Source: a virus
Taxonomy: Duplodnaviria > Caudoviricetes
Strand: one strand, 5' to 3'
Length of the DNA: 64,000 nt
IMG/VR virus record: IMGVR_UViG_3300032330_001398
Part shown: positions 1-64,000 of the stretch, one piece after another
Layout: each line of letters starts with the position of its first letter
How positions within the stretch are numbered: position 1 is the first letter of the stretch
Translations under genes and position numbers: made by a program
Notes under the pieces: generated by a model
Databases searched by the model: none
Told to the model about the DNA's origin: nothing
The model's input: the letters and a program-made list of their open reading frames with translations, nothing else

Positions 1-522
1 ACCCTTAATAGCCAATTGTCCCTTAATCTTTCTACCGTCTGGAAAATCATACTCATAATGCGCCCAATCTTCATCAATTGGTATATCAAAATGTGGTTCT
101 GGAGCAACAACGTTTCTATATCGTGGATCAAACTGTCCATTATTATATCTTAATGTGTCCCAAACCAATCCCATACAAGTTTCTTTGTCGCCCTTCGTGA
201 AACCGTGAGAAGAATTTGATGTATAAAAGTCATAGCTTTTTCCTAAAAGATCTACTATAGTATGATCTTTTAATAAGTCAATTTTCTTAACTTCTACTTC
301 TCCAAGAGCATCATCTTTTATGTATAGAGTTTGTTTGCGAGGATTATCTTGGTTATATTTTTTTAATCCGGCAAGACTTTCCATTACCTTGTGTACAATA
401 GTACCAAGTTCTGCCTTTTTACCGCTTGATGGTTGATGCCCCAAAACATATGTAATAAAATACTGCATTTGGCAGTATGAGTAGTTGTTATAGCTTGATG
501 ATCGTATGTATGTTATTAGCAT
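1..522 (-). CDS. PD-(D/E)XK (Cas4/RecB-like) nuclease, runs off the window edge
   Basis: Not in the ORF track. Read by hand from ATG at 522: MLITYIRSSSYNNYSYCQMQYF...AELGTIVHKVME...EPHFDIPI...LAIKG, typical of the phage PDDEXK_1 N-terminus. Confidence 0.75.
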   Translation of the reverse strand, partial: MLITYIRSSSYNNYSYCQMQYFITYVLGHQPSSGKKAELGTIVHKVMESLAGLKKYNQDNPRKQTLYIKDDALGEVEVKKIDLLKDHTIVDLLGKSYDFYTSNSSHGFTKGDKETCMGLVWDTLRYNNGQFDPRYRNVVAPEPHFDIPIDEDWAHYEYDFPDGRKIKGQLAIKG

Positions 523-523
523 A

Positions 524-1264
524 TTAGTTCCAATACTGTTTGAGATTTTCTACACTGCTACACAAATCCTCAATAGAAGCATTGGAATTATCAATAACAC
601 TGTCGAATAAAGACCAATCAAAGTTGTTTTCGTCTAGAGCGGTTTCACAGTCAATCTTACTATCATGAACGTTCCTAGTCAACCTAATAACTTTACCGCC
701 AGCTTCTTTTATTGCGTTAACTTCATTTGGAAATCTAACGTCTGGAATAACGGCTATTTCAGAATTCTCTCTGACTATATTGTTCATGGTAGCTTCGACC
801 CAAGCATTTGGTTTTATTTTTCGCACTATTTTTGTGCCGAAGTATTCCAAAAACTCTCTATTGGTAATAGTACCAGTTTTCTTTTCTTTTGTTGGAACAT
901 TTTCCCAAAGAAGTTCGGTTTCCTTGTTTTTGTCATCATCTGTTCCATAAACATTTTGAGGATTTAATCCAAATAGATGAATGGAAATATTTTTTAGTAG
1001 ATCAGCAAAATGATACGTTTTGATATAGGGCCATAGTTCTCTATTAGCATACTCAACAAATTTATCATCTTTTCTGGTTATATCAAATATACCAAATCCC
1101 TCAGTTCCGTTCTCGTCAGTGGTCTTAATAGCCAATTGTCCATCTTCATTGATAAAGAAATCTTGTATCATCTGCTTATTTAACAATATAGAGCCATTTA
1201 TGTAATTAGCAACAGTATTTTTACCAGATTGCTTTTTACCAGATATTCCAATAATTTTAACCAT
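524..1264 (-). CDS. Deoxynucleoside monophosphate kinase
   Basis: IIGISGKKQSGK P-loop, FAD.LK, DVRFPNE motif of T4 gp1-like kinases. Confidence 0.88.
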   Translation of the reverse strand: MVKIIGISGKKQSGKNTVANYINGSILLNKQMIQDFFINEDGQLAIKTTDENGTEGFGIFDITRKDDKFVEYANRELWPYIKTYHFADLLKNISIHLFGLNPQNVYGTDDDKNKETELLWENVPTKEKKTGTITNREFLEYFGTKIVRKIKPNAWVEATMNNIVRENSEIAVIPDVRFPNEVNAIKEAGGKVIRLTRNVHDSKIDCETALDENNFDWSLFDSVIDNSNASIEDLCSSVENLKQYWN

Positions 1265-2283
1265 TAATACGTTCCTTTAACTTGTGGTAGTATCTTCTTT
1301 TCAATTTGATCGATAGACATTTCGCCAATATCTTTAGATGGTAATTTGGGAAATGTTAACTTGAAAGACCTTCCAAGCTGTCTTTGTATTTGTGTTTTTG
1401 ATTCTCTTCCAGCTTGATCATTATCAGTCAATATTATAAGATGTGTTATTGGCATCTTTAATAATTTGTCTTCCTGTTCTTTTGTGATTGTTTTTCCCAA
1501 TATCCCAACAACGTTTTCTATTCCAGCTTCATATAATCTCCAGACATCGCCCTGTCCTTCTACTAAAAATAAGCAACCGATTGATGATGCTTTTTTAATA
1601 GCTCTATGGTGATTGTAAAAAAAATATCTTTTGTCAAAACCTTTTGGATTGAATAGAAATTTTGGTAATTTATAGTCTTTTATTGATCTTCCTATTAGGG
1701 AAACTAGTTTGCTTCCATCGTCGTTGTGTATCGGTATGATTGCTCTATCATAGAGCTTTGATTTGGGATTAACACAGTCTCCAACTCCAAAATATTCCAA
1801 AGTTTCTTTTTTGAAACCCCTTGATATAAAATATGGTGATGGAATTTTGATATCACATTCTGCATTTATTTCATTATGTTCTTTTTGCTGTATAGATGAG
1901 TTTAGTAGTGACACAAGCTCTACGAATTCATTTGGTTCTTCTATAGCCTGTTTATGCTGCACCTTGCCGCGTTTTAAATCTAATAGGTCGCAGGACCACT
2001 TTAAAGCCTCTTTAAAACCAACATCAACCCCTTCGCTACTTGATAAAGCTCCTCGTATTATACCGAAAATATCATTATTGTACTGATGCTGACAATCCCT
2101 AGTCCAACATTTCCATATTCCCTTATCTATAGAATATGAGAATGCTCTTGGATTATCACTTCCTTCATGTACTGGACATTTTGAGTAGATATTGTCTCCT
2201 AGTATCTCGTACTCCATATCCAATTTTTTAAAGACTATCTCAGCTTTACTGTTCAAGAGAATCTTGAGTTTGTGTAAGTCCAT
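1264..2283 (-). CDS. dnaG: DNA primase (CHC2 zinc finger + TOPRIM)
   Basis: CPVH...WKCW..C zinc finger; LVEGQGDV and DNDQAG TOPRIM motifs. Confidence 0.92.
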   Translation of the reverse strand: MDLHKLKILLNSKAEIVFKKLDMEYEILGDNIYSKCPVHEGSDNPRAFSYSIDKGIWKCWTRDCQHQYNNDIFGIIRGALSSSEGVDVGFKEALKWSCDLLDLKRGKVQHKQAIEEPNEFVELVSLLNSSIQQKEHNEINAECDIKIPSPYFISRGFKKETLEYFGVGDCVNPKSKLYDRAIIPIHNDDGSKLVSLIGRSIKDYKLPKFLFNPKGFDKRYFFYNHHRAIKKASSIGCLFLVEGQGDVWRLYEAGIENVVGILGKTITKEQEDKLLKMPITHLIILTDNDQAGRESKTQIQRQLGRSFKLTFPKLPSKDIGEMSIDQIEKKILPQVKGTY

Positions 2284-3727
2284 CTTGTATTCTTATCTTT
2301 ATAAGTGATTCGTTGTCAGCCAAGCCCGTATCGCCAGTTGGTTGATTCTTAAATTCGTTACGTGTTTTTAATTCTCTCAGTTTAGCATGTGACCCATTCA
2401 TTACCATGTTGATATAATCTCCATCATCTAAACCGGCACCATGTCTTGAAACAATTGGTACAAGTTTTCTATTACCAGCATTTGGACCATCTTCTGCCAA
2501 TTCTTCTGGAGATTTGATTTTAAATATAGAGAATGATGTACATAGCCAGATCAATCTATCTGAACCAGAAACAGCGTCCGTACTTTCTTTAGTTATACCG
2601 TCGCGGTTCAACTGTACAAATGATAAACATGGAATATCAAGTTTGACACATAGATTATGCAGCGAAGTAATTTGAAAACCAAGAGCTTGATATTCTTGTA
2701 TATTATTAGTGATAGAATTGGATGACATTAGTTTTAAATAGTCATATATAATCAGACAATCATTAGTTTTATTGTATTCGTCAGTCTTAACCTCTTGAAT
2801 CACCCATCTCTTAATTAGATTTAGTATTTGTTCAAACGGTTTTCCAGCAACGCTAATGTAAGAGTATGGAATAGATTCTAGAACCTTCATGGCATCTATT
2901 ACTTTTTCATTCTTTTCATCATCATCTATAAACCTTCCAGTAGCAATATCATTAATAGGAACACCGCTGATATTAGCTAACAATCTATTTAAATGATCCT
3001 CTTTGCTCATTTCTGTATCAAGCATTAGTACTGGAGTTCCCGCTTTTGCTACATTAAGGGCGACATTATCAGCAAATACCGACTTTCCAACTTTTGGTCT
3101 TGCAGAAACAAGATCCACGCACTTACGTCGCAAACCACCACCAATGGCTTCATCGTACTTGCTGAATCCAGTGGGAATACCGATAATATCACATTTGTTT
3201 TCTTGTAAGAATTGGATGTATTCATTGATATCTTTACCTATTTTTTGCGGAACATCTCCACCATCATCTTCTCTTAAAAATTCTGTTACGGGATTCTCTA
3301 ATATTTGTATAATATCGTTGATAGACTCAGACCCCGTTACATTATCCATATCTTTATGGACTTTTGCTGTTAATAGTTTAATCTTACGAGCAAATTCAAA
3401 CTTCTTGATTTGTAATGCGAAGTTTACAATATTATCTTTATTTACTGGGAAATCGAATAAAGATTTGATATACTTTAACTCTTGAGTTGTATTTATACTC
3501 TCAGACAAATCCAACTGAGATGCTGCTGATAGAATTGAGGGAATATCAACTTTTTGATCACTAACAATAATACGTTCTATGCACTTATATAGTATTTGAT
3601 TATTAGTATGACCAAATGTTTCATGGTTAATCAAATGAGATATAGCAACATATGAATCAACCCCATACTGTAGCAGCGAAGCTAAAACAGCACGTTCTGA
3701 ACCAATATCTGTAAGTTTAACATCCAT
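2246..3727 (-). CDS. dnaB: Replicative DNA helicase
   Basis: ERAVL N-terminus, GIPTGF, ARPKVGKS Walker A, IIYDYLKL, QLNR. Likely start MDVKL at 3727. Confidence 0.93.
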   Translation of the reverse strand: MDVKLTDIGSERAVLASLLQYGVDSYVAISHLINHETFGHTNNQILYKCIERIIVSDQKVDIPSILSAASQLDLSESINTTQELKYIKSLFDFPVNKDNIVNFALQIKKFEFARKIKLLTAKVHKDMDNVTGSESINDIIQILENPVTEFLREDDGGDVPQKIGKDINEYIQFLQENKCDIIGIPTGFSKYDEAIGGGLRRKCVDLVSARPKVGKSVFADNVALNVAKAGTPVLMLDTEMSKEDHLNRLLANISGVPINDIATGRFIDDDEKNEKVIDAMKVLESIPYSYISVAGKPFEQILNLIKRWVIQEVKTDEYNKTNDCLIIYDYLKLMSSNSITNNIQEYQALGFQITSLHNLCVKLDIPCLSFVQLNRDGITKESTDAVSGSDRLIWLCTSFSIFKIKSPEELAEDGPNAGNRKLVPIVSRHGAGLDDGDYINMVMNGSHAKLRELKTRNEFKNQPTGDTGLADNESLIKIRIQDGLTQTQDSLEQ

Positions 3728-3729
3728 AT

Positions 3730-4176
3730 TTATTTTCCAACACATCTATTACAACGATGGTACTCTCCAAATACAAACCTTTGATCAGCCTTAAATGATC
3801 GTCCACACACATGACATTCTACATCAATTTTCTTTGGTGCTTCACGCTTTCTTGGGCTGGGTGTTAGATCATAATCTGGAGAATTTACATCTCTAAATTC
3901 ACCCGTATCTTTCCACTCATTCTTTCTAGCTCTCACTGGTTCTTTTCTCCTATTTTGAGAATCTTTTGATTCTGCTCTTGTTACTGTAAAATCATGATCC
4001 ACAACAATTTGTGGAGGCTCCTTTGGCAAGTCTTTTTTAATATTCTTAGTTTTTGACTTGATTATTTTCTTGTCTTTATCTGGAGGGCTTTGTGACTCTA
4101 CAGAACTCAATAAAGCCCCAGCTAATTGTTTCTTTTGCTCATCAGTTAGTGAGTTAAAAAAATTATTTAGGTCCAT
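3730..4176 (-). CDS. Hypothetical protein with C-terminal zinc ribbon
   Basis: CHVC...CNRC; tightly coupled within the operon. Confidence 0.65.
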   Translation of the reverse strand: MDLNNFFNSLTDEQKKQLAGALLSSVESQSPPDKDKKIIKSKTKNIKKDLPKEPPQIVVDHDFTVTRAESKDSQNRRKEPVRARKNEWKDTGEFRDVNSPDYDLTPSPRKREAPKKIDVECHVCGRSFKADQRFVFGEYHRCNRCVGK

Positions 4177-4652
4177 TATAACCTCTTAGCCTTTTCTAGT
4201 AGTATGTCTGCTTTACGTTTTAGTTCATATACTTTTCCATCCAAAGCTTGTAGTCTAGCTTCTGCAACTTCACGCATTTTATCTACTGACGCTGCATAGT
4301 TATTATCTTTAATAATGATCTGTCTTTTAACTTCATGCTTAGTATATTGACCAAACTCATCATTATGTGCAACAACTAGTTTTTCTAATTGATCATTACA
4401 CCAATTGAAAGCTATTTTGTTTTTATTGATTTCATCTTGGATATATGTTGAATAAGCATATAGTGTATAAGCTGCATCAAAAGCTTCCTGCTGTGTTAGC
4501 TTCTTTAAATCATCCAAGGATAAATTAGCAGTTAATAGGTATTCCTCTCTAAATGAAGAAAACTTTGTATTACTAAGATCAATGTAAGATGCAATTTGAC
4601 TTATATGTTCTGATAACTTGTCAGATGCCTTTAATGCGTTCTCTCCACTCAT
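4176..4652 (-). CDS. Helical hypothetical protein (possibly a UvsY-like recombination mediator)
   Basis: Coiled-coil-like sequence between recA and dnaB; function inferred from context only. Confidence 0.5.
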   Translation of the reverse strand: MSGENALKASDKLSEHISQIASYIDLSNTKFSSFREEYLLTANLSLDDLKKLTQQEAFDAAYTLYAYSTYIQDEINKNKIAFNWCNDQLEKLVVAHNDEFGQYTKHEVKRQIIIKDNNYAASVDKMREVAEARLQALDGKVYELKRKADILLEKAKRL

Positions 4653-5043
4653 GGTCACTTTCTGAAAATTTGAGGATAACAATGTCAATATCGTTCAACT
4701 GGCACCACTCTATTTTATCTTCATCGCGGGCTTTTGCCTTTAAAAAATCGGCTTTGCTTTTATGAAAAAATGGAAAGTATTCATAATGCTGTTCACCGTG
4801 AACTTCAAAAGCTCTTTTAATTGATGGAATATAAAAGTCAAGATAAAGAACCGATTTTCTATTTAAAGCTGTACTTCCCGGTAATTTAACTTCTTCAAGA
4901 ATTCTATAGCTATGATAGATTTCTTTTAATAAGTTCCTAGCACGAATATGATATCTTGATCGTTTGCGTGAGTCATCGTAAAAAATATCATACTTCGTAA
5001 GATTCCAAACGTATTCCTTACCATTAATACCTTTTACTTTCAA
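4621..5043 (-). CDS. Vsr/DUF559-like PD-(D/E)XK endonuclease
   Basis: LYLDFYIP..AFEVHGEQHY...RDEDKIEWC motif. Confidence 0.75.
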   Translation of the reverse strand: MKVKGINGKEYVWNLTKYDIFYDDSRKRSRYHIRARNLLKEIYHSYRILEEVKLPGSTALNRKSVLYLDFYIPSIKRAFEVHGEQHYEYFPFFHKSKADFLKAKARDEDKIEWCQLNDIDIVILKFSESDHEWRERIKGI

Positions 5044-6143
5044 TGTAGCTCCTTGATCTTTTCATAGATGAATGATGCTATTTTGGGATTGTTATTTAGG
5101 AAATCGGCAACAGCATTTACACCTTGGAATTTAAAAAACCTTTCAATGTCCTCATTAGTTTTACCAATCTTATTATCCTCAAGAATTTGCACAATGGTTG
5201 GATGATTTGGTTCGTCAACAGCGGATTGAATTGTATACCAAGCTCCAGCGGCCTTAATTAACCTAAATTCACAAGCAATGTGAATAATTTCTTGAACCTC
5301 ATCAATACCAATTCCATATTTAATCCAACTTTCTGCTGTGCTATTTGGTCTACCGCCAGCACAAGAAGTTTTAATAGCCCAGTTTGCAATCTGACCAACG
5401 TGCGGTCCAGTATCTTTAGGAACTTGCCACTTACCTCTATGGGTAATAACCATATTGGTTCCAGCTTGATATTGCAACATATTACCACAGTCTGCCATTT
5501 TCTGCGGAGCATATGGAGAACCGCCAGTATTAGCAATATTATGAGTAATACAAACGAGAATAGTCTTATTCTTCATAAGAGTGCCGCTGATTCTCTTAAA
5601 AAACATAGATAGAAGTCGTGGTAGAGCATTTCTAACACCAGTTCTAACTTCGCCTTCAAGTTCAACTGCTGGCACCATGTTGGACAAAGAATCTGCTATA
5701 ATAAGACAACCGGGATCGTTGTTAATATAACTCTCAATGATGTTTAAAAAATCTTCTGCTGATAGAACTCTTTCATCTGTTGATTCAATAATCAAAATAT
5801 TGTCAGCATTAAGATTTTTAATACCAATGAAGTTTTGCTTTGATAATCTTCCCTCTGTATTTACGTAGATCACTCTTTTATTTTTCTGTTGACATTTAGC
5901 TGCAAAATGTAGTGCCGTAGTTGTCTTTCCGCTCTTTGGGTCGCCGGTCATAACAACAACGGAACCTTCTCGTAGACCGCCACCTAGAGCAATATCCAAT
6001 GCTGGAGACACGCCAATAACATTGAGATTATTGATATTCTCTAAAACCTCTGTTCCACTTCTAACAACATCTCCATATTTATTAACAATATTGTTGCTCA
6101 CCAAATCTTCTGTAAACTTACTCGACTTTTTTACTTTGCTCAT
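5040..6143 (-). CDS. recA: RecA/UvsX-like recombinase
   Basis: LDIALGGG, GDPKSGKTT Walker A, IIADS, AGAWY. Confidence 0.92.
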   Translation of the reverse strand: MSKVKKSSKFTEDLVSNNIVNKYGDVVRSGTEVLENINNLNVIGVSPALDIALGGGLREGSVVVMTGDPKSGKTTTALHFAAKCQQKNKRVIYVNTEGRLSKQNFIGIKNLNADNILIIESTDERVLSAEDFLNIIESYINNDPGCLIIADSLSNMVPAVELEGEVRTGVRNALPRLLSMFFKRISGTLMKNKTILVCITHNIANTGGSPYAPQKMADCGNMLQYQAGTNMVITHRGKWQVPKDTGPHVGQIANWAIKTSCAGGRPNSTAESWIKYGIGIDEVQEIIHIACEFRLIKAAGAWYTIQSAVDEPNHPTIVQILEDNKIGKTNEDIERFFKFQGVNAVADFLNNNPKIASFIYEKIKELH

Positions 6144-6664
6144 AGATTCCTCAATTGACTAATGGTTGGTTTCTTACCTGTATTATAGCTCTGAGTCGCT
6201 CTGGTTTCAAGTTTTTTTTCTTCAACTCGTTGCTCAAGATCAACTATTACTTTATTTTTCTTATCGTCTATTATCTTTTGATGTTTGGCTATTACTTTTT
6301 CAGCTTCTGGATTTATTTTATACCCTCTTCCATTTTGGATTCCGATAACTAATAGTCTATCAAAATCCTTTGATTTGATAGCTGATAATATAGCTTCTTC
6401 GCTATATTTCTTTTTAAGCTGAACTGCTGCGCCGTGTTGCTTTTTCCAAAGCCAATGCAAAGGATCACCCTTTGTCCAAAATTTGTAAGATGGCTTACCT
6501 TCGTTTAACTTTTCGGATCTTCTCAATACTATAAATTCAGCAACGTAAGCTTCAAAAGTACAATGTTCACCAGTATGTATATGTTTGTATTTATGTGTTT
6601 CTGACCATTCTTTTTGGTAATCTTTATTGAATAGCTCTGGTTTGTTTGGTTTCTTCTTTGTCAT
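6140..6664 (-). CDS. Hypothetical protein
   Basis: 174-aa ORF overlapping its neighbours in the operon. Confidence 0.6.
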   Translation of the reverse strand: MTKKKPNKPELFNKDYQKEWSETHKYKHIHTGEHCTFEAYVAEFIVLRRSEKLNEGKPSYKFWTKGDPLHWLWKKQHGAAVQLKKKYSEEAILSAIKSKDFDRLLVIGIQNGRGYKINPEAEKVIAKHQKIIDDKKNKVIVDLEQRVEEKKLETRATQSYNTGKKPTISQLRNL

Positions 6665-7070
6665 ATAATATCAATGCTTCCATAAAACATTTGTCAATCG
6701 GATCTTCATCTTTTAAATCTTCAATTAGTTCTGGAGTAATCCACATTGTTTTTTTTACAATGTCTCCATATACTTTACCTATAGTTATAGCTTGTTTAGT
6801 ACTCTCCCCAAAGGTGCCTTTTAGTGACCTAACCAAGTATACACCATCAACATTACTGGTGTCAACTTCAACATAGTGTGATTTATACTGTAATCCCAGC
6901 TTATTGACTTTTAATTTTTTTGAGTCACAAATTTTTTTTAATTCCATCCAACTATTATGATTTGGTAGATAATATTCTATATCATTAGATAATGACACTC
7001 TTATCCATATATTGTATTTATTTTTACGATATTCTTCAAGCCATTGATCATGAGATGTTATAAAATTCAT
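6624..7070 (-). CDS. Hypothetical protein
   Basis: 148-aa ORF in the operon. Confidence 0.6.
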   Translation of the reverse strand: MNFITSHDQWLEEYRKNKYNIWIRVSLSNDIEYYLPNHNSWMELKKICDSKKLKVNKLGLQYKSHYVEVDTSNVDGVYLVRSLKGTFGESTKQAITIGKVYGDIVKKTMWITPELIEDLKDEDPIDKCFMEALILYDKEETKQTRAIQ

Positions 7071-7071
7071 A

Positions 7072-7707
7072 TTATCTAATCACTTTATTTTGTAGGGCAT
7101 CTTTCAAATATTTTATTCGTTCTTCTCTTGGATAAATACTACATGGGTGATAAACTAAATGGCCACTTTTCCAATTATTTCCCGGTGGCCCCCATATTTC
7201 TGAACTTGCTGGTAAATTCCACTCCACAGAATTAAATGATCCTACAGGAGCGATAGTTAACATATTGTCGAGCGCATTGGAATTAATACCAAGCCAACTC
7301 TGCCATTGTGCTGGCAAATCTTTCCACTGTTCTTTATAAATAGATATCAATTGTAATAAAGTTTTAGTTTGAAGTGTATTTTTCATTACTATTGATCCAC
7401 AATTTATTTTATTCCAATATACCATTCCTTCTTCACAAACTGTAACATGGTCGCCAAGACATGGTAAAGTATGAATTGATATATTCATATTTGTTATAAT
7501 AGCATCGGCATCCAAAGCCCAAACAATATCATATTCATCAAATAAATGAATCAAAGCATGTGGACGATTAACAGCGTCCTCATATTTTTGGTTTTTTATT
7601 ATTAAAGAATAATCATGTTTTAAACAATACTCTAGTTTATTTTGAGTTGTTAGTTCCGCTATTTCTGATATATTTGAAGAAATACTAGTAAATAATGCTA
7701 ATTTCAT
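7072..7707 (-). CDS. Glycosyltransferase, GT34/MNN10-like
   Basis: YCLKHDY, WALDADAII (DxD), INCG, W.SG..V.H. Confidence 0.72.
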   Translation of the reverse strand: MKLALFTSISSNISEIAELTTQNKLEYCLKHDYSLIIKNQKYEDAVNRPHALIHLFDEYDIVWALDADAIITNMNISIHTLPCLGDHVTVCEEGMVYWNKINCGSIVMKNTLQTKTLLQLISIYKEQWKDLPAQWQSWLGINSNALDNMLTIAPVGSFNSVEWNLPASSEIWGPPGNNWKSGHLVYHPCSIYPREERIKYLKDALQNKVIR

Positions 7708-7708
7708 G

Positions 7709-8005
7709 CTATTGTTTTATTTTGGTTACACAAGACATAGTTTTTGTTGGTAATGGAGATCTCTTTCTTTTTTCATCAATCATTGAAGAAGCATTTTCTG
7801 TCATAACCGTTGTTCCATGCTGTCTAGCAAATTGCTCACTAGTTAAGGTTTTCTTGTTTTTTAAAGCTTTTGCTATGTAGCTTTCTACTGAGGATTGAGG
7901 TCTATTCAAATCTACAGCAATAGATTCTACACTTGTGCCAAGTTTAACTTGAGCATCGACATAAAAAGTTTCAACTTTGCTTAGTGGTCCTTTTTTATTA
8001 GCCAT
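7709..8005 (-). CDS. Hypothetical protein (possible HTH)
   Basis: SIAVDLNRPQSSVESY is HTH-like. Confidence 0.55.
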   Translation of the reverse strand: MANKKGPLSKVETFYVDAQVKLGTSVESIAVDLNRPQSSVESYIAKALKNKKTLTSEQFARQHGTTVMTENASSMIDEKRKRSPLPTKTMSCVTKIKQ

Positions 8006-8333
8006 TGATAAAACTCCTTTGAGCCTTTGTCATATATAATTTATTACGTGTTTTTAAATAAGTAACATAGCTTTCAAATGTTTCTTTAGATACATTTTTA
8101 AGTTCTGTTCTTAAATATGTTTCCCTGTGTGAATATGGCCCATTAGGATCATATGGAACATTATTATGTGTTCGTACAAAATATTTGATCTGGTTTGTGT
8201 CTCCTAGATCAATAACGACAGATTTTGCGAAAGCTTTCTTTTCATCTTGAATGTCTTGTCCGGTTCTATCAACCATAGAAGTTTCAGATGGTTTTACAAA
8301 ATCTTCTTTTTTAAATTGTTCAACAAATTTCAT
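7998..8333 (-). CDS. Hypothetical protein
   Basis: 111-aa coupled ORF. Confidence 0.6.
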   Translation of the reverse strand: MKFVEQFKKEDFVKPSETSMVDRTGQDIQDEKKAFAKSVVIDLGDTNQIKYFVRTHNNVPYDPNGPYSHRETYLRTELKNVSKETFESYVTYLKTRNKLYMTKAQRSFING

Positions 8334-8692
8334 TTCTTGCCTTCCATAATATATTTCTTTTTCTGAGCGGGAGTCATCTTATTAATTTCTTTGCTCGTTG
8401 CTGGCGTGTCAGAACCGAAGGAAGAAAAGTAAGGAGTTTCCTTCTCACTCTTCTCCTTCGCTTCTGTTTCGATTTCCGACCTTTTATAATGGCCCATATT
8501 GGACCAATTTCTATCACCTAACTGTCCTAACGTTTTAACGTCTTTTACTAAGGTCGCTATCCCACCATATATTACCCGCTGTAGACCATCTTTTCCACAT
8601 CTTGGACATGTAATTAGAGCATCGTCTTTAATGGATTGTTGAACATCACGTAGTTCACCTCCACATTTCTCGCAAATATAATCGTACAACAT
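8330..8692 (-). CDS. FmdB-family zinc-ribbon protein
   Basis: YDYICEKCG...CPRCG...LQRVI. Confidence 0.8.
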   Translation of the reverse strand: MLYDYICEKCGGELRDVQQSIKDDALITCPRCGKDGLQRVIYGGIATLVKDVKTLGQLGDRNWSNMGHYKRSEIETEAKEKSEKETPYFSSFGSDTPATSKEINKMTPAQKKKYIMEGKK

Positions 8693-8701
8693 GTATTTTC
8701 C

Positions 8702-9400
8702 TTATGATTCTAAAGCCATTAAGACCCTTCCTATTATACCATTTCTCTGGATATCTTGGTAATCTAAAGTACAAATTCCTATACCTTGCAATCCGGCAAG
8801 TCTTTCGAGACAGTAATATAATCCACTATCTCTATATAGGTCAGTTTGTTTAGTATCACCATTAATAATTACCTTTGAATTCTCGCCCATTCTTGTAATA
8901 AACATCTTGATTTGGTCAAGAGTACAATTCTGAGCTTCGTCAAGAATCATATAGGCATTATGGAAGGTTGCCCCTCTCATGGTTTCTAATGGTTCAAAAC
9001 GAATTCTTCTAGTATTATAATATAATCCAAATTTATCTCTTCCTAAGAAATATTTGAGATTTTCCTCCATTGGAGCTAGATAAGGTTTAATTTTATCATT
9101 TAATTCTCCCGGTAATGATCCAATATCTTTACCAGTACATACTAAAGGTCTAGTAACAATGATAGAGTCAATCTTATCTTTCTGAATATGATCAGAAGCT
9201 ATACCAGCAGCTATAAAAGACTTGCCAGTACCAGACGGTCCAGTGCAGAACGTAACATCGTTTTCTATAATAGATCTGATGTAATCTTTTTGATTCTCCG
9301 TTTTGGCGACAAGAACATTGGTTTGAGAAGTTTTTTGCTTCTTACGATTTTCTTTGTTGGTATTCTTCGATTTGTCGAATTTATTTGCCGCTGCTGCCAA
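8702..9400 (-). CDS. phoH: PhoH-family ATPase
   Basis: GPSGTGKS, GSLPG, MRGATF, ILDEAQN, TRMGENSK, GD.KQ.D. Confidence 0.95.
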   Translation of the reverse strand: MAAAANKFDKSKNTNKENRKKQKTSQTNVLVAKTENQKDYIRSIIENDVTFCTGPSGTGKSFIAAGIASDHIQKDKIDSIIVTRPLVCTGKDIGSLPGELNDKIKPYLAPMEENLKYFLGRDKFGLYYNTRRIRFEPLETMRGATFHNAYMILDEAQNCTLDQIKMFITRMGENSKVIINGDTKQTDLYRDSGLYYCLERLAGLQGIGICTLDYQDIQRNGIIGRVLMALES

Positions 9401-9800
9401 AGCCGTTGTCTCCTCGTTGCGAGGAACCTAGCCCTTCTTGATTAATCATCATGACGCGAGGAACCTCTTGGAATATAATCTGCGCGATTCTATCCCCATG
9501 ATTTATTGATACATTTTCATCTGATGTATTGTATAAACAAACCATGATTTCTCCTCTATAACCAGAGTCTATAACTCCAGCTAACACATCTATCCCTTGT
9601 TTAACAGATAATCCAGATCGTGGCCAGATTAAACCGACCATATTTTCTGGAATCTCAAGTGCTATCCCCGTTTTGACAGTTTTTCGTTGTTTAGATGGAA
9701 TTACAGTATCTACAGTTGAGTATAAATCCCATCCAGCATCATTTTCATTTGCTTTAGTTGGTACTGTGGCACCTACATCTAACAATTTAACATTAATCAT
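9381..9800 (-). CDS. dut: Trimeric dUTPase
   Basis: AGWDL, PRSGLS, GVIDSGYRGE, GDRIAQ, RGDNGFGSSG. Confidence 0.96.
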   Translation of the reverse strand: MINVKLLDVGATVPTKANENDAGWDLYSTVDTVIPSKQRKTVKTGIALEIPENMVGLIWPRSGLSVKQGIDVLAGVIDSGYRGEIMVCLYNTSDENVSINHGDRIAQIIFQEVPRVMMINQEGLGSSQRGDNGFGSSGK

Positions 9801-10876
9801 ATGTCTAATCCTCCCAAATCTGTATCCTCAAGATCATTAGTGCTGGCACCAATTTTATAAGATGTTATTTCATGCTCCTGTGGAGCAACTTGTACAGCTT
9901 CACTATTCATCCACGGGTCTGTCCATCCCGCTATTGGATTTTTACAACCTTTATCGTATGGTAAACCTATATTTTTTCTTCTGGTCATGCAAAGCCAATC
10001 TACATATTCAGCCATTACTTTTTCATTTAAACCAATAATAGATCCATCTTTGAATAAATATTCTGACCAAGCTTTTTCTTCATTTGCTGCTGATTCAAAC
10101 ATCTTTATAGCGTCCTCTTGACATTCTTCTGCTATTTTAACGAATCCTTCTTCTGGAACAGTATGTAAAATCTTTAGAATTTCTTGAGTATTATACAAAT
10201 GTAATGCCTCATCTCGTTTAATGAGTTTAATTATATCTGCATTACCAATCATTTTCTTATTTTCTGCAAAAGCAAATGCACATATAAATGATACATAAAA
10301 TCTTACAGCCTCAAGTATATTTACACTAACTAATGTCAAGTATATTTGTTTCTTGATATCTTTTGTGCTTCCAGATTTTTTTAATTCTCGCAAAGTATTG
10401 TATTCTTTTATGGCAACATTAGCTCTTTTTAGAATTTCTTTATCTGTTAAACAACTATCTAAAATATCGCTTGGGTTACTATACACATTTTTAATTATGT
10501 ATGTGTAACTATAGCTATGAATTTGTTCAAAAAACTGCCACACATTCATACATGCTTCTAATTCTGGATTAGAAACATATTCTTGCAGCGTTGGAACTCC
10601 TCGACAGATAACACTATCCATCATTGTTTGATATTTAAGGTTGGATGTAAAGATAAATCTCTCGTTGTCTGACATTATATTGTCATTCTTGAAATCATTT
10701 CTATCTTTTTTCAATTCGATTTCTTCTGGCCTCCAAAAAAATTCCATCTGCTTCTTGAATAAATCAAAAAATACTGGATATTTGAATTTGTCATATCTCT
10801 GCAAAGATAAATCTTCGCCAAGAAATAAAGGTTGAGATAGATAATCGATATTGTTTTTATTCAAAATTGTTTTCAT
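9797..10876 (-). CDS. nrdB: Ribonucleotide reductase class Ia beta subunit
   Basis: FFWRPEE, EQIHSYSY, LEAVRFYVSF, RDEALH, VAPQE.EI.SY. Confidence 0.96.
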   Translation of the reverse strand: MKTILNKNNIDYLSQPLFLGEDLSLQRYDKFKYPVFFDLFKKQMEFFWRPEEIELKKDRNDFKNDNIMSDNERFIFTSNLKYQTMMDSVICRGVPTLQEYVSNPELEACMNVWQFFEQIHSYSYTYIIKNVYSNPSDILDSCLTDKEILKRANVAIKEYNTLRELKKSGSTKDIKKQIYLTLVSVNILEAVRFYVSFICAFAFAENKKMIGNADIIKLIKRDEALHLYNTQEILKILHTVPEEGFVKIAEECQEDAIKMFESAANEEKAWSEYLFKDGSIIGLNEKVMAEYVDWLCMTRRKNIGLPYDKGCKNPIAGWTDPWMNSEAVQVAPQEHEITSYKIGASTNDLEDTDLGGLDI

Positions 10877-11481
10877 GTTGGTGCCCTGCGCATTACTGTG
10901 TCTGCCGCGTATTCACTAATTGAGTATCCTAATTTTGTTGCGGTATTTTTTACTTTAACATATCCTTCTTCTGGATATAGTCCATTATGTTCGAATTGAA
11001 TTATCTTTGGCAGTGGATATTTATTTAATTCACATTCATTCAAGTAATCTTCTAATATGACAATATCATGACCCTCTGTGTCTATTTTAAGCATATCCAA
11101 AGACTTAACTCTATATTCGTCAATTACGGTAGATAGTCTTACTGTTTTTACAGTGTCTTTTTTAACTATATCAGATATTGGTAGATTTCTTTCGTTAAGA
11201 ACTTTAATAACAAATTCGTGAGGTTTACCAACTGAACTTGATCCAATAAACCACCAAGGAAGATCATATTGATCAATAGTTTCTTGAGCAACATAATAAA
11301 TATCTATTGATCCCTGCTTATTAGATATTGCTACATTTAGTTTTTCAACGTTTAATCTATTTGGTAGTTGATCTAATAGATGCTTCAAAGGCTCAATTGA
11401 TATTCCATTAATTGTATCTGATGATTTCTCTATTAAGCTATCAAAATTTGCTGTTCCGATTTCAATAAAATTATAGTGCAT
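10873..11481 (-). CDS. FkbM-family methyltransferase
   Basis: FIEIG, SIEP, NVAIS, LKIDTEGHD, IQFEH. Confidence 0.85.
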   Translation of the reverse strand: MHYNFIEIGTANFDSLIEKSSDTINGISIEPLKHLLDQLPNRLNVEKLNVAISNKQGSIDIYYVAQETIDQYDLPWWFIGSSSVGKPHEFVIKVLNERNLPISDIVKKDTVKTVRLSTVIDEYRVKSLDMLKIDTEGHDIVILEDYLNECELNKYPLPKIIQFEHNGLYPEEGYVKVKNTATKLGYSISEYAADTVMRRAPT

Positions 11482-11487
11482 ATTTTC

Positions 11488-11895
11488 TTATTTATCCTTA
11501 AGTGGACCATTTACAACCCATGCGTCACACGTTCTGGTGCCAGCGCATTTAAAATCAAATAATTCGCAATAACCCAAATCTGCCAAATCGATAATTTCTT
11601 TAGCATCCTCCATCTCTGACGCTAACCCTTTTTGGATACAATTTATCATCTTTTCTTTAACTATGAATGCCGCACAATTGGAACACCTCATAGTTTTAAC
11701 TTGATCGATTGACGTTTTAAATTGATCCGCTTTCTTTTTCCAGTATTTTTTATCATCATTATTTGGATTAGCTGGACCATAGTTTGCAATATCAATAGCG
11801 CTTTGTCTATTTTTAAGATTAACTGTAATGTCCTGAGTTGCTGGTGGGCATTCTATTTTAGCATCAACTTTATAGATCAGATCAGATTTTTTCAT
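11488..11895 (-). CDS. Cys-rich hypothetical protein between nrdA and nrdB
   Basis: CSNCAAF...GYCELFDFKCAGTRTCDAW; likely start MKKSDL at 11895. Confidence 0.65.
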   Translation of the reverse strand: MKKSDLIYKVDAKIECPPATQDITVNLKNRQSAIDIANYGPANPNNDDKKYWKKKADQFKTSIDQVKTMRCSNCAAFIVKEKMINCIQKGLASEMEDAKEIIDLADLGYCELFDFKCAGTRTCDAWVVNGPLKDK

Positions 11896-11905
11896 ATTAC
11901 GTTCC

Positions 11906-14134
11906 TCATATTGAACAAGATCCAGATTCGCAACCGGAAGATTTTTCTGTCTGACCGTCGCCATCTGGGGTGTTACAGTAATAAAAATTCTTTACACCAT
12001 ATTTATACCCATAAATTTGATCTTTGATTAAAACGCTCAATGGTATATTACCCTCTGGAAAATGAGCATAATTATAGTACAAATTAACACTAATACTCAT
12101 ATCCACAAATTTTTGTAGAATAGCACAAATATTTAGTATTGCCTTGTTATTTTCCATTTCCCAAGCTAGTGTATAGTAATTTTTGCGAGATGAATAATTG
12201 GGCACCAACTGCTTTAAAACTCCATTCTTAGCCTTTTTGTAAGAAAGTAGGCTTCTGACAGGTTCAATGCCGTTTGTGCTGTTCTGGATGACGCTAGAGG
12301 ACTCACAGGGCATTATAGCGGTCAGTGTTGAGTGTCTTAGTCCATGCTGCTTGATTCTGCTCCTAAGACCCTCCCAATCCATAGTATACTCTGGCTTAAC
12401 CAGTTCGTCAACTGTTTTTTTGTACCAATCTAAAGGAAGTAATCCTCTAGAATATTTAGTTTCATTGAATTTATTGCAAGAACCAAGTTCCGCTGCCAAG
12501 CGGCATGATTCATTAAGTAAATTCCACTGAATCTTTTCCATTGTTGAGTGAATTAACGGCAGAGTATCTGGATCATCATACTTTAGCTTGTGCTTGGCTA
12601 AGAATCCAGCAAGATTGGTTATTCCTATACCTAGTGATCTACGATTTTTAGTAAAATTTTCTCCAGCAGCTACCGGATAATCTTGATAATCTATAACTGA
12701 CTCTAAGGTTCTCACGGCTATCCTGCAAGCACTAGCAATATCATTATCATTGTCCAATTCTGTCAGGTTTAACGCCGATAGAATACAAATACCTATTTCA
12801 CCCTCTTTATCGTCAATAGATTTAATTGGTTTGGTTGGATGAATAATTTCTTGACATAGATTACTCATATAAACTGGAATATCCCATGATCCATGCTCAT
12901 TAGCATTGTCTATGTTCATAACATAAATACGTCCAGTTTCAAGTCTTTCTTTTGTAAAGATTTCCGCTAACTTTCTAGCATTAATCTTTTTCTTCATCTT
13001 GATATGTCTAGAGTTCTCATATTTCTCATATAATTTCTTGAAATCTTCATTGTTATTCATAGAACTATAAAGACCACAGGTTTCTTCTGGACTAAATAGT
13101 GTGATATCCTCATTCTTAATTAGTCGTTCATAGAATAACTTATTGAACTGAACAGAATAATCTAACTTGCGTACTCTATTATCGTCGGTTCCAGCATTAT
13201 TCTTGAGGCATACAATATCTTCTATTTCATAGTGCCAAAAAGGAATATGAACCGTCGCTGAACCGCCCCTAATGCCATTTTGACTTGTGGCTTTTACAGT
13301 AGATTCGAAAATCTTAAGGTAGGGAATTAGTCCAGTATGTATAACTTCTCCACCGCGAATACTAGCATTTATTGGACGAATGCGACCGATATTTAAACCA
13401 ATACCAGCACGGCGGGCAGTATATTTGCCAACAGCATGAATGCTAGAAAAAATAGAATCTAAATCGTCTTCAACGTCAACTAGTACACAGCTAGCGAACT
13501 GTTTGATTTTAGTTCTAACGCCAGCCATAATTGGTGTGGGAAGATTGATTTTAAATGTTGAGAAGCATTCATAAGCATCCTTGACTTCATCAACAACATT
13601 GAATAGAGCCATTGCTATTGTGATGTATGCAAACTGTGGAGTTTCATACATCTCGCCAGTAGCTCTATTTTTGACGAGATACTTATCTATCATTTGCTGT
13701 AGACCAGCGTATGTGTAAAGATAATCTCTATCGTGATCAATGCAGGATTCTATTTCTTTAATATCTTCCTTTGACCACTTTTCAAATAATGCGGGATCAT
13801 AAATACCCTTCTCAATATTTGACTTTATATGTTTAGATAGCGATGGAGGACTATCATGCTTCTCCCACAAATCTTTCCGTAAAGACATATTCAATAGTCT
13901 AGAAGCGACATATTGATAATTGGGTTTTGATGGGGAAGTCAGGTCATTTGCTGACTTAACAAGAATTTGGTGGATTTCTTTGGTGGTAATGCCATCTCTT
14001 AATGAGAGCTTGGCATTCATCTCTATGTCTGACCAAGAAACATTATTGATATCCTTAATCGCCCACTCTACAACCTTATGAATCTTTTCTACTGTATACT
14101 TTTCAAAACTTCCATTTCTTTTCTGTACTTGCAT
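11906..14134 (-). CDS. nrdA: Ribonucleotide reductase class Ia alpha subunit with ATP cone
   Basis: VQKRNG ATP cone, QFASCVL, SNLCQEI, STNGIEP, FYY, C-terminal CESGSC. Confidence 0.97.
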   Translation of the reverse strand: MQVQKRNGSFEKYTVEKIHKVVEWAIKDINNVSWSDIEMNAKLSLRDGITTKEIHQILVKSANDLTSPSKPNYQYVASRLLNMSLRKDLWEKHDSPPSLSKHIKSNIEKGIYDPALFEKWSKEDIKEIESCIDHDRDYLYTYAGLQQMIDKYLVKNRATGEMYETPQFAYITIAMALFNVVDEVKDAYECFSTFKINLPTPIMAGVRTKIKQFASCVLVDVEDDLDSIFSSIHAVGKYTARRAGIGLNIGRIRPINASIRGGEVIHTGLIPYLKIFESTVKATSQNGIRGGSATVHIPFWHYEIEDIVCLKNNAGTDDNRVRKLDYSVQFNKLFYERLIKNEDITLFSPEETCGLYSSMNNNEDFKKLYEKYENSRHIKMKKKINARKLAEIFTKERLETGRIYVMNIDNANEHGSWDIPVYMSNLCQEIIHPTKPIKSIDDKEGEIGICILSALNLTELDNDNDIASACRIAVRTLESVIDYQDYPVAAGENFTKNRRSLGIGITNLAGFLAKHKLKYDDPDTLPLIHSTMEKIQWNLLNESCRLAAELGSCNKFNETKYSRGLLPLDWYKKTVDELVKPEYTMDWEGLRSRIKQHGLRHSTLTAIMPCESSSVIQNSTNGIEPVRSLLSYKKAKNGVLKQLVPNYSSRKNYYTLAWEMENNKAILNICAILQKFVDMSISVNLYYNYAHFPEGNIPLSVLIKDQIYGYKYGVKNFYYCNTPDGDGQTEKSSGCESGSCSI

Positions 14135-14161
14135 GTTATTCCTGTTTTAAATTAAGTCAAT

Positions 14162-14791
14162 CTAGCTGTTCCACCAATGATTCAAAATTTTTGTAACTAT
14201 CCAATTAATAATGATGGGTAAAAGAACATTTATTATCAGAATAGTTAGTATAACTGATCCACAAACAATTTCTTTGTCATTTTTTGCGTTTTCTAAGATA
14301 AAATCATAGCATTGTTTTCTAAGTTTTTTCTTTTCGCTTCGTGTTGCATTTTTAATGTCTCGTTCTGAACTGACTATTGTAGCCCATTCGCCACCATATT
14401 GCAAGCATCGTTTAGCGATTTTTCTTCTACTGTCATCTTGATATTCCAAGTTGATATCATTAGCAATACCGATTAAATATGAATCATCGTTTGATCCAAA
14501 TTTTAATGTTCCAGTATAGTCAAACTTTATATCTGGAAAATGTTTGATTTTTATTACGCCACCATCTTTTCCAAGCGTCATTCCTATAATATTTAGATTG
14601 AACTTGATAAATTTTTCAATAGTAGCTATTGGTAGATTATTGTTAAAGTTGATATCAACAGAGTCATTTTTATTGATTACCGAAACATCTATTGGAGATG
14701 GACATTGAACAGACATTGTTCCCATCTTATAGCCGGATGAAGAAAAAATGCTAATCAGAATATCTTTTATTTTACTTATATCGTAATTCAT
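14162..14791 (-). CDS. Hypothetical protein with C-terminal TM segment
   Basis: Hydrophobic C-terminus VILTILIINVLLPIIINWIV. Confidence 0.6.
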   Translation of the reverse strand: MNYDISKIKDILISIFSSSGYKMGTMSVQCPSPIDVSVINKNDSVDINFNNNLPIATIEKFIKFNLNIIGMTLGKDGGVIKIKHFPDIKFDYTGTLKFGSNDDSYLIGIANDINLEYQDDSRRKIAKRCLQYGGEWATIVSSERDIKNATRSEKKKLRKQCYDFILENAKNDKEIVCGSVILTILIINVLLPIIINWIVTKILNHWWNS

Positions 14792-14797
14792 ATTCTA

Positions 14798-15247
14798 TCA
14801 TTTCTGTATTAAAGACCAACATAGACCCATAAAGTAATCGCTTATTTTATTTTTTTCTTCTTGAGAAAGATCATGGTTATCATCAGATACCAAATCTGAT
14901 ATTAGTTTTGTTAAACCGTCGCCAAATCCATTGTATTTTCCAACTAATTCCTCTTTAAAAAATGTTTTTCCAGCTAAAGTATAAACGTCATTTACTTGTT
15001 GTAAATTTGTATTATAGTCCTTAACTCTTGTTGCGAATTCATAATTGAAAATTGCTATTTTTGTTCTGTCTTTTGGGTCGGTGACTAAAGATGCTAATCC
15101 TTTTACAGCTTGCATTACTTCTTCGCTTGGTTTTTCAACGTCCAATATTGCTACTGGTTCTGGAATTATTGGTATGTGAATATTTTTTAGATTTGGTTCA
15201 AACAAGCTGTAAGTTATTAAAAGTAAACCGATTAACATGCGTATCAT
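14798..15247 (-). CDS. Hypothetical membrane-anchored protein
   Basis: N-terminal hydrophobic helix. Confidence 0.6.
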   Translation of the reverse strand: MIRMLIGLLLITYSLFEPNLKNIHIPIIPEPVAILDVEKPSEEVMQAVKGLASLVTDPKDRTKIAIFNYEFATRVKDYNTNLQQVNDVYTLAGKTFFKEELVGKYNGFGDGLTKLISDLVSDDNHDLSQEEKNKISDYFMGLCWSLIQK

Positions 15248-15248
15248 T

Positions 15249-15554
15249 TTATACCTCTACTTTAACTGTTGTGTCTACTACAGTTGATTGAGATTTATCA
15301 TTTAATAGTGGGAAAACTTCATCTAATTTGTCTTTTGCTGATCCTAGCTTGCTATTAACACATTCATTTCTTAATTTATACCATAGATCTATAATTTGTA
15401 TGAATTTATCATTTCCTATTGGTTGTAATGATTTATTCTTTTTCATATTTAGTAATTTGCTAATAATATAGCTTGGATTAACATAGTATGATGCTACTAA
15501 AGCTACTCCAACTAATAATGCTAATACTCTAAGTGTTGTTTCAAGGTTGAACAT
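15249..15554 (-). CDS. Hypothetical membrane protein
   Basis: N-terminal TM VLALLVGVALVASYY. Confidence 0.6.
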   Translation of the reverse strand: MFNLETTLRVLALLVGVALVASYYVNPSYIISKLLNMKKNKSLQPIGNDKFIQIIDLWYKLRNECVNSKLGSAKDKLDEVFPLLNDKSQSTVVDTTVKVEV

Positions 15555-15562
15555 ATAAACTC

Positions 15563-15868
15563 CTATTTCGATGATTTACTGTGATATGGGCATGATGTTT
15601 TGTGTCCATCTCCTTGGACAATAATTCCTGTGCCTTTGCAGATACATTTTGCTGGATCTGGATTTGTGCCATCGTTAATATCCGGTTGAGGATTTGGATC
15701 AACAACATAAACTTTGGACTCTGCATCTTTGAATGAAAGTTCAGCCTGTTGTTTCCAATCATCTATATAGGATGAATACATATCTGTAATCTCTGTTTTT
15801 GGTAGAGATTGAGCTATGTTAGATGAACATCCTAATAAGACTAAAATTAATAATAAGGTATACCTCAT
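15563..15868 (-). CDS. Putative lipoprotein with Pro-rich linker and DnaJ-like Cys motif
   Basis: Lipobox LLGC; PNPQP; CICKGTG...CPYH. Confidence 0.62.
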   Translation of the reverse strand: MRYTLLLILVLLGCSSNIAQSLPKTEITDMYSSYIDDWKQQAELSFKDAESKVYVVDPNPQPDINDGTNPDPAKCICKGTGIIVQGDGHKTSCPYHSKSSK

Positions 15869-16083
15869 GGTGTACCTCCATCGATTCCATTGTAATAATT
15901 AATATTGTCAAATCTATCTGTATATTTAGTTTCTAGCTGATTATAAGTTGCTGAACCTTGAAAATCGCTTGGTAGCGATTCATATTCTCCGGTTCTATAA
16001 CAATAAACTACGCAAGAAGCGTTTTTGATAGTTTCATTACCAGAAACCACATTTGTTACTACGTCTGTTGTTGTAATTGCCAC
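15865..16083 (-). CDS. Hypothetical protein
   Basis: 72 aa, GTG start after AAGGAG RBS. Confidence 0.6.
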   Translation of the reverse strand: MAITTTDVVTNVVSGNETIKNASCVVYCYRTGEYESLPSDFQGSATYNQLETKYTDRFDNINYYNGIDGGTP

Positions 16084-16099
16084 TGTTAGCTCCTTTGTA

Positions 16100-16993
16100 T
16101 TATGGTGTTGCTGACCACCAGATTTTTAGATTGACGAATGCTGTTGAAGAGTCTGGATTAAAATATAATGTTTGACCCGCTGTTATAGCTTTGCTTCCAG
16201 ATGTAGAACCTACACATTGATATGTTGTACTTCCACCTGCGGCTGTGAGAATTTCAAAATAATCATTTCCACAATCTGATAGTGTTAAACTATTCCAACT
16301 CCATTTAATATATCCTGTTGTATTTACTACTCTTCCAGTGTTATATGTTGCAATAGTAGATGCTACGAATGGGCTGGCTAGCGTTCCGCTTCCAGTAAAT
16401 CCAACAGCATTCCATGCGGCATTAGCTGTTCCCCAAGGATTTGGAGCGGCTGTTGTGGTCGTGGTTGACGTTGTAGTTGGTGCTGATGTGGTAGTGGTGC
16501 TTGTTGTTGTGCTGGTCGTAGTTGTACTTGTAGTAGTAGTTGTGCTAGTCGTGGTAGTCGTGGTAGTAGTTGTGGTAGTTGTACTGGTGGTGGTAGTTGT
16601 GCTGGTAGTTGTGCTGGTAGTGGTAGTTGGCGCTAGCGTGGTTGATGTTGTAGTTGTGGTGGTGGTACTAGTTGTGCTAGTTGTGGTGCTAGTTGTGGTT
16701 GTGGTTGTGGTGCTGGTTGTGGTCGGCGTTGGCGTGGTTGTTGTGCTTGTGGTGGTTGTTGTGCTTGTGGTGGTTGTAGTGCTGGTGGTAGTTGTAGTAC
16801 TAGTTGTGGTTGTGCTGCTGGTTGTGCTAGTTGTAGTGCTAGTCGTACTTGTGGTACTAGTTGTAGCTGGGCCAGAAGTGGTTGTAACACCATTGGCTGT
16901 ATACGCTACAGAATTACCAATGTATATAGATGATACTTCAGTACCACCTACATACACTTTATTTATAGAGCTAGTGCCAACTTTTAAAGTCAT
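16100..16993 (-). CDS. Thr/Ser-rich (mucin-like) putative virion fibre protein
   Basis: LKVG.SI.KVYVG N-terminus, ~145-aa poly-Thr/Ser stalk, small C-terminal beta domain. Confidence 0.7.
   Translation of the reverse strand: MTLKVGTSSINKVYVGGTEVSSIYIGNSVAYTANGVTTTSGPATTSTTSTTSTTTSTTSSTTTTSTTTTTSTTTTTSTTTTTSTTTTPTPTTTSTTTTTTTSTTTSTTSTTTTTTTSTTLAPTTTTSTTTSTTTTTSTTTTTTTTTTTTSTTTTTSTTTTSTTTSTTTTSAPTTTSTTTTTAAPNPWGTANAAWNAVGFTGSGTLASPFVASTIATYNTGRVVNTTGYIKWSWNSLTLSDCGNDYFEILTAAGGSTTYQCVGSTSGSKAITAGQTLYFNPDSSTAFVNLKIWWSATP
16450..16885. repeat. Low-complexity ACN-codon tract encoding poly-Thr/Ser
   Basis: Plus strand reads gtN-triplet runs (gtt/gtg/gta). Confidence 0.9.
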
Positions 16994-16998
16994 CTATA

Positions 16999-17280
16999 TT
17001 ACTTTATTAGGTAAACTGTTTTGGGATCTTTGGTGGATAAATTATTGTAGTCAGTTTGACTCATAGTTACAATGTTATACACCCCAGAAGCATTAGTAAT
17101 CCCAACAGTATTACTTACCACAGTATTAGGTAAATTGGCCCAGCTTGTATATTCATCTCCAATTTTAATTACTTTTGTATCAGTAGCGAAAGATGGTTCA
17201 CCAGATGCTAAGATTGTATTCTTAGATATAAACTCTGATTCTGGACCCCTTCTTAGCTGTATATCGGTTTTCTTAGACAT
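16999..17280 (-). CDS. Mtd_N-like (major tropism determinant N-terminal) tail-fibre adaptor
   Basis: IQLRRG...LASGEP.FATDT...KIGD...W..LP; C-terminal MSQTDYNNLSTKDPKTVYLI. Confidence 0.75.
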   Translation of the reverse strand: MSKKTDIQLRRGPESEFISKNTILASGEPSFATDTKVIKIGDEYTSWANLPNTVVSNTVGITNASGVYNIVTMSQTDYNNLSTKDPKTVYLIK

Positions 17281-17293
17281 ATTTCACCTTATT

Positions 17294-18739
17294 TTATGGG
17301 ATACTTGTGTTAGTAGTTCCTATTCTCCAATATGTTTTATTATTCACTGTTATTTTATTTTGTAATTCTGCTGATGGATTTTCTGGATCTGAAATTTCTA
17401 TAGGTCTAGTTAAATATTGCCAATTATTTGGATTAGAATAGTTTATAATACCATTCCATTCTGATATGTTCAATTTTTCCATAATTCTATCTATTCTACA
17501 AGCATAAGCTATTGGAATACCGTCAAGTGTCGGATCTGTTGCTAGAAATATTATTCCTATTATTTTTTCTATATCATCTATAACTGCTGTTAAAACAGAT
17601 CCAGAATCGCCAGCAACGGCTGGATGGGAATATTCTTGCGTAGTACCGATATTAAGATTACCCTCAAGAAGAATAAGATCTGAATAATATACAGTTCTTG
17701 TTAAATTAATAGTTGTGGATGGAACAAGTTTTGATCCATATGGAATTTCTTGAGTTATACCAAGACTGGCCGTTACGCCTAGCTGTTTAATAACATAACA
17801 ATCTATTTGCGCTCCGCTAGTTCTTCCGCTCATACTTGTTGAAGAATAAGCATTGAAAGACTGTAGAAGCCTATCTAATTCGTATGTTGTTGCAAATGGT
17901 AAAAAATTATCCGTTAATAATCCTAAAACTCCACTAGAAACACTACTAATTGTGTTTCCTCCGCTATTTATGTGAACTAATGCAGCATCAACATAATTTT
18001 TTGGAATTTCTGAAACAACGAATTTATATCCATCTAATTGAAAATTATTTATGAAGTTAGTTTCTGAATATCTTTTTATTTTACCAATATTGTTTTGTTC
18101 ACGGTTGTTGTATAAATCAGTTATTGATTGAGATGTTCCATCAAAAGATTCTAATAAAGATGGTTGTATTACTATATCATCTGATGTATTGAAATTATAC
18201 AATTTTAATCTATTTTCCACAGATAAATAAGTTTCACAAACAACGTGGGCTGATGTTAATCCAACTATTGAGCCATCTTCATTGTCTACAACTAAACATC
18301 CTAAAGTTCCAACACTACTATATAGATTATTTGGCGTATTTGTTTGATTATTATTAACAGCACTTATTGATATTCCTCCAATTAGAGGTCTTTTTCTAGC
18401 TCTATGAGCTAGTTGATCTTCCGTAAGACCGGTAGAGCCATAACCAGGTTGACTTGCATTCCAATCAAAACAGGCTATTTTTTTTGCTTTATTTGGAGTT
18501 TCAATAACGTCAGAAGGAAAATTTTGATCATTTATCGTTATATTTAATGGAATAATTTCTTCTGGTAACAATTCTGATAATTGTTTTTTTTCTTTGACTC
18601 CAAAAATAACACTGATTTCATCTGTAACTTGTCCATTTTTAGTCTTATTGCCAATACCAATAGAGTATACTTCTGGATGACTTTCCATATAAAGTATAGA
18701 AAAATTTTCAAAATCTTCTTTATTTTCTGGTTGAATCAT
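17294..18739 (-). CDS. NAL1-like trypsin-fold serine protease
   Basis: GIG.K.KNG...KEKK.LSEL...IP N-domain; GTLGCLV, TSAHVV (His), VDAAL (Asp), GRTSG, GDSGS (Ser). Confidence 0.8.
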   Translation of the reverse strand: MIQPENKEDFENFSILYMESHPEVYSIGIGNKTKNGQVTDEISVIFGVKEKKQLSELLPEEIIPLNITINDQNFPSDVIETPNKAKKIACFDWNASQPGYGSTGLTEDQLAHRARKRPLIGGISISAVNNNQTNTPNNLYSSVGTLGCLVVDNEDGSIVGLTSAHVVCETYLSVENRLKLYNFNTSDDIVIQPSLLESFDGTSQSITDLYNNREQNNIGKIKRYSETNFINNFQLDGYKFVVSEIPKNYVDAALVHINSGGNTISSVSSGVLGLLTDNFLPFATTYELDRLLQSFNAYSSTSMSGRTSGAQIDCYVIKQLGVTASLGITQEIPYGSKLVPSTTINLTRTVYYSDLILLEGNLNIGTTQEYSHPAVAGDSGSVLTAVIDDIEKIIGIIFLATDPTLDGIPIAYACRIDRIMEKLNISEWNGIINYSNPNNWQYLTRPIEISDPENPSAELQNKITVNNKTYWRIGTTNTSIP

Positions 18740-18753
18740 ATATTACCTATTTA

Positions 18754-20598
18754 TTACTGTGGAAAATGTACATATAATGAATATCTATTTTGGGTGGTTA
18801 CAACATTTCCGTTAGTTATATCAACACTACAAGGTTGTGGTAGTCTGTCGCTTTGAGTAGCAAATTTATAGTATTTTTGATATCTAGGATCATAATAAGC
18901 AGCTTTATACCATTCATGTAAACTTGGAATTACTGCTTTTTCCGATAGCGCTCTTTGATAATAGCCGCTATAATCTTCATTATTAGATAAATCATATGCG
19001 CCAGTTTCTGTGCTATCGGACGTTCCTCCAAAAGATGGTTTGTTATTGTGTAACCAATTACAATATCTAGCAGCATGAATCCAATTTAAGCCAACCGCTG
19101 GTCTGCTTAAATTGTAAGAATAAACAAAGTATCTATTTCCAACCGGCCGAGTGGAGTCAAATAGTAATTGGTTTCCATAACTAGATTCTAGAGCTACTAA
19201 TGAACCAGATACTAATTTCATGCCAATCGTACAGTATTTTAGATTAAGGTGTTGAGCGCCGGTTGGATCAACAGTATTTAAATATGTAACGAATTCAGAA
19301 AATGTTAGTGGGTTTTTTTTAATCCAATATGGATAATTAACTGTTCCAATATTTTGTAAACCTAGTTCTAGTGTGGATGGTATGTCATACCTATATCTAC
19401 TTTCTCCTTGTGTTATTGTGTCGCTAGGATTTGAAATATTTCCAACCTCTGCCCATAAACTACTTTCATTTTGTGGAGGTGGTGAACACCTTACAATTCT
19501 AAGTCCAGTAGGATTATTGTCACTTTTTTGTAGAGTACTATTATAATAAGTTGATAGATTTGGAGCATTTTTTGCTGGAAATGTATAGTGTATCGCAACT
19601 CTTTGATTAAAGTAGGTGATTTGATCATTCGTTAATATGAAAGCGTTGTCGTATACTGATCCACCAAGAGCTACTCTAGTACTTCCAGCGTAATAAGACC
19701 CAGCACCGGCGAAATCATCTATATATTCATAAATATTTCCATCTTGACCATATGTTCCGTAATAACTTGGGTTAGTTGATGTGCTAACATTTACTGGAAG
19801 AATCTCTAGTTTTGATGTATTATTATAAGTTGGTCCTGTTCCGGCATCATTATAATACGTATAGCCAAGAGTTTGATTTCCATAGGCCGCGTATGTTATT
19901 GCTATTCCGGGAACTGCCGTTGTGGTAGTTGTTGTTGAAGTTGTTGGGCCAGATGTTGTAGTTGTTGTTGGGCCAGATGTGGTGGTGGTGGTGGTGGTTG
20001 TTGGACCAGATGTTGTGGTGGTGGTTGTTGGACCAGATGTTGTGGTCGTTGTTGGACCAGATGTAGTAGTTGGTCCAGATGTTGTTGTGGTCGTTGGACC
20101 AAGCGTGGTAGTGATAATACTACAGTCTAATGTTCCACACTCAACAGCATAAATACTTAAAGTTAATGGATTACTCCAATATCCAATTGCTGGAATTTTA
20201 GTTGAAGAAGCGTTAACAATTTTAATTGATATTTCGTCATTATTACTAACATATGAGTAAGCTATTACTGTTCCAGATAAAAGTTCTCTTGATGGAGAAA
20301 CCGATATAGAATATGCTTTTGATGTTAAAACGCCGGGAACATTTACTGTTAGAGTGTGACTTGAATTTACTAATATTTCTGGGAGAGTATAAACGCAAGA
20401 TCTACGTGTAAAAATATTATTGTTGTTATCTCCACCAATTGATGGTAGTTGACTCCAAGTTTTTACACCGTCACCAACTTTTAATAAATTTGCATCGATA
20501 GCAAAAGCTGGTTCTCCAGAAGCTAAAACTGGATTTGCATCATTAAACTCAGAAAGAGGTCCGCGACGAATTTTAATAGTATCATAAAAAGTAGTCAC
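18754..20598 (-). CDS. Fibre/adhesin: Mtd_N + Thr-rich linker + FGE-sulfatase/C-type-lectin-fold domain
   Basis: IKIRRG..LASGEP..LKVGDG; (SGPTTTT)n; SYYGTYGQDGNIYE, WIHAARYCNWLHN, ETGAY, EWYKAAYY. Confidence 0.8.
   Translation of the reverse strand: MTTFYDTIKIRRGPLSEFNDANPVLASGEPAFAIDANLLKVGDGVKTWSQLPSIGGDNNNNIFTRRSCVYTLPEILVNSSHTLTVNVPGVLTSKAYSISVSPSRELLSGTVIAYSYVSNNDEISIKIVNASSTKIPAIGYWSNPLTLSIYAVECGTLDCSIITTTLGPTTTTTSGPTTTSGPTTTTTSGPTTTTTTSGPTTTTTTTTSGPTTTTTSGPTTSTTTTTTAVPGIAITYAAYGNQTLGYTYYNDAGTGPTYNNTSKLEILPVNVSTSTNPSYYGTYGQDGNIYEYIDDFAGAGSYYAGSTRVALGGSVYDNAFILTNDQITYFNQRVAIHYTFPAKNAPNLSTYYNSTLQKSDNNPTGLRIVRCSPPPQNESSLWAEVGNISNPSDTITQGESRYRYDIPSTLELGLQNIGTVNYPYWIKKNPLTFSEFVTYLNTVDPTGAQHLNLKYCTIGMKLVSGSLVALESSYGNQLLFDSTRPVGNRYFVYSYNLSRPAVGLNWIHAARYCNWLHNNKPSFGGTSDSTETGAYDLSNNEDYSGYYQRALSEKAVIPSLHEWYKAAYYDPRYQKYYKFATQSDRLPQPCSVDITNGNVVTTQNRYSLYVHFPQ
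19917..20112. repeat. Variable-length SGP-Tn peptide repeat
   Basis: gttgg(a/g/t)ccagatgt unit repeated ~6 times with different Thr run lengths. Confidence 0.88.
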
Positions 20599-20610
20599 AG
20601 GCTATCCCTA

Positions 20611-20814
20611 TTAATGTGTTAAGGATTGTATGAATTGATCTATCAACTCTGGAGTCCACAGTAATTGAGCAATAGCTAGTGCTTGTGGATGTTCTTCTGG
20701 TGGCAAGTCTCCATTTGGAAGATAAGTTGCTCTACCTAGTGGCGCTAATGGATCATCTAATTTAATCCTCACAACTATAACACCATTTGGGAATATATCT
20801 GTTCTTATTATCAT
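20611..20814 (-). CDS. Hypothetical protein (possible fibre chaperone)
   Basis: 67 aa ending LWTPELI, directly upstream of the fibre gene. Confidence 0.5.
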   Translation of the reverse strand: MIIRTDIFPNGVIVVRIKLDDPLAPLGRATYLPNGDLPPEEHPQALAIAQLLWTPELIDQFIQSLTH

Positions 20815-20824
20815 TAGTTGTTCC

Positions 20825-21742
20825 TTAAAATACTTCGTTAATAGTCCAAGTTATTTTTCTTGCTGGGAATCCGTCAACGTCACTAAATACCCATGAACCA
20901 TTAGCTGCTAGCATTTCTTCTGCATCATCTTGTCTAATCCAAAAACTTCCATCTGGTTGATCGTGACGCTTATCGCCACCATTCCAAATTCCCCAACTAT
21001 TTTGAACTAAAAATAATGTTTCGTTGTATATCTCGCGTGTATCATCCATTCCTACCCAAGCCATCGCGTGACCCCAATTTCCACTTCTTTTTGCTATACC
21101 ATTTTTATCTCTGCGAGAAGAAAATCCAGAATTACTACATACAGAAATTGAATAACCGTTGGCTAAAGCATCTCTAGCTTGAGCAACAGTATTAACTAAA
21201 CTAATAGTTTTAACTTGGTGTTTTTTAGCTTCGTTAACTAAATCGTCTGGTATTCCGCGACTACCCCATTTTCCACCAATAGCGCTATATTCTGATAGAT
21301 CTATATCGCCATATTGTTGACGTAGCAATATTCCACCAGTTTGATGAACAAACCTTGCGGCAGCGGAACAACTCATACCTTCGCCAGCATAACCTCTTGA
21401 TCCATAAATAGCTTCTGTTGCACCTTTGGCAACAAATTCTTCGCGTTCGCCACCTATTATTTCGCAGCAGCGTGTAACGTCAACGCTGTTTCGCGTAGCA
21501 TGGCTGACACAATCACCTTGGACCTGTCTTTCTGACCGGCCAAAATCTGGATCGTATTTCATGATACTTTTAAAAAGTAAAGCTAACTTACCTTCGCCAG
21601 TACCAGATAAATTATATGCTGATGCGCCGAATAGAGGGTGTGGCAATTCTCCTAAGAGTTTCGCCACATCCTCTGGGTCGCACCAAGAGCCATTAAATCC
21701 ATCTTTATAAGCTTTTAATAGCTCACTTGGAGTTTTAAACAT
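20825..21742 (-). CDS. Papain-like cysteine peptidase (C1)
   Basis: QVQGDCVSHA (Gln/Cys), GHAM (His), VQNSWG (Asn). Confidence 0.88.
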   Translation of the reverse strand: MFKTPSELLKAYKDGFNGSWCDPEDVAKLLGELPHPLFGASAYNLSGTGEGKLALLFKSIMKYDPDFGRSERQVQGDCVSHATRNSVDVTRCCEIIGGEREEFVAKGATEAIYGSRGYAGEGMSCSAAARFVHQTGGILLRQQYGDIDLSEYSAIGGKWGSRGIPDDLVNEAKKHQVKTISLVNTVAQARDALANGYSISVCSNSGFSSRRDKNGIAKRSGNWGHAMAWVGMDDTREIYNETLFLVQNSWGIWNGGDKRHDQPDGSFWIRQDDAEEMLAANGSWVFSDVDGFPARKITWTINEVF

Positions 21743-21752
21743 TATATGTTCC

Positions 21753-21962
21753 TTACTTTGTGTTATCTTTAACCCATTTTACTGCTGAGTCGATTAGAAT
21801 TGTTACTACTGGAACAACTAATGCGGTGCCAGCACCAAGATCGATGTTGGATAAATTCTGACCGACATAAGTTAAAACAGCAGCTAAACCTACTAATACA
21901 GCATTTTTGGCTAACGATAAAGCATCGTTCTTGTTAAATTCGAAAGCTTTTGAGTCTAACAT
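21753..21962 (-). CDS. Holin-like small two-TM protein
   Basis: 69 aa, two hydrophobic helices, charged C-terminus, next to the peptidase. Confidence 0.55.
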   Translation of the reverse strand: MLDSKAFEFNKNDALSLAKNAVLVGLAAVLTYVGQNLSNIDLGAGTALVVPVVTILIDSAVKWVKDNTK

Positions 21963-21964
21963 TA

Positions 21965-22558
21965 TTATACCTCTTTGAGTTCTGAGACACTGACTAAAAA
22001 ACCACCATGTTCATGATCGTTTATTTTATATGGATATCCGGTCATCTGAACAAGTTTTCCATCACAGTTTTTGCTAACCCTCATGAATTTTCTATTCATT
22101 TCTAAACAAGATTTGAATTCTGCTAAAAATTCTTCTCTTTCATCTTCGTCTATATATGAAACCCAATCAAAACCTTCTGCGTGTTGTAGCTTATTAGCTG
22201 TTAACCTACAAAAGTTTTCATTGGACCAAGTTATTCTTCCTTTACTATCGGTTTCAAACAAAGAAACTAAACTATAATGTAAAGCTGCTTTTGTTCGTTG
22301 TTCGATAATTTTTTGACGCATCTCCATCCTGTGACAAGTAGTTCTTAAATCAACCACAGCATCTTTTAAACTATTTCCACCATTTGTGGTTAGTTCCTTC
22401 TTAATATCATTTATAGCTTTACTTACTAACTCTTGACCATTCATTAATTTGATAACTGGAACAACAACCTTAACCCAAATTAAGCTAAAGAAAGTTCCAA
22501 CACCACCAAGTAAACTTAAGATAAGAGTTACATACTCTGGATTTTTAAAATCTATCAT
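21965..22558 (-). CDS. Membrane-anchored PAS-domain protein
   Basis: N-terminal TM; NGGNSLKDAV; FETDSKGRITWSNENFCRLT...GFDWVSYIDEDERE PAS signature. Confidence 0.8.
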   Translation of the reverse strand: MIDFKNPEYVTLILSLLGGVGTFFSLIWVKVVVPVIKLMNGQELVSKAINDIKKELTTNGGNSLKDAVVDLRTTCHRMEMRQKIIEQRTKAALHYSLVSLFETDSKGRITWSNENFCRLTANKLQHAEGFDWVSYIDEDEREEFLAEFKSCLEMNRKFMRVSKNCDGKLVQMTGYPYKINDHEHGGFLVSVSELKEV

Positions 22559-22584
22559 GATTTCCCCAAAGTGATGCGATTAAT

Positions 22585-22614
22585 GGTGCCCTATAACATG
22601 AGCTATAAGGCACC
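22585..22614 (-). terminator. Stem-loop downstream of ORF 22631-23257
   Basis: GGTGCC-CTATA...TATA-AGGCACC inverted repeat. Confidence 0.5.
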
Positions 22615-22630
22615 TTTAATCTATATTAAA

Positions 22631-23257
22631 TCAAGATTCACGTACATTCTTAGCCTTATAGGAAACTGTGGTGGGACCAGCTAAGTAACCAAAGAAGTAG
22701 GTTAGATTGCCGGGAACCGAACGGCTAACAGTAGCAGCAGCGTCCGTTGCCGATGATGATCCATCGTCAGCTTGAACGTAGTTAACAACTGTTCCAGCAC
22801 CAGTACCCTTTGTGCGACCGGGAACAATCTTCCCGCCATTTGGTACTGCTAGAATATTAAATGAAGTGTCAGAGTATGAACCTAATTGGCGAGTTGTAAC
22901 AAGCTTATTAATAGTCTTGTTTGTGGCACCGCCGGGGATAGTTAGTACTGTTGATGAATCATTGTTAACCTTAGAAGCATTATCACCAGCATATCTCATG
23001 ATATAGTTGGTGCCTTTTGCTGGATTATAAGCGATACCGCCAGTACCAGCAGATTTTGCCAAGGCAATGCCCCAAGGGTCACTTGTGCCATTACCAGTAG
23101 CTGTATTTACATAAACTTTTGAGCCATAGCCATTATTGACTGAGGCATTGATAGTATTTAGTTCTAGATTTTTGGTTGTGTCACTGACATTACCAGCGTG
23201 AACAATTGTACCGCCATTATTATTTTTGACACCAGCCTTGGCTGTTGTATATGACAT
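22631..23257 (-). CDS. Hypothetical, probably structural protein
   Basis: Gly/Thr/Asn/Ala-rich; strong AGGAG RBS; GTGTAT motif upstream. Confidence 0.6.
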   Translation of the reverse strand: MSYTTAKAGVKNNNGGTIVHAGNVSDTTKNLELNTINASVNNGYGSKVYVNTATGNGTSDPWGIALAKSAGTGGIAYNPAKGTNYIMRYAGDNASKVNNDSSTVLTIPGGATNKTINKLVTTRQLGSYSDTSFNILAVPNGGKIVPGRTKGTGAGTVVNYVQADDGSSSATDAAATVSRSVPGNLTYFFGYLAGPTTVSYKAKNVRES

Positions 23258-23341
23258 AGATATTTCTCCTAGTAAAATAATTTAGTAAATTTGTGATATC
23301 CATGTCCTTACAAAGTCCTAGTCCTAACTGTTAATACACGA

Positions 23342-23812
23342 TTATGCGAATTTTTTACGAATATTCTGTATCATTTTATGTACTTTGCGTCTGGTACTTT
23401 CTCTATTTGTTCCATACTTTTGTGCCATTTCAGCGATTGTCATATTACTAGCTTTATCAATAAATATTTGCTTTTCTTCCTCGTTTAACTCGTCAAATAT
23501 GTCTATAATTAGAAATGGATCTTTATTATTAGATATATTGTCGTGTAATTTACCGCCGAAACGTTGAGATTTATTCTTAAATTTTATTTCCTTCATACAT
23601 TCGATAAAAACCCCGTTATAAAGATACGTTGTGAATTTGGCTGCTTTATTTGGATCATGATTCAAAAAAGCTTTCCAAAGAGCGTTGATTTGGCATGTGT
23701 AGATAGTATCTTTATCTAACTGTCCTTTAAATCTTTTTGAAGCCCTATTCATTATTTTAACTATATTACTATCATTTAATGCTGTTTCAATTTTATCATC
23801 AATACAATCCAT
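23342..23812 (-). CDS. RNA polymerase sigma-70-family factor
   Basis: ALWKA...DP.KAAKFTTY (region 2); MTIAEMAQKYGTNRESTRR (region 4 HTH). Confidence 0.82.
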   Translation of the reverse strand: MDCIDDKIETALNDSNIVKIMNRASKRFKGQLDKDTIYTCQINALWKAFLNHDPNKAAKFTTYLYNGVFIECMKEIKFKNKSQRFGGKLHDNISNNKDPFLIIDIFDELNEEEKQIFIDKASNMTIAEMAQKYGTNRESTRRKVHKMIQNIRKKFA

Positions 23813-23813
23813 A

Positions 23814-24236
23814 TCAATCTCCTTTAATTAGATTTTGCTCAATTGTCTTTCTTACTTCTTTAAAATCAAACATCTGTCCTATTCCAACAAAAAATCTATA
23901 CCTACTACAAATTTTTAGTAATTCTATGCCGGGAATTTGATTTAGTTTATCTTTTATTTTTGGCGTTATATCAAAGTTGGTATGGCCTATCCAGCAGTCA
24001 AAATTAGAGAGCATTGTCACATCCTCTATCAACTGATTAGTGATAGGCATCATTGTATTTAATTCACCTAAATCCTCTAAATCTTCTTCATCATCGTCAT
24101 CATCAATATTCTTATTTGCTTGTATGTTTTGTATAGCTATATTTTGAATAATAGTATTTAATAGTGGTGAAGATAGTTGTTTTTCAATAAAATCTTCATA
24201 CTTTTGCCATCCTATTTTTTTGATAAATTTTTGCAT
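23814..24236 (-). CDS. Hypothetical protein
   Basis: 140 aa with acidic linker; CWIGHTNFDIT..SRYRFF. Confidence 0.6.
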   Translation of the reverse strand: MQKFIKKIGWQKYEDFIEKQLSSPLLNTIIQNIAIQNIQANKNIDDDDDEEDLEDLGELNTMMPITNQLIEDVTMLSNFDCWIGHTNFDITPKIKDKLNQIPGIELLKICSRYRFFVGIGQMFDFKEVRKTIEQNLIKGD

Positions 24237-24254
24237 ACTCGGACTCCTTTGCCA

Positions 24255-24635
24255 TTATAGCATGTCGGAAGGTTTGATGCAAGGCTCATCCTTTGTGCTA
24301 TCCTTAGTAGACTGTAGTATTTTGTATCTTGCTTGCTGACCAACATGTGTTAATATAGTTAGCAAAACTTCTGGTTGATCATCATTTATAAGACCCTGTT
24401 TTAACATATTGATCGTTTCCATATAGAAACCATCGTTAGAAAGGGTGTCTAACAATTTACACATAGCATTTATTGATTCAACTTTATAATCATCCATTAG
24501 TATATCGATACTTGCCTCAAGGTTAGAATCAATATTGTACGCTATAGTTACTAATGGTAATTTATCTGGTTTTTGATCAATATTTTCCTGTTCAATTATT
24601 TTGGACTCTTTGTTTTTCTTGAAGAAATTAAACAT
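24255..24635 (-). CDS. Hypothetical protein
   Basis: Likely start MFNFFKK. Confidence 0.55.
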   Translation of the reverse strand: MFNFFKKNKESKIIEQENIDQKPDKLPLVTIAYNIDSNLEASIDILMDDYKVESINAMCKLLDTLSNDGFYMETINMLKQGLINDDQPEVLLTILTHVGQQARYKILQSTKDSTKDEPCIKPSDML

Positions 24636-25698
24636 TTTGTAACACCAAATTAGCTGAATTATCCCAGTTATAATTCTCAATACTCTTTAGTGCTAAATTA
24701 TTTATAGTCAACGAACTTGATTGTTTTAAGGAGTGGATATCTCTTAAATGGCTAATAAATTGATCTATTTCGTAATCATCTATTTTAGCCCAATTTCCAC
24801 ACTTGCCATGAAACCACTTTCCATCATAAGCTAGTTCAGTATTTTTTATATCGACTAGTCTGGAGTTCAAACTTGTGCAAAACTCTGTGTGTGCTGAGAA
24901 ATTTGTTGTAATCACACTCTTTCCACAAGCCATCATTTCTAATAACTCTAAATTCCAACCCTCTGCTCTTGATGGAAATACTCCACAATCTACTTGTGCC
25001 ATTATATTATACACTTCTTGCTGTGTTTGCTGGCGTGGAAATATCTTAATTTTATCTCCTAATTTTGAGTTTAAATATAGATCTTTCCATTCTTTAGATT
25101 CATTTGATGATAAAAATGGGTTATCACAAAGCATCCATAATTCAACATTGTCAGATTTTTCAAATGCCATATTAAATATTTTATATAGCACATCATGGCC
25201 TTTTCTAACTTCCCATTTGCCACAATTCAAGAATATGGTTTTGTCGCTGACGGTAGAAGCGTTAGAAACTTTGAAAATATTTTTATCAAAACCGAGTGGT
25301 ATAACATGAATATTATTTTTTCCAACGATAGTATTATTAATAACCACACCTTTCGCCCATTGTGAGCATACGAATATGCTATCTAAAGAATTGAGATGAT
25401 GCTTCTCTAAATCATTAAATTCATCTAATTCAAATATCGGAAAACCGATTCTTTTACCCCTTCCAGCAAATTGCGTCATATCATTTTGATGCCATATTTT
25501 AATACATGGAGCATCAAAGTCTAGAAAATTTTTATTACGTATACATACTGATATTAAATCAGCATCGGGTTGATTTGTTACCTGCGGTTGCCCTATTACG
25601 CATAAACTTACTGGAGTTTTTTTTGCTAGGAATTTTACTAGATTTAATCCTGTAATTCCATAGCCTAATTGATTAATTGGACTAACTATGTTAAGCAT
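24628..25698 (-). CDS. Glycosyltransferase, GT4 (GT-B fold)
   Basis: GKWEVRKGHD, FPSRAEGWNLELLEMMACG. Confidence 0.9.
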   Translation of the reverse strand: MLNIVSPINQLGYGITGLNLVKFLAKKTPVSLCVIGQPQVTNQPDADLISVCIRNKNFLDFDAPCIKIWHQNDMTQFAGRGKRIGFPIFELDEFNDLEKHHLNSLDSIFVCSQWAKGVVINNTIVGKNNIHVIPLGFDKNIFKVSNASTVSDKTIFLNCGKWEVRKGHDVLYKIFNMAFEKSDNVELWMLCDNPFLSSNESKEWKDLYLNSKLGDKIKIFPRQQTQQEVYNIMAQVDCGVFPSRAEGWNLELLEMMACGKSVITTNFSAHTEFCTSLNSRLVDIKNTELAYDGKWFHGKCGNWAKIDDYEIDQFISHLRDIHSLKQSSSLTINNLALKSIENYNWDNSANLVLQNV

Positions 25699-26630
25699 TT
25701 TTCACCTATAATTTGTATTTTAGAATCATGGAACATAGAATTTGTATGATGAGAATAAGATACTATCATACTTGGATCTAATAGTATTTTGTATCCGCTA
25801 TCTATTATTTCTTTATTTAACATAACGTGGTCTGGATCTGTAAATCCTTCTTGCCATTGTTTTGCTTTGTATTGTTTATTTAATAAGTGGTTTTTTTTGT
25901 ATATTGCCATTCCACCAAAATTAGATTGTACTTCAAATGGGTGTTGCCCTCTACTAAGATGAATATTGTTAAACACATATAATGAATTCATATGTATTCC
26001 AGATTTCCAATTTTTTGGTCTAAATGCTAAAGTATCATACATTAAATAATTTTTATTTGGAATACTTTCTAAGTTAATCTTGCCAGAATGTTCGGCTAGT
26101 ACACCGTAAGAAGTTACTGCTGCGTATAAATCATTTGATTCTAATGTAAAAATCCCATGAGCTATTCCAATATATGACCATCCTCCACAGACATCAAGAT
26201 CAACAACGCATATATAGTCAAATTTTTTTTCCAAATTATTTATATACGTTAGATATTTATTTCTACATTCTGCTAAAATATTACATCTATTGAAGTGCCA
26301 CCTATCTTCTCCAGAAATAATCTTTGCTACATAATCTTTATCCTGTCTTTTTTCACTTATGTAGTTTAGTTTATTTGATTTATTTTGTCTTAATATTTCC
26401 ACCGTATTATCTATAGAATCATTTTCATATATAAAGATCTCGTAGTCTTTAAATAGAGATCCAGTTCGATGTAAACATTGTATGTTTCTATTAAGAACAG
26501 ATTCTGCGTCTCTTACAATACTACAAAAAATAATAGATTTATTTTTACAAATATTTTCGCCCTGCTCTACTTTATATTTATACAAAGTATTATCGCATGG
26601 AAATAAATATTCTGGAAAGTCTGTATTCAT
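25686..26630 (-). CDS. Glycosyltransferase (GT-A, CAP59/GT2-like)
   Basis: IYENDSIDNT, LAECRN, VVDLD, VQSNFGGMAIY. Confidence 0.78.
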   Translation of the reverse strand: MNTDFPEYLFPCDNTLYKYKVEQGENICKNKSIIFCSIVRDAESVLNRNIQCLHRTGSLFKDYEIFIYENDSIDNTVEILRQNKSNKLNYISEKRQDKDYVAKIISGEDRWHFNRCNILAECRNKYLTYINNLEKKFDYICVVDLDVCGGWSYIGIAHGIFTLESNDLYAAVTSYGVLAEHSGKINLESIPNKNYLMYDTLAFRPKNWKSGIHMNSLYVFNNIHLSRGQHPFEVQSNFGGMAIYKKNHLLNKQYKAKQWQEGFTDPDHVMLNKEIIDSGYKILLDPSMIVSYSHHTNSMFHDSKIQIIGEKCLT

Positions 26631-26633
26631 ATT

Positions 26634-27176
26634 TTAGTCTTGATTAAAAAATATCCATCTACCAAAATCATTTAGGCTAGAAGTAGAATTTATATGATCT
26701 AAATAAGAGATTAATGATTCGGAATCACCAAATATATGTTGATGAGGTAGCATGAAGAATAGCCAATTTGGGGCTTTTTGTTTTCCTTGTTCGCACCATA
26801 TTAATACTGGTTTTTTTTGTCTATTAGCTGTTACGATTTCTTCATATGTTCCACATGCGTGGGTATTTAAATCAATATGAGCTATAATAAAATCAGAAAC
26901 ATCTACACATCTTAAATCAGCACATCTAATTATAGCATAATGTTTTCTTATTTTTTCATACTGCTGAGTTTCTTTATAGTATTCTATCCACTGTCTTGAG
27001 AAATCATCTTCTAATGAATTTTGAACTGGTTTTGTGCATGGATTTAGAATTTTTATATCTAGTTTTTTAAGTGTTGGTGTTATTTTATTTCTCCATGAAA
27101 CACCACCGTCTGGAACTCTATCCATAGCTCCGACCAAATATGTTTTAGTATCTTTAAGTCTATTTATTGAATCCAT
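26634..27176 (-). CDS. Nucleoside 2-deoxyribosyltransferase-like protein
   Basis: YLVGAM, WR, NP, DLRCVDVSD, CGTYEE, KPV. Confidence 0.75.
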   Translation of the reverse strand: MDSINRLKDTKTYLVGAMDRVPDGGVSWRNKITPTLKKLDIKILNPCTKPVQNSLEDDFSRQWIEYYKETQQYEKIRKHYAIIRCADLRCVDVSDFIIAHIDLNTHACGTYEEIVTANRQKKPVLIWCEQGKQKAPNWLFFMLPHQHIFGDSESLISYLDHINSTSSLNDFGRWIFFNQD

Positions 27177-27567
27177 TATCTATACTCCACCATACTCTTT
27201 TTATATCTAAAGCATTAATTATTTGTTCACATTTTTCACAAGGTTTACTACATCTTAATTGACCATGTTTATTCAGTCTAACGATAACCATGCGTAGGCT
27301 ACTATCTATATAGTGTTTGCCCCAAAGTCTAGAAATTAAATCTGTTTCAGCATGTAAATATGGATAATCATTGTCTATATTAAATCTCTGAGATAAGATT
27401 AACGCTTGAGTATGGGTTTTTTCTGGATTATTTTGTCCTATAGCAAGTAGTTTATTCTTTTTATATCCAAATGCGAAATGGAAGAACTTATTTTTTGTAT
27501 TCCTATTTAGTTTTGCTTTTGGTAAAAGTGTCAAAGCTATATCAAATGATTGGTCTATTATATTCAT
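27160..27567 (-). CDS. Zn-dependent cytidine-deaminase-fold protein
   Basis: HAETD...SKPCEKC. Confidence 0.78.
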   Translation of the reverse strand: MNIIDQSFDIALTLLPKAKLNRNTKNKFFHFAFGYKKNKLLAIGQNNPEKTHTQALILSQRFNIDNDYPYLHAETDLISRLWGKHYIDSSLRMVIVRLNKHGQLRCSKPCEKCEQIINALDIKRVWWSIDNGFNK

Positions 27568-27919
27568 TTTTTCATTACTATGTTGAGGAATTCTTGCACA
27601 CTGGCCGGTTGAGGATTATGTTTGCTAAAAATTGCTTTAGCTCTTTTCTTAGCTTCACTCTTTTTGTATCCAACTGCAATAAGGGTATCAATACAATCTA
27701 AATAAAGTTGCTGCGACTCAAAAGAATTTGATTTATCTTGCATTACAACTACTTGAGTATTTTCTTCAATAGTGCCTAACTGGAATAAATCATAATTAGG
27801 TGGCTGTATTATTCCAGACATAATATCACCATATGCTACATAAGCATAAAATGCCCCCAAAATAATTGCTACTGTTGCAAAAATATTTACAATATCTTGA
27901 GATGGTTGAGGATTCATAC
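27564..27919 (-). CDS. Hypothetical membrane protein with RuvA-C-like tail
   Basis: TM segment; LIAVGYKKSEAK. The ORF-track start lies in a terminator, so the likely start is MNPQP. Confidence 0.5.
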
Positions 27920-27954
27920 CTATGTTCCTGTAAAGTTCTGCTGTTATAAAGATC

Positions 27955-27982
27955 ATCATACCACATCTTTCGTCAAAGTCAA
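27955..27982 (-). promoter_or_regulatory. Sigma70-like promoter
   Basis: TTGACT-N16-TATGAT. Confidence 0.6.
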
Positions 27983-27995
27983 TGCGTAAACTTGA

Positions 27996-28038
27996 AAAAA
28001 AATGACCCGACAGCATTCCTGCATATCGGGTCACTTTT
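27996..28038 (-). terminator. Intrinsic terminator after ssb
   Basis: GTGACCCGA...TCGGGTCAT followed by a T run on the minus strand. Confidence 0.75.
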
Positions 28039-28063
28039 CCACAAACCTATTTAGTTAGTGAGT

Positions 28064-28399
28064 TCACTCTTTAATTGTTTCTTGAAGTACAGGATTGGAC
28101 GGTCCAAGAGAAATTTCATCAGCCATTACGCAAACAGAATTTCTAGTATTACCTTCCTTATCCTGATAATCATCAATCTTTATCTTTCCTTGAACCCCAA
28201 CCAAACGACCCTTTGTGAGATGGTCTTTAAGAGCTTCTGCCATCTTACCAAAGCATAGAACGTTAAGGAATAATGTATCATCATTCCTACGATCATTAAC
28301 CGCCATTCTAAACTTTGCCATTGAAGTACCCTTCTGAGTGGTACTATGCTCCGCATCCTTTGTTAAACGACCACAACCTAGCCATGTGTTAATATTCAT
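28064..28399 (-). CDS. ssb: Single-stranded DNA-binding protein
   Basis: GRLTKDAE, FRMAVN, FGKMAE, LTKGRLVGVQG. Confidence 0.9.
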   Translation of the reverse strand: MNINTWLGCGRLTKDAEHSTTQKGTSMAKFRMAVNDRRNDDTLFLNVLCFGKMAEALKDHLTKGRLVGVQGKIKIDDYQDKEGNTRNSVCVMADEISLGPSNPVLQETIKE

Positions 28400-28403
28400 A
28401 CTT

Positions 28404-28721
28404 TCATACCTCCAATGCTGAACGAATTCTTCCACGAACCACTTGAGTATTACCATGATTATAAGTACCTAGAGTGGCACTATAAACATGTCTCGCAAAA
28501 TTTCTTGAAAGACCCAAAAGCCTTGCGGCAAACTCTGTGCTTTCTCTTGTGTTATTAAAAAAACCATAACCAGACTTATGGGCTAATGCTGTAATTGGAT
28601 TTAAAGTAAAGCCCTTGAAGGTGCCACTTTGAATAGTAGCAAGAACCTTATTATTATTAATATCCCAATGGTAAGCATCGGCCACATTTTCTAATCTCTC
28701 AAAAAACTGAGTATAATTCAT
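28404..28721 (-). CDS. Hypothetical protein
   Basis: 105 aa with AGGAG RBS. Confidence 0.6.
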   Translation of the reverse strand: MNYTQFFERLENVADAYHWDINNNKVLATIQSGTFKGFTLNPITALAHKSGYGFFNNTRESTEFAARLLGLSRNFARHVYSATLGTYNHGNTQVVRGRIRSALEV

Positions 28722-28745
28722 ATCTTTCTCCTTATAATTACTAGA

Positions 28746-28922
28746 TCATTCTACAGGAACTTTAAAACTATCTTCCAATACTTTACTATGAACTTCATAG
28801 TATTGAATCAACTTATTAATTTCTTCTTCAACCACCTGTTGCTGACCCCTAAGTTCATTAATTTTTCTTTTAACGTTTTCTAAATGGGCAGCGGACATTT
28901 CTTGTAAAACTTGTAATGACAT
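28746..28922 (-). CDS. Small coiled-coil protein (58 aa)
   Basis: Read by hand: MSLQVLQEMSAAHLENVKRK...; AAGGAG RBS; below the ORF-track cutoff. Confidence 0.55.
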   Translation of the reverse strand: MSLQVLQEMSAAHLENVKRKINELRGQQQVVEEEINKLIQYYEVHSKVLEDSFKVPVE

Positions 28923-28969
28923 TTTATTCTCCTTTGTTCTATTATAGCGGTTACTTGCTTGGTAGACAG

Positions 28970-29185
28970 TTAAAATTTTTGTTCGTAAGTTAGGTAGTCT
29001 AGAACATGTTTATGTGTCCAAGACGGTCTATAATTTCCATCTGTGCTTAATCTTGCTAAATCTTCATAATCTTTCTGTAATTTACAAAACAATTTAGAAA
29101 GAAATACTAGATTATTATTTTTAATACATTCTTGTATTAATTGTAGCATTTCATCTACATCTTTTTGGTTTTCTTCCATTACCAT
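28970..29185 (-). CDS. Hypothetical protein
   Basis: 71-aa coupled ORF. Confidence 0.5.
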   Translation of the reverse strand: MVMEENQKDVDEMLQLIQECIKNNNLVFLSKLFCKLQKDYEDLARLSTDGNYRPSWTHKHVLDYLTYEQKF

Positions 29186-29610
29186 TCCTCTAATTTTATT
29201 CCAGCTTCTTTAAATAATTCTCTTGATACTCTAAAGTCTAATTCCCAATGGTGCCTTGATGCTGTGTTCTGATAAGATACCACTCTTTTTATACCAGACT
29301 GTATTATCATGCCAGCACATTTTGTGCATGGCATAAATGGATAAGTGTATATTGTACAACCGTCTAATGGACGTTTAGCAAACATTAAAGCATTATTTTC
29401 AGCATGTATTATAATTGGATACTTTGTGTCTTTATGATTAAGTCTATCATCATCATTTATTCCTTTTGGGAATCCATTAAATCCAAGAGAAACAATAATA
29501 TTATTTTGATCAACTATAACTGCACCAACTTTTGTAGATGGATCTTTTGACCAAGATGATACAAACTTAGCTAACTCTAAAAATCTATTATCCCAACTTG
29601 TTGAATTCAT
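29179..29610 (-). CDS. dCMP deaminase
   Basis: WSKDPSTKVGAVI, GFNG, HAENNA, PCTKC. Confidence 0.93.
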   Translation of the reverse strand: MNSTSWDNRFLELAKFVSSWSKDPSTKVGAVIVDQNNIIVSLGFNGFPKGINDDDRLNHKDTKYPIIIHAENNALMFAKRPLDGCTIYTYPFMPCTKCAGMIIQSGIKRVVSYQNTASRHHWELDFRVSRELFKEAGIKLEEW

Positions 29611-29751
29611 ACCACAATAATCCTAAATTTGCAAATGAATATCCGGCCCACATTAACGAATGAGAGTAATCTTTTTGTATAAAACATGATATTGAGTTTA
29701 TCATATACAATACTGTTGAAATTATGATACTAACTATAGCTGCCATATTTA

Positions 29752-30447
29752 TTAATTTTTACGAACAACCATTGTTCCTCTACCACCTTCTATTAAACTT
29801 TCAATAGTATAATTTCCAATTTCTTCAAATATTGCTTTTAAACATGCTCCATTTGGTGACCAATAATTACAAGAATCATTATTCAAAGAAGCTTTTGGAT
29901 GAAATTGCATTAGTGGAATAGGATTGTTAATATTACACATATGACTTTCTATCATTATTCTACCATTAGTGTTTAACAATGAATCTAGTATTTCTATTGA
30001 TTTATATGGATTTTTAAGATGATAAAACACTCCAGCATATATTATAGAGTCGAACATTCCAAGCATATCTGGTTTCATATCATCAATATCAATATCATAT
30101 TCTTTAACATTGGAATTTAATAATTTCTTAGCTATGTCGAATCCTCTTTTAGATTCTCTATTCCCACTGGTATCATCTTTATGAACATTCCACATAAAAT
30201 GATCTACTGCAACTACCTCTTTGGCTCCCATTTTTTCTGCGTGAAAAGCATAGTAACCATCCCAAGTTCCGACATCAAGAACTCTTTTGTCTGTAAAAAA
30301 ATCTGATGGAAACCAATTTTTTATTTCTTGATAATGACAGAATTGGCTTTTTCTACCATTTGATATAACATCATCTCCAAAATCTATGGAGTGCCACCAA
30401 GGTTTGTATGAATTAACTAAGTCTAGTTTTTCTTGTTTTGAGAACAT
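29752..30447 (-). CDS. Class I SAM methyltransferase (DUF1698/CmoB-like)
   Basis: WWHSID, RVLDVGTWDGYY, GVFYHLKNP. Confidence 0.82.
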   Translation of the reverse strand: MFSKQEKLDLVNSYKPWWHSIDFGDDVISNGRKSQFCHYQEIKNWFPSDFFTDKRVLDVGTWDGYYAFHAEKMGAKEVVAVDHFMWNVHKDDTSGNRESKRGFDIAKKLLNSNVKEYDIDIDDMKPDMLGMFDSIIYAGVFYHLKNPYKSIEILDSLLNTNGRIMIESHMCNINNPIPLMQFHPKASLNNDSCNYWSPNGACLKAIFEEIGNYTIESLIEGGRGTMVVRKN

Positions 30448-31583
30448 TAAATACTCCTATCGAAATGAGTTCTGTTTACACGAATAAATTCAGCACATTT
30501 AGGTAAATCTTTAAGAGAGTCTGCACCAACATAAGCACAAGCACTTCGTATACCGCCTAATATATCTAGCATTATATCAGACACATACCCCTTATATGGA
30601 ACGGATAATGTTCTTCCCTCGCTTGATCTATAATTCTTAATTCCACCATACTTCTCTTGAGCTTTGTGTGAACTCATTCCATAAAACGTTAATGATTTTT
30701 TCCTTCGCTCTGTATTATAGCCGGGATCAAATGGTTGCCACCATTCTGATTTTGTTGATCCATCATTATTAATGATCGCACTACGATACTCATACTCCCA
30801 TTCGCCTTCGCACTCGTCTGAACCGGCAAGCATTCCACCAAGCATCACAAAGTCCGCATTGGCCGCAAAAGCCTTTACAACGTCTGCTGGAGTCCTACAG
30901 CCACCATCTGCACAAATCAATCCCATACGCTTGTCTTCGCTCTTTAAACCGTGGGCCGCATGTCCACACTCTATTATAGCTGAAAGTTGTGGATATCCAA
31001 CACCAGTTTTTAATCTTGTTGTACAAGCTGAACCGGGACCAATTCCTATCTTAACAATATCAACTCCACCATGAAGAATTAGTTCTTGTACCATTTCTGG
31101 AGTACATACATTGCCAGCCATTATAATTGGATGAGTACCAAAAGTATCTCTAACTTTTCTACAAAAATCTACAAAATTATCTGTATAGCCATTAGCTACA
31201 TCAATACAAATATTTGGAATAACTCCTGTTTTATACCATACTTGATTTAATTTATCAATCTCGCTATTGTTAATTCCCATACTATGCCAACAATGATTAG
31301 TATCTAATGGCATTGGTTCTGGACGATCAAAATAGTCACTAGCCTTATAATGTTTATGTAAACATGTTATAGCTTTAAACTTTTGTAGAGCTTGAGCCAT
31401 AGAGAATGTGCCAATAGAATCCATATTAGCAGCAATTATTGGTATTCCACTCCAATGTTGATCTGAATGATAAAAAGAATATCGTTTATCAAGCAACACA
31501 CTGACCCTTGATGCCGCTTGCGATCTCTGTGGAACGAGTAAGACATCATCAAAATCTAATTTGGTTTCAGTACTAATTTTCAT
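30447..31583 (-). CDS. guaC: GMP reductase
   Basis: AANMD, CIDVANGY, GIGPGSACTTR..TGVGYPQLSA, FYGMSS, YRSSEG. Confidence 0.93.
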   Translation of the reverse strand: MKISTETKLDFDDVLLVPQRSQAASRVSVLLDKRYSFYHSDQHWSGIPIIAANMDSIGTFSMAQALQKFKAITCLHKHYKASDYFDRPEPMPLDTNHCWHSMGINNSEIDKLNQVWYKTGVIPNICIDVANGYTDNFVDFCRKVRDTFGTHPIIMAGNVCTPEMVQELILHGGVDIVKIGIGPGSACTTRLKTGVGYPQLSAIIECGHAAHGLKSEDKRMGLICADGGCRTPADVVKAFAANADFVMLGGMLAGSDECEGEWEYEYRSAIINNDGSTKSEWWQPFDPGYNTERRKKSLTFYGMSSHKAQEKYGGIKNYRSSEGRTLSVPYKGYVSDIMLDILGGIRSACAYVGADSLKDLPKCAEFIRVNRTHFDRSI

Positions 31584-31610
31584 TTACATAATCCTTTGAT
31601 TTTAAAATAG

Positions 31611-31692
31611 TCGTGGATGTAGGATTCGAACCTACGAAGCTAATAGCATTTGATTTACAGTCAAACTCCTTTGACCGCTCGGAAAATCCACG
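31611..31692 (-). tRNA. tRNA-Tyr(GUA), long variable arm, C1:G72, no encoded CCA
   Basis: CGTGGAT-TT-TCCGAGCGGTCAAAGGA-G-TTTGA-CTGTAAA-TCAAA-...-GTAGG-TTCGAAT-CCTAC-ATCCACG-A. Confidence 0.93.
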
Positions 31693-31701
31693 ATTAAGAG
31701 T

Positions 31702-31730
31702 AAACGGGGTGAGTTTCCCCATCCCCGTTA
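31702..31730 (-). terminator. Stem-loop after rIIB
   Basis: AACGGGG...CCCCGTT inverted repeat. Confidence 0.55.
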
Positions 31731-31747
31731 TACTCTCAAACATTCAA

Positions 31748-32614
31748 TCAAACACTCATCAACTTCTTACTAAGAACAGAATTGATCTTGTCAAGCTTCG
31801 CGGTAACTTCAACGATCCATTCGCGGTTACGCTTCTTAGTTGCCATATAAGCCTTGTCCTGCTCTGTCATATGAATGATCTTATCGAAAACGCTATCAAA
31901 CTTAGATACAACTTCGTAGCGACAAGTACGGAGCTTTTGAAACTTATGATCGGTAGGAACGCTAACAACGTCGCGGGGATTAACCTTGCAAATCATAAGC
32001 TGATTTCCACCATCGTTATCGCCATCTTCATCAAGATTAATACCACCATAAGATTTAGCATAGTCGATAGCCCCAACATGCAATCCCTTACCACAACCAT
32101 TATCACGATTACCATCAACCTGACTACGAGGCACAGAGCATACGCTACCTACTGAATTATCAAACTTACCAGAGTAAATATCTTTGTAATCTGGGCGAAC
32201 AGCTTTATATGCTAAGAAATGTCCATCCATAGTGATAGGCATATGCTTATTCTCCATGAAGTCGAACAATTCAACGATAGCATGATCAGAAGGATTCTGG
32301 CTCATATTATCAAGGAAGTTAAGCATCGGCTCAAAGGGAAAACCCTGCTTGACCATATCCAGAATTGTACTGGTGAACATGTTGGGCATCTTAATACCGT
32401 CCCAATTCAGAACACCATCCGCACAATTCACATAGCCTTCGCAATAAGAATTCAGATGAGACACGATATCGTAGCAAGCTTCGAAATGCTCAACATTATT
32501 ATTCTTAAGATGATTGACTAGTTTATTATAATTTGGGTGAGCCTTACCAAAGTTATAGGTTTCACCGCTGACCACCGCTGTTACGTTACCGTCATTTGCA
32601 ATAATATATTTCAT
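31748..32614 (-). CDS. rIIB-like protein
   Basis: PITMDGHFLAYKAV, CGKGLHVG, KVNPRDVVSVP, KLRTCRYEV. Confidence 0.88.
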   Translation of the reverse strand: MKYIIANDGNVTAVVSGETYNFGKAHPNYNKLVNHLKNNNVEHFEACYDIVSHLNSYCEGYVNCADGVLNWDGIKMPNMFTSTILDMVKQGFPFEPMLNFLDNMSQNPSDHAIVELFDFMENKHMPITMDGHFLAYKAVRPDYKDIYSGKFDNSVGSVCSVPRSQVDGNRDNGCGKGLHVGAIDYAKSYGGINLDEDGDNDGGNQLMICKVNPRDVVSVPTDHKFQKLRTCRYEVVSKFDSVFDKIIHMTEQDKAYMATKKRNREWIVEVTAKLDKINSVLSKKLMSV

Positions 32615-32638
32615 AGTTCTACTCCTAGTTTAGACCTT

Positions 32639-34741
32639 TCACAGTGTGTTATTGATCCCGTCGATATAATCGGCCACAAGTTGCTTATCACTCTTATCCC
32701 ATACATTACCAGCAAACTTGAGCATGGGATACTTCTTCATTTCATTATCAAAATCTTTAGAGAACTTTTCAGTGTTGATTTTCACGTTGCTAAAATTAAT
32801 GCTTTGAACATTGGGAAGTCTCTGTGCCATATACTCAATAGTATACATGTCGCCTGAGATGTTGTCAACCCTCTGCTTATACTCATTATACTCAGCCATG
32901 ATCTGCTTTGCTTTAGAATCGGTTTTGGTCATTTCAAGAATTTCAAACCATCGATAGTTCCTAGAAATAGAAAGTGCATTACGATGATTAACCTCAATAA
33001 TATCGTCGTGGTGCTTTTCAACAGCATCTGAGAAAATATTTTCAAGCAATCTGCAACCATTAGTCCAATTATCACGCTGTTCAAGCTTTCGATTCTTAAC
33101 TACCGATGGCTTAACAACATAAAAAGTTGCGTCACCAATAGTTTCACGATAATGCTGATGAATAAAGTTTAGAGCATTTGTAACATAGCTGATATCAATA
33201 TGTGAATGTCCAATCTGCACAGAATCCTTCGACTCAATAAAATAGTGGGCATTTTCAAACTTAACACTCATGTTGCACACTTCAAACTTCCCAGTTTCTT
33301 CATTGTAAACTTGAACATGAACCGCTGGACCGCCATCTGAGCTACCAGAACTTTGACGATTATATTCAACCTTGGGAAGAGTTGATGTAAGAATAACATC
33401 GTCCTTGGTTGCTCCACCCATGATTTCATAGAGTTTGCAACTGTCAACAGTTTCCTTGTCGGTAATTTTATAGTAGTAGCAAGACTGACCATCATGAGCA
33501 TCACGAATCATTTGACGAACTCGACTAACGCCACCCCTAGCCAAATCATCAATGATAAACTTTGTTTTGGTAGAGAAGAACATATTCTCAACACTCTTCT
33601 TAACATCAATCTTTTTACGCCACTGTGATCGTTCAAAAATATCGACGCTACAATCTTTGATGCTAACGCTTTCAGCAGCATTACTATCAAAAAGCTTGGT
33701 ATCATTCCAAGTAAGGGATTTGTGCAGCGATTCAACAGCGCTCTTGATAGAGTGGCACTGGTCGCTAACCTGTACATATTTCTTACGTGCTTTGAACAAA
33801 GACGGTTGACTCTTAATTTCTTCTTGAATCTTAATCGCAATTTCTTCAGCAATAGTTTTTGCCATATTGATGATATTAGCTTTAGTTTCCTTGCTATAAG
33901 ACAAAGATTCACGGCTGGGAGTAATGTCAACATCACCTATCTTCACGAAAAGACGCAGACCACTAGAATATTGAATAAAATTTACAGTCTTATCATCAAG
34001 ACCAGTATTCATCAATTGATAATGGTCGAGAGGATACGCAATCTGACCCATAATGATCAGATTATCAGACTCGTTATCATCGAAATACCAATTATTTCCC
34101 TCAAGAACCTTTTCGGGACTTTCATAGCTAATAGATTCACCAATGAATTTGGGGCGAACCTTAAAAAACTCATAGACTTTATGAGCCTCACGAACAAATC
34201 GGCTAACGTCGCTATCTTGAACGCTAATAGAAACCTTGATACCATTAGGCTCAGATGTTTCAAAAGTATCCATCAGAGAGAATACGGGACTACCATCCTC
34301 ATTCTTATAGGCAGTATAAAGTCTACGCTGACCATCAAGAAAAGCCTCAACGGTAAAGCTATCAGAATAAGCAAAGGGAGCCTTGCTACCAAGACCAAGG
34401 CAACCAACAGCATCATTGCTATTGTTTCGCGTACTGCGGAAATATGTTGTATAAAGTTGCATACAGCTATCGTGATCCATACTGGTGCCATAGTCACGAA
34501 TAAAGAATGTAGGTTCAAGCTGCGTGGGCAGATGAACATCGAACGGAACGCTAACCTTGCCAGCCTCAACGTGCGAATCGTATGCGTTGGTAGAAAGCTC
34601 ACGAACAACGGCGAGAATCTTGTTAGAATAAAGACCGTCAGATAGAATGAAAAATGCCTTGGATGAAGCTTCGATACTGAACTTCGACTCTTCAAAATTA
34701 CCAGACTTTTCAATTGTGTGTGTGCCAGCGTGAAGTTTCAT
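32639..34741 (-). CDS. rIIA-like protein (GHKL ATPase N-domain)
   Basis: LYSNKILAVVRELSTNAYD, IRDYG, GLGSKAPFAYSD, TPSRESL. Confidence 0.9.
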   Translation of the reverse strand: MKLHAGTHTIEKSGNFEESKFSIEASSKAFFILSDGLYSNKILAVVRELSTNAYDSHVEAGKVSVPFDVHLPTQLEPTFFIRDYGTSMDHDSCMQLYTTYFRSTRNNSNDAVGCLGLGSKAPFAYSDSFTVEAFLDGQRRLYTAYKNEDGSPVFSLMDTFETSEPNGIKVSISVQDSDVSRFVREAHKVYEFFKVRPKFIGESISYESPEKVLEGNNWYFDDNESDNLIIMGQIAYPLDHYQLMNTGLDDKTVNFIQYSSGLRLFVKIGDVDITPSRESLSYSKETKANIINMAKTIAEEIAIKIQEEIKSQPSLFKARKKYVQVSDQCHSIKSAVESLHKSLTWNDTKLFDSNAAESVSIKDCSVDIFERSQWRKKIDVKKSVENMFFSTKTKFIIDDLARGGVSRVRQMIRDAHDGQSCYYYKITDKETVDSCKLYEIMGGATKDDVILTSTLPKVEYNRQSSGSSDGGPAVHVQVYNEETGKFEVCNMSVKFENAHYFIESKDSVQIGHSHIDISYVTNALNFIHQHYRETIGDATFYVVKPSVVKNRKLEQRDNWTNGCRLLENIFSDAVEKHHDDIIEVNHRNALSISRNYRWFEILEMTKTDSKAKQIMAEYNEYKQRVDNISGDMYTIEYMAQRLPNVQSINFSNVKINTEKFSKDFDNEMKKYPMLKFAGNVWDKSDKQLVADYIDGINNTL

Positions 34742-34786
34742 AATTGGTTATCTCCTTAAAAGTGCTAATTGACTGAATGTGCTTTG

Positions 34787-34814
34787 ATTGTACACTATGT
34801 ATCGGCGTTGTCAA
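34787..34814 (-). promoter_or_regulatory. Sigma70-like promoter for rIIA with CGATA in the spacer
   Basis: TTGACA-ACGCCGATACATAGTG-TACAAT. Confidence 0.7.
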
Positions 34815-34834
34815 TGGGTGGGCTTGAAAAAATT

Positions 34835-35134
34835 TTATCCGTTCTGGTATACGCAAAAAGATATGGGTTCTAAGTCAAAATCACTTATTTCCCCATCAAC
34901 AAACTCTTCCCATTCAGAAAGGAATTGATCTAAAAGTTGAATATCCTCTTCACAATATCTATAAGATAGATAGTCATCTATATCATCTTCCCAGATTATA
35001 ATCCCATCTCTTCCAACATCAATATCTCGTACATCTCTCTTAAAGAATCTTGCACTCAAATATTGAAGTGGGGATGTAGCTGGATTTTTAACTGCCCTAA
35101 TAATATCACTCTCAGACATATCAAGCTTGATCAT
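34835..35134 (-). CDS. Acidic hypothetical protein
   Basis: 99-aa ORF. Confidence 0.55.
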   Translation of the reverse strand: MIKLDMSESDIIRAVKNPATSPLQYLSARFFKRDVRDIDVGRDGIIIWEDDIDDYLSYRYCEEDIQLLDQFLSEWEEFVDGEISDFDLEPISFCVYQNG

Positions 35135-35155
35135 TTTTCACCTAAATAAATTTTG

Positions 35156-35758
35156 TTACATTTTTTCATGATGTAAATCATAGATTCGTTTTACATGTGC
35201 AAAAAAATCTTTTTGCGAAAACGTTCTCTTGCTAGAATTACAATCAAAACAACAACTAACAATATTATCTAAATTGTACCCATCGTTATTATCGATTCTG
35301 TCTAAACCGTTATATACATAATCTCCACTAGTTTTACCTTGACCTTTTATTATTCTATGAGGCTCTCTCCCGCAATAATAACATGGATTTTTTGTAAATT
35401 GTTTAAACTCTATTTTTGATAATGCAAAAGATAAATTTCTTTTTTCTGCACTTTTAAGATACTGATAATATAAATTATTGAATGCTGATTCTCCTTGATC
35501 TAACTGCCAAGTCATATTCCTATCTTTTTTTATTTTCCATGTTTTAGAATCTCTAGAAACACATCCGCAACTTGCGGTTCTTTCTCTTTTTAAGATGTTG
35601 TTTCTCATCCATTTCTTTTTTCCGCACAGTCTACAATAAACTTCAGACCATCCACGTTTTGTTTGAGTTTTACCTTCTATTATAGTTTTTGTATTTATTA
35701 CTTCTAAATTATCATAACCTATAATATCACCTATTTTTAGACTTTTATTCCTTGGCAT
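35156..35758 (-). CDS. HNH-type (putative homing) endonuclease
   Basis: CRLCG..SCGC; CYYCG..NGLDRIDN..GY..DNIVSCCFDCN..K; likely start MPRNK after AGGAG. Confidence 0.8.
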   Translation of the reverse strand: MPRNKSLKIGDIIGYDNLEVINTKTIIEGKTQTKRGWSEVYCRLCGKKKWMRNNILKRERTASCGCVSRDSKTWKIKKDRNMTWQLDQGESAFNNLYYQYLKSAEKRNLSFALSKIEFKQFTKNPCYYCGREPHRIIKGQGKTSGDYVYNGLDRIDNNDGYNLDNIVSCCFDCNSSKRTFSQKDFFAHVKRIYDLHHEKM

Positions 35759-35799
35759 AATAGTGTCTCCTAGAATGTATATATGTATAGTATACATTC

Positions 35800-36456
35800 T
35801 TATATACACCATTCTTTTTCAAACTCTCCCAAAGCTTCAGAAGTTAATGGTAATTGCTGGCAAAATATATTTTTGCAGCCTTTAGCAATATCAATGTGTT
35901 CTTTTTGAGTACCGTGCTTTTCTCTTAATGCTATATATGTAATCCATGATCTTATTGAACCGCTAACGTATAATCTTGTTGGAGTTGCTAATGGCAATAC
36001 AAACCTTGCACATTCTTTAGCTATTCCATCAGATATCATACCATCATAAATAGCCTTGGCTTTAGAAAAATGTTCACGAATTTTGGTGTTCCATTTTACT
36101 TTAGTCTCATCGGATATGTCATCAATGCTATTCTGGCGATTCTTATTGTCTTGTCGCCTTAATTCAAATAGTGGAATATCTTCTGACAAGAGTGTAGCAT
36201 CTGCATATCGTTGGCTGAACTCTTGAAATGTAAAACTACGATGACGAAGAATCTGTGCCGCAATACCTCTTGTAGTATTAATCTCTACTGTCATAAAAGC
36301 TTGCTCAAATATACTCCAATGCTCATGCATAATACAATATTTTAATAGTTTTGCTATATTATCATTATTTTGTCCACTCGGGTTTGATACTCTAGCACAA
36401 TATGCCATAAGTTTTTCTGCGTCAGAAGTGATACTAATTAGTTTTACATAGCTCAT
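35800..36456 (-). CDS. thyX: FAD-dependent thymidylate synthase
   Basis: HWSIFE, QILRHRSFTFQEFSQRY, ECARFVLP, TQKEH. Confidence 0.96.
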   Translation of the reverse strand: MSYVKLISITSDAEKLMAYCARVSNPSGQNNDNIAKLLKYCIMHEHWSIFEQAFMTVEINTTRGIAAQILRHRSFTFQEFSQRYADATLLSEDIPLFELRRQDNKNRQNSIDDISDETKVKWNTKIREHFSKAKAIYDGMISDGIAKECARFVLPLATPTRLYVSGSIRSWITYIALREKHGTQKEHIDIAKGCKNIFCQQLPLTSEALGEFEKEWCI

Positions 36457-36809
36457 TTCTGCATTAACTCCTGATGTGACATTATTTTCTTATATGAAAA
36501 TCCCATTCCAAACCCCTGCATATAAGACCGTTTTATTAAATCTAGATTTTCTAACTGTTCTTCTATGCTTTCTCTATTTTCTCTAGCCCAATTTATAAAA
36601 CTAGATTCTTCATCAGAAATATCATTTGGGCCGATATCTGATGGATATACATACTCATATGAGTAAGCTACTTGCCTTAGCCTAGTATCGATTGTACCAA
36701 ATACAATAACCCCACCTTCTTTATAGATACTTGTTACAACAACATCGTCTATAAATGTATTAACTAGATGATCTCCAACCTTAACATTTAGTGCTTGATC
36801 AATTCTCAT
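36453..36809 (-). CDS. Hypothetical protein
   Basis: 118-aa coupled ORF. Confidence 0.55.
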   Translation of the reverse strand: MRIDQALNVKVGDHLVNTFIDDVVVTSIYKEGGVIVFGTIDTRLRQVAYSYEYVYPSDIGPNDISDEESSFINWARENRESIEEQLENLDLIKRSYMQGFGMGFSYKKIMSHQELMQK

Positions 36810-37053
36810 TTGGTGTTATCCTGCTATCTATGTTATCTTTGTATTTAGATGTATACGCATTGTAAGCATCTTCTAAGCTTTCTGCCATTCTCAATATCCA
36901 CAAATCTTCGTTGTTAACGATTTCGTGTGAATCTAAATCTTCAATAAGATATTCAAGAAGATGTAAATATCCAACATCTTGAATCAAGTTTTTAATTTTT
37001 TGCTTATTTTCTAAATAAGCTGATTTTTTAGTATAATTTTTTGTATTTAACAT
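36799..37053 (-). CDS. Hypothetical protein
   Basis: 84 aa, downstream of TTGACA-N17-TATCAT at 37092-37120. Confidence 0.55.
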   Translation of the reverse strand: MLNTKNYTKKSAYLENKQKIKNLIQDVGYLHLLEYLIEDLDSHEIVNNEDLWILRMAESLEDAYNAYTSKYKDNIDSRITPNEN

Positions 37054-37205
37054 TTTAATTCAATTGTTTGCGGTTCTCAATGCCTACCAATATGATAGCC
37101 AACAAAAGCAACTTTGTCAACAGGAATTAAAAAATTTTGAAATATGTGGATAAAAATCCTAATATATACCCTAAACAAAAATAATCAATTACAACAATAA
37201 AAATG

Positions 37206-37529
37206 CTAGGGTCTATTTTTAATTTTTTCATAGTAAATCTTGCAATCCTTTACAACGTTTTCATTCCAACTTTGATAGTTCATTAAATGACCAAACACAA
37301 GATGGCAAGGGTAATCACATAAAGATATCAAATTTTCTGGGGCTAATTCTAATTCTGGATTTGAGTGAAATGGTTTTATGTGATGAACTTGTATATTTTT
37401 ATTTTTGCCGCAAGCAGCACAGTTAGGATTATTTTCCAAATGTTCTTTTCTTACTCTTGACCACGATCCAGACCTAGTTAAGTAATCGTCTATTTTGAAC
37501 AAGGACTTGAATAATTTTTCGAAGATCAT
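37206..37529 (-). CDS. Small HNH endonuclease
   Basis: CAACG..VHHI..NLISLC..CH...H. Confidence 0.82.
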   Translation of the reverse strand: MIFEKLFKSLFKIDDYLTRSGSWSRVRKEHLENNPNCAACGKNKNIQVHHIKPFHSNPELELAPENLISLCDYPCHLVFGHLMNYQSWNENVVKDCKIYYEKIKNRP

Positions 37530-38293
37530 TTGTCTTGTTCTGCTTTTTCTATAGCTTGCATTGCTTCTTTTATCCACTCAATAAATAAACTTACTCTTGT
37601 ATGTCCTGACCAATCATCAATATTAGAATCTAGTTTCTTATCTTCTGTAAAAACGCAAGAGTGAATTCCTGCTAATTTATTATCTATAAATAGCCCACCA
37701 CCGCTATCGCCATGACATATCAAAAATTCTAAACTGGTTCTTTTACCGTTTTTTAAGGAGCATATTAGCAAATCGCGGTCAATTGTGTCTATTATATTTG
37801 AACCGCCCCTTTTTATATCATCGATTTTTCTTTCTAAATTTTGAAAAGCTCCAGTGACTCCAAATCCAGCCATGCTGCAAATTTTACCAACTTCATCGCT
37901 TTTTGTATATAATTCTGGATAAAATCCTATATTAGCATCTTGTTCTAAATGACCTATACCAATATCGTATTTTCCAAAATTATTTTCTTCGTATGATCCG
38001 TGATGAGCTATAAAATCTATAGGTATTGTTTTTTCACCAATAATAATTCGACATTTTTTACTGCCCTTTAATACGTGTGCGGCTGTCAAAATCCATCTTG
38101 GTTTAATAACTACTGCTGATGCATAAAAATAGGTGCTTTTTTCATTATCATAATTACCCTCTATTTTTACTACAGATTCATGTTTATTTCCATATTCTAT
38201 ATATTTAGAATCTGGTATATTTTGATCTATTGTACCACCTAAAAGATTAAGCGGGAAAAGCCCTAGAATTAAGGCTATTAATATTTTGTACAC
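37526..38293 (-). CDS. Secreted trypsin-like serine protease (S1)
   Basis: Signal peptide; WILTAAHV, YDIG, GDSGGG. Confidence 0.9.
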   Translation of the reverse strand: MYKILIALILGLFPLNLLGGTIDQNIPDSKYIEYGNKHESVVKIEGNYDNEKSTYFYASAVVIKPRWILTAAHVLKGSKKCRIIIGEKTIPIDFIAHHGSYEENNFGKYDIGIGHLEQDANIGFYPELYTKSDEVGKICSMAGFGVTGAFQNLERKIDDIKRGGSNIIDTIDRDLLICSLKNGKRTSLEFLICHGDSGGGLFIDNKLAGIHSCVFTEDKKLDSNIDDWSGHTRVSLFIEWIKEAMQAIEKAEQDK

Positions 38294-38400
38294 AACGTGT
38301 CTCCTTTGAATAAAGGGCCATTATATGTATACACTATATTAAACATAAAGGGGTAGCCACCAAGGCCACCCCAGTACGTTTTACATACTTAAAGCTATAT

Positions 38401-38817
38401 TCACTCTTCTCTTACTAAAGTTACACCAAATTCTCCCGGCTTTGCTGGGGGAATGGTATCCATAGCAACAAACTCAACAACGGCTGGGGAACTAACATTA
38501 CCAGCATCATCAACATCTACTAGCGTGAGAACCACATTAGCATTGTCTGGAAATGAAAATTCACCAAAAGATGTTACTTCACTTGTAAATGTTGAAATTG
38601 TTGTCTCACCATTTACTGTAACATTAAGTCTACGCTCTGAAACATCCTTGTCAACAACTGGACCAGCAGTAACATTATAAACTAGTGCCATATTAGTACC
38701 CTCTTCTTTACGAACAAGTGTGGATTTAAATGCTATTGGATGGATTGTTCGCATATCCATCTTTTGCAATTGTTTAATTAACTTATATATTGGCCTATCA
38801 CTACCCCAATAAAACAT
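38401..38817 (-). CDS. Small Ig/FN3-like beta protein
   Basis: VDDAGNVS..DTIPPAKP; second possible start MALVYN at 38691. Confidence 0.55.
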   Translation of the reverse strand: MFYWGSDRPIYKLIKQLQKMDMRTIHPIAFKSTLVRKEEGTNMALVYNVTAGPVVDKDVSERRLNVTVNGETTISTFTSEVTSFGEFSFPDNANVVLTLVDVDDAGNVSSPAVVEFVAMDTIPPAKPGEFGVTLVREE

Positions 38818-38865
38818 ATAAACTCCTATTTGAATTAGTATTGTGATATAAGAGATATCTGTATA

Positions 38866-40185
38866 TTATAGTTTAATTTCGTAACGTCTATCATACCTAA
38901 ATTCATCTTTAATTTTTCTCAATAAATTAAGGTCTGTTGTGGGCGGTAAAGCATACGGGTGTTCATTTACAAAAAATTCAATTTGTAATGATCTTTCTGT
39001 TAAATAAGTAGATATGTTCTCACCATCTGATGCTCTTTTACAATACTCTTTAAATATTTTTCCATCTATATTTAGATTTCCTTCAATAATTTGTTTATTT
39101 TTGATTATTTTAATTGCTTGATTGATTAATTCTACTAAAGGATTAACTTCTAAGTTATTATATTTGTATCTATCGTAATAAAGTGAAGTTACATAATATG
39201 TTCCAGCACAAATAGGCTGTTCCATATATGCTGGAATTAAATGATCGGCTTGTTTAGATTCTAATATTTTAAGATTACCTCTTACGCCATTTGTTTGAGT
39301 GTGTTCTATGTAACCAATATTGATATTGACTGCTCCCCTTTTTAAGAAAGGTGCATACAGCATTGCCGTACCGGGAGCAGTAATTTGAATATCTACATTT
39401 TGAAAATCTTCCATTTGTTTTTTAAAAGTTTCATTGCCAAAATGTTTATAATCATGATACCAGTCTACAAATTTTATATCGCATATATTATACAATTTAC
39501 TAATTACAATATCAATAATTTCTTTATCTTTACTATCGAATCTTTTATTGTTTATTATGATAACTTTTGGGCGATCTATGTTTAAAGGTTTATCTAATTC
39601 AATATTGTTTACTTCAAAAATTCTTTTCTTAAACTGATGTAAGCCATCCCATTTTTTGCCATAAATAAACATTTCTTTATTAACTACTCTATTGCCTGCT
39701 AAATCTGTTCCTGCAACTAATGTTTTAAAGTGATATATTTTATTTTTGTCTAGATTAGGATATTCTAAAAGATCTTGTTTTGTAAAATTTTTAAGAACAT
39801 AGTACATCATATTTTCTCTCCATGACCAATCTAGAGACAGAAAAGTAAATGGTTCATTAACATAGCCAAATTTTAGTAATGATAGATATATAGGATAAAG
39901 AACATCAAATAAACCATGCCCAACATTTCCATACCATGAATTATCGGATAATACAGAAAGAGTTATTTCTTCAATATTATTTAAAGATTGTACATAATCT
40001 TCTAGTTTTTTTTCAGAATCAAACTTTAATATTTCTGGTTTCCAATCATATGATATTGTAAATTTTTTAACAGATGGTAGAGTAATATCTTCTGTTGTTA
40101 GAAAATAAATTATACCATTTATAGAGTATAGATTTTTATATTCTATACTTGTATCGTTATCTGTTAATTTATAGCTAGAAATCAT
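38866..40185 (-). CDS. Glycosyltransferase, GT61-like
   Basis: NVGHGLFD, FKKQM..F..VDI.ITAPGTAM. Confidence 0.65.
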   Translation of the reverse strand: MISSYKLTDNDTSIEYKNLYSINGIIYFLTTEDITLPSVKKFTISYDWKPEILKFDSEKKLEDYVQSLNNIEEITLSVLSDNSWYGNVGHGLFDVLYPIYLSLLKFGYVNEPFTFLSLDWSWRENMMYYVLKNFTKQDLLEYPNLDKNKIYHFKTLVAGTDLAGNRVVNKEMFIYGKKWDGLHQFKKRIFEVNNIELDKPLNIDRPKVIIINNKRFDSKDKEIIDIVISKLYNICDIKFVDWYHDYKHFGNETFKKQMEDFQNVDIQITAPGTAMLYAPFLKRGAVNINIGYIEHTQTNGVRGNLKILESKQADHLIPAYMEQPICAGTYYVTSLYYDRYKYNNLEVNPLVELINQAIKIIKNKQIIEGNLNIDGKIFKEYCKRASDGENISTYLTERSLQIEFFVNEHPYALPPTTDLNLLRKIKDEFRYDRRYEIKL

Positions 40186-40946
40186 ATTAAAATTAATTTA
40201 CCATCTTGGAAATTGTATAAGTTGTTTTTATTGATTAACATTTCTTGTTTTAAAGAAGAAATATCTAATTCAACATCCCTTGTTTCACCTATCGCTCCTT
40301 TATCACTTACGTTAAACAGATATTCATCAAGAAGAACCGTTCGTGTGGGAGGGTTATAATGATAATACTGATTGATATAGCTTTCGTCATTAACCCCAGG
40401 TTCATAAGGAATTTTTTGATCTTCTAATTGATTTTCTCTAAGAACTTTACAAACTTCAATTATTTTATTTTTAGTTCCACCAAATAAACAACCATGATAG
40501 TACATTTGAAATAAAGTTGTATCAAGAGGAACATAAGCTTTTGATTGAGGATTTCTATCATATCCTTTTAAATCTTTCATCCAGCCATTGTTTCCAAAAT
40601 GTTCTAATCCAACTGTGTCACCAATAAACCAATCAGTATCAAAATCTTTAGATACGCTGGTATCAGCATCAAAGTAAATCAAATAATCACTATCAGAATT
40701 TTCTAAAGAAAGTATATTGGTGAATTTTGAATTAGTCCCGTCTAGCCAACTTGTATGTTTATTGTAATGATATTCCACATTTATATTATCTGGTAGGTAG
40801 GGGTGGGGATCTTCATCAGAAAAAAAGTAGAATTTGATTTCTGATTCACCCTTATAGTGGTGCATAAATTGTTTTATAAATCTTATACCTAACACAAAAT
40901 AAGCATTGGTTGCTAGTATCACTATTCCTATTTTAGTTTTATTCAT
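40182..40946 (-). CDS. Glycosyltransferase, GT6 (ABO/alpha-Gal family)
   Basis: IGIVILATNAY, YFDAD, YDRNPQSKAYV, YYHGCLFGG, NDESYIN. Confidence 0.85.
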   Translation of the reverse strand: MNKTKIGIVILATNAYFVLGIRFIKQFMHHYKGESEIKFYFFSDEDPHPYLPDNINVEYHYNKHTSWLDGTNSKFTNILSLENSDSDYLIYFDADTSVSKDFDTDWFIGDTVGLEHFGNNGWMKDLKGYDRNPQSKAYVPLDTTLFQMYYHGCLFGGTKNKIIEVCKVLRENQLEDQKIPYEPGVNDESYINQYYHYNPPTRTVLLDEYLFNVSDKGAIGETRDVELDISSLKQEMLINKNNLYNFQDGKLILI

Positions 40947-40979
40947 TTTGTTTCCTTTGAGTATTTTGATTATTATATT

Positions 40980-41507
40980 TTACTCATTTTTATTCCTAAA
41001 AACAATAGAATATCTAGTATCCTCAACTGGTTCTATTGAATGATGCCAGTACCATCTTATAGCATCTTTCATTTGAATCAACATTTTTGGTAATAAAATT
41101 ATATCAAAAGTTTTTTTACCGCTTGTAAAAATCATTTTACATGGGGATTTTAAACTTAAAATTGTAACTATTGGACCGCTTGCAACTCTATCTATATGCG
41201 GACCTATAAAATCACCTTTGAGATATTCATTGATATTGATTGTATCTGGTTTATATTTCAATACATTACTATCCACTAGCTTATTAGATATTTGGTCTAT
41301 ATATGGTGGAAAATCTAATTTTATGTAATTATTTTCACACATTTTATCATCACCATATCTCTTAACTTTATTTCTATTCATATATCCAGTAGAAGTAAAG
41401 TCTTCTAATTCATTCTCTATCTCTTTTAGTAACGAGTTATGTTCGTTTTCGGAGATAAAATTATCGTATATTTTCAGTCCAAGTTGCGTATAATCGATAT
41501 TTGTCAT
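40980..41507 (-). CDS. AlkB-like 2OG-Fe(II) dioxygenase
   Basis: INEY..G..IGPHID, LSL, WHHSI, RYSIVFR. Confidence 0.88.
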   Translation of the reverse strand: MTNIDYTQLGLKIYDNFISENEHNSLLKEIENELEDFTSTGYMNRNKVKRYGDDKMCENNYIKLDFPPYIDQISNKLVDSNVLKYKPDTININEYLKGDFIGPHIDRVASGPIVTILSLKSPCKMIFTSGKKTFDIILLPKMLIQMKDAIRWYWHHSIEPVEDTRYSIVFRNKNE

Positions 41508-41578
41508 AATTATCCTATTTTAGTGTATACTTGTGTGACGATATATATATATTTACAATACAATGATGGAGATAAACT

Positions 41579-41926
41579 ATGGCTTATTATTCTGACCCAA
41601 CATATCTTTTCCCCGGTTATACGTCGGATGAAGGCAATTATGCTGTATTTCCAAGAGATTTACTTCCAACTTGCTCTGGTAATTCCGCTAATTTAAATGA
41701 TATTAAAGAAATTCTTTTTTCTCTATTAACCGTTGTGGACAATGACTATGTAACATTACCAGCTTATTCTAGCGGCGTATATGTTCAAACAAAAGCTAAA
41801 AATTTTAATATTTCTTCAACAACCACTACTGGTGAAAACACAGCAAGAAAAGTATTTACTGTCTCATTTACTGCAAATGCTCAGATTTTGGATGTTGCTG
41901 ATGAAAATGAATATAATCCTGACTGA
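41579..41926 (+). CDS. Hypothetical protein, the only convincing plus-strand gene
   Basis: GGAG RBS, fills an intergenic gap, ends at a bidirectional terminator. Confidence 0.7.
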   Translation: MAYYSDPTYLFPGYTSDEGNYAVFPRDLLPTCSGNSANLNDIKEILFSLLTVVDNDYVTLPAYSSGVYVQTKAKNFNISSTTTTGENTARKVFTVSFTANAQILDVADENEYNPD

Positions 41927-41957
41927 TAAATTTTGTTATTCCATATAAAAGTATATA

Positions 41958-41984
41958 TAAAACCCCCAAGAAATTGGGGGTTTT
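41958..41984. terminator. Bidirectional intrinsic terminator
   Basis: AAAACCCCCAA-GAAA-TTGGGGGTTTT-type hairpin between convergent genes. Confidence 0.85.
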
Positions 41985-41994
41985 ATCGTTTATA

Positions 41995-42327
41995 TTACTT
42001 ATATCTCACACAAGCGTACCAACCATTTCGACCACGGGCAACTCCAATTTCGATTGGTGTTCTTTGTCCCCAATAACAGCAATTTTTCACTGCTGAGTCG
42101 GCACTGCTACTACTAAATCCTACCCCTTCATATCCGCTATTACCACCGCAATGGCCCATGCTGCATCGATTAGCCTGTATTTCAGCAACACCCTGTGCTG
42201 ATGAATTACTATTACTAGTGTAGCTATATGTTTTAGGCTTGCTAGAGTAATATCTAACATTGCCTTCACCATAAGCTGTAACTGCTGACATGATCATTAA
42301 TGATGTGAATACCATAAACTTTTTCAT
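41995..42327 (-). CDS. Secreted minimal CAP/SCP-like Cys-rich protein
   Basis: Signal peptide after AAGGAGG RBS; MGH..YEGVG..NCCYWG..IGVARG..GWYAC. Confidence 0.6.
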   Translation of the reverse strand: MKKFMVFTSLMIMSAVTAYGEGNVRYYSSKPKTYSYTSNSNSSAQGVAEIQANRCSMGHCGGNSGYEGVGFSSSSADSAVKNCCYWGQRTPIEIGVARGRNGWYACVRYK

Positions 42328-42424
42328 CTTATCCTCCTTGATATTAATCTTGATAGTTAAGAAAAGACCCCCGAAAGTGTGCATTGTTAAGAGGCATCGG
42401 GGGATTTATCTTTTCCTTTAAATA

Positions 42425-42640
42425 TTAACGAACAACGCTGCGAACCCGTGCTACCGTGCGACGGCCCACATTACGTGTTGCTTCAACAGTTCGCCTTGTG
42501 ACCTCTACTGGAACAGCAATAACCTCGCGGGCAACGGTTACTGTGCGATTACGTAGATTACACTTACCACTAACGCATTCGCCAGCAGAAGCAAAGCCAC
42601 TAGACATAATTACTAGAACACATGCAATTAGAATCTTCAT
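42425..42640 (-). CDS. Small secreted Arg/Val-rich peptide
   Basis: Signal peptide, CVSGKC, cationic tail; AGGAG RBS. Confidence 0.65.
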   Translation of the reverse strand: MKILIACVLVIMSSGFASAGECVSGKCNLRNRTVTVAREVIAVPVEVTRRTVEATRNVGRRTVARVRSVVR

Positions 42641-42697
42641 AATATTCTCCTAAGTTAAAACTATGCCACATCCATGTGGCTCAAAACATAATACCAG

Positions 42698-43047
42698 TGG
42701 ACTAGAGGGGAGTCGAACCCCTGTCCAGAATAAATATCAATATAAACTTCTACATTATTATTCAGTTGTTATCACACTACTGACAAAGCTATCAGAATTA
42801 TCTGAATCAGATTGAGTACAATCATTATTCCTATTTATGTCTGGTAGGACTACCATATCCGATTATCGGAGTCAGCATGATTTGGTAATAAGGCTCATGC
42901 CGCCCCACTCATTACCTAATTAATTAGGCAGCGAGAGCGAGAGTTACTTCGCCAATTAACATTTTTAATCGGCTTTTATACTGGCCAACCGATCAACCAG
43001 TTAATGCAGTTTATATCTATTTTACCTGTCGATACCTTTACTAGCCC
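42698..43047 (-). ncRNA. ssrA: tmRNA
   Basis: 5' GGGCTAG-TAAAGGTATCGAC; 3' GACAGGGGTTCGACTCCCCT-CTAGTCC-A; G3:U Ala identity pair; tag ORF GEVTLALAA* at 42953-42924. Confidence 0.93.
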
Positions 43048-43388
43048 TATCTAAGAAAGTTGTTTAATCCTTTCGCTCTTCCGTCATATCCAATTTTTCT
43101 TTTGGTTTCTTTTCCACCATTGTATACAACAAACGTTGGAACTGTTTTGATATTATACCCACTTACCAAGTCTTTGTCAACGTCATAATCAGCTTCGATG
43201 ATATCATAATTTTTCAAAGTTTCTACAAGATTCTCATCAACTTCCATGTCATTTTTAGCAACTTGGCACGATTGGCACCATGATGCTGAAAATATTATTA
43301 ATACTTTCTTATTTTCTTTTGCTTGAACACTTGCTATAAACATTAAACATGATAGTAATAACACGGTTGTTAAACTTGATTTACTCAT
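43047..43388 (-). CDS. Thioredoxin-fold protein with signal peptide
   Basis: FSASWCQSC, VPTF. Confidence 0.85.
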   Translation of the reverse strand: MSKSSLTTVLLLSCLMFIASVQAKENKKVLIIFSASWCQSCQVAKNDMEVDENLVETLKNYDIIEADYDVDKDLVSGYNIKTVPTFVVYNGGKETKRKIGYDGRAKGLNNFLR

Positions 43389-43433
43389 AGAGACTCCTAT
43401 GTTAAGGAATATTCGTCCCTAAATATAATACAC

Positions 43434-43676
43434 TTATTTATTGATCTGACTTAAAGCCCTCCCAATAGCAATTCTAATTCCAAGTTTCTTATTAAAACCG
43501 TCTAAACTAGAACATCTTGCATGGGATTCTGTAGTATTTCCATGCTGATCAGTGATAATAACTATTGTTTTACCACCTTTTGTCATTATTGTTCCATCTT
43601 TATGTTTATTCCTCTGATGGATAACTTTAACTTTATATCCCATGTGCCTAAGATCGTCAACGCTTGGTATATGCAT
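43434..43676 (-). CDS. Hypothetical phage protein
   Basis: ARCS..D.FNKKLG.RIA.GRA motif. Confidence 0.6.
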   Translation of the reverse strand: MHIPSVDDLRHMGYKVKVIHQRNKHKDGTIMTKGGKTIVIITDQHGNTTESHARCSSLDGFNKKLGIRIAIGRALSQINK

Positions 43677-43840
43677 TTAATTTCCTTTCGATTACTTATT
43701 AAGATATTTGGCTATTCTGTATAGAATTAAGATTCCACAAATCAATCCAACTGTACATATTATTATTCTAGTTGTATCATCATGCACAAATGTTGGACAT
43801 ATTGGGCGACGAACAACGCTGAACAATTGTATTAACATAA

Positions 43841-43912
43841 TAGCCCCAGCAGGAATCGAACCTGCAATTAGAGATTAGAAGTCACTTGTTATATCCATTT
43901 AACTATGGGGCC
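43841..43912 (-). tRNA. tRNA-Arg(UCU), G1:U72, no encoded CCA
   Basis: GGCCCCA...AGTGA-CTTCTAA-TCTCT...GCAGG-TTCGATT-CCTGC-TGGGGCT-A. Confidence 0.88.
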
Positions 43913-43917
43913 GCTCG

Positions 43918-44124
43918 TCAAACAAATCCTATCTTTGTTCTCTCGCCAAGCGTAACTTCAATCTCGCTTGCATGGAACCACCTAGTGTCATATGAGCGAC
44001 CATTCCACCAGCCACATTCGTATGTAACGTTGTTATCGGCATGAATAGCAATAGCGACTATGGTGCCATCAATATCTTCTGCCAACTTAACTTTGCTGCC
44101 AACGTTATAAACTTCAAGTTTCAT
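43918..44124 (-). CDS. Small SH3-like (DUF2158-like) protein
   Basis: VGSKVKL..YECGWW..WF...E. Confidence 0.5.
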   Translation of the reverse strand: MKLEVYNVGSKVKLAEDIDGTIVAIAIHADNNVTYECGWWNGRSYDTRWFHASEIEVTLGERTKIGFV

Positions 44125-46639
44125 TATTATATCCTTTTCTGTATGCGTAAAGTGGGACTACTTCCTGAGTATTGATGTATGGGTTTAAACACAGTCGAGG
44201 GTCATACAAGTCTCCCTGTTTGTTTATTCTAGCCCATGCTACGGGTTTGTCAAGTTGCCTATGAAGATTATCGACCTCATCTCGCAGTTTCTTTAATTCG
44301 TCTTTGGCGTTGTTAACAAGAAATTTATTTGCTCCAGAAGATAGAGCGAATTCAAGTATAGCATCAATTGGCGTTGCATTTTCATTCATAATTTACTCCT
44401 GCACTTTAGTTCCCATATCATAAGGGTATCCATGTTCTGGATCATCACTATATACTCCCTCGTACTCATTGTCAAACCAAGGAATTTTACTATCTGGTAA
44501 TTCTTCGCTCATGATTATTGCCTTATGAGAGTATCTGTATTAAAGTGCATTCTTAATTCAATAGGATAGTGTTGTATTTCAAATTTTTCATCATAAACAT
44601 TTTGACAAGCCATTAGAGCATCAGAATAGTTATGATATAATCGTGCTAAATTAGGATCAGTAGTGTATTGAAATGCACCACCTGAGATAAACTGCTGTTT
44701 TTGTTTATTCCATATTAGCCATTTTTGTATCAAATTATTCATTGAAATCCTAACTCTTGATCAAGTTCCGATAATTTTTTAAGCACTTCTAACCTCAGTT
44801 CAACCATAGTGGGGCATTCTTTTGGAATAATAAAAGCCTCAAACCTTTCGCCCATACCACTCTCTGGTTGATTCTTTAACGCTTTAGCTAAAGATGAATT
44901 ATTAAAACCAATCGGAATACCATTAGAGTATTCAGCGTAAAGATTGTCAATATATTTTCCACTAACTAATCCACAACTACAACTCTTAGAATGAAGTTTT
45001 AGGTTAAATATATCGCCACAAGTTTTACAAAGCAATAGTTTCATAGATCATCCATTGTGGGGCATTGACGTTCTGGTGGCAGACTCAAACCATTACAGAA
45101 ACATTGAACTCTGTCTATTTTTTTCTGTATTTTTTTTGGTTCTGGCGATGCTTGTACCGATGTATAAGCAACAAAAACTGTTAAACATAACACAAAAATT
45201 ATTAGCATTTTTTCAAATTTTGTAATCATCACTGATCGCTCCCACAAAAATATTCTTTACCATCGAATGGATCAGTCTTACCAAGACCCCACTCATCATT
45301 AAACTGTGCCTCAAAATAAGTAAATCTCTTTTTCTTTAAGAAGAGTATTGTCTGATAGAAGCAATCTTCGCACAGGTCAATCTCAAATTTCTTTCCATCG
45401 CTCCCACTATTATAGCCCCAAACAGCTTCCAATGTAGCATTTTCATGCTCGTTATAGAAATCGTCTGTACACTGTTTGCCACAGCAATCGCAGAATGTTT
45501 TATCGTGAGTTTTAACAGTCTTGTTTTTATAGGTTTTCATTAGTTATCCTGCAAGTATTCGTCAATAAACCTTAACATTTCTTCAAGTTTCTTTTTATTA
45601 ACAGTGAACCAAAACGTTTGATCATCGCTTATATCACTTAGCTCAAATAGGTAGCGATCTTTTTTAATTACTTCTAGTTTTAGTTGTAACAACTGATCTT
45701 TACTAATATTGAATGTTTGTTGGTTAGAGGTTTTCATTTGTGTTCCTTATCATATTCTTCTTGAGTCATATAAGACCCATCTTTTTTTCTTGTGGTAAAT
45801 TGGCCCATTCCCATACATTTCTCACAAGCCGCCATATCTATTTTCGGCCCAGCAGCACCATATTCTTTAAGCAAAGTTTGATACTTTGATTCAACAGTCT
45901 CACAGTATTCATAACCGTCGCCGTGAGGTAGTTTAACACACTTTTCACACTTGTCAACCATAAGATGATGATTTATGAATAATGCCAAATTAGCATCCAT
46001 CATAAGTTTATTAACGTCTGTTGGATATTCTCCAGAGCCTTTACATTGATTACAAGTTATCAGTGGTGGTTCTGATAATTTTTGTATATTCTTTTTATGA
46101 ATAGGGTTAAGGATAAACATTGAAAAGACTGTGAGAACTATCACTACTCCAAAAAGTATTAGAGTCACAGTCATATCTTGTGCTTTTTGATTGTCTAGAA
46201 ATTTAGTCATTATTTATCCTTTGTTCTTTTTAGTAGATTACGGAGCGTTGCCAACTCGTCATCGCACTCTGTGGCGTGGAGTTTCATCATTTCCACGCAC
46301 CATTCAATTGCCTCAATTTCCTCGTCTGTTAGAATTATTGGTTTAGTCATTAAAATAACTCCCCATATCCATTCCACCAATCATAAATTCGTATACAAGC
46401 CATATATCCTAGTATGCCAAACAATACAAGTCCAGCCATTATTTCTTCTCCAAATAGCGATATATAAAATCGGCCAATCCCTTTAATTCTTCTCTAGACA
46501 ATGGTGGTTCTTCATAAAATCCATTTCTAGGATGAAAAGCTAATACATAGTTTTTACTTCTTTGATTAATAGGATTAATCCTTTTCTCAATAAAAAAATT
46601 AAGATAATCACAAATATAAGGGGGATCGGTATATTTCAT
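44114..46639 (-). other. Run of small hypothetical genes (44114-44389, 44515-44742, 44739-45044, 45041-45247, 45229-45540, 45540-45737, 45734-46210, 46439-46639)
   Basis: Tightly coupled minus-strand ORFs, several with CxxC pairs; 45734-46210 has a TM plus DnaJ-like CxxCxGxG motifs. Confidence 0.6.
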
Positions 46640-46671
46640 TATTTATACTCTTCAAAGATTTCTATGTATAA

Positions 46672-46756
46672 TCTCACGGGCGGGATTCGAACCCGCAGTG
46701 TTTCTTATGTGGGGGATTTTAAGTCCCCTGCGTTTCGCCAATTTCGCCACCGTGAG
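46672..46756 (-). tRNA. tRNA-Leu(UAA), C1:G72, no encoded CCA
   Basis: CTCACGG...GGGGA-CTTAAAA-TCCCC...GCGGG-TTCGAAT-CCCGC-CCGTGAG-A. Confidence 0.92.
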
Positions 46757-46767
46757 GTGTTCAACCA

Positions 46768-46796
46768 ATTATACTCTATCTATCGTCAAGCGTCAA
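46768..46796 (-). promoter_or_regulatory. Sigma70-like promoter for tRNA-Leu
   Basis: TTGACG-N17 (contains CGATA)-TATAAT. Confidence 0.72.
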
Positions 46797-46929
46797 GCGT
46801 TTTCTTTAGAAAAACAAGAGTAGCAAATCAATTATTTTCCATAACCCAAGAGGAAGTAATATGAGCCAACTGTAAAAAATCCCCAACATAATATTTACTG
46901 CAAGATTACCGCGATCTTCTTTTAAACTT

Positions 46930-47613
46930 CTAAATAACATCCACATAATTTATCTTTACGCTTCCATTCTTAATAGTTATATATGAGCATGGGTGATCTG
47001 TCCAACATCCACTATTATAATAGCTATTTGAACCAGAAACATCGTTGGTCGCTAAATGAGTGTGACCACAAATTACAATATCGCATTTTTTAAGAAAACA
47101 ATATGTTTTGGCTCTGTCACATACCTGTTGAGAACATCTTAGGAATGTTTTGCTGCTACGTTTAGCTAGACTTGAGTAATAAAATCCAGCATACACCTGT
47201 ATATAACGATAAAGATAGTCAGCAAGTTTTGTTAGTCTGGGATATTTCGAAATCACATTATCAAATATATCACCATGTAAAGTTAATATTTTCTTATTCC
47301 CGCTCATAAAACTATATTCATCCATGAAATCAACACCAATCAAATGACTAACCATATCTGCTGGCCCGTCATGATTACCGCTAATCCATATAGTTTTAAT
47401 ATTATCTGATAACTTTCGGATGTGAGATAAAATTTTCCAATGATCTTTCTTAAGCTTACGAAAGTCCCAGCTATCAAATAAATCACCATTTATAATTAGT
47501 TTGTGGGCATCTAGTTCCCCACTCTCTATTTTCTCTAGAAAAGATATTAGTGTTTTAGCTTGACAAACATTACTACCTAAATGTATATCACTAATTATGA
47601 TAGCGTCATTCAT
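46930..47613 (-). CDS. Metallophosphoesterase, UDP-2,3-diacylglucosamine diphosphatase-like
   Basis: SDIHLG, GDLFD, GNHD, HGD.FD, CGHTH, NSGCW. Confidence 0.85.
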   Translation of the reverse strand: MNDAIIISDIHLGSNVCQAKTLISFLEKIESGELDAHKLIINGDLFDSWDFRKLKKDHWKILSHIRKLSDNIKTIWISGNHDGPADMVSHLIGVDFMDEYSFMSGNKKILTLHGDIFDNVISKYPRLTKLADYLYRYIQVYAGFYYSSLAKRSSKTFLRCSQQVCDRAKTYCFLKKCDIVICGHTHLATNDVSGSNSYYNSGCWTDHPCSYITIKNGSVKINYVDVI

Positions 47614-48671
47614 TTTAATTCTTCGCCAGTTATAACATCAAGCACTGGTAGTTTGCAAGCCTCAAGCATATTTTTCAATGTTGTTTTAAGATCTTTCAAA
47701 GACTCTTCTACTATTTCAACCGGAGTGTCTGTCCAGCTAATAACTTTATCTCCACGATAATATACTTCGTGAATACCATAGGTAATAGCATCATCCATAT
47801 GAACTCTTGAAGTAACAGTCATCATTACTCTATGATCCCAATAACTTTCTGATTTACTCATAGTATATATCCTTGTCTCTCTGCTTCCTTGTCAGATAGG
47901 GTTTTAATCCAAGCTGGAATAATCTGTCCAGTTACTTCATCTTTCTTTTGTTTTCTTGGTTTACCCTTTTCTCCAGTGTATTCACAAATACTATAGCTCA
48001 TACTTTCTGCCATAGCTATTGCTCCACGAATAAATTCATCAGCACCATAAGCATAAGCTCTTAATCCTCCAAATTTTTCTTTAATTTGACTCCAATAAAA
48101 AAATTCTAATGGATTATTTATTCTAGCCTTATGATCCAATTCATTTTTAATTAGGTGGCACAGTCTATCCAGCAGATCATACCATCCATCATCGATCTCT
48201 ATCCACTTTATATTCTTAAACTGTTCTGGATATTTTTCAATCAGTTTGTTCTGCAAGTCTATGTTCATTTCGTTCCTCAATTATTGCTTCAAATTTTTTG
48301 GTATGGTAATTATATTCCCAAGGTTTCCATCTTACTTTCGTACTAACAACAGTTTTAATTTCTTTACCAGTTTTTACGTCAGTATATTTTGCTATAGCCC
48401 AATAGTATTCTTCACCCTTAACAACGTCCTCAAGGATTTGAAAATCATGTGGATAGCCCAATTCTGAATGTATTCTATTCTTACCCATCCATTTGACATA
48501 ACTCTCTATATTTTCATCATATTCTATAGGGAAGAAGATATTATTAATAGATCTTTCTATAACAACAGCTTTTTGACCAACATATTCCGAGTTACAAATA
48601 AATCCTACGCAAATACCAGTAAATAGAATAAACCAAGGATAAAGGATAGAACGTATAATAACCTTAATCAT
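47610..48671 (-). other. Three hypothetical genes (47610-47861, 47858-48280, 48237-48671)
   Basis: Coupled ORFs; one carries QIKEKFGGLR, one an N-terminal TM. Confidence 0.6.
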
Positions 48672-48736
48672 TTAAATTCTCCAGTGAGGAAGGAGGGCGG
48701 GAATGATTTACGTATTATTATACACTATCTGTATTA

Positions 48737-50050
48737 TTAGATATCCCTTTCTTGACCGTGTATCATCTTCAAAGTGGGGAATCTTAGGCTAATTCCACCA
48801 TCTTGATTCTCTGTCTCTTCAAAATATTGAATTGTTACAGTTTTGTTAAGAATTTTACTCTTATCTTTGTAGAATGATTGCCTTTCTTCGATAGTAAATC
48901 CACTACCAACGTCTACTTTATATCCCTTATGGTCTATAGTTATATTTGATAACATAATTTCTTCGCACTCTTGACCATCTTTAACATAACGAAATGGCCC
49001 GAATGAAACATCTTGAACAATATATTCATCGTCAAAGAATGTTTTATACTTGAGCAAATCTTTACTGCGTTTGCCTTTATACGGTTCATCGGCCCGCAGC
49101 ATTAGACCTTCCCAGCCCTTATTACTAGCCTCTTTTACAAGTTCTTGGAAATGAGATTCATCTTTAACAATGGTCTGCTCAAGCTGAACTAGGCACTTGT
49201 TCTTATTATCTTGGTTAATTACGTATTCCAAGTTTTTAACTCTAATACTAAATGGCCTGTTGCTACTACCCTTCTGAGAATAAAACTCATCATGGGTAAG
49301 CATATCAAATATTTTATATACAGGATTGGGGATGATATGATCTTTCTTACGAAGTTCTTTCATTACGCCTTGAAAGTCCTCTACCCCATCTTCATCAACC
49401 AAGCAAAGTTCACCATCTAGGACTACGTTAACAAGTCCCAAAGAGCGAATAGCATCATGCACGATGTTAAGTGTGTCAAACACTTTTCCCGTTCTAGAGT
49501 AGAAAGTTGAGTTACCCTTATCATCGACAATAGCAATACACCTAGCCCCATCAATTTTACGACTAGCATACCAGCCATCCTTCCAATTTACAATTTTAGT
49601 AGCATACTTATCTGCCAACGCAACGCTAAACGTAGGAATAAAATCTGGGAGAGCTTTGTTAATAAGCTTATCTCCAGCCCTAGTTTTCAAATCTTTATCA
49701 ATAATACAGTGAATGAGTTCTTCATATTCTCTTTGATTATCAATAAAACTATTCACCGCTCCGATAGCATCGTGACCAGTTATAGTTCTATTCTTCAAAG
49801 CATTTAGCAAATCAAATATAGACTCATAAACATTTCCACGCAAATGACTTTTCTTTTTCAAGTTATCGCTAGTGACATTATATTGCCACAGAGGATGGTA
49901 TGTGTAGAGCAAAATCTTTTTAATAAAATAAGCACCCTCGTTGTTATGGGCGGCATAATCTTTAATAATGTTTACCTTATCAATAGTGCTGCTGGTAGCC
50001 CTAAGATCACGAACAAAACCATGCAGATGCTCAAAACTTTGGTGGGTCAT
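48737..50050 (-). CDS. ATP-dependent DNA ligase
   Basis: KIDGAR (motif I), LDGEL, IFD, WEGLMLR, LLKYK, VGSGF, LRFP. Confidence 0.95.
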   Translation of the reverse strand: MTHQSFEHLHGFVRDLRATSSTIDKVNIIKDYAAHNNEGAYFIKKILLYTYHPLWQYNVTSDNLKKKSHLRGNVYESIFDLLNALKNRTITGHDAIGAVNSFIDNQREYEELIHCIIDKDLKTRAGDKLINKALPDFIPTFSVALADKYATKIVNWKDGWYASRKIDGARCIAIVDDKGNSTFYSRTGKVFDTLNIVHDAIRSLGLVNVVLDGELCLVDEDGVEDFQGVMKELRKKDHIIPNPVYKIFDMLTHDEFYSQKGSSNRPFSIRVKNLEYVINQDNKNKCLVQLEQTIVKDESHFQELVKEASNKGWEGLMLRADEPYKGKRSKDLLKYKTFFDDEYIVQDVSFGPFRYVKDGQECEEIMLSNITIDHKGYKVDVGSGFTIEERQSFYKDKSKILNKTVTIQYFEETENQDGGISLRFPTLKMIHGQERDI

Positions 50051-51704
50051 ATTTTTCCTTGTATGCTAATTGATAGTCTAACCATTTATTATCGGTTAGA
50101 TCGTTATAGATTGCAAATGCTAACTTGCTTACACTTGTAGTTGTACCACATCGTTCTGGCTTGTCAAGCTTAAACCAAGAGTACCCATTGCTTTTCGTCA
50201 CTGAGTACCCTTGGTCTTTAGCCCATTTTCTAACTTCGTTCCAAGTCATTTGTCACTACTATACGAGTCGGGATTATATTCATCAAGTTCAAACACATTC
50301 TTAAAACATTCAAACAAATTCTTGGTTCTAATCCTATGAATAATAGCTAAACCTATTAGGGCATTTGCTAATTCATCTAGGGTAAGCTGTTCTTCAAGAA
50401 TACCACAAGCAATCATCTCTAGTTCATCAGCAATATTATCAGACTTCATAATCTGATCTTCTAAATCAAAACGGTCCATAAAGTTCTCCTTAAGTATAAA
50501 GTCTAGAATATTCGCCCTGTATATCACTCACAAAATCTGGTTTATTAGTATTATCTGGTCCAGTTATGTATTCATCTGGAACAGACTTATAAACACCTTT
50601 TAATTTAGCTTCTTCCCAATCAAGACAACCGTAACGACTCCAATACAAATACTTAAAACCTTGATAGCTTTTAGTTTCAGCCAAAAGCTTTTCCATCAAA
50701 ATACATAGCTTTTGTTTTGTGGATTGTGGGATGCGAGTCCCAAGCATATCATTAACGGTATTTTTAGTGTGGGTAAGAAAATCAATCGATACTTGTTTCC
50801 TTAGTTTCGTCTTGGTTGTCATTTCCATTCTCCTCTTCATTGATAGTTAAATACGGAACCCATCCTGTTTCTTCATCATCTTCACCAAGCAATAGTTCTG
50901 TAACACTTGCTCCATATTCTGATCCATTATCATAATCATAAACATTTACTTCAGAATCAAGAAAAGATTCATCTTGATGTTCTATATATTCTTTAAGTTC
51001 TCTCCAAGTCATTCGAACCCCCGTTTGTCTTAATTGTAATTGAATGTTCATTTCCATGTTCTCCTGAGTGTTATTCTAGTTTATCATATCGTCAAACTAG
51101 TGTCAAGAGCTTGAAACTTCTTCTTTTTTTTCTTCAATCTCGACTCTTTGAGATATATTTGCGTAACGATTTGGGTCCGCTAAACCATCATTAATACGAT
51201 TAAGAAAGGTGATATAATATCCAATATCATCTTTACAAAGAACTTGATTTTCATTTAGTGTGATATTTTTAAAATTAGAATGATCAACAACCATATCCGC
51301 TGTACTTCCAAAATGAGTTTTAGTTGTGACAACGTGACCAGTAAAATGCTTTGGAGCTTTATAGAGTTTCTTAGCCATTTTTAATCCTTTTTATAAGAGA
51401 ATACCATACAATTTTTTTCATCATCCCAATAAGTTTCAACAGAGTCTAAAGAGGCTAATTTAGCCAATTCAATTCCTAATACCCACGTATTAATTTCTTC
51501 ACATATTTTATGAAGTATTTTGTAGTTTATTAAATAGTCATCATGCTCATCCTGCAAAGCATATTGTTTAATTATATTCTTTATCTCTTTTACTGTTATG
51601 TATTCTTTGAATTTACACAGTGGTATTTTTCTTTGTTTAGCAATATCTTTTCCAAGGTGTTTTGCAGCATGTGTTAGATTTTTAATTTTAACTAGATTAT
51701 CCAT
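50031..51704 (-). other. Run of small hypothetical genes (50031-50249, 50246-~50479, 50490-50840, 50782-~51012, 51103-51378, 51381-51704)
   Basis: Coupled minus-strand ORFs, several with AGGAG RBS. Confidence 0.55.
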
Positions 51705-51713
51705 AAAGTCTCC

Positions 51714-52625
51714 TTAAACTGTAATCAGTTGATTATATTTTTCTATAGCTTTGTCTTTCATCTTTAGTTCAAAATCTATATCAAAATCAAGACCATATGT
51801 ATTGAATATATTATTAGCATAATCAGCGTGCGCCCGTGGATTATTACCGGGGCGACTTTCACTATAGTGGAATAGTGGTTTATAATCGCCCCACGATCTA
51901 TAGCAAGCGTTTATAGCCCTTTCCTCATCTATACCGTGTGGATGGCAGGCATGATGTAAATAATCAAAAGTGATAGGTATTGATGTGATATCATGTATTT
52001 GGTGAATTAGTTCTATAACACTCCAACAGTTGAGCTTATCATCATTTTCTAGCACAATTCTACTTTTGCAATTATCATCAAGGCGATCATAATTAGTAAT
52101 AAATCTGTTAAGTATTTCGTTATATGTGCCAGACTTATTATGAACGTGGATATTCATTGGGGAGCGATAGTCTGCTGGACAACCTATGCGATCCATGAAA
52201 GAGGAATAGAAATTAAGCTCTGTGATAGTCTTGTCAACAGCTTGACTATTAAGAGATGCTAATACGTTGAATTCGCTAGGGTGGCAGGATACACGAACAT
52301 TAGTAGATTTAATAGTTTGTTCGATGTTGTCCATTTCGTCTTGAATATCATCGTAATTAGGTAGATCGTCTAATTCTATATTAGCTTCATCATATGTTAT
52401 AAGAGGAAATAAATCGCTACTAATTCTATAAACATAATCACGCTCACCGCAATATTGGATGATTTTATTAGTTGTGATCATATTATTAAGAATACGGTCG
52501 CCCAAGATAGACAACGCTTCTTGTCTGGGTAGACTAGAGAATCTTTTAAATGTCATAGTTTGGAACTTAACTGGCTCGTCTTGTTCCTGCAAATTAAGAC
52601 TGATGCAACATAAACCGTATTTCAT
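51714..52625 (-). CDS. uvsE: UV-damage endonuclease
   Basis: YRISSDLFP, SCHP, LENDDK, FDYLHH, FHYSE, RAHADY, ELKMKD. Confidence 0.92.
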   Translation of the reverse strand: MKYGLCCISLNLQEQDEPVKFQTMTFKRFSSLPRQEALSILGDRILNNMITTNKIIQYCGERDYVYRISSDLFPLITYDEANIELDDLPNYDDIQDEMDNIEQTIKSTNVRVSCHPSEFNVLASLNSQAVDKTITELNFYSSFMDRIGCPADYRSPMNIHVHNKSGTYNEILNRFITNYDRLDDNCKSRIVLENDDKLNCWSVIELIHQIHDITSIPITFDYLHHACHPHGIDEERAINACYRSWGDYKPLFHYSESRPGNNPRAHADYANNIFNTYGLDFDIDFELKMKDKAIEKYNQLITV

Positions 52626-52656
52626 ATATACCTTTCAAAAAGTAGTGCCTCTACCT

Positions 52657-52684
52657 ATTATACATCGGTAAAGGCACTTGTCAA
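52657..52684 (-). promoter_or_regulatory. Sigma70-like promoter for uvsE
   Basis: TTGACA-N16 (contains CCGATG)-TATAAT. Confidence 0.72.
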
Positions 52685-52698
52685 CTTAAAACGTTCTT

Positions 52699-52944
52699 CT
52701 AGCTTTGATTCTTTTTCCAAGAGAAGAGATTATTTAGATAGGCTTTTCTTTTGGTGCAATTACATTCTTGAAGATTAAACCAAGCCTTAAATCTTTCCTG
52801 AGTTATACCCATAGTTGTTAGTGTGCTTTCCACAACATCGCCCAACCCTATTCTATTTGGATCAGTATGGCTATTTGGTTGGATACCTTGTTTCTCTAAT
52901 TCCTGTATCACAACGTCCATTTCATGTTTTATATCTTCGTGCAT
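52699..52944 (-). CDS. Hypothetical phage protein
   Basis: GLGDVVE...CNC.KRK..LN motif. Confidence 0.6.
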   Translation of the reverse strand: MHEDIKHEMDVVIQELEKQGIQPNSHTDPNRIGLGDVVESTLTTMGITQERFKAWFNLQECNCTKRKAYLNNLFSWKKNQS

Positions 52945-53299
52945 AGTGATACTCCATAAATGTTATTTTTCTTTTTTATTTGTGGGTTATTTTCCCACTT
53001 AATCCCCTTTTCTATATTTTCCTTTGGGCTTGTAACCCATAAAATACGTGTTACAATAGCTCAAAATGGTCCTAAAACGGATAGTTATTTCTTATCGTCA
53101 AAAGTCATACTTATACATGAAAACAAGACTATACATATATACAATATACTACCATACATGAATACATCTAAGATCACATTCGTGGATAGGTAATTCATTG
53201 ATATTAACGTGGCTAATTCACATAATAAAATAATATTCGATATTCTTCAGATTTTCAGGAGGTATAGAGGGTAGTATGAGTACATGGTGTATAGGTAGA

Positions 53300-53572
53300 C
53301 TAGGAGATTTTCCTATTACGTAGAGCATAGTCTATGGTTGTTATGTATTGATCTACTTGGTGAGGCGTTAGCTCCTTACCATTAATAGCAAGGGCATACC
53401 TATATTGTAATCTTTGTTGCTTTGTCATTAGTGTTATATCATGTAGTTCATTTAGTTTGTTCTTGTCGTTCATAGCTGTTATAGATTTAAATAGTCTATA
53501 GGATTCCTCATTTTTATATTTCTCGTCATATATCTCAGACATATAATCAAAGAATTCTCGTTTGGTAGCCAT
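53300..53572 (-). CDS. Hypothetical protein
   Basis: AGGAG RBS, 90 aa. Confidence 0.55.
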   Translation of the reverse strand: MATKREFFDYMSEIYDEKYKNEESYRLFKSITAMNDKNKLNELHDITLMTKQQRLQYRYALAINGKELTPHQVDQYITTIDYALRNRKIS

Positions 53573-53669
53573 AATTATCTCCTATAATAATTGGGCGATT
53601 TTGACCCAATTTGTCTCAGAATAGGGGCGACTTAGTATATAAAATAGTGTTAAAAGGTGATATTACGGT

Positions 53670-54101
53670 TTATGCTCTAATTGGCATATTTACCTTAATA
53701 AGTTTATGAGGACTACGATACATGTTATCTATGAGTGAAGATTGTATTTCTTCTCCCATATAGATATACCCATAACCACCATTTGAACTATGTACGACCA
53801 AGCCATTATGGTCATGTTTAAATACTGTATATACTCCAGCATCACTCATATACATACGTTCGCCAAGATCGTTAATATAATAGTTACCAGATCGCCCAAT
53901 GACCTTGATGGTATCACCAACAACAAGAGTCTTCCAATCTGCGATCTCTTCAAACTTCTTGGGGCGCTTAGTTTTAAACTTATTCTTCTTAGTTATAGAA
54001 GCAGGAACAAATTCAAAATTGCACTTTTTACAATTGTGTGATCGTGCGCCATTAATCTCCTGACAATTCTTACAAAGTTTTTGACCACGTTTCAGTTTCA
54101 T
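53670..54101 (-). CDS. Zinc-ribbon + SH3-like hypothetical protein
   Basis: CKNC..CKKC N-terminus. Confidence 0.6.
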   Translation of the reverse strand: MKLKRGQKLCKNCQEINGARSHNCKKCNFEFVPASITKKNKFKTKRPKKFEEIADWKTLVVGDTIKVIGRSGNYYINDLGERMYMSDAGVYTVFKHDHNGLVVHSSNGGYGYIYMGEEIQSSLIDNMYRSPHKLIKVNMPIRA

Positions 54102-54132
54102 ATATAGTTCCTATAGTGTAAAAATACAAATC

Positions 54133-54253
54133 TCACTGACTACCAGTAGCGGCCAGATCTGTTTAATTTGGGAAGTACGTAGTGTACTATACCACAATCT
54201 TAACAACTTGTCAAGAGAGAAGTTCACTGACTACCAGTACAGGCCAGAACTGT
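54133..54253. repeat. Two 30-bp direct repeats (54133-54162, 54224-54253) flanking a promoter
   Basis: TCACTGACTACCAGTA(GC/CA)GGCCAGA(T/A)CTGT; TTGACA-N17-TATAGT lies between them (54186-54214, minus). Confidence 0.85.
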
Positions 54254-54273
54254 ATAAATAAGGTAAGACAGTA

Positions 54274-54884
54274 TTACCACATCTTATGTTTCTTATTTTT
54301 AGATTCAACTGGCGGCTCGTTGCCCATAAGAATTTCTAATGATCCTACTTCATTAAGTTTAGCAAAGTAACTATTAGAAATACGTTGCTTGGTTAGACCC
54401 TCTTCTTCATGCTTAGTATATACGTTAATACGATATTTATTATCATAAACATTGGTCGCCTTACACATCATATAATGTTCGGGCTTAGATACTATTTTAA
54501 AAAGTTGGTAGCATATATCATTAGACTCATCATAAATCGGGGTTGGTGTTAAATCTTTAGTTTTGGCCATCATTATTCCTTTGCTGCTGATACTATGTTG
54601 ACTGTTCCAATAAACGGCTTTAGTTTATAATCTTTGAGGTTGGTTGTTGTTCCCACTCTCATTAAATTATCTGAATGTATAACTACTCCCTCATGGAGCT
54701 TATCCGTTAACATCCATACAATCTCTTTCTTATCTTCACTCTCCCATTTTACTAAACTACCCATAACATTATTTTTCACATTCTCGCTGACTGTATCTCC
54801 ATAACTTGAACTGTTTGTATTGGGAGATACAAGGGCGTTCTGTATTGAAATTCCCAGATTATCTAGATTGCCTATCTTTTCCAT
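54274..54884 (-). other. Two hypothetical genes (54274-54573, 54573-54884)
   Basis: Coupled ORFs with GGAGG RBS. Confidence 0.55.
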
Positions 54885-54927
54885 CTTATCGTTCCTCCTA
54901 TGCTTCCATCATACACTATCGACACAC

Positions 54928-55067
54928 TTGACGCAAGTACTTGAGACTAAAGGACTTACGTTCAATCACATATAGACTTGACGTAAACCCTTATCGAATA
55001 AGGATTTATATTCAATTTCGCCCGCCCCGCTTGCCGTAAACCCTTATGGGATACGGACTTACAGCGA
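54928..55067. repeat. Paired-palindrome element, copy 1 (three palindromes)
   Basis: Cores at 54933, 54983, 55036 matching GTAARYCCTT-N7-AAGGRYTTAC; linker contains GCCCGCCCCGCT. Confidence 0.88.
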
Positions 55068-55097
55068 GAACCAGCTTCCCAAGATTTTGAGAGAGTA

Positions 55098-55140
55098 GGG
55101 AACCGGCAGGATAATCTATTGATAATGTCCTACCGGCCCC
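55098..55140 (-). terminator. Long GC hairpin downstream of the DUF932-like gene
   Basis: Minus strand GGGGCCGGTAGGA...TCCTGCCGGTTCC. Confidence 0.55.
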
Positions 55141-55161
55141 TTTCCCCTCCCACTATTATAC

Positions 55162-56361
55162 TCAGGCAGTCAGAGCGAAAACCTTATCATAATCTTTCTG
55201 AGTAAAGGTATCCGCACGACGCAGAACGCTATTCCATTGTGAGGAATCCATCTGTGCCAGACCGCCAGCGATCTCATCGAATCGCACCCACTCCTTATTA
55301 CTAAACTTCTGGCCTGCACGGGTCAGACCGTTGATGATACCGAACAGCGTACCCTGCTCAGATTCGTAGGTGATAAACTGCTCAAGGAATTCCGTTGCTT
55401 CCTTCTTACTAAGTTTATAATCCGACGAAACACTAGCGATAACACTCTTAGCGGAAGTCTTACCAAGTTCCAGCGAACGGGTTTCCAGAAACTTCTTGAT
55501 ACTAGGAGCAAGCAGCGGAATCTGATGCTGGATATTCATAGCAATTTCCAACTTCAGAGCGGCGAGGTCGATATTGCCACGATGAACGCGACGAATCTTC
55601 TCACCGGCAGTTTGACCCCAGATACAACCGTTCATGCAGATAGCACGAAACAGGCTGGGCGTTTGCGTGATGCGACGAGTGCCGATCTCACAGTTGCCAA
55701 CGCTGATCATGCCACCGTAGTCGCTATCATCCGCACCGTAGTCCATAATGGTATCGGGGATAAGAACATTACCATAGATGGTATCCTCATCGCCACGCCA
55801 GTGGCTGAAACGTCCACCGGGAATAAACTCCCCCAGAACGTCCAGATACCAGCGATTATCAACCGGAGCATACTGCTCAGTCACAAACGCACGACAAGTA
55901 CCATCCGTATAGGTACGGAGTCGGAACTTCTTATCTTGATCAATTCGACGCATAGCGTTGTTACCAACGATAGCCATCGTGTTGCTATCGTTACCATCGA
56001 ACCCTTCGATGTTACGCATCTCACGCAGGAACGATGAACTAGTCACGCCAACGCGAGTGCTGAACTGTTCAAGAGCATGGTCAGTCGGGCGAAACTTGCG
56101 ACCATCTGCCAGCTTGAAATAAAAATCATTACCCTCATTGGTGCAGAAAATATTCTTGATTTCAGTGAGAATATCCTCACGATTATCAATAGCAGTCTGC
56201 GTGTCCTGCTTGACCTGTTCGAAGGTCTTGGTCTTTGCCCACCAATCTTTGTGGACATGACTACCTTCCGCGAAACCCGTACCGGTGTTGCCTTGCAGGG
56301 TACGCACAAACGAACCAGCATCAGAACCAGATTCAATCGTCAACTTATTATAATCGCTCAT
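55162..56361 (-). CDS. DUF932-like protein
   Basis: CRAFVTEQY..VDN, GNCEIG, LFRAICMNGCIW, H.G, LFGIINGLTRAGQ. Confidence 0.72.
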   Translation of the reverse strand: MSDYNKLTIESGSDAGSFVRTLQGNTGTGFAEGSHVHKDWWAKTKTFEQVKQDTQTAIDNREDILTEIKNIFCTNEGNDFYFKLADGRKFRPTDHALEQFSTRVGVTSSSFLREMRNIEGFDGNDSNTMAIVGNNAMRRIDQDKKFRLRTYTDGTCRAFVTEQYAPVDNRWYLDVLGEFIPGGRFSHWRGDEDTIYGNVLIPDTIMDYGADDSDYGGMISVGNCEIGTRRITQTPSLFRAICMNGCIWGQTAGEKIRRVHRGNIDLAALKLEIAMNIQHQIPLLAPSIKKFLETRSLELGKTSAKSVIASVSSDYKLSKKEATEFLEQFITYESEQGTLFGIINGLTRAGQKFSNKEWVRFDEIAGGLAQMDSSQWNSVLRRADTFTQKDYDKVFALTA

Positions 56362-56403
56362 CTCAAAAACTCCTAGTGGGGAAAACCAAACGCTACTTCA
56401 AAT

Positions 56404-56432
56404 ATTATACTACAGGCTATCGATGTTGTCAA
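56404..56432 (-). promoter_or_regulatory. Sigma70-like promoter
   Basis: TTGACA-N17 (contains CGATA)-TATAAT. Confidence 0.75.
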
Positions 56433-56652
56433 CTGGAAACAATCGATCAAAACAACTTCCGCACATTGAACTGATCAAAAGTTCACGCTCACTATCCGAA
56501 AGGTAGGGCATAAGGTCTTGAATAAAACCCGCCTTATTCTTCCATTCGATATAGTCGGTGATCTTGACAAAAATCACATGCTTTGCACCGCACTCGCGGC
56601 ACTTTGCTTCCAAAACCGTGTCGAACGCTTGAATGTTCATTGCTACCATCAT
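56410..56652 (-). CDS. Small Zn-binding hypothetical protein
   Basis: CREC...IQDLMPYLS..ERELLIS.MC..CFD. Confidence 0.6.
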   Translation of the reverse strand: MMVAMNIQAFDTVLEAKCRECGAKHVIFVKITDYIEWKNKAGFIQDLMPYLSDSERELLISSMCGSCFDRLFPVDNIDSL

Positions 56653-56668
56653 TCTCTCCTGTCCACTG

Positions 56669-56696
56669 ATCATACCATACTTATCGTCAGTGTCAA
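56669..56696 (-). promoter_or_regulatory. Sigma70-like promoter
   Basis: TTGACA-N16 (contains CGATA)-TATGAT. Confidence 0.72.
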
Positions 56697-56721
56697 GGGG
56701 GTAGCATTAGAAATAATTTTT

Positions 56722-56811
56722 TTGACGTAAGTTGTTGGTAGATAAGGACTTACGATCAGCGGGGCGGGCCGCGCTTGCCCTAAACCCTTATGGGATAAGG
56801 ACTTGCGGCAA
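56722..56811. repeat. Paired-palindrome element, copy 2
   Basis: Cores at 56727 and 56780; linker AGCGGGGCGGGC. Confidence 0.9.
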
Positions 56812-57141
56812 GTTCAGAGGATGCTAGATTCTCCAGTTTTTTAATTCCGTTTTGAGTTTCTTCTCAATGCCCGTAATGATCTTTTGAACAGGTACACTTA
56901 CTGCATAATCTTTTTTATATGCTGTGATAGCATCTAGGATCTTCCACATTTCATTTGCTGATAGTTCAATGTTACAATTATTCATGGGTTGCCCGTGGTA
57001 TGGTTGGGAGGAAATTGATTACTTTATTAATTACAAAGTTACTTTCTCGCTTTATTCACCTTTATATAGCAATGACCACACAAATATCATAATCATAAGC
57101 TCTATCAATTGATCTCCCTAGAGTGATGAAAACTATCACAG

Positions 57142-57217
57142 TAGGGCGTGTACGAGTCGAACGTACCTATGGACACCTTATAAGAGTGTTGGATGCTACC
57201 GGCTTACCTTACGCCCC
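57142..57217 (-). tRNA. tRNA-Ile(UAU), G1:U72, no encoded CCA
   Basis: GGGGCGT...ACACT-CTTATAA-GGTGT...GTACG-TTCGACT-CGTAC-ACGCCCT-A; own promoter TTGACA-N17-TATAAT at 57238-57266. Confidence 0.82.
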
Positions 57218-57273
57218 GTGAACGAGTGACCCGCACCATTATAGCACGGGCCACTCGCCCTGTCAAGGGAGTA

Positions 57274-57489
57274 TCAACGATAGCAGGACGCTTCGACCAT
57301 CTTAGCAAACAACAGGGTTCGCACAGTATTATCCATAGCACGAACCACAGCATACTTACCATTCGGGCCAGTACCAACACGCTCAACGCGACCGGTATGG
57401 AACTTCAGAATGTTCCTATTACCGTGCAGAGGATACTTGCAACGAACATGGCGATCCTTCTTCAAGCTAGCAAAATTATTCATAATCAT
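57274..57489 (-). CDS. Small SH3/WYL-like hypothetical protein
   Basis: Beta-rich 71 aa, AAGGGAG RBS. Confidence 0.45.
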   Translation of the reverse strand: MIMNNFASLKKDRHVRCKYPLHGNRNILKFHTGRVERVGTGPNGKYAVVRAMDNTVRTLLFAKMVEASCYR

Positions 57490-57661
57490 CTCCCTTAGTT
57501 AGACACCCATCATCTTCTCAACCTGTGCGAAGGTCAACACAACCTTCACGTTATTATCAACAATCACCACACCATCACGCTTGATAGCAGTAACAATACC
57601 TTTGGGCGTTACTGTACCAATTCCAAGAACCTTTGTCATTTCATTCTCCCTGTTGACTAAA

Positions 57662-58033
57662 TCACCACCAGCTATCATACACTACCTTGTTACCATTGTC
57701 AAGCGCATTTCGTGCAGCTTGGATAAACTCAACATCCTGCTGCCTATAAGTATCATCACTATCATCACCAAAGAAGAAACCAACAGTCTGCGGCAAACTA
57801 TTAGATTCAAGAGCCTGTTCTAGACTATCCAAATCTTCCCTAGTAAGTTCAACCGGAACACAGTTGAAATCACTCAGCCCAGCAATATCCTTATCATCGT
57901 GGGCAAAAGGGCGACCCTTGCTTTCCCACAAGTTTTCCATCCACCCTTGAAGATTAGGATGCTTTCTCCAATAACAAATCTCAGTCTTGTTATTATCCTT
58001 ATCGACGGAATAGGCATACTGATCCAAACCCAT
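57662..58033 (-). CDS. Hypothetical phage protein
   Basis: MGLDQY...YWRKHPNLQGWM...GFFFG...YDSWW. Confidence 0.7.
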   Translation of the reverse strand: MGLDQYAYSVDKDNNKTEICYWRKHPNLQGWMENLWESKGRPFAHDDKDIAGLSDFNCVPVELTREDLDSLEQALESNSLPQTVGFFFGDDSDDTYRQQDVEFIQAARNALDNGNKVVYDSWW

Positions 58034-58122
58034 TACATTCTCTCCTTTGGTTTTGCTAGTGTCGAACTAGACTACTACTACTTCATCTAGTATCGACATT
58101 CTAGCAGACAAACTTTAGAAAA

Positions 58123-58389
58123 TCAAGAGGCAGCAACTTCGACCGCAGCTTCGGCCTTGACAGCCTTAGCTTTCTTGGGCGGCTTGGGGTTCAGCGATTC
58201 CTCAGTAACACCAGCGACCCTAGCGCGCCACACCTTGAAACCCTGCTCCTTGAGAGCAAGCGTCTTGACGGGCTTGATAGCCGCGTAGACACCATCATTC
58301 TCAACGTTGGCAATCAACGTCTGAGCAATCGAATCCGTATCAAGCTCACCATCGGTCACAACATCCAGCACAAACGTATACTTATTCAT
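58123..58389 (-). CDS. Hypothetical protein with Lys/Ala-rich tail
   Basis: GAGGA RBS; promoter TTGACT-N16-TAGAAT at 58438-58465. Confidence 0.65.
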   Translation of the reverse strand: MNKYTFVLDVVTDGELDTDSIAQTLIANVENDGVYAAIKPVKTLALKEQGFKVWRARVAGVTEESLNPKPPKKAKAVKAEAAVEVAAS

Positions 58390-58491
58390 AATTAGTCCTC
58401 TTTTCTCTTAGTGTTTATCGTTCCCGTAACTTCAATCATTCTACCATAGTATCGTCCAGAGTCAATAGGGAACTTGAAAAAAAATTTGAGA

Positions 58492-58581
58492 TTGATGTAA
58501 GTCGTTGTGGCGTAAGGACTTACGACGAGCGGGGCGGGCCGGGCTAATCCTAAACCCAAGCGGCATAAGGACTTAGGACTA
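58492..58581. repeat. Paired-palindrome element, copy 3
   Basis: Cores at 58497 and 58550; linker AGCGGGGCGGGC. Confidence 0.9.
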
Positions 58582-58594
58582 GCTCGACCTACGA

Positions 58595-59644
58595 TTAACC
58601 TACACAGAATTCATCGCTCATCTTGGCAGCAAGTTCTTTGGCAGCAGCAGACAAGAACTTATTGTTACTGAAGTACAATGGTGTAGCCACTTGGTTAAGA
58701 AAGTGTACTACGGATGACAACAGCTTAAGCTGATCTTCGTTAGGTGTACACTTAGCATCCATGATAGAGTTAGACTCTGGCTCGTCGGAAACATAGTCTG
58801 GAATATCCTCATTCTCGCCAATGATGGTGGGATTGGTAGTATCCTCGTTAATCAACTCGTTAAGAATTTTCGTCGCACATTCTGCACTAATAGGTACAGC
58901 ATTAGACGTATGCTTGCTAGATCGAATCTTTTCATACCAAGCATCGCTACTGCTAGCAGACTTAACATGAACTTGTGCAGACTGACCAGTAAGAGCATTT
59001 TGAAGATCAACCATGCTTGTACGATTACCAGATGATTCAACGCATAAGGTACAGAAATAACTCTTCTTACCTTCCCACGGCTTACGCCACCAAGTAAAAG
59101 GCACACGAAAGATTTGATTAATTTTCATAGCACGAATGTCCGCACTGAAATAGTTAGCGAGTTTCTTCTGAATACCATTCCAGTATGTCTTATTCTTAGA
59201 CAAGCCAAGGTCGTGATCTTTCTTAGTAAGAATCCAATAAGCTTGATATCCATTGCGAGTATCAACAATCCACGTTGGCTTAACTCCAAATCCTAACAAC
59301 TTACTCATGAACTCTTTCTTCTTTTCCATAACAACTTTGGGGGCGAAGTAATGTCCATTGATATCGCGTCCAGCGTCAAGATCTATATAACAAGCACGAA
59401 CAGCGTGTGTCTCATCTTTCTTACGCGACCCGTTAACGTAGAAGTATGAGTCACAGTTTTGCTTTATATTGTTGGTAAGCACTTCCGTAATATCATTCAC
59501 ATGATTCATACCACTAAGCTTAGTCTTAGGATTGTTGTTGTAGCAATAGATATTGGTGCTACCAAACGAATTCATAAAAGCTTGGCGACGTTGTGCGTAA
59601 TCATTAGCAAACACATTGTGCTTCTCATCAAACGGATTGAACAT
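58595..59644 (-). CDS. RepB-like (AEP superfamily) primase-domain protein
   Basis: YFYVN, CYIDLD, PTWIVDTRNGYQAYW, D..QIFRVP; promoter TTGACA-N16-TATAAT at 59690-59717. Confidence 0.75.
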   Translation of the reverse strand: MFNPFDEKHNVFANDYAQRRQAFMNSFGSTNIYCYNNNPKTKLSGMNHVNDITEVLTNNIKQNCDSYFYVNGSRKKDETHAVRACYIDLDAGRDINGHYFAPKVVMEKKKEFMSKLLGFGVKPTWIVDTRNGYQAYWILTKKDHDLGLSKNKTYWNGIQKKLANYFSADIRAMKINQIFRVPFTWWRKPWEGKKSYFCTLCVESSGNRTSMVDLQNALTGQSAQVHVKSASSSDAWYEKIRSSKHTSNAVPISAECATKILNELINEDTTNPTIIGENEDIPDYVSDEPESNSIMDAKCTPNEDQLKLLSSVVHFLNQVATPLYFSNNKFLSAAAKELAAKMSDEFCVG

Positions 59645-59719
59645 TCTCTTTTCCTCTTCCTCTTTGTTTATTGACCACATCATTACTCCATTATAACACA
59701 GTTATCGGCATTGTCAAGA

Positions 59720-60112
59720 CTACTTCTTGAGAAAATCTTTTCGTGGACTCACGAATACTCTTCGTCCAACAGTGACCAGAGTATAATAAGTAAGATTATC
59801 GTAATTATTTGGGCCATCTGAACATCTCCAGTAGGGTGCAATTTTTGGATCATACATGAGTTCTTTCCATCCTTCTACGTTATAAGAATCGTAGGGAACG
59901 GAAGTATAGTCAGTGCAACGAATATACCCACACACATCACGCTTCTGACTAGCGAACACGCGCTGTGCTTTACGCTTTTCATTCTTAAGGATGCAATTAT
60001 ACATAACAAGACCATCTTTGGCTGGATCATGATAGACAGGAACCTGTCCAAACTTTATCTGCCAAAACTTATAATACTTACCAGCCCCAAGATGAAACCT
60101 AACGTCAAACAT
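59720..60112 (-). CDS. Hypothetical protein
   Basis: VRFHLGAG..Y..WQIK motif. Confidence 0.55.
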   Translation of the reverse strand: MFDVRFHLGAGKYYKFWQIKFGQVPVYHDPAKDGLVMYNCILKNEKRKAQRVFASQKRDVCGYIRCTDYTSVPYDSYNVEGWKELMYDPKIAPYWRCSDGPNNYDNLTYYTLVTVGRRVFVSPRKDFLKK

Positions 60113-60479
60113 TTTTAACAACCTCCACAACACAGCCCTGAGAACGAAGTTCAGATGCCATCTTCACCGCAACGTCACTTTCTGTATTGATGGAGTTCCA
60201 CCTACCACCAACATAGTCGTTGTCTGGGGTACTCCATCGACCACGTACAACATCCAACCAATTCTTGGCATCCTTCAATCCCCAACCAAGATGGGAACGG
60301 ATGATCTTGATACAAGAAACGAAGTTGTCGCATGGGACGCTATGAAGAACCATAGTGACCTTAAGTTCCCCACACTTTACTTCCAAAGCCCCAATGATGC
60401 GGTTATACATATCAACGTTGCCCTCGCTCTGAGTAGCAAGCCAAATCGCTTCACGAACCGTCATCTCAACCGTAATCAT
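60105..60479 (-). CDS. Ribosomal protein bL12 C-terminal-domain-like protein
   Basis: CIKIIRSHLGWGLKDAKNWLD...MASELRSQGCVVEV resembles IKVVR..TGLGLKEAK..L...GA.VEV. Confidence 0.65.
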   Translation of the reverse strand: MITVEMTVREAIWLATQSEGNVDMYNRIIGALEVKCGELKVTMVLHSVPCDNFVSCIKIIRSHLGWGLKDAKNWLDVVRGRWSTPDNDYVGGRWNSINTESDVAVKMASELRSQGCVVEVVKNV

Positions 60480-60508
60480 ATATTCTCCTTTTTCCCTATT
60501 ATACAGGC

Positions 60509-61383
60509 TTAGTTTAGTTTGTCAAGGGCTGGATAATCTTTTGGATAATGTTCTTTTGGTGGTGGTGGTTTTGGTTGTCCCTCATCTGGCATCCACCACG
60601 GAGCGTCGAAATAATCTACATTGCCGGGAGCTTCACCACAGTCAATATTGTGAATACAAAAAGGATCATTATAGTTTATTCTATATGTTCCACGCCACAC
60701 ACCAATAGGCTCACCATAATAGATGATCTTTTGACCATTAATAGGGCGACGAGGCCCAAAGAAACTAATCCATTCCATTATTTAAGTCCTTACTATGAAA
60801 TACAACTATGACACCAACAAAAGTTTTCGTGACCCCTGATATGCTCTTTCTTCATTCGTTCAATAATTTCTGGATCAGTAACATTTTTGTCTTTGATTAG
60901 ATCATCAATAGTATAAAGAGTACCATCCTCTTTATATCTACAATCATCATTTCCCAAATCATACGCATCTCGATAATACTGAACAAACATTACTTTCTCT
61001 CCTTTAGATAGATCATTTCCAACCCTCCGGCATAGGAATCTCTTGAAAGCTAGTATAGCATACCACTAGATCACTGTCAAATGGTATCCATTCTCCATCA
61101 CCATCTTTATTCCAATCGCCCCAATCGCCATCGTACCAAGTCAAGGGGATAGGAAAAGAATAATCCTTAACACAACATAGATATTGACCATTCAAAATAG
61201 GATTATCGTAATGCCAGTTCATTATATCCTCATTACAATATTTTCGTAGGCTTTAATCAGATCGATACCACTAATGTTATGCTCTGCTGCTAGGTTCATA
61301 GCTATAGTCTTAGCTGGACTCATAACCATCATGGGGTTTTTTAGAACCCTAAGAATATATACCACTGCTTCTTCTTTAGTCAT
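60509..61383 (-). other. Small hypothetical genes (60509-60778, 60793-60990, 61013-61222, ~61222-61383)
   Basis: Coupled ORFs; two begin with DUF551-like MxW.. motifs. Confidence 0.5.
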
Positions 61384-61403
61384 CTCTTCTCCTTTGTATT
61401 GTT

Positions 61404-61487
61404 ATCACACGGCTATATGGCGTTGCAACGTCGAGGCCGATCTGGCCACATATAGTTAAGGAAGGTTCTCCTTCTCATCCGTGTGAT
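61404..61487 (-). ncRNA. Unclassified ~84-nt multibranch structured RNA
   Basis: Closing ATCACACGG/CCGTGTGAT 9-bp stem, inner CTATATG/CATATAG stem, three small hairpins. Confidence 0.6.
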
Positions 61488-61498
61488 TTTATTAAACG

Positions 61499-61730
61499 TG
61501 GTGAGGACGCGATCCCCCATAGATTGGTATTGTTAGTTAACGTTAACCCCGTTAACACCACCTATCTTCGCTCAGAGGCATTCTAAGATAGATGGCTTTC
61601 AATAGGTTATCCCAACCTAGTCCAAGGCATGGACCCGCGTAGTTTGTATTGTAAAGCAGATTGGGTTGAGCCATAATCGACAGCCATTTAACCGTAGCTT
61701 CTTTGATATCATTCTGCTAGCGGCCCTCAT
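61499..61730 (-). ncRNA. Unclassified ~230-nt structured RNA
   Basis: Terminal stem plus at least five internal helices, no ORF of 60 aa or more, consensus promoter directly upstream. Confidence 0.68.
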
Positions 61731-61744
61731 CTGCTTCTTCAACT

Positions 61745-61772
61745 ATTATACCAGACGATTCTTTCCTGTCAA
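61745..61772 (-). promoter_or_regulatory. Consensus sigma70 promoter pointing into the structured RNAs
   Basis: TTGACA-GGAAAGAATCGTCTGG-TATAAT. Confidence 0.8.
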
Positions 61773-62075
61773 GTGGCGATTTTTGTATTCTTTGATGTCA
61801 CCGTTCATCACAATCTTTTCTTCTTCGTAAGGTACGGCCACACGACGATAGAATTCTTGTTTTACATTCTCAACAACGCCCGTGATCATCGCAATCTTTG
61901 CATAAGACGTACTTCCCATTACTTGCCCAATCAGCCTAGTCATACAGTAATTCAGATCGCCCAACACTGTGACCAAATCTTGATTATCAAAATCACTATG
62001 ATTAGTAATTATGTTAGCAAGATCGTCTATGGATCGGTCTAATATCTTGCGGCTTGTTTCATCAATGTACGGCAT
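61746..62075 (-). CDS. Hypothetical phage protein
   Basis: MPYI...GDLNY...ENVKQEFYRR...PYE..KI..NGD. Confidence 0.7.
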   Translation of the reverse strand: MPYIDETSRKILDRSIDDLANIITNHSDFDNQDLVTVLGDLNYCMTRLIGQVMGSTSYAKIAMITGVVENVKQEFYRRVAVPYEEEKIVMNGDIKEYKNRHLTGKNRLV

Positions 62076-62224
62076 TATATATCTCTCTCTTCTACAACTG
62101 TTGAACTTTCACAATCCATACACATAGCATTATCATATGGGCCACCAACTAGATTACCATCTTGGTCAACCCAAGCATCGTATCCTATGTTGCTGCTGCC
62201 ACACTCACTACATATTGTACTCAT
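62075..62224 (-). CDS. 49-aa zinc-ribbon protein
   Basis: Read by hand: MSTICSECGSSNI...CMDCES; its stop overlaps the next ATG. Confidence 0.55.
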   Translation of the reverse strand: MSTICSECGSSNIGYDAWVDQDGNLVGGPYDNAMCMDCESSTVVEERDI

Positions 62225-62447
62225 CTCGCCACCCCTTTTCAATGTCTTTGCGTGTTCGCTGACGCTTGGGGCGGTTGTCCATAACCGTATCCCGATGCTC
62301 CTTGTGTCCCGTAGGAACTTCCCACGGTTTCTTGACCTTGAGCTTGACCACGTTGCGGCGTGGCCTCATATCTTCGTTGTTGTGGTGCATAATCATGCCA
62401 TATTCCATTCTCATGTAGGTAAAAGACTTTATCGACATTCGGATCAT
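62208..62447 (-). CDS. Small basic protein overlapping ORF 62239-62634
   Basis: Internal promoter TTGACA-N16-TACAAT at 62463-62490; true start may be ~62397. Confidence 0.45.
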   Translation of the reverse strand: MIRMSIKSFTYMRMEYGMIMHHNNEDMRPRRNVVKLKVKKPWEVPTGHKEHRDTVMDNRPKRQRTRKDIEKGWRDEYNM

Positions 62448-62634
62448 AAGCCATTAAACAATATTGTACTGGATAAATTGGCTTTGTCAAGGCCGCTTTT
62501 TGTGGTATAGGAGGAAACTTTATATCCCCCTTCTGATAGTCCTTGAATCCCGTATACGCTAACCCCAATAGGGTAATGAAAACTCCAACCCACTGAATCA
62601 CGATTCCACTCCTTTGACCTTGTTTCTTGTCCAT
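62239..62634 (-). CDS. Hypothetical membrane protein
   Basis: N-terminal TM; Gln/Gly-rich tail in the overlap region. Confidence 0.5.
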   Translation of the reverse strand: MDKKQGQRSGIVIQWVGVFITLLGLAYTGFKDYQKGDIKFPPIPQKAALTKPIYPVQYCLMAYDPNVDKVFYLHENGIWHDYAPQQRRYEATPQRGQAQGQETVGSSYGTQGASGYGYGQPPQASANTQRH

Positions 62635-62684
62635 ATATAGGTTATCGACACTCTACCCCAATGAACTTTAGGCTTTCTGAAAAA

Positions 62685-62774
62685 TTGTTGTAAGTCTTTA
62701 TCTGGTAAGGGTTTACGTCAAAAAACCCCGGCCCCGCTTGCCATAAGTCCAATGGCAGCAAGGGTTTACGTCAA
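62685..62774. repeat. Paired-palindrome element, copy 4
   Basis: Cores at 62690 and 62743; linker CCCCGGCCCCGCT. Confidence 0.88.
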
Positions 62775-62830
62775 GGTATCCTATTTCTAGATAATTGCGT
62801 GATAGGCAATAATCCTAAAATAGAGTACCT

Positions 62831-63061
62831 TCATTCTATCTCCCAATTTGCTAGTTTTACAATTACTTCCGTAGGAATAACCTGAGTATTTTTATCCGCA
62901 GTTTTATAATCTCTATATCCACGCTCATCTACATAGAAATATTCATCTAGTACATCATGTTCATTAGTTTCCCACAATACTTGTGCTGCTGCTTCACTCT
63001 CTGATTTGTTGGTGCTATAGATAAGTTGTAGACTTCCACACTGAATATAATACTTAGACAT
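62831..63061 (-). CDS. Hypothetical protein
   Basis: MSKYYI.CG...YVDERGYR. Confidence 0.55.
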   Translation of the reverse strand: MSKYYIQCGSLQLIYSTNKSESEAAAQVLWETNEHDVLDEYFYVDERGYRDYKTADKNTQVIPTEVIVKLANWEIE

Positions 63062-63593
63062 TTGATTTCCTTTGTTGTTGACAGATTATACAGCCGCAAT
63101 CGTCATAATCATCATCGTCAACGTATAGGTCAGTAGCATCTTCGTCGCATACACTCTCTGTACCAAAGTCTATACATACCATGACCCGCCTTCCCTTACG
63201 TCGCACGAATCCGACGTTACCGATATGGCAATCCATAAACTCTACACCGGCCTTCTTCATCATTCTATAGGCTAGATTACTAATCTGATTCTCATATGAA
63301 AACTCTAGAGTATCATCACAGTCACCGCAACTACAACTATTACCACCGCAACCAATAGTTTCTGCAATCTCTGTAATATATCCCCAACATGACAGATCGC
63401 CATTGTTCATACGGATTTTACCAACTTGGCTTAATACATATGGGGCCATGTTATATGTTTCCAGTTTAGATTGAACACTGTGGGCATAGTCTGCTTCATA
63501 TTGTCCGCTGAACTCTTTGAAGCCCCGTTTGTTATCTATAAAATAGAAAGCACTACTAGACCCCGCATTTTCATACTGACCAACAATCGTCAT
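63054..63593 (-). CDS. Minimal protein-kinase-like fold protein
   Basis: GSSSAFY, GFK, YITE, DCHIGNVG (catalytic loop), CIDFG. Confidence 0.68.
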   Translation of the reverse strand: MTIVGQYENAGSSSAFYFIDNKRGFKEFSGQYEADYAHSVQSKLETYNMAPYVLSQVGKIRMNNGDLSCWGYITEIAETIGCGGNSCSCGDCDDTLEFSYENQISNLAYRMMKKAGVEFMDCHIGNVGFVRRKGRRVMVCIDFGTESVCDEDATDLYVDDDDYDDCGCIICQQQRKSNV

Positions 63594-63604
63594 GATATAT
63601 CCTC

Positions 63605-64000
63605 TTAGTGGGCTGGAAACAAAACATTAGCTAAACCGCGAACGCACAGATCACATGATATACTATCTTTGGTGCCAGTGCAAGTGATTTCTGAGCGACC
63701 ACGACGGATTTCTGGGCATACCACGAACTTTGTGGCATTTAGAATTACCATCTTAGGAAGTTCTTTTCTCCACGCTTCGGCCTTGACTTTGCTCTTGGGA
63801 CGCTTGGGAGCAATCTTCATATCACTATCGCACCATGCGAACAGCTTGAAACCTTGGGCTAATGCTTCGCCCATATCATTATCGTCATGCACACTAGCAT
63901 ATACATTCATATACTTTTCCAGACTTACCAGCCTAGCATCATAAATATGAGTATAAAACCACATATCGGGCAAAGTATCACCATCGGCAAGAATACTCTC
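63605..64000 (-). CDS. Gp88-like Cys-rich protein, start beyond the window
   Basis: WFYTH, VYASVH, CPE..ITC..CDLC. Confidence 0.55.
   Translation of the reverse strand, partial: ESILADGDTLPDMWFYTHIYDARLVSLEKYMNVYASVHDDNDMGEALAQGFKLFAWCDSDMKIAPKRPKSKVKAEAWRKELPKMVILNATKFVVCPEIRRGRSEITCTGTKDSISCDLCVRGLANVLFPAH

Follow-up and report, generated by a model that had tools for sequence, protein, structure and literature searches.

A PAS-domain membrane protein, a holin-like protein and a papain-type peptidase head a conserved block of uncultured aquatic phages, a probable non-canonical lysis module

The gene family described here bears on the means by which many abundant aquatic phages, which carry no recognisable endolysin, lyse their hosts. 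The locus lies in a window of 64,000 nucleotides (the whole stretch of DNA that was analysed; IMG/VR record IMGVR_UViG_3300032330_001398, Caudoviricetes). A first-pass annotation, made from the letters alone, had read three adjoining genes of this window as a lysis cassette, with a PAS sensor gating the timing of lysis and a papain-type protease in the endolysin position. We asked whether these genes could form such a cassette. The results obtained suggest that the trio opens a conserved module for disrupting the envelope, which is probably a lysis module of a non-canonical type.

The three open reading frames were found in the order described by the first-pass annotation, all on the minus strand and separated by spacers of 2-10 nt, with 10 nt between the gene of the two-TM protein (c12) and that of the peptidase. 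This tight packing is conserved. The features of the trio and of its surroundings in the window are as follows.

21965..22558, minus strand: TM + PAS protein, 197 aa (open reading frame; 448 homologues)
21753..21962, minus strand: two-TM protein c12, holin-like, 69 aa (alignment of 34 loci)
20825..21742, minus strand: xylellain-type C1A (papain-family) cysteine peptidase, 305 aa (fold, conserved residues)
22585..22614, minus strand: strong terminator-like hairpin between the upstream 208-aa gene and the PAS gene (folding)
16100..20814, minus strand: lineage-specific insertion with a 67-aa open reading frame, an Mtd_N/FGE fibre gene, a trypsin-like protease and a Thr-rich fibre gene (Pfam and PHROG matches)
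15563..15868, minus strand: c0a, exported Cys-rich protein, 101 aa (lipoprotein-type signal L-L-G-C)
15249..15554, minus strand: c2, membrane protein anchored N-terminally, 101 aa (in 58 loci; member of the conserved block)
14798..15247, minus strand: c0b, N-terminally anchored protein, 149 aa (domain fused ahead of the peptidase in other lineages)

A larger conserved block, made up of genes for membrane and exported proteins, begins with the trio; its remainder is found at window positions 14162-16083. The block is split in the window by an insertion of fibre genes that pushes its downstream part away from the trio. This insertion is missing at the equivalent place in L002, L007 and others, where c39 or c0 directly follows the peptidase gene. 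In relatives, c0a is the conserved gene directly 3' of the peptidase gene, and its product carries the motif C-x-C-x-G-x-G...G-D-G-H...C. The lipoprotein-type signal peptide of the window's c0a makes a Gram-negative host probable. The lipobox was found only in the window's clade; c0a of other lineages shows a plain N-terminal anchor or is fused to c0b or the peptidase, and the downstream genes are therefore not canonical spanins. Likewise, no canonical two-component spanin pair (an outer-membrane lipoprotein with a type II inner-membrane protein, conserved together) was seen. The intergenic region ahead of the PAS gene (22559-22630), which bears the hairpin, folds with a dG of -27.1 kcal/mol (z -5.8, ViennaRNA). 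Of 22 distinct loci, 19 have an equivalent hairpin of different sequence, and in several of them a T-run comes after it. A simple promoter and terminator scan did not flag the hairpin of the window, and the T4 late-promoter motif TATAAATA was not enriched. Comparison of the upstream 208-aa protein with the ESM Atlas was uninformative. The term endolysin position holds only loosely and in a relative sense, since the block sits among sigma-factor, glycosyltransferase and ribonucleotide reductase (RNR) genes and not after the tail genes. The gene order with the membrane partners is nevertheless kept in about 70 loci despite rearrangements.

The peptidase is, by sequence, a divergent C1 member. 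Pfam C1 (PF00112) gave 17.4 bits, under its gathering cut-off of 20.7; a phmmer search of the sequence against PDB sequences gave nothing significant, and the profile detected caricain among PDB sequences with an E of 2.8e-4. The fold seen in the AF2 model (pLDDT 94.6) is clearly papain-type, with L and R lobes. Its best structural match was xylellain (3ois; VIA Z 21.8, rmsd 2.9 over 231 residues, Foldseek E 5e-10), and more than 300 C1 chains matched the model at a Z of at least 8. The Cys and His are located in the G-x-C and G-H-A / N-S-W-G motifs and are accompanied by the oxyanion-hole Gln, which sits 5 residues ahead of the Cys, the usual spacing being 6. Across 58 diverse homologues, C78, H225, W223 and W250 are invariant, and Q73 and S249 are conserved in at least 90%. 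The intact Q/C/H/N set reported earlier was thus borne out for the fold and for the strongly conserved Q, C and H, but N248 is a majority residue only. The window's form has no signal peptide, and its N-terminal 47 or so residues are propeptide-like and align with the propeptide of zymogens.

The peptidase does not belong to a muralytic family: the fold is C1 and not CHAP, NlpC/P60 or amidase, and Pfam gives the weak C1 match only. Among the BFVD neighbours of the model are C1 domains of phage proteins that bear the annotations peptidoglycan-binding-like, N-acetylmuramidase or copper amine oxidase. We know of no C1-family peptidase that cuts peptidoglycan. Papain-fold wall hydrolases are known from the CHAP, NlpC/P60 and Amidase_5/6 families (PMC10318531). 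Xylellain-type C1A genes have been acquired by tailed phages (PMC10380794), and no function was assigned to the phage copies in the literature found.

The peptidase family is large, with about 1,500 clusters at 50% identity, and was found only in uncultured viral contigs. A tblastn search of 50,697 genomes of cultured phages gave no match, and pattern-based scanning of GTDB representative genomes, once for the peptidase and once for a fused form (P0282), detected no relatives. In the 73 related IMG/VR loci examined (L001-L073), identity of the peptidase is 58-94%, and the gene is single copy in 5 relatives. About one third of the cluster representatives appear to bear intervening sequences within the peptidase gene, and the junctions that could be mapped correspond to inteins at the catalytic Cys and His:

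21509..21511, minus strand: catalytic Cys78 codon, the +1 residue of intein site A in homologues (invariant)
21068..21070, minus strand: catalytic His225 codon, with intein site B directly after it in homologues (invariant)

Site A shows the junctions G-D / C...H-N / C-V-S-H in 24 representatives, and site B shows W-x-H / C...H-N / C-M in 13. Together with the invariant Cys/His dyad, inteins at both catalytic residues indicate an intact enzyme under strong constraint. Both this degree of identity across lineages and the inteins are unusual for endolysins, which counts against lysis.

The fusions of the peptidase inform on where it acts. In 14 of 150 representatives, the peptidase is preceded by an N-terminal TM signal-anchor and the c0b domain. 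These N-terminal extensions of long homologues had been considered as glycosyltransferase fusions, which was rejected; they correspond to the c0b domain. Some fused peptidases add a C-terminal Zn-knuckle or thioredoxin domain, and the c0a motif is fused to the peptidase C-terminus in P0282, with a variant form in L078. These signal-anchor/c0b and Cys-rich/thioredoxin fusions indicate that the peptidase acts outside the cytoplasm, together with its neighbours.

The block belongs to a widespread group of uncultured aquatic phages of 145-175 kb, and we looked for other lytic enzymes in this group. Thirteen endolysin Pfam families (lysozyme, Amidase_2, Amidase_3, SLT, GH19, GH108, GH25, M15_3, M15_4, VanY, M23, NlpC/P60 and CHAP) were absent from 5-6 related IMG/VR records, two of which, G001 and G002, are 100% complete (G002 with terminal repeats). 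The same method finds the single-copy peptidase and a ClpP-type protease, and the controls were silent for GH19 and GH108. The scan covers relatives, one of which has a 94% identical peptidase, and a Pfam absence leaves room for a cryptic muralytic enzyme. The lack of a muramidase or amidase that the first-pass annotation had noticed in the window thus extends to the scanned relatives, and a canonical holin-endolysin pair elsewhere, with the trio not syntenic, is not what they show. A T4-like classification of the phage was considered on account of its rIIA, UvsX-like and RNR genes and was rejected, Gp23 and S77 not being found in relatives (with silent controls).

For passage of the peptidase across the inner membrane, c12 is the candidate hole former. 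It has two hydrophobic segments and a K-rich C-terminus (K-W-V-K-D-N-T-K) and is kept in 34 loci, lying directly upstream of the peptidase gene in 33 of them and about 1.1 kb upstream in L016. It is a small protein with at least one TM segment and a charged C-terminus, encoded next to a putative lytic enzyme, as holins are. No holin match was found in Pfam, PHROG or NCBIfam, even among PHROGs at an E of up to 10. The nearest named ESM-Atlas clusters, according to the language model, were 'Holin family protein' (0.95). The earlier description of c12 as holin-like therefore stands for its two TM segments and its placement but not for membership in any holin family by sequence. In other loci a different two-TM protein of 58 aa, c17, was found, for which holin PHROGs were the best matches in all four proteins tested, although weak (E 0.004-0.03). 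Among 60 loci with enough flank, which come from a few clades and are not 60 independent events, 34 have c12, 25 have c17, none has both and one has neither. Homology between c12 and c17 was rejected (hhalign probability 1.5%). This complementary distribution of c12 and the holin-like c17 gives the cassette reading real, if partial, comparative support.

A further link to lysis comes from the PAS protein. It consists of one N-terminal TM helix, then a long helix interrupted at N-G-G-N-S, and then the PAS domain, and in the AF2 model (pLDDT 83.6) these correspond to a helix at 7-58, a kink at 59-63, a helix at 64-94 and the PAS domain at 99-193. The parts of the protein are located as follows.

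22451..22534, minus strand: N-terminal transmembrane helix, about aa 9-36 (hydrophobic stretch and helix in the model)
22361..22405, minus strand: motif I-x2-E-x3-N-x-G-x-S-x-K-D, aa 52-66 (invariant columns)
21980..22276, minus strand: PAS domain, about aa 95-193 (TIGR00229, AF2, Foldseek)

The first-pass annotation had noted a resemblance to the NGGSSLRDAV motif of actinophage lysis-cassette proteins. This resemblance is real: gp52 of mu1/6 and gp40 of P1312 carry H-E-L-H-P-N-[SA]-G-[SG]-S-L-R-D-A-V behind an N-terminal TM segment. The N-terminal module of the PAS protein aligned with these two proteins with an hhalign probability of 94% (E about 2e-7), and it shows the features of mu1/6 gp52-like proteins, an N-terminal TM segment followed by E-x3-N-x-G-x-S-L-[KR]-D, in invariant columns. 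The relative L008 matched phrog_9869 (E 1.7e-4) and phrog_1009 (E 1.5e-3), against which the PAS protein of the window reached an E of 0.06-0.07. The actinophage motif proteins adjoin annotated lysis genes in three of four phages. In Streptomyces phage mu1/6, gp52 comes after holin gp51 and endolysin gp50; in Thermobifida phage P1312, gp40 precedes an amidase; and in Arthrobacter phage Sonali, gp22 precedes endolysin gp23 and holin gp24. Altogether, the alignments indicate that the TM and motif module of the PAS protein is homologous to small actinophage membrane proteins encoded beside holin and endolysin genes.

The C-terminal domain is of the PAS type in both sequence and fold. TIGR00229 gave an E of 1.7e-7 and 31.4 bits (cut-off 22.9), Pfam PAS (21.6) and PAS_9 (20.9) both staying under their own cut-offs, and the Foldseek matches were the PAS domains of RsLOV, NifL and FixL (E about 1e-5). 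As noted before, no kinase or other output domain is present in the protein. Invariant residues of the PAS domain include W111, N113, F116, W132, R141, S150 and C151, of which S150-C151 are located on the long helix. The LOV motif N-C-R-F-L-Q is absent, and since the PAS profile found no match among PDB sequences, no cofactor could be inferred. From the positive-inside rule, the protein is predicted to be N-out with its PAS domain in the cytoplasm. It is missing from 5 of 34 loci with c12 and from all 25 loci of the sister lineages, and is therefore an accessory part. No match to it was obtained by tblastn against the cultured phages.

The lysis-cassette reading is thus favoured by the absence of endolysin families in relatives, the shared motif, the c12/c17 complementarity, the exported-domain fusions and a head protease of ClpP type encoded separately, and disfavoured by the missing holin-family match and the loose position of the block. 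We propose that the signal-less peptidase would accumulate in the cytoplasm, where it is probably latent because of its propeptide-like N-terminus. c12 would permeabilise the inner membrane in the manner of a holin, and the peptidase would then enter the periplasm and cleave a peptide substrate that holds the envelope together. Candidate substrates are peptidoglycan stem peptides or cross-links, or tether proteins between the wall and the outer membrane. The peptidase may cooperate there with the exported Cys-rich c0a and the membrane-anchored c0b and c2 encoded downstream. The PAS protein would be a lysis-cassette accessory akin to mu1/6 gp52, a membrane protein to which a cytoplasmic PAS domain has been added, and most likely would modulate c12.

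Could the same block serve the envelope without lysis? A periplasmic peptidase with Cys-rich and thioredoxin-like partners could trim host surface or periplasmic proteins, such as receptors, in an envelope-remodelling or superinfection-exclusion module. Like phage exclusion loci, the block encodes many small membrane proteins, its neighbours are sigma-factor and RNR genes rather than tail genes, and in the lineages with Sec-type anchor fusions the peptidase could be exported well ahead of lysis. We consider this unlikely, however, since the window's stand-alone peptidase has no signal peptide and is encoded 10 nt 3' of a holin-like gene, the motif homology is specifically to lysis cassettes, and the related genomes would remain without any lytic enzyme. 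Quite unlikely, in our view, is that the peptidase is an accessory of lysis rather than its endolysin, a cryptic muralytic enzyme being encoded elsewhere and the peptidase performing a spanin-like last step by cutting tethers between outer membrane and wall (Lpp-, Pal- or OmpA-like). C1 peptidases do cut proteins and not stem peptides with D-amino acids, the structural matches include Cwp84, a C1 enzyme associated with the clostridial surface layer, a canonical spanin pair was not seen, and a Pfam-based absence of endolysins is not proof. Against this, searches with 13 families brought up no candidate muralytic domain in either of the two complete genomes, and the peptidase is the sole recognisable hydrolase of the block.

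The form without signal peptide, the very high conservation and inteins typical of core enzymes, and the usual role of PAS domains as cytoplasmic regulators would also fit a cytoplasmic protease that serves host takeover, anti-defence or the processing of phage proteins, with unrelated membrane neighbours. This seems very unlikely given the membrane-partner order kept across so many rearranged loci and the fusions to the signal-anchor and c0a/c0b domains in 14 representatives. Finally, a virion (prohead) maturation protease, for which one might argue because neither T4-type S77 (controls silent) nor HK97-type S78 proteases were found in relatives, is hardly credible, since in G002 a ClpP-type protein that matches head maturation proteases (phrog_94, 2.9e-27) is encoded immediately upstream of the terminase, some 97 kb away from the peptidase gene, and membrane-anchored fusions would make no sense for a prohead protease.

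Within the lysis reading, the gating of lysis by the PAS sensor is a tentative and doubtful addition. In its fullest form, which we hold to be slightly more doubtful, a membrane-tethered cytoplasmic PAS sensor of redox state, oxygen, energy charge, light or a metabolite would hold or release c12 through the N-G-x-S-L-K-D helix and so free a latent papain-type protease. This protease would be a new class of enzymatic lysin, perhaps activated by thiol/disulfide chemistry from the Cys-rich and thioredoxin partners.

Neither a C1 endolysin nor a lysis cassette with a PAS protein was described in the literature that our searches turned up. If the peptidase is the lytic enzyme, it would bring a new catalytic class (C1A papain) to phage lysins and offer a way into the study of lysis in freshwater and marine phage-host systems. 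Among sensors that set the timing of lysis, a PAS domain on a lysis-cassette membrane protein would be the first candidate for one that is cytoplasmic and reads a small molecule or redox state. The shared motif ties the PAS protein to an uncharacterised actinophage lysis-cassette family, for which Streptomyces or Arthrobacter phages could serve as tractable models. Intein hot spots located at the two catalytic residues are useful in marking the peptidase as essential, and the intein-bearing peptidases are a source of natural split or caged protease variants.

Comparison with known systems places each part of the trio. The peptidase shares its fold, Cys/His dyad motifs and propeptide-like N-terminus with xylellain (Xylella fastidiosa C1A) and short bacterial C1A peptidases, but identity to xylellain is only about 19%, and the phage family has its own neighbours, its membrane and redox-domain fusions and its inteins. 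With Cwp84 of Clostridioides difficile it shares the C1 fold and the link to a cell-envelope protein, the surface layer, whereas Cwp84 is secreted by a bacterium, has lectin-like and wall-binding domains and is no phage lysis factor. The PAS protein has in common with the small actinophage TM proteins the N-terminal TM helix, the helix, the motif E-[LV]-x-x-N-x-G-x-S-L-[KR]-D-x-[VI] and a gene beside holin and/or endolysin genes (mu1/6 gp52, P1312 gp40, Sonali gp22; phrog_9869, phrog_1009). The actinophage proteins are of 91-147 aa without a C-terminal domain, whereas a PAS domain of about 100 aa is added here, in a phage whose host is probably Gram-negative.

As in holin-endolysin(-spanin) cassettes such as lambda S-R-Rz/Rz1, the gene of a small two-TM protein whose C-terminus is charged is closely linked to that of a hydrolase lacking a signal peptide, genes for exported or anchored proteins come next, and the gene of a membrane partner lies ahead of the holin-like gene, a place often taken by antiholin genes. 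Some lineages have an N-terminal signal-anchor on the enzyme, as is the case in SAR-endolysin systems (P1 Lyz, phage 21 S21/R21). In contrast to canonical cassettes, the enzyme is a C1A papain-family member, unlike the usual glycosidases, amidases, M15/M23 or CHAP/NlpC-P60 enzymes, no holin family is matched by the two-TM protein, the downstream proteins are not canonical spanins, and the genes are set among sigma-factor, glycosyltransferase and RNR genes. Finally, although the T4 RI antiholin, which mediates lysis inhibition, senses in the periplasm and has no PAS fold while the PAS domain here is predicted to be cytoplasmic, both are single-pass membrane proteins with a globular domain, encoded with a holin or holin-like protein, that could set the timing of lysis in response to a signal.

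The window is a section of a large uncultured phage genome (GC ~34%) with every gene on the minus strand, among them those for rIIA, a UvsX/RecA-like protein, DnaB, NrdA/NrdB, a ligase, a small sigma-like factor and four tRNAs. The first-pass annotation had read three adjacent genes as a putative lysis cassette in which a PAS sensor protein and a holin-like protein precede a papain-like protease in the endolysin position. The trio itself was confirmed, with gaps of 2 and 10 nt:
22558-21965, minus strand, PAS protein
21962-21753, minus strand, c12, a 69-aa two-TM holin-like protein
20825-21742, minus strand, papain-like peptidase

We looked at the peptidase (305 aa). Its score is under the Pfam C1 threshold, and the model is a confident papain fold (pLDDT 94.6), most similar among known structures to xylellain (VIA Z 21.8, Foldseek E 5e-10), with C78 and H225 invariant across 58 diverse homologues. 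Since zymogens align from residue 4 and mature papains cover only residues 48-290, the N-terminal ~47 residues resemble a propeptide. Homologues were numerous (1,548 in 90% clusters; 1,503 representatives at 50% identity) and carried by IMG/VR contigs of up to ~174 kb; none was detected in 50,697 cultured phages, and neither of two pattern-based scans over the GTDB representatives found a relative. Peptidoglycan cleavage is not known for any C1 enzyme. Neighbours of the model in BFVD included phage C1 domains within proteins annotated peptidoglycan-binding-like, N-acetylmuramidase or copper amine oxidase. Papain-fold wall hydrolases form a cluster of CHAP, NlpC/P60 and Amidase_5/6 (PMC10318531), and xylellain-type C1A genes have been acquired by tailed phages, with no role given to them (PMC10380794).

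About one third of the 50%-identity representatives examined (P0241-P0390) appeared to hold intervening sequences. Domain-split analysis found a split peptidase without N-terminal extension in 50 of 150, two fused forms being split too, and Hint and LAGLIDADG domains confirmed inteins in the split homologues tested. Canonical junctions could be located at two sites: before the catalytic C78 (junction G-D / C...H-N / C-V-S-H; 24 representatives; window 21509-21511) and directly after the catalytic H225 (W-x-H / C...H-N / C-M; 13 representatives; window 21068-21070). Some insertions were mini-inteins, others had LAGLIDADG endonucleases, and a few proteins had both; the window's allele has no intein. 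In L078, a higher-GC phage locus with a fused peptidase, an adjoining 893-aa protein (10281-12962), ATPase-like towards its N-terminus, also seems intein-bearing (end ...V-C-H-N / S).

To place the trio in its context, 73 related IMG/VR loci and the one fused-form locus were compared. The peptidase was found in 73/73 (identity 58-94%), better conserved than its neighbours. The order was a GT4 glycosyltransferase, two small genes, a sigma-like factor, the 208-aa c3, the PAS protein, c12 and the peptidase, then c0a, c7, c2, c0b and NrdA. Of the downstream products, c0a is exported and Cys-rich (C-x-C-x-G-x-G...G-D-G-H...C), c2 and c0b each have an N-terminal membrane anchor, and c7, a TM protein, is absent from the window, where an insertion parts the peptidase from the remaining genes:
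16100-20814, minus strand, fibre-gene insertion
20611-20814, minus strand, 67-aa ORF directly after the peptidase, with no homologue among the 73 related loci
18754-20598, minus strand, fibre protein (Mtd_N domain, Thr/Ser/Gly/Pro stalk, C-type-lectin-like FGE-sulfatase domain)
17294-18739, minus strand, trypsin-like protease (phrog_20754), next after the fibre protein
14798-16083, minus strand, c39, c0a, c2 and c0b, the rest of the conserved block
15563-15868, minus strand, c0a, with a DnaJ-like Zn-knuckle motif C-x(1,2)-C-x-G-x-G ... G-D-G-H ... C (window; L007, L050, L004, P0307, P0294)

Because the peptidase is kept beside c0a, c2 and c0b in the conserved order, the trio is the front of a longer run of membrane and exported protein genes. 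The fibre and trypsin-like protease genes belong to the variable insertion; Mtd_N/FGE-type fibre proteins are the kind targeted by diversity-generating retroelements.

The downstream proteins were found joined to the peptidase. In 14/150 representatives, a single protein ran from an anchor at the N-terminus through the c0b domain to the peptidase, some with an added C-terminal Zn-knuckle (the c0a motif) or C-x-P-C thioredoxin domain. Charge distribution would place the bulk of these proteins outside the cytoplasm, and the fusions suggest that the envelope compartment is where the peptidase works, alongside c0a and c0b. To get there, the stand-alone, signal-less peptidase would need a hole. c0a itself is in some phages fused to a thioredoxin domain (C-G-P-C or C-P-P-C), and together its knuckle motif and this fusion hint at thiol/disulfide chemistry beside the cysteine protease.

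c12 carries a pair of hydrophobic segments and is basic at its C-terminus, and its nearest named ESM Atlas clusters are 'Holin family protein' (0.95). Lineages without it have, 0.4-1.5 kb downstream of the peptidase, c17, a 58-aa two-TM protein with an S-R-R-F-W motif and no detectable homology to c12; holin PHROGs were the best matches of c17 in 4/4 proteins tested (E 0.004-0.03). Sixty loci had sufficient flanking sequence for a count: 34 had c12 only, 25 c17 only, none both and one neither. The pattern resembles non-orthologous replacement, with the caveat that these loci belong to a few clades.

The same annotation had seen no classical muramidase or amidase in the window, and this held in the relatives: 13 endolysin Pfam families had no match in five or six related records, including two that are 100% complete, in a search whose controls gave no signal for GH19 and GH108. 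It did recover the peptidase (single copy) and a ClpP-type protease. The latter bears on the alternative set beforehand, that the peptidase matures the virion, which is disfavoured since the complete record G002 has this separate head protease, matching head-maturation-protease PHROGs (2.9e-27) ~97 kb from the peptidase:
L079 5106-7735 (G002, 18.1-20.7 kb), ClpP-type head maturation protease, its gene immediately upstream of that for a divergent terminase large subunit

Pfam Gp23, HK97 capsid, S77 and S78 models had no match in the related genomes, which makes the head module hard to recognise.

The PAS protein (197 aa; AF2 pLDDT 83.6) combines a single TM helix at its N-terminus, a long helix with a kink at N-G-G-N-S, another helix and a PAS domain, which scores above the TIGR00229 cut-off and matches those of RsLOV, NifL and FixL in Foldseek. 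Charges flanking the TM helix would put this domain in the cytoplasm; no cofactor could be inferred from Foldseek of the model or profile comparison with PDB sequences. The proposed likeness to the NGGSSLRDAV motif proved real, at 94% probability in profile comparison, the matched proteins being small TM proteins beside lysis genes. The region I52-D66, invariant among 44 homologues, weakly matched phrog_9869 and phrog_1009, and tblastn gave weak matches (E 1 and 3) on mu1/6 gp52, whose gene follows those of endolysin gp50 and holin gp51, and P1312 gp40, which precedes an amidase gene. Searching next with gp52 itself brought in Sonali gp22, preceding endolysin gp23 and holin gp24. Of the 34 c12 loci, 29 have the PAS protein, and all c17 lineages lack it; it is thus an accessory part. 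In three of the five exceptions (L050, L052, L063) a TM and coiled-coil protein without PAS stands in its place. The PAS protein may act as a sensor, and we regard gating of lysis by PAS as improbable.

Altogether, a lysis cassette is the best explanation of the trio and a slightly favoured one, partly supported by the lack of a canonical endolysin in relatives, the shared motif, the c12/c17 exclusion, the fusions, the BFVD neighbours and the separate head protease. Its limits are that C1 enzymes are not known to cleave peptidoglycan, that the PAS protein is an accessory part, and that the downstream genes are not canonical spanins, since c0a is a lipoprotein in the window's clade only.

Finally, we looked at how the block might be transcribed. 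The stretch separating the 208-aa gene from the PAS gene holds a hairpin:
22585-22614, minus strand, strong hairpin (intergenic fold dG -27 kcal/mol)

Equivalents were found in 19/22 distinct loci (L001-L069 intergenic regions; folds of -20 to -35 kcal/mol), with structure kept and sequence divergent. In L007, L008, L017, L021 and L028 the outer stem pairs with the PAS gene ribosome-binding site. As several have a T-run, the block may be reached through terminator read-through. Upstream, the 208-aa gene leader (23258-23339, minus strand) contains G-T-G-T-A-T-T-A, an element like an extended -10 that reads G-T-G-T-A-T-A-A-T in relatives; after it come four AGGA repeats, the sole such cluster on the window's minus strand. 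Both elements are conserved in ~40 loci, and the AGGA cluster resembles CsrA/RsmA-type binding site clusters.

Follow-up and report, generated by a model that had tools for sequence, protein, structure and literature searches.

Several described systems place inverted repeats or stem-loops upstream of promoters or between genes. Phased upstream activator sites are exemplified by the Fis sites and UP element at rrnB P1 and by class I CRP sites, which act only at distances differing by whole helical turns. NtrC- and NifA-type activators bind paired inverted-repeat sites upstream of their promoters, which is the classic enhancer geometry, and the REP/BIME repeats of enterobacteria, present in hundreds of copies, flank a Y1 (RAYT) transposase gene. 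In T4-type phages, a stem-loop together with sigma70-type promoter motifs makes up the promoter-early stem-loop (PeSL) cassettes, which are described from hyperplastic regions, at the junctions of indels (Arbiol et al. 2010, PMC2839356; Comeau et al. 2014, PMC4122927). Here we describe a repeated element of about 90 bp in viral DNA (IMGVR_UViG_3300032330_001398), of which a whole stretch of 64,000 nucleotides was analysed and is referred to as the window. The best explanation, which taken as a whole we hold at about even confidence, is an element passed on vertically within one lineage of aquatic phages, uncultured and 150-170 kb in genome size, that acts as a DNA docking module for a dimeric protein modulating early sigma70-type promoters. 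We know of no account of how these large phages regulate their genes, and the element provides a precise, testable handle on that regulation.

Anatomy of the element in the window

Nine palindromes had been reported in a first-pass annotation of this DNA, and the pattern GTAARYCCTT-N7-AAGGRYTTAC recovers eight of them at up to 3 mismatches (54933, 54983, 55036, 56727, 56780, 58497, 62690 and 62743), against a chance expectation of 0.02 and with eight reached in 0 of 100 shuffles. The ninth, at 58550 (CTAAACCCAA-gcggcat-AAGGACTTAG), is weaker and is detected solely with a looser cut-off. Each imperfect palindrome spans 27 bp, or 37 bp when the TNGNC flanks are included, and consists of two half-sites, each a variant of GTAAGTCCTT, with a spacer of constant 7-bp length in between. 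The pairs 54983/55036, 56727/56780, 58497/58550 and 62690/62743 are each spaced by exactly 53 bp, as claimed, with the extra site at 54933 lying 50 bp away from 54983. Between the two palindromes sits a 16-bp GC-rich palindrome, and the box AGCGGGGCSGG occurs 4 times in the window against 0.14 expected, in all four linkers, on the plus strand at 56758 and 58528 and on the minus strand at 55021 and 62728, always 4 bp from the adjacent palindrome. Genomic confinement can likewise be read directly: matches to R1, a covariance model of the whole element, are restricted to 54.9-62.8 kb of the window, and every copy lies between minus-strand genes (most of these gene calls being backed by homologues), in agreement with the intergenic placement first described. 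The features are as follows.

54928..54964, no strand assigned: extra palindrome P0, core 54933-54959 = GCAAGTACTT-gagacta-AAGGACTTAC, with a TTGAC flank
54936..54908, minus strand: weak leftward promoter candidate overlapping P0, read by eye (TTGCGT 54936-54931, 17-bp spacer, TATGAT 54913-54908)
54978..55067, no strand assigned: copy 1, palindromes 54983-55009 and 55036-55062, GC box 55021-55031 (minus strand)
56669..56721, minus strand: promoter of copy 2 with A/T-rich UP-like tract (TTGACA 56696-56691, 16-bp spacer, TATGAT 56674-56669)
56722..56811, no strand assigned: copy 2, proximal palindrome 56727-56753, GC box 56758-56773, distal palindrome 56780-56806
58438..58491, minus strand: promoter of copy 3 with A-tract (TTGACT 58465-58460, 16-bp spacer, TAGAAT 58443-58438)
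58492..58581, no strand assigned: copy 3, proximal palindrome 58497-58523, GC box 58528-58543, distal palindrome 58550-58576 (degenerate)
58585..60543, minus strand: window-specific gene block, a 362-aa primase-like gene and neighbours, starting at the distal edge of copy 3
62685..62774, no strand assigned: copy 4, palindromes 62690-62716 and 62743-62769 (the second weak), GC box 62728-62738 (minus strand)

R1 scores copy 1 at 70.9 bits (minus strand), copy 2 at 98.8, copy 3 at 76.7 and copy 4 at 62.1 bits, and copies within a genome are 60-76% identical to one another. The promoter-proximal palindrome of copy 2 (56727-56753) reads GTAAGTTGTT-ggtagat-AAGGACTTAC. Spacers do differ between copies, as had been noted, but they are not random, their plus strand being G-rich in all four copies. 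The original observation is real, and it was understated.

Conservation of the geometry and the case against an RNA

A partial-pattern search places the element in at least 44 IMG/VR phage contigs, and five complete relatives of 149-173 kb carry about 8-16 copies each; these copy counts are not fully independent, since many of the copies are orthologues. In every complete relative all R1 matches lie inside one early region of small genes, 12-23 kb long (142-159 kb in G001, 6-18 kb in G002, 107-130 kb in G004, 17-33 kb in G005, and 0.8-12 plus 156-160 kb in G003). The 53-bp spacing, whose conservation in related phages had been put forward as a check, holds across the lineage, with 130 of 182 neighbouring non-identical pairs at 53 bp, 20 at 52 bp, 11 at 50 bp and the remainder scattered, while a 7-bp spacer yields 116 palindromes against 6-14 for each other length from 3 to 11 bp. 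Layouts persist as well. The three-site arrangement (50 + 53 bp) is kept in L080 (5867/5917/5970), L083 (3042/3092/3145) and L076 (1146/1199/1249), orthologues of copy 2 in L083, L080, L075 and many IMG/VR contigs have nearly identical arms and GC boxes, and the gap orthologous to that of copy 4 retains at least one palindrome (L079 2614, L083 10722, L075 14041). The geometry is under selection. Compared between nearest non-identical relatives, the arms are the most alike (identity 0.90), followed by the linker (0.80), the spacers (0.66) and the flanks (0.42), and conservation thus peaks where a protein would be expected to read the DNA.

The orientation of the GC box is an unreliable mark of polarity: orthologous copies can carry the box in place but turned round, and one clade has it as a true palindrome, which makes the proposed oriented site for a third factor doubtful. 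Inversion of the box between orthologues, together with 10-15 bp arms around a 7-bp spacer (recombinase core sites have centres of 6-8 bp), could be taken to indicate that a site-specific recombinase, tyrosine (Xer-like) or other, uses the palindromes as core sites in inversion, deletion or resolution. Spacers that differ both within an element and between copies (the 0.66 identity above) would, however, make strand exchange from one copy to another fail; the five complete relatives lack PF00589, and genes keep a largely collinear order across the elements. We therefore consider this earlier suggestion very improbable.

Palindromes of this kind could also function as hairpins in early transcripts, where they would terminate transcription, stabilise the mRNA or mark a site for RNase III-type processing. 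Every palindrome is hairpin-capable, the elements are located at the 3' ends of transcription units, the central GC palindrome is like the G(n)-loop-C(n) stem of PeSLs, and fold z-scores go as far as -3.1, within a range of only -1.0 to -3.1 on either strand. Covariation tells otherwise. Across 36 copies, 75.5% of cells are paired in the three-hairpin structure compared with 76.5% when shuffled, with covariation lower than in the shuffles. In 157 units picked by invariant positions only, the arms form fewer Watson-Crick matches than expected at random (total z -4.3, with z -6.0, -3.5 and -3.7 at arm positions 5, 6 and 8), from which it follows that two like variant half-sites are avoided. C.C and C.A mismatches fall on the sense strand of the promoter-proximal palindrome, the G.U-capable strand is independent of the gene strand, RNAalifold returns -0.93 kcal/mol with a differing fold, and the sense strand after the element carries an A-run and no U-run. 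Terminator-like sites number 8 in 12 kb against 6.5 expected, with none at an element. The element thus shows neither the compensatory changes nor the curated family nor the U-tract of a structured RNA or intrinsic terminator, and we consider an RNA role improbable. Absent arm covariation, the lack of a consistent foldable strand or a U-tract, and the lack of any Rfam match argue instead for DNA recognised by a protein.

Promoter polarity, helical phasing and a proposed mechanism

With the neighbouring sigma70-type promoter as reference, the polarity of the element is fixed, its proximal palindrome being GTAAGTCCTTA-N5-CAACRACTTAC and its distal one CTAAGTCCTT-N7-AAGGRTTTAG. A promoter lies 18-40 bp from one edge in two of the four window copies and in 68 of 129 non-identical copies, directed away from that edge only; these calls were scored on the E. 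coli sigma70 consensus, which may not be that of the host. Among strong promoters grouped into 43 non-redundant clusters, a step that lessens orthologue redundancy without removing it, the gap to the -35 hexamer peaks at 20-21, 29-31, 39-41 and 50-52 bp. These gap classes (20, 30, 40, 51) are about 10 bp apart, and 33 of the 43 gaps fall within four 3-bp bins, against about 12 for an even spread. The palindrome centres of copy 2 are computed at about -78 and -131 from a transcription start near 56662, and those of copy 3 at about -79 and -132.

Copies 2 and 3 accordingly bear out the statement that the elements lie just upstream of leftward promoters, while copies 1 and 4 offer weak by-eye candidates only. 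The left end of P0 overlaps one such candidate, which precedes the gene starting at 54884 and scores under the promoter-scan threshold, and the scan placed no strong promoter on either side of copy 4. Copies 1 and 4 lack a convincing in-register promoter, a point against the main explanation. CGATA sits between the -35 and -10 hexamers in several of these leftward promoters. Of the strongest early promoters in the window, six of which match the consensus at 12/12, most have no upstream element, which indicates that it is not needed for early transcription generally.

Among the options first listed, an operator or enhancer is the favoured one, given the helical phasing and the constant orientation with respect to promoters, both shown here. 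Protein binding is inferred, as are the kind of protein and any direction of regulation. The ~90-bp cis-acting module would most likely work as double-stranded DNA, with a single sequence-specific dimeric protein or a pair of related proteins, phage- or host-encoded, occupying both palindromes on the same helix face, 53 bp being about five helical turns. This complex would stand in helical register at about -78 and -131 of early sigma70-type promoters, beyond the A/T-rich UP-like tract, and could modulate them in one of two ways, through activation or recruitment of RNA polymerase or by shielding the promoter from upstream-originating transcription. Near-consensus promoters with UP-like tracts should need no activator, which counts against this explanation. 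Binding on one DNA face, as initially proposed, fits better than base pairing or homology-dependent recombination. As for the candidate binder, neighbouring small genes have no recognisable DNA-binding domain, and the five complete relatives encode no HU/IHF, enhancer-binding protein, sigma54 or tyrosine recombinase.

Sites near -75 and -130 are also where an upstream enhancer for a sigma54-type activator would be expected, with the palindromes assembling an enhancer-binding protein that drives sigma54-type phage promoters. In relatives, past the window end, near-consensus TGGCAYG-N4-TTGC flanks a subset of elements at fixed offsets of 13-14 and 35-37 bp, and the start predicted from it lies about 63 nt from the element edge, compared with about 65 nt for sigma70 promoters. 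These motifs, however, occur as inverted pairs and may be palindromic elements themselves. Window elements are attached to sigma70-type promoters, and sigma54-type motifs at 1 mismatch number 3 in the window against 5.8 expected. The PF00158 activator and sigma54 (PF04552) are absent from the five complete relatives, and GG-N10-GC promoter motifs, which such an enhancer needs together with an AAA+ activator, are not above chance in the window; an enhancer of this type is improbable.

A broader reading would make the element the docking platform of an undescribed protein family, a portable enhancer-like module placed equally (at about -75 and -130) at sigma70-type and sigma54-type promoters and shared, perhaps exchanged, between phages and Planctomycetota chromosomes. 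We regard this as doubtful. Similar composite repeats do occur in Planctomycetota, where a scan had been suggested, with full-length R1 matches of 24-35 bits in a Planctomycetaceae MAG, but they are found in a few genomes and not phylum-wide. Were the module common to both, the phage may plug its early genes into a host regulatory circuit.

Homology junctions and comparison with known systems

In comparisons among the window, G001, G003 and G005, blocks of homology repeatedly break off no more than 10 bp from an element, and the window-specific block 58585..60543 marks a break with relatives at the distal edge of copy 3. This PeSL-like junction behaviour is suggestive only, with no control from other intergenic sites. 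It could mean that the repeats, with or without a promoter, are PeSL-like recombination cassettes or selfish repeats, kept mainly by copying or exchange without a dedicated binder and serving as homology patches that shuffle early genes. At the very edges of the element identity falls from 0.9 to 0.42, composite relatives occur as multi-copy repeats at contig ends in the Planctomycetaceae MAG, and the palindrome recurs in a ~100-350 bp repeat of a Phycisphaerales genome. Copies within a genome are nevertheless old, whereas orthologous copies are well conserved, and no transposase is linked to the element. Homology alone leaves unexplained the exact 7- and 53-bp lengths that persist while spacer sequence drifts, the non-random combination of half-sites and the 10-bp promoter phasing. 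Maintenance by exchange is thus possible but unlikely as the main explanation; under the docking-module reading, the conserved repeats may offer homology patches for early-gene cassette exchange as a by-product, as proposed for PeSLs.

Copy 3 adjoins the 362-aa gene, whose weak primase-family similarity (phrog_10514, E 0.0012; phrog_3123, E 5.6e-9) had raised the idea of a replication origin or single-strand priming signal for its product. Plasmid priming (ssi) signals have a hairpin-plus-GC arrangement that the element may recall. The gene is accessory, however, being missing from four of the five complete relatives, which carry 8-16 elements each, and lying about 6 kb outside the element cluster in G003. 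So many promoter-tied copies are unlike an origin, no strand-specific hairpin is maintained, and a replication role is highly improbable.

Compared with PeSLs, the element shares a repeated intergenic motif with a G-rich/C-rich stem-loop (here the central GC palindrome) directly upstream of near-consensus sigma70-type early promoters, in a plastic small-ORF region (one 12-23 kb region in five genomes) at junctions where related genomes differ, the last suggestive only. This likeness concerns the motif and implies no T4-type assignment of the phage. A PeSL is a single short stem-loop that doubles as a terminator, whereas the element is a 90-bp array of three palindromes without a terminator-like U-tract or arm covariation; its arms are strongly conserved, its 7- and 53-bp lengths fixed, its half-site variants combined non-randomly and its promoter distance in helical phase. 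REP/BIME elements are likewise intergenic pairs of imperfect palindromes with a short linker and many copies, and repeats related to ours also occur in some bacterial chromosomes. The present element differs in its low copy number (5-26 related repeats per host genome), its strict promoter phasing and its lack of a link to a Y1 transposase: PF01797 is absent from the phages and G007, and of the 18 PF01797 genes in G009 the palindrome flanks none of eight examined.

NtrC/NifA enhancers resemble it in having two inverted-repeat sites about 75-130 bp upstream, and some copies in relatives lie at a fixed distance from sigma54-like motifs. In contrast to such enhancers it serves sigma70-type promoters; the window has no sigma54 motif, and the phages encode neither an activator nor sigma54. 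Fis and CRP sites differ in that their regulator is known, while the candidate binder here is deduced from the DNA, and the half-site is unrelated to either consensus and part of longer sites (27-37 bp).

The combination of five-turn spacing, non-random half-sites, 10-bp phasing and homology breaks is unusual for a phage repeat and links promoter control with modular gene exchange. The conserved 27-bp site could be used to fish out the regulator, with a defined set of promoters that it would control, and related repeats in a few Planctomycetota genomes provide a lead to the host. As with Fis and CRP, dimer-type inverted repeats lie upstream of an A/T-rich UP-like tract, several sites share one DNA face, and distances differ by whole helical turns, both between the palindromes (53 bp) and from element to promoter (33 of 43 gaps).

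Anatomy and conservation of the element

The early region of this uncultured phage carries a recurrent module of about 90 bp in which two 27-bp palindromes lie 53 bp apart around a GC box. The module occurs in the window as four copies:

54978-55067, copy 1, accompanied by an extra palindrome at 54933
56722-56811, copy 2
58492-58581, copy 3
62685-62774, copy 4

Our scan of the window with the consensus of the first-pass annotation at no more than three mismatches, combined with direct reading of the four stretches, returned palindromes at 54933, 54983, 55036, 56727, 56780, 58497, 62690 and 62743. These are eight of the nine palindromes originally proposed, where 0.02 matches were expected, and the more degenerate ninth, at 58550, was seen only with a looser threshold. 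The 53-bp distance within each pair is exact, as had been described, and 50 bp separate the extra site from its neighbour. The GC-box motif AGCGGGGCSGG was likewise found four times in the window against 0.14 expected, two per strand as first reported and each at a fixed 4 bp from the adjoining palindrome. A TNGNC motif extends the half-sites outward, so that each palindrome spans ~37 bp and the GC core occupies the remaining 16 bp between them. The third palindrome of copy 1 overlaps a weak promoter candidate with its end, a layout that is kept in relatives.

This three-part design is conserved well beyond the window. All 44 IMG/VR contig stretches that match a pattern of arm plus GC box share it when aligned, and a covariance model of the whole element built from 36 copies (R1) has no match in the window beyond the four known copies. 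Across five complete relatives of 149-173 kb (G001-G005), R1 gives 16-31 hits per genome over both strands, or ~8-16 elements, confined in each genome to a single region of 12-23 kb. Three of the five align collinearly with the window, their proteins being 50-80% identical in amino-acid sequence, and carry elements at corresponding intergenic positions. The 53-bp spacing is conserved in the related phages, with neighbouring palindromes 53 bp apart in 130 non-identical cases, 52 bp in 20 and 50 bp in 11, and a 7-bp spacer within the palindrome yields 116 palindromes, where each other spacer length yields only 6-14. Identity between nearest relatives falls from the arms (0.90) through the GC linker (0.80) and the spacers (0.66) to the flanks (0.42), which are essentially unrelated. 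The half-site variant in G002 is of the GTAAGTGCTT type.

The GC box had been described as oriented, and its presence at a fixed offset stands, but its orientation varies among orthologous copies while the flanking palindromes keep theirs. The box reads AGCGGGGCGGGCCG in copy 3 of the window and ACGCGGCCCGCCCC at the related locus L083:7259, and in G002 it is a true palindrome, GCGGGGC-nnn-GCCCCGC. Because the box lies between inverted arms it can flip, and its strand is an unreliable mark of element polarity.

The elements are set in a large phage of low GC (33%), whose element-bearing small-gene region reaches 42%. The window encodes rIIA, NrdA, a UvsX-like recombinase, a DnaB-like helicase, ligase, tRNAs and tmRNA; it has no megablast or blastn match among 50,697 GenBank phage records, and no cultured phage has an rIIA more than 36% identical to its own. 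GC climbs from ~33% to ~42% in 54000-64000, the element-bearing early region. Other features of the window include:

42695-43047, minus strand, phage-borne tmRNA (98 bits)
42367-42403, minus strand, following borderline match to the abiF RNA motif (38.3 bits; gathering score 37)
54133-54166 and 54224-54257, two 34-bp direct repeats (88% identical) 91 bp apart, bracketing a promoter at 54214-54186
55100-55142, inverted repeat CCGGCAGGA...TCCTACCGG between the stop of a 399-aa DUF932-like gene and copy 1, overlapping a weak plus-strand promoter-like site conserved in orthologues
57141-57217, minus strand, tRNA-Ile (anticodon TAT) in the early region, called by ARAGORN and not listed by Rfam at gathering score, with a 12/12 sigma70-type promoter immediately upstream at 57266-57238

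DNA half-sites and the RNA reading

Read as RNA, the element would form a three-hairpin structure. In the 36-copy alignment this structure pairs 75.5% of cells compared with 76.5% when partners are shuffled, its covariation lies below nearly all shuffles, and RNAalifold does not recover the hairpins, returning a weak and different fold instead. Among 157 units chosen solely by invariant positions, arm complementarity at variable positions was lower than under random pairing (z of -6.0, -3.5 and -3.7; total -4.3). Palindromes that join two A-type half-sites (GTAAACCCTT) or two G*-type half-sites (GTAAGTYGTT) are almost absent from these units and mixed ones are common, a pattern opposite to that expected of a stem, which suggests that the half-sites are read individually. 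Single-sequence fold energies are unremarkable on either strand, the sense strand 3' of the element carries an A-run rather than a U-run, and Rfam at gathering score and at E<=5 matches no family at the elements. With pair counts, shuffle test and single-sequence folds all against them, RNA stems were rejected, and the RNA reading is not supported. The strand that turns mismatches into G.U pairs does not track gene strand across all genomes; the notion that the foldable strand is the transcribed one looked promising in G005, where the ORF calls are greedy and unreliable, and failed across the full set.

Placement relative to early promoters

All genes between 52 and 64 kb lie on the minus strand, which is rich there in near-consensus sigma70-type promoters. 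With promoters called against the E. coli consensus, which may not be that of the host, 68 of 129 non-identical elements have such a promoter directed outward from a single edge. Oriented by its promoter the element is polar, with a distal palindrome CTAAGTCCTT-N7-AAGGRTTTAG and a proximal palindrome GTAAGTCCTTA-N5-CAACRACTTAC that is followed by an A/T-rich UP-like tract and then the -35 hexamer. For strong promoters, to which the gap analysis was limited, grouped into 43 non-redundant clusters, the distance from element to -35 peaks at 20-21, 29-31, 39-41 and 50-52 bp; these peaks hold 33 of the 43, against ~12 expected for evenly spread gaps, and the periodicity of the gap is ~10 bp. Copies 2 and 3 fall in the 30-bp class, with palindrome centres at ~-78/-131 and ~-79/-132, and no promoter at copy 4 is convincing. 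In the window, the strongest promoters mostly sit within the 3' ends of upstream genes without an element, so the element is not generally required for early transcription.

We give an even chance to the reading in which a protein docks on the element, a module placed in helical phase upstream of early promoters, and in which the element is also a recombination joint. The predicted protein would activate, repress or insulate these promoters. The identity of the docking protein and the direction of its action we infer only.

Other promoter-like motifs accompany the elements. CGATA is found repeatedly between the -35 and -10 hexamers of early promoters, several of which have it (59717, 56696, 56432 and 58465). 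Copies 1 and 4, like their orthologues, have instead GTGTCGATA-N3-TAYNAT and lack a good -35, and this may represent a second promoter type. The near-consensus sigma54-type motif TGGCAYG-N4-TTGC, of which the window has none, occurs in relatives as inverted pairs, back-to-back and face-to-face (L083:16500-16930; L075, L079 and L081), at loci corresponding to positions beyond the window's end. These motifs keep fixed distances, 13-14 and 35-37 bp, to some of the elements, and one precedes a gene start by ~30 nt. At L083:16620-16710, GTAGCATTTTGCAAC is present in three direct copies in the interval that separates a sigma54-like promoter from an element. Only the copies in relatives could conceivably act as sigma54 enhancers.

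Homology junctions, candidate partners and related repeats

When the window is compared with G005, G003 and G001, or these three genomes with one another, nucleotide homology is repeatedly lost no more than 10 bp from an element. The window-specific block 58585-60543 starts at the edge of copy 3, and its 362-aa primase-like gene, which has no PDB relative, is missing from four of the five complete relatives and in G003 lies ~6 kb outside the element cluster. This accessory distribution removes the basis for the replication-signal option that the first-pass annotation had tied to the primase gene at copy 3. Genes for a tyrosine recombinase (PF00589), HU/IHF (PF00216), an enhancer-binding protein (PF00158) or sigma54 (PF04552) are absent from all five complete relatives, and the lack of PF00589 leaves the proposed tyrosine-recombinase or Xer-like site, like the replication-signal and RNA options, not supported. 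Pfam and PHROGs detected no DNA-binding domain in ~30 early proteins, and ESM Atlas placed a basic 71-aa protein and a Zn-ribbon 143-aa protein in unnamed viral clusters only.

Prokaryotes were scanned for the palindrome at one genome per species; matches were numerous and at chance level, with a visible excess in Planctomycetota and Acidobacteriaceae. The search of Planctomycetota chromosomes envisaged earlier was borne out for two genomes, which carry 17 and 26 sites where a reversed-pattern control has 0, but not for a random 150, where 6 single matches against 3 in the control show no enrichment and therefore no phylum-wide site. One of the two genomes with 17 or 26 sites, the Planctomycetaceae MAG G009, contains multi-copy composite repeats in which two palindromes spaced by 78 bp enclose GC-rich DNA; R1 recognises these repeats full-length at 24-35 bits, and they lie where contigs end. 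In the other, the Phycisphaerales genome G007, palindromes lie ~84 bp apart within a repeat of ~100-350 bp. These comparisons place the element family outside phages as well, in few lineages, and the bacterial copies hint at host range and at either a shared binding protein or exchange of the repeat.

The multi-copy G007 repeat (L222-L228) combines its two palindromes with tandem AACGAACCCA motifs, and several copies border N-masked stretches. A ~240-bp segment beside selB is flanked, in at least 10 Acidobacteriaceae genomes, by tandem palindromes that belong to this family and are spaced 29-30 bp apart (MAG examples at L098:560-960 and L165:2860-3260). A host regulon was rejected, the palindrome-adjacent Planctomycetota genes being mutually unrelated (transposases, transketolase, Mur ligase, methyltransferase and others), as was a RAYT/REP link, since the palindromes have no RAYT association.

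The arm sequences appear in the literature only as incidental primers. The ending of homology at elements is the behaviour described for the PeSLs of T4-type phages (PMC4122927, PMC2839356). Those are single stem-loops with terminator character, whereas the element here has three parts and no U-run on the sense strand. We group the element with promoter-associated repeat cassettes or phased operator arrays, both of which are known kinds.

Follow-up and report, generated by a model that had tools for sequence, protein, structure and literature searches.

The 84-nt element at 61404-61487 on the minus strand of the 64,000-nt stretch of phage DNA analysed here (the window) is an evolutionarily maintained folded RNA of an uncatalogued family. 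Module C, as we call it, is a self-contained RNA domain, one of the optional cassettes from which a polycistronic array of small structured RNAs is built, and it probably acts as an RNA in its own right. A consensus early host-type promoter lies ahead of modules A, B and C; unstructured A/C-rich linkers set these apart, and in the predicted folds every array module closes on its own terminal stem. Sequence comparison of related phages shows that modules have been gained, lost and reordered at these linkers.

Folding with ViennaRNA places module C in nested three-way junctions, a structure that is at once the minimum free energy (MFE) fold, the centroid and the fold drawn in a preliminary description of the locus made from the sequence alone; sequence and helices lie at the coordinates given above. 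The topology is P1-P2-P3(P3a, P3b), with no four-way junction: a closing stem, P1 (8-9 bp), a hairpin, P2, and a 7-bp helix, P3, bearing P3a and the palindromic P3b. The MFE of -29 kcal/mol compares with -18.1 +/- 3.0 kcal/mol for dinucleotide-preserving shuffles (n=200), none of which was equally stable (z -3.64), and the fold has withstood the comparison that the preliminary description named as able to refute it. The GC content of the element (0.50) is above that of the 362-nt gap in which it lies (0.45) and of the whole window (0.35). One of its hairpins, originally read as CGUU GC AACG, must be redrawn as CGU-UGCA-ACG, with 3 bp and a 4-nt loop, and P2 of the window variant can pair in two registers, GAAGG/CCUUC (the MFE) and AAGGA/UCCUU (by eye).

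Homologues were sought with a regular expression and then with a covariance model (R1), yielding seven sources in 735 kb of array loci; after one pattern scan each of IMG/VR and of JGI metagenome contigs the set comprised 34 copies with 18 distinct sequences. The covariance model scores every one of them at 82-100 bits, and the exact window sequence is present in three metagenome contigs. Copies are 74, 75, 76, 77, 84 or 88 nt long, and no frame is open throughout all of them; on these grounds a 35-aa ORF at 61413-61520 was rejected as a gene. Standard pairs fill 98.8% of the pair cells in the 18 distinct homologues, such that P1, P2, P3, P3a and P3b are all kept, which answers in the affirmative the check on homologous loci for which the preliminary description had asked. 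Changes on both sides occur at 10 of the 24 pairs (P1 2, P3 6/7, P2 1 and P3b 1) and none of 500 shuffles reached the observed pairing and covariation values, figures to be read in the light of the homologues being close relatives from lake phages, of covariation counts that include inherited changes, and of a shuffle control that is not a probability. When the 3' partners were slid by 1-3 columns, pairing fell to 23-55%. Seven G-U cells on the minus strand agree with the orientation of the promoter in placing module C on the transcribed strand.

An unfitted MAFFT alignment gave the same covariation picture, and from the unfitted alignment RNAalifold independently found P1, P2 and P3, with a different distal fold. 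That alternative has no double changes and a new helix with only 83% of its cells paired, whereas in the P3a/P3b arrangement covariation is seen for the pairs 44-74 and 64-71 (alignment columns), which makes it the better supported. In the resulting consensus, P1 is AUCAYRCG/CGYRUGAU, 8 bp long, so the perfect 9-bp closing stem of the preliminary description stands for the window/L081 variant, the only one with the ninth, G-C, pair, and does not extend to the family. P2 is a hairpin of variable length (3-9 bp); it is followed by J2/3 (UUUA), the 7-bp P3, a U, P3a (GGC-loop-GCC), UAGA (UCGA in the window), P3b (CRU-UGCA-AYG), a C and a single bulged A or C, after which P1 closes. The junction nucleotides UUUA, UAGA and C73 are conserved in the family.

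P3b forms an invariant 10-nt palindrome, CRUUGCAAYG, in which the UGCA loop does not vary and the flanking pair covaries. Its predicted stability as a hairpin alone is 0 to -0.6 kcal/mol, as against -14 to -17 kcal/mol for a P3b self-duplex. The predicted gain on homodimerisation averages 13 kcal/mol and drops to 7 when the loop is changed from UGCA to GAAA (~6 lost). Since most hairpin RNAs are predicted by such energy models to form domain-swapped dimers, as the -7 kcal/mol remaining after the loop mutation illustrates, the idea that the palindrome could join two copies of module C is only suggestive. We also note that the leading module of the L081 array, Z (L081:1290-1400, minus strand), contains GGGUUGCAAGGUUGCAC, including the UUGCAA hexamer that is found in the palindromic loop, and is a possible kissing partner for module C in that array.

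Searches against known RNA families returned nothing for this element or its neighbours. Rfam 15 over 61384-61745 gave no match at gathering thresholds, nor at E <= 10 with permissive filters, so that neither the riboswitch nor the ribozyme models that had been suggested as a source of identity apply; among the latter, the self-cleaving models (hammerhead, twister, twister-sister, pistol, hatchet and HDV) do not match module C. The L001, L002, L081, L094 and L105 arrays gave only true or near tRNAs elsewhere, with nothing for A, B, C or D. The earlier statement that the element is not a tRNA is borne out: ARAGORN calls four tRNAs elsewhere in the window and no tRNA or tmRNA at module C, which has no cloverleaf, T-loop or anticodon arm and no match to the Rfam tRNA model. 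Covariance models of GOLLD, ROOL and OLE do not match the window gap or the homologous arrays even at E <= 5-10. A TROVE/Ro60 domain (PF05731) is absent from five complete relatives, in a search for which control genomes were positive, and is not among the 10 large window ORFs scanned. A literature search found no description of these arrays, and blastn of 61200-62100 against the INPHARED phage genomes gave no match, hence no cultured relative.

The same scans turned up several features elsewhere in the window. A tRNA-Ile(UAU) called by ARAGORN at 57141-57217 (minus strand) falls below the gathering threshold of the Rfam tRNA model. An Rfam abiF RNA motif lies at 42367-42403 (minus strand; 38.3 bits against a threshold of 37), ~290 nt downstream of a tmRNA gene (42695-43047); as an abortive-infection-associated motif inside a phage, it could be a mimic. 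A 614-aa ORF at 18754-20598 (minus strand) joins an N-terminus of the Mtd_N (major tropism determinant) type to an FGE-sulfatase/C-type-lectin-like C-terminus, and Mtd-type proteins are the usual target of diversity-generating retroelements. Finally, a 124-aa early ORF at 60105-60479 (minus strand) has a sub-threshold match to the C-terminal domain of ribosomal protein L7/L12 (21.9 bits, cut-off 25.9).

Module C lies in a 362-nt gap (61384-61745) that separates a 109-aa ORF (DUF6899) from a 53-aa ORF. A sigma-70-type promoter, TTGACA-16 nt-TATAAT, at 61745-61772 on the minus strand, with 12/12 consensus matches and a TG before the -10 box, lies within the 3' end of the DUF6899 ORF and has a predicted start near 61738; an equivalent promoter stands at the head of the array in L081, L094, L105 and L117. 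The whole gap folds as three separate exterior domains on the minus strand. Module A (~83 nt, 61654-61736) is the first of these and is conserved in L001, L002, L081, L094 and L105, and module B (~144 nt, 61497-61640) is a widespread core module whose 5' core pattern finds matches in IMG/VR and whose helices covary as judged by eye. The preliminary description was right that there is structured RNA upstream of module C, but what it took for one larger RNA is these two modules, and the gap that it put at ~11 nt is 9 nt; that the element forms one cassette within a bigger modular array escaped it.

The linkers that set the three domains apart are short. Between A and B lies ACAAUACAA (61644-61652, minus strand), an exact copy of a linker that also separates modules in related arrays; between B and C lies UUUAAUAAA (61488-61496, minus strand), an AAUACA(A)-linker variant whose place is taken elsewhere by AUUCAUACA or CCAAUACA; and from C to the ribosome-binding site runs AACAAUACAA (61394-61403, minus strand), which in most other copies precedes module D. 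Downstream, the Shine-Dalgarno (SD) sequence AGGAG (61389-61393, minus strand) is placed 5 nt ahead of the ATG at 61383 of the 53-aa ORF (61222-61383, minus strand), an early ORF with no Pfam family and with homologues in L002 (91% identical) and L081 (44%), with which the array is co-transcribed in this phage. It had been argued from the lack of a U-tract that the element is not a terminator; what follows module C is AACAAUACAA, and there is no terminator-like site anywhere in 60900-62300. The window array runs without a terminator into the 53-aa ORF, and a small early operon thus has module C physically within its 5' leader; for annotation, the 362-nt 'intergenic' stretch should be read as RNA genes, not as an empty leader.

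ACAATACAA has five exact copies in the 64 kb, on both strands, two of them in the gap (61644-61652 and 61394-61402). With up to one mismatch it is not enriched across the window (45 found, 38 expected), which makes the linker a local feature of the array. The notion that the linkers serve as internal promoters was dropped, there being no usable -35 ahead of array linkers; in one L081 5' UTR the linker 9-mer overlaps a TACAAT -10 box.

Related loci show how the array changes between phages. The 109-aa protein has 150 relatives among IMG/VR contigs, many of them 200-240 kb, and the gap is common only to the closest ones. In L002, where the flanking proteins are ~90% identical, A and B are kept and C is absent, a different module of ~186 nt, D, replacing it before the same SD and ORF. 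In L081, where module C is 95% identical, a TTGACA-17-TAGAAT promoter drives an ORF-free unit, Z-A-B-C-D, and beyond this unit come a palindromic element, also intergenic, and then a new promoter. The remaining orders are A-B-C in the window, A-B-D in L002, B-C-D in L117, A-B-C-D-F in L094 and A-B-E-B'-C-D-F in L105. The 5' core pattern of module B found 78 stretches in IMG/VR; about 72 are real arrays, in which B is followed by an AAUACAA-type linker and then by one of many different modules; the same linker type occurs in 70+ related arrays. The complete arrays, 65 of them distinct, span 272-1204 nt, and a rough greedy seed annotation, which left ~40 segment types over, some coding sequence included, points to dozens of segments with no relation to one another. 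Segmentation of long arrays by MFE exterior loops, with or without a span limit, and single-linkage clustering merged neighbouring modules. What these loci share is a driving promoter, modules that close separately, no conserved ORF, linkers of the ACAAUACAA type and content that has been reshuffled.

Some of these arrays have features of their own. Module F of L105 (L105:4173-4245, plus strand) encloses a tRNA look-alike (37.8 bits) with the T-arm GGTTCAAATCC and a disrupted anticodon stem, so that a tRNA-shaped domain is set inside a larger closing helix. At ~3660-3820 (plus strand) in L105, directly upstream of C, lies a diverged second module B (B', beginning GAGTCCGTGC); its presence in addition to B indicates that modules can duplicate within an array. 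In L081, intergenic repeats at 690-790, 1500-1580, 6900-7000 and 7840-7900 (minus strand), composed of palindromes of the GACGTAAGT / ACTTACGTC type and a GC box resembling GGGGCGGCCG, stand on either side of each early transcription unit, the RNA array too, and look like 90-bp double-palindrome elements of the window. Arrays of tRNAs lie ~2.5 kb from the RNA array in L001 and L002.

Module C itself is a minority component. It is present in one copy in one of five complete, terminally redundant relatives of 200-244 kb and absent from the other four, and it occurs in ~6 of the 63 arrays found via module B (about one in ten). The co-occurrence with the upstream RNA that the preliminary description proposed to check therefore holds in one direction, since B precedes C in 32 of 33 located copies, but not in the other, with C absent from ~90% of B arrays. 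Downstream, another structured RNA module follows in 25 of the 33 (mostly D, another module in two), and an SD and a p53-like ORF follow in the remaining eight, the window included. A relaxed C pattern run over prokaryotic genomes, one per species, picked out 21 stretches; the covariance model upheld none of these (best E 0.39), and, as far as this species-genome test reaches, the family appears confined to phage DNA. A scan of IMG/VR with the 17-mer GGCCAGATCGGCCTCGA gave 78 stretches, which, apart from L081, were taken as chance matches to unrelated contigs and left unused.

The preliminary description offered three identities for the element: a riboswitch-like leader, a small ribozyme processing the upstream RNA, or a separate sRNA. 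Only the last fits. Module C mostly stands before other RNA modules and is missing from about nine arrays in ten, a distribution that disfavours both a riboswitch and an array-processing ribozyme and favours a separate RNA. As an aptamer for the 53-aa ORF, it would act through P2, whose AAGGAG and anti-SD-like CCUUCCUU would compete with the real SD. The window variant invites this reading, in that module C ends 10 nt ahead of AGGAG and the SD hexamer recurs exactly in P2, where its partner is a pyrimidine strand equally able to pair with the true SD. The same 84-nt variant, to which the AAGGAG of P2 is specific, however, precedes module D in L081, L244, L248, L249 and L257, and the copies that are adjacent to a ribosome-binding site mostly carry a different P2 (GGAUAUUAUCC). 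Moreover, P1 and the SD do not overlap, neither a terminator nor another expression platform is present, and only the eight gene-adjoining copies are placed to act in this way, making a riboswitch very unlikely. A new class of self-cleaving ribozyme that cuts the array at its linkers is suggested by the compact nested three-way junctions, by the conserved junction nucleotides and by the position of C between other RNAs that might need separating. An array-maturing ribozyme would be expected wherever B and the linkers occur, yet ~90% of arrays and four of five complete genomes without C keep the same linkers and neighbours, and we regard this possibility, too, as highly improbable. The resemblance to the hammerhead points the same way: module C has a three-way junction of similar size and, in the window, CGGAUGAG, with GGAUGAG after the closing stem recalling CUGAUGA, but it has G at U4 and CUUAAC after P2 in place of the GAAA that should follow stem II. 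The GAUGAG is confined to one variant and unconserved across the 18, the other 16 variants having sequences such as GGUGGAG, GUUGGA and GUUGGG instead.

Three further explanations concern the array as a whole or the DNA that encodes it. If the modules were parts of a single large composite RNA, possibly multimeric in the manner of GOLLD and ROOL, C would lie at their periphery as a variable domain, with its palindrome a device for assembly. Consistent with this, a single promoter always serves all the modules of an array, C comes nearly always directly after B, the invariant self-complementary P3b could form intermolecular contacts, and GOLLD-type RNAs, whose halves are variable, likewise stem from phage-like DNA of lakes (PMC12286853). 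Yet the absence of any match to the GOLLD, ROOL and OLE models, the self-closing modules with their unstructured flanking linkers and the freely varying content, order and length of the arrays all speak for independent units, and an unsystematic search found no inter-module covariation; we consider a composite RNA unlikely. The array might alternatively serve in cis as the leader of the early operon, protecting the mRNA from 5'-end-dependent decay or Rho termination, or acting on the transcribing polymerase as does HK022 put RNA, and would then do nothing in trans. It does begin a few nucleotides past a strong early promoter, in the window and seven other copies C leads straight to the SD and ORF with no terminator between, and the last linker doubles as an A/C-rich stretch ahead of the SD. 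Against such a role, which seems quite unlikely, stand the ORF-free unit of L081, in which C is followed by D, a palindromic element and a new promoter, the dispensability of C for the same downstream gene in L002, and covariation in five helices that far exceeds the needs of a 5' stabiliser. Least probable of all, to our minds extremely so, is a function at the level of DNA, whether as a cluster of protein-binding palindromes or as a mobile element of the miniature inverted-repeat kind, flanked by target-site duplications. Terminal inverted repeats (ATCACACGG...CCGTGTGAT) between similar A/C-rich direct repeats, differing presence among relatives and the 10-bp perfect palindrome of P3b would suit it, but C is single-copy per genome in an unvarying array context, its internal helices covary and include G-U pairs, which the opposite strand could form only as A-C mismatches, and it belongs to a promoter-driven unit with other covarying RNAs.

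We therefore return to module C as a separate structured RNA of the array. As such, it would be a stable RNA with a protein or a second RNA as its binding partner, or would act as a decoy; it would probably be released from its neighbours, possibly by cleavage at the linkers, or at least be functionally independent of them, and would not serve the adjoining gene or RNA as a sensor or a processing device. We infer release and stability by analogy with phage tRNA clusters and with T4 rnaC and rnaD. The near-constant presence of B directly before C, on the other hand, could mean functional coupling to B and would then weigh against independence. A bolder version, which we hold to be improbable as it stands, makes module C an adaptor or decoy that homodimerises by way of its palindromic arm, in phage 'RNA arsenals' of dozens of unrelated structured RNAs, in which each RNA neutralises or hijacks a different host RNA-binding or defence protein; were it true, early, cassette-shuffled arrays would be the RNA counterpart of variable anti-defence gene islands.

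Covarying structured RNAs without a known family are rare finds, and module C is one of a whole set in a single early transcript, exchanged cassette-like among about a hundred uncultured lake phages of 160-240 kb. For this family there is now a consensus structure, with boundaries, a covariance model and a pattern of presence and absence. Were the modules to act on host factors as decoys or adaptors, these arrays would represent a new, RNA-based layer of phage-host conflict.

Among known systems, GOLLD and ROOL are alike in being elaborate phage-associated noncoding RNAs of lake metagenomes, found near tRNA genes and capable of RNA-RNA self-association (PMC12286853), although they have a conserved architecture of 500-800 nt where the arrays described here consist of short, independently closing modules in free combinations. 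The pRNA of phi29 is likewise a phage-encoded early RNA with a three-way junction, and it multimerises via complementary loops; however, module C does not match the Rfam pRNA model, pRNA is essential whereas module C is dispensable in most relatives, and phi29 belongs to a type of phage unrelated to this one (DnaB, RecA, RNR, 160-240 kb). YrlA and other Y RNA-like RNAs that partner Ro60/Rsr are similarly modular and clustered, and some wrap a tRNA-like domain, as does module F of L105, but the five complete relatives have no TROVE/Ro60 gene and module C has no Rfam-recognised signature of a Ro-binding stem.

The closest likenesses are to clusters of stable RNAs in other phages. Phage tRNA arrays resemble this one in being tandem, closely spaced, self-closing RNAs that are read from one promoter and gained or lost as cassettes, and differ in the tRNA features that module C lacks. 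In T4, rnaC and rnaD (species 1 and 2) are structured non-tRNA RNAs of ~100 nt, encoded in the tRNA gene cluster and transcribed from host-type promoters; they are dispensable, vary among relatives and are not known to have been explained in the decades since their discovery. To our knowledge, they are the only textbook parallel to these arrays. Like module C, they are structured non-tRNA RNAs of a large lytic phage in a polycistronic RNA cluster, a likeness drawn by description, since there is no Rfam model. The arrays reported here differ from the T4 cluster in comprising many unrelated module families joined by a ACAAUACAA-type linker, in mostly having no true tRNAs, and in often running into protein-coding early genes.

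Follow-up and report, generated by a model that had tools for sequence, protein, structure and literature searches.

The 362-nt gap between two small, presumably early open reading frames (ORFs) of a virus of the Caudoviricetes (IMG/VR record IMGVR_UViG_3300032330_001398; the window, that is, the whole 64,000-nt stretch that was analysed) carries a conserved, promoter-driven string of three new families of small RNAs, modules A, B and D, which are very probably functional structured RNAs. Homologues with compensatory base changes were found for all three, covariation having been named as a check in a first-pass annotation made from the sequence alone. That annotation had described one RNA of ~230 nt with an ACCA tail: its picture of a promoter-driven, non-coding, structured and apparently partly tRNA-mimicking region outside Rfam stood, and the single RNA with its tail did not. 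The explanation that we favour, and consider likely, is a polycistronic non-coding RNA operon with three independently folding and independently evolving RNA genes.

Layout of the locus and its promoter

The modules lie on the minus strand, in the following order and with no tRNA between them in the window:

61746-62075, minus strand: ORF of the DUF6899 family (Pfam PF21840), the upstream neighbour
61745..61772, minus strand: sigma-70-type promoter, -35 TTGACA at 61772-61767 and -10 TATAAT at 61750-61745
61654..61736, minus strand: module A, an 83-nt three-way junction
61640..61653, minus strand: A-B linker UUACAAUACAAACUA, with an AAUACAA motif at 61650-61644
61497..61639, minus strand: module B, a 143-nt tRNA-shaped four-way junction
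61404..61487, minus strand: module D, an 84-nt nested junction closed by AUCACACGG/CCGUGUGAU
61222..61383, minus strand: 53-aa ORF immediately 3' of module D, with its ATG at 61383

The promoter (61772-61745), which had been described as a perfect TTGACA-N16-TATAAT, is indeed one: it matches the consensus at 12/12 positions and its 16-nt spacer includes an extended -10 TG. It overlaps the last codons of the DUF6899 ORF. Homologues carry TTGAC-N17-TATACT or TTGAC-N17-TATAAT at the same 8-nt distance from the first stem (P1) of module A, and a promoter-like motif was found upstream of 24/27 copies of module A of the type followed by B and 59/70 of the type followed by another conserved domain (domain C). 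Because the -10 box ends 8 nt before this stem in the window as well as in the homologues, module A is predicted to be the 5'-terminal structure of the primary transcript, with transcription probably starting near 61738, 1-2 nt before P1. No terminator-like site was detected in 61200-62100, and since none separates the promoter-driven string from the 53-aa ORF, the latter is probably co-transcribed. Pfam searches with ten neighbouring ORFs returned DUF6899 and otherwise only sub-threshold matches.

The DUF6899 protein has only two distant matches among the INPHARED genomes and 150 relatives in IMG/VR. The RNA region is found at the same spot only in the two closest of these (90-92% identity); in the other relatives the next ORF starts within ~10 nt. 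We considered whether the region is a remnant of a neighbouring gene and rejected the idea, as tblastn with the ORFs of distant relatives found nothing here.

Homologues and covariance models

Searches against Rfam 15, with the whole window at gathering thresholds and with 61300-61850 at E<=10, yielded only noise, as did two tandem copies of B (locus L100) and a copy of module A together with domain C (L101). The first-pass annotation had recognised no RNA class, and this is borne out by the lack of an Rfam match even at the permissive cutoff. Similarly, blastn of the region (word size 11) retrieved no match from INPHARED/GenBank phage genomes. In contrast to these blanks, a 17-mer from the first hairpin loop matched 66 viral contigs; a pattern for module A that was independent of the loop retrieved 79 viral contigs and at least 120 metagenome stretches, nearly all of them freshwater, and a motif from the second half (module B) matched 19 contigs. 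The one bacterial match comes from a metagenome-assembled genome of Methylococcaceae from Lake Mendota, in a binned contig of 20.9 kb. Altogether, IMG/VR and the freshwater metagenomes provided about 130 distinct versions of A, 97 of B and 14 of D. A full-text literature search for the core sequences retrieved no paper. A large screen of IMG/VR yielded a list of 8,495 candidate RNAs without names (PMC10690425), and modules A, B and D may be among them.

Folded as a single sequence, the 242 nt of the first-pass annotation are unexceptional (z = -1.88), and the case for structure therefore rests on comparative data. We built covariance models for module A (R1) and module B (R2), each of which finds one copy in the window, R1 with 100.5 bits (E 6e-31) and R2 with 118.4 bits (E 1.5e-32).

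Module A and its palindromic loop

Module A consists of the following elements:

61736-61729 with 61661-61654, minus strand: A-P1a, AAGCAGAU/AUCUGCUU
61726-61724 with 61665-61663, minus strand: A-P1b, GGG/CCC
61723-61716 with 61698-61692, minus strand: A-P2, CCGCUAGC/GCUACGG
61699..61715, minus strand: apical loop of A-P2 (17 nt), AGAA-UGAUAUCA-AAGAA; its centre is an 8-nt palindrome, 61711-61704
61681-61679 with 61672-61670, minus strand: A-P3, GUC/GGC, with a GAUUAU loop

Across 47 distinct sequences, 95.9% of the cells of this fold are paired, compared with 23-47% (~40%) in slid controls, and double changes occupy 61 cells as against 16 +/- 5 in shuffles. A-P1 is stable and long, reaching up to 12 bp, and its outer part covaries freely (AAGCAGAU/AUCUGCUU, CAAGUG/CGCUUG and AUACGGG/CCCGUAU). 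A-P2 occurs as UGGC/GCCA, UAGC/GCUA, UGAC/GUCG and UGGU/ACCA, with an 8-bp version in one locus (L126); the second of these, a compensatory G-C to A-U change, is the window's own. Covariation thus upholds the proposed helix AGCAGA/UCUGCU, as AGCAGAU/AUCUGCU within A-P1, and contradicts the AGCUA/UGGCU helix that it was thought to enclose, GCUA pairing instead with UAGC in A-P2. Hardly any variation is seen in the junction strands GGUUAAAUG, CGAGUAUGGC and AACCC; the tetramers GGUU and AACC, earlier suggested to form a pseudoknot, are both invariant in homologues. The core of module A is 82-94% identical to that of the window on contigs where the DUF6899 protein is only 47-56% identical, and it appears to be under strong purifying selection.

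To analyse the apical loop of A-P2, we used a search pattern that left the loop unconstrained, which gave 117 distinct homologues. In all 117 the octamer is UGAUAUCA, UGACGUCA or UAACGUUA, each a perfect palindrome, and the purine flanks vary freely. Symmetric double changes distinguish the three octamers; one such change affects the two adjacent bases at the centre, between which pairing in cis, within one hairpin, is impossible. Changes of this kind are expected for an intermolecular loop-loop duplex, i.e. a homodimer, and the loop retains its self-complementarity through them as a kissing loop would. Calculated energies of the palindrome self-duplexes range from -6.1 to -10.7 kcal/mol; the independent switches between palindromes may go back to as few as two substitution events. 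On balance, the pattern of loop variation favours dimerisation of module A through a palindromic kissing loop at 61711-61704. The dimerisation initiation site (DIS) of HIV-1 is likewise a hairpin loop with a central self-complementary palindrome of 6-8 nt and purine flanks. Its variants resemble those of module A (GAUAUC, GACGUC, AACGUU) in keeping self-complementarity, although the biology is unrelated, the likeness is one of mechanism only and the dimer of module A is a prediction.

Module B

Module B is built from seven helices:

61639-61635 with 61501-61497, minus strand: B-P1, CGCGG/CCACG, one C-A mismatch in the window (consensus CGYGG/CCACG)
61634-61631 with 61623-61620, minus strand: B-P2, GUCC/GGAC
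61619-61612 with 61527-61520, minus strand: B-P3a, UAGGUUGG/CCAAUCUA
61604-61600 with 61532-61528, minus strand: B-P3b, UAUUG/CAAUA
61596-61557, minus strand: B-P5, a variable 12-bp hairpin, GCCAUCUAUCUU/AAGAUAGGUGGU
61556-61536, minus strand: B-P6, GUUAACG/CGUUAAC
61517-61503, minus strand: B-P4, a T-arm-like hairpin, GGGGAU/GUCCUC

R2 aligned 42 copies. In 25 distinct sequences, 97.5% of the cells of the 37 pairs in these helices are paired, compared with 34-46% in slid controls; 12 pairs show double changes, amounting to 70 double-change cells against 22 +/- 5 in shuffles. Among the same 25 sequences the CCACG strand of B-P1 is 99% paired and B-P3a 100% paired with compensatory changes, such as G-C to A-U in L131, L137 and L110. 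Elsewhere B-P3b reads CAUUAC/GUAGUG, UACUAC/GUAGUA or UAUUUC/GAAGUA, and B-P6 reads CAGUGC/GCACUG or CCAACG/CGUUGG. B-P5 is conserved in position and free in sequence and length, with indels that are not multiples of three, and is absent from the 112-nt forms. G-U pairs are frequent: one B-P3a pair is G-U in 17 sequences and A-U in 8, and one B-P4 pair is G-U in 23. This points to an RNA on the minus strand and not to a DNA element.

About half of the helices drawn by eye in the first-pass annotation are contradicted by covariation. Those that survive in module B include the GUCCA/UGGAC hairpin, which is B-P2, and the 12-bp stem GCCAUCUAUCUU/AAGAUAGGUGGU, which is B-P5. The GUUAAC/GUUAAC hairpin is backed as B-P6, its true form being GUUAACG/CGUUAAC, whereas UAGGUU/AACCUA gives way to B-P3a, in which UAGGUUGG pairs with CCAAUCUA. 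Local pairing of UGGGGG with CCUCA is real and corresponds to hairpin B-P4, but it is not an alternative to a terminal stem. As for the repeats noted at the time, the second copy of ACAAUAC, taken for a linker like the first, is a paired strand of B-P3b, and the second AUGCCU hairpin loop is specific to the window.

The overall plan recalls a tRNA (RF00005), with a four-way junction, an acceptor-like closing stem and a T-arm-like hairpin abutting its 3' strand. P1 would stack next to P4, with a short D-like hairpin on the 5' side, and a long, elaborated arm would replace the anticodon arm; unlike a tRNA, module B has no anticodon loop, the arm in that place being a ~20-bp helix that ends in a variable three-way junction. 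Some 11 divergent copies (including the second copy of L100, L101, L103, L129, L134 and L137) have as P4 a 5-bp stem with a 7-nt T-loop-like loop (UGCGAUU, UGCGAAU or UUGGAUU); in the window and most lineages it is a 6-bp stem with a triloop. A 7-bp B-P1 followed by U-CCA is present in L129, and NCCA follows B-P1 in 28/97 distinct copies, the window not being among them. R2 has just one further match in the window, a weak one of 8.6 bits to tRNA-Tyr, in which the acceptor stem (CGUGG.../...CCACG) and the T-arm are aligned.

Several observations speak against a tRNA-like module B. B-P1 has only 5-7 bp, and the window lacks NCCA after it. Rfam gave no match to RF00005 on the B copies of the window and L100, whether at gathering thresholds or at E<=10. 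ARAGORN at default settings, with introns on or off, called no tRNA gene in the 97 B copies, and relaxed settings gave inconsistent calls. No conserved anticodon-type loop was found in module B. There was likewise no sign of a tmRNA, either as a match to RF00023 in 61300-61850 or in the B copies with ARAGORN -m; the window's only tmRNA is at 42695-43047.

We regard module B, with moderate confidence, as a non-decoding tRNA look-alike. Whether it is also matured like a tRNA is, judged from its sequence, roughly an even call. If so, it would most likely be excised by the tRNA maturation enzymes, with RNase P acting at the 5' end and trimming and CCA at the 3' end, and the product would be a stable tRNA mimic engaging some tRNA-binding factor. 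A decoy or sponge role for the string is conceivable and, going by sequence features, on the unlikely side. The switch, sponge and catalytic ideas raised earlier for the locus have no direct support.

Module D and the AAUACAA linkers

Module D is conserved downstream of B. Its 14 distinct homologues define a consensus of 24 pairs, and compensatory double changes occur at 8 of these, one example being CACACG/CGUGUG vs CAUGCG/CGCAUG. On its 3' side are AAUACAA (61400-61394), an AAGGAG ribosome-binding site and the ATG at 61383. The same heptamer occupies the A-B linker, precedes module D in most homologues and, in the degenerate form AAUAAAA, is found between B and D (61491-61485). Of 93 distinct B copies, 59 have it within 22 nt on the upstream side (76 with one mismatch) and 54 within 16 nt on the downstream side (68 with one mismatch), compared with a chance level of ~0.1% for exact matches and 2-3% with one mismatch. 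In many lineages the motif supplies, with its first A, the last base of a CCA. We infer that AAUACAA may serve as punctuation of the non-coding RNA precursor, possibly as an endonuclease site. Two other roles were considered and rejected. As a general processing signal flanking tRNAs it would be expected more widely than at the 2/498 tRNAs that it flanks; as a promoter-like signal across the window it shows no more than mild enrichment, with 29 occurrences on the minus strand against 16.4 expected, and these lie mostly inside genes.

Modularity and tRNA-island context

Across 66 loci there is one module A per locus, and its relation to module B is variable. In eight loci (L103, L105, L107, L110, L112, L136, L141 and L142) A and B share a strand but are 1.3-2.9 kb apart; in L089 a 77-nt insert separates the two, and in L087 a tRNA-like gene and a second promoter stand between them. 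Module B is tandemly duplicated in L088, L096 and L100. Downstream of 133 distinct copies of A we found, in 70 cases, another conserved domain followed by a new promoter; in 27, the window's arrangement of AAUACAA and then B; and in 25, tRNA-Lys(UUU) within ~5 nt (about five U residues). ARAGORN identified the loci carrying A and B as tRNA islands. Module A heads tRNA arrays in L118, L123, L125, L135, L140 and L143 and comes directly after tRNA-Leu in L120 and L132, and in L134 a single strand carries, in order, a promoter, module A, tRNA-Lys, a promoter with a small ORF, tRNA-Met and module B. By their arrangement along these sequences, A and B are separate genes.

Proposed model and alternative explanations

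In the model that we propose, the host RNA polymerase would transcribe the 362-nt gap from the consensus sigma-70 promoter into an RNA with module A at its extreme 5' end, most likely as a homodimer formed by loop-loop kissing. Modules A, B and D, separated by AAUACAA-type linkers, would be part of the tRNA-island repertoire of an uncultured clade of large freshwater phages. The single ~230-nt RNA first put forward would have a terminal stem of UGAGGG(C)CGC with GCGUCCUCA, a single-stranded ACCA end and a switch to pairing with UGGGGG. The window does offer complementary strands, adjacent modules A and B and an ACCA sequence, and still this reading deserves hardly any credence, as the bases of the stem are already used in A-P1b/P2 and B-P4 and its strands belong to separable genes. 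GGGCCGC is kept in all A copies without a nearby B, where its GGG pairs with CCC and its CCGC lies in P2. Alterations of the 5' strand in L083, L087 and L144 (GAUAGCGG, GAUAAGGG) and of the 3' strand in L099 (CCCGA) are uncompensated, and the insert of L089 and the tRNA-like gene with its promoter in L087 come between the two halves. Of the supposed ACCA end (61502-61499), only the A is unpaired; its CCA begins the CCACG strand of B-P1, which is almost always paired. Because no terminator follows the string, the modules together might instead form a long, structured 5' leader that regulates the 53-aa ORF and its neighbours in cis, as an attenuator, riboswitch or translational operator. The promoter does run into the ORF without a terminator, module D ends 4 nt before AAUACAA-AAGGAG-ATG, and module A is riboswitch-like in having covarying stems around invariant junctions. 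We nevertheless think a leader quite unlikely. The downstream partners of A are heterogeneous: it is followed by tRNA-Lys, by another domain and a new promoter, or by B, and so does not belong to any one gene. Other neighbourhoods and tandem copies were seen for B and D, and in L108 the same 53-aa ORF directly follows B, module D being missing there. The long A-P1 also argues against a leader, as do a ribosome-binding site that is not sequestered, the lack of an alternative terminator/anti-terminator and the lack of a match to a known aptamer family.

A different view of module B, and perhaps of D, is that it has no function of its own and is either a tRNA pseudogene in decay or a tRNA split by an insertion. 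The acceptor- and T-arm-like layout, the NCCA of some lineages, the tRNA-island location and the identity of CGUGG/CCACG in B-P1 with the start of the acceptor stem of the phage's tRNA-Tyr would all fit. It is nonetheless highly unlikely, since the near-complete retention of pairs with many compensatory changes, which extends to the 'inserted' arm (P3b, P5 and P6), is not expected of a pseudogene; moreover, no anticodon-type loop is conserved, and ARAGORN, with introns allowed, was blank at default stringency and inconsistent when relaxed. It is very improbable that the conserved features work as DNA, be it as protein-binding palindromes, an origin or a recombination site, or that the region encodes small peptides. 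The 8-bp palindrome in module A would suit a dimeric DNA-binding protein, and ORFs of 26-41 codons do exist in the stretch. A site for such a protein is rated lower than a kissing loop because the palindrome sits exactly in the centre of the loop of a covarying hairpin. Helices are kept intact with the help of G-U pairs, in place of which the opposite strand would have A-C mismatches, and covariation tracks nested RNA helices. The 37-codon ORF noted earlier is real and starts at the AUG of GAUGAGGG, yet it varies among homologues: the ATG is kept in 68/132 parsed distinct homologues, about half, and is then followed by 10-87 codons. The AUGGC frame stops after 2 codons in 88/132 homologues. 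The indels of P5 do not respect codons either, and the neighbouring ORF of distant relatives has left no remnant here.

Relation to known phage RNAs

The closest known analogues of the string appear to be rnaC and rnaD of phage T4, to which it would be related by analogy and not by membership. These are the stable RNAs species 1 and species 2 (139 and 119 nt), which were sequenced in the 1970s and have since stood as unexplained stable RNAs of phage tRNA islands. In T4, rnaD and rnaC follow tRNA-Arg in tandem at the end of the tRNA cluster, and, like A and B, they are small structured RNAs encoded in a phage tRNA island and sharing the strand of its tRNAs. Our fold of rnaC has a closing stem with a T-arm (CCGGG-UUCGAAU-CCCGG) directly before the 3' strand of that stem; module B shares this arrangement, as well as the long extra arms in between. 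With filters off, R2 gave at most 4.1 bits in the T4 tRNA region, which is noise, the top match being tRNA-Leu through its acceptor stem and T-arm. The roles of rnaC and rnaD are still unknown (PMC3014915). Unlike them, the string described here comes with a sigma-70 promoter of its own, AAUACAA linkers and, in one module, a candidate dimerisation palindrome, and it belongs to uncultured freshwater phages rather than Tevenvirinae, with no tRNA between the modules in the window.

ROOL and GOLLD are large RNAs of phages and prophages, often located near tRNA islands; their function is unknown, and they form RNA-only homo-oligomers held together partly by kissing loops with covarying intermolecular pairs (PMC12286853). 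Their structures indicate that tRNA-island RNAs can be self-assembling machines. The Rfam models of ROOL and GOLLD gave no match here, the present modules measuring 83-143 nt compared with >500 nt. Whereas ROOL and GOLLD are ~580 to >800 nt long and assemble into cages of 8 to 14 subunits, module A has 83 nt and a dimer is all that is predicted; it could be a small analogue by virtue of its palindrome. A bolder reading, which we hold to be doubtful, is that module A represents a new class of self-associating small RNA heading phage tRNA/non-coding RNA operons, that its invariant junction is a binding or catalytic centre and that it works together with B as a non-decoding tRNA mimic. Were this true, the junction might capture a host factor for tRNA processing or tRNA-targeting defence, or A might act on the neighbouring tRNA-Lys(UUU), and module A would be a miniature counterpart of the RNA-only assemblies of ROOL and GOLLD.

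At this locus there are at least three undescribed families of RNA, abundant in lake viromes and better conserved than the surrounding proteins, and two of the modules suggest concrete hypotheses, a palindrome-mediated dimer (A) and an RNase P-processed tRNA mimic (B). With 83 nt for A, 143 nt for B and a consensus promoter of the Escherichia coli type, these RNAs should be easier to use than ROOL or GOLLD for probing the roles of tRNA-island RNAs.

Conserved sequence around the RNA modules

In most genomes, module A, a structured RNA module, is followed by a different conserved domain of ~55 nt (L101:7458-7520 and 69 further distinct homologous loci), which consists of the hairpin CCUAAUCC-UACG-GGAUUUGG and then ...GUAGUCAGC. 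Located 3' of this domain is a new promoter of the sigma-70 type, along with a gene whose product starts MKQKP.YGEVRFHLG. The window carries a homologue of this gene, an ORF without a Pfam match, and a third conserved structured module, D:

59720-60133 (-), 137-aa ORF, homologue of the MKQKP.YGEVRFHLG gene
61404-61487 (-), module D, directly 3' of module B

Fourteen distinct homologues of module D were retrieved, with compensatory double changes in eight pairs. In locus L108, module D is missing and the same downstream ORF lies directly 3' of module B, the tRNA-shaped four-way junction. Close relatives were also found to carry extra material between modules A and B (L089:122-205, L241, L279 and L087:8930-9107), in one case an insert of ~77 nt directly 3' of ACAAUAC and, in L087, a second promoter together with a tRNA-like gene that itself contains an insertion. 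These inserts may represent further swappable modules.

A search of 185,579 prokaryote genomes retrieved a single match, L162 (JBILVZ010000050.1, 20.9 kb), containing module A, a tRNA-Lys-like gene and module B. This contig was binned in a Methylococcaceae MAG from Lake Mendota, and is either a clue to the host or a mis-binned phage contig.

Links to tRNA and other features of the window

The acceptor stem of the phage tRNA-Tyr (31610-31692, minus strand) starts CGUGG.../...CCACG, sharing the five pairs CGUGG/CCACG with P1, the closing stem of module B, a likeness that may reflect shared ancestry or shared recognition.

Two further features were detected:

42367-42403 (-), match to the abiF RNA motif (RF03085), 38.3 bits against an Rfam gathering score of 37
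60108-60479 (-), 124-aa ORF whose Pfam match to the C-terminal domain of ribosomal protein L7/L12 is sub-threshold, scoring 21.9 bits against a cut-off of 25.9

The abiF match lies ~290 nt 3' of the phage tmRNA and may represent a copy of an antitoxin-type RNA carried by the phage.

In the 233-kb phage contig L100, ARAGORN called a tRNA whose anticodon has four bases (gaga; 6894-6968, minus strand) ~370 nt from two tandem copies of module B.
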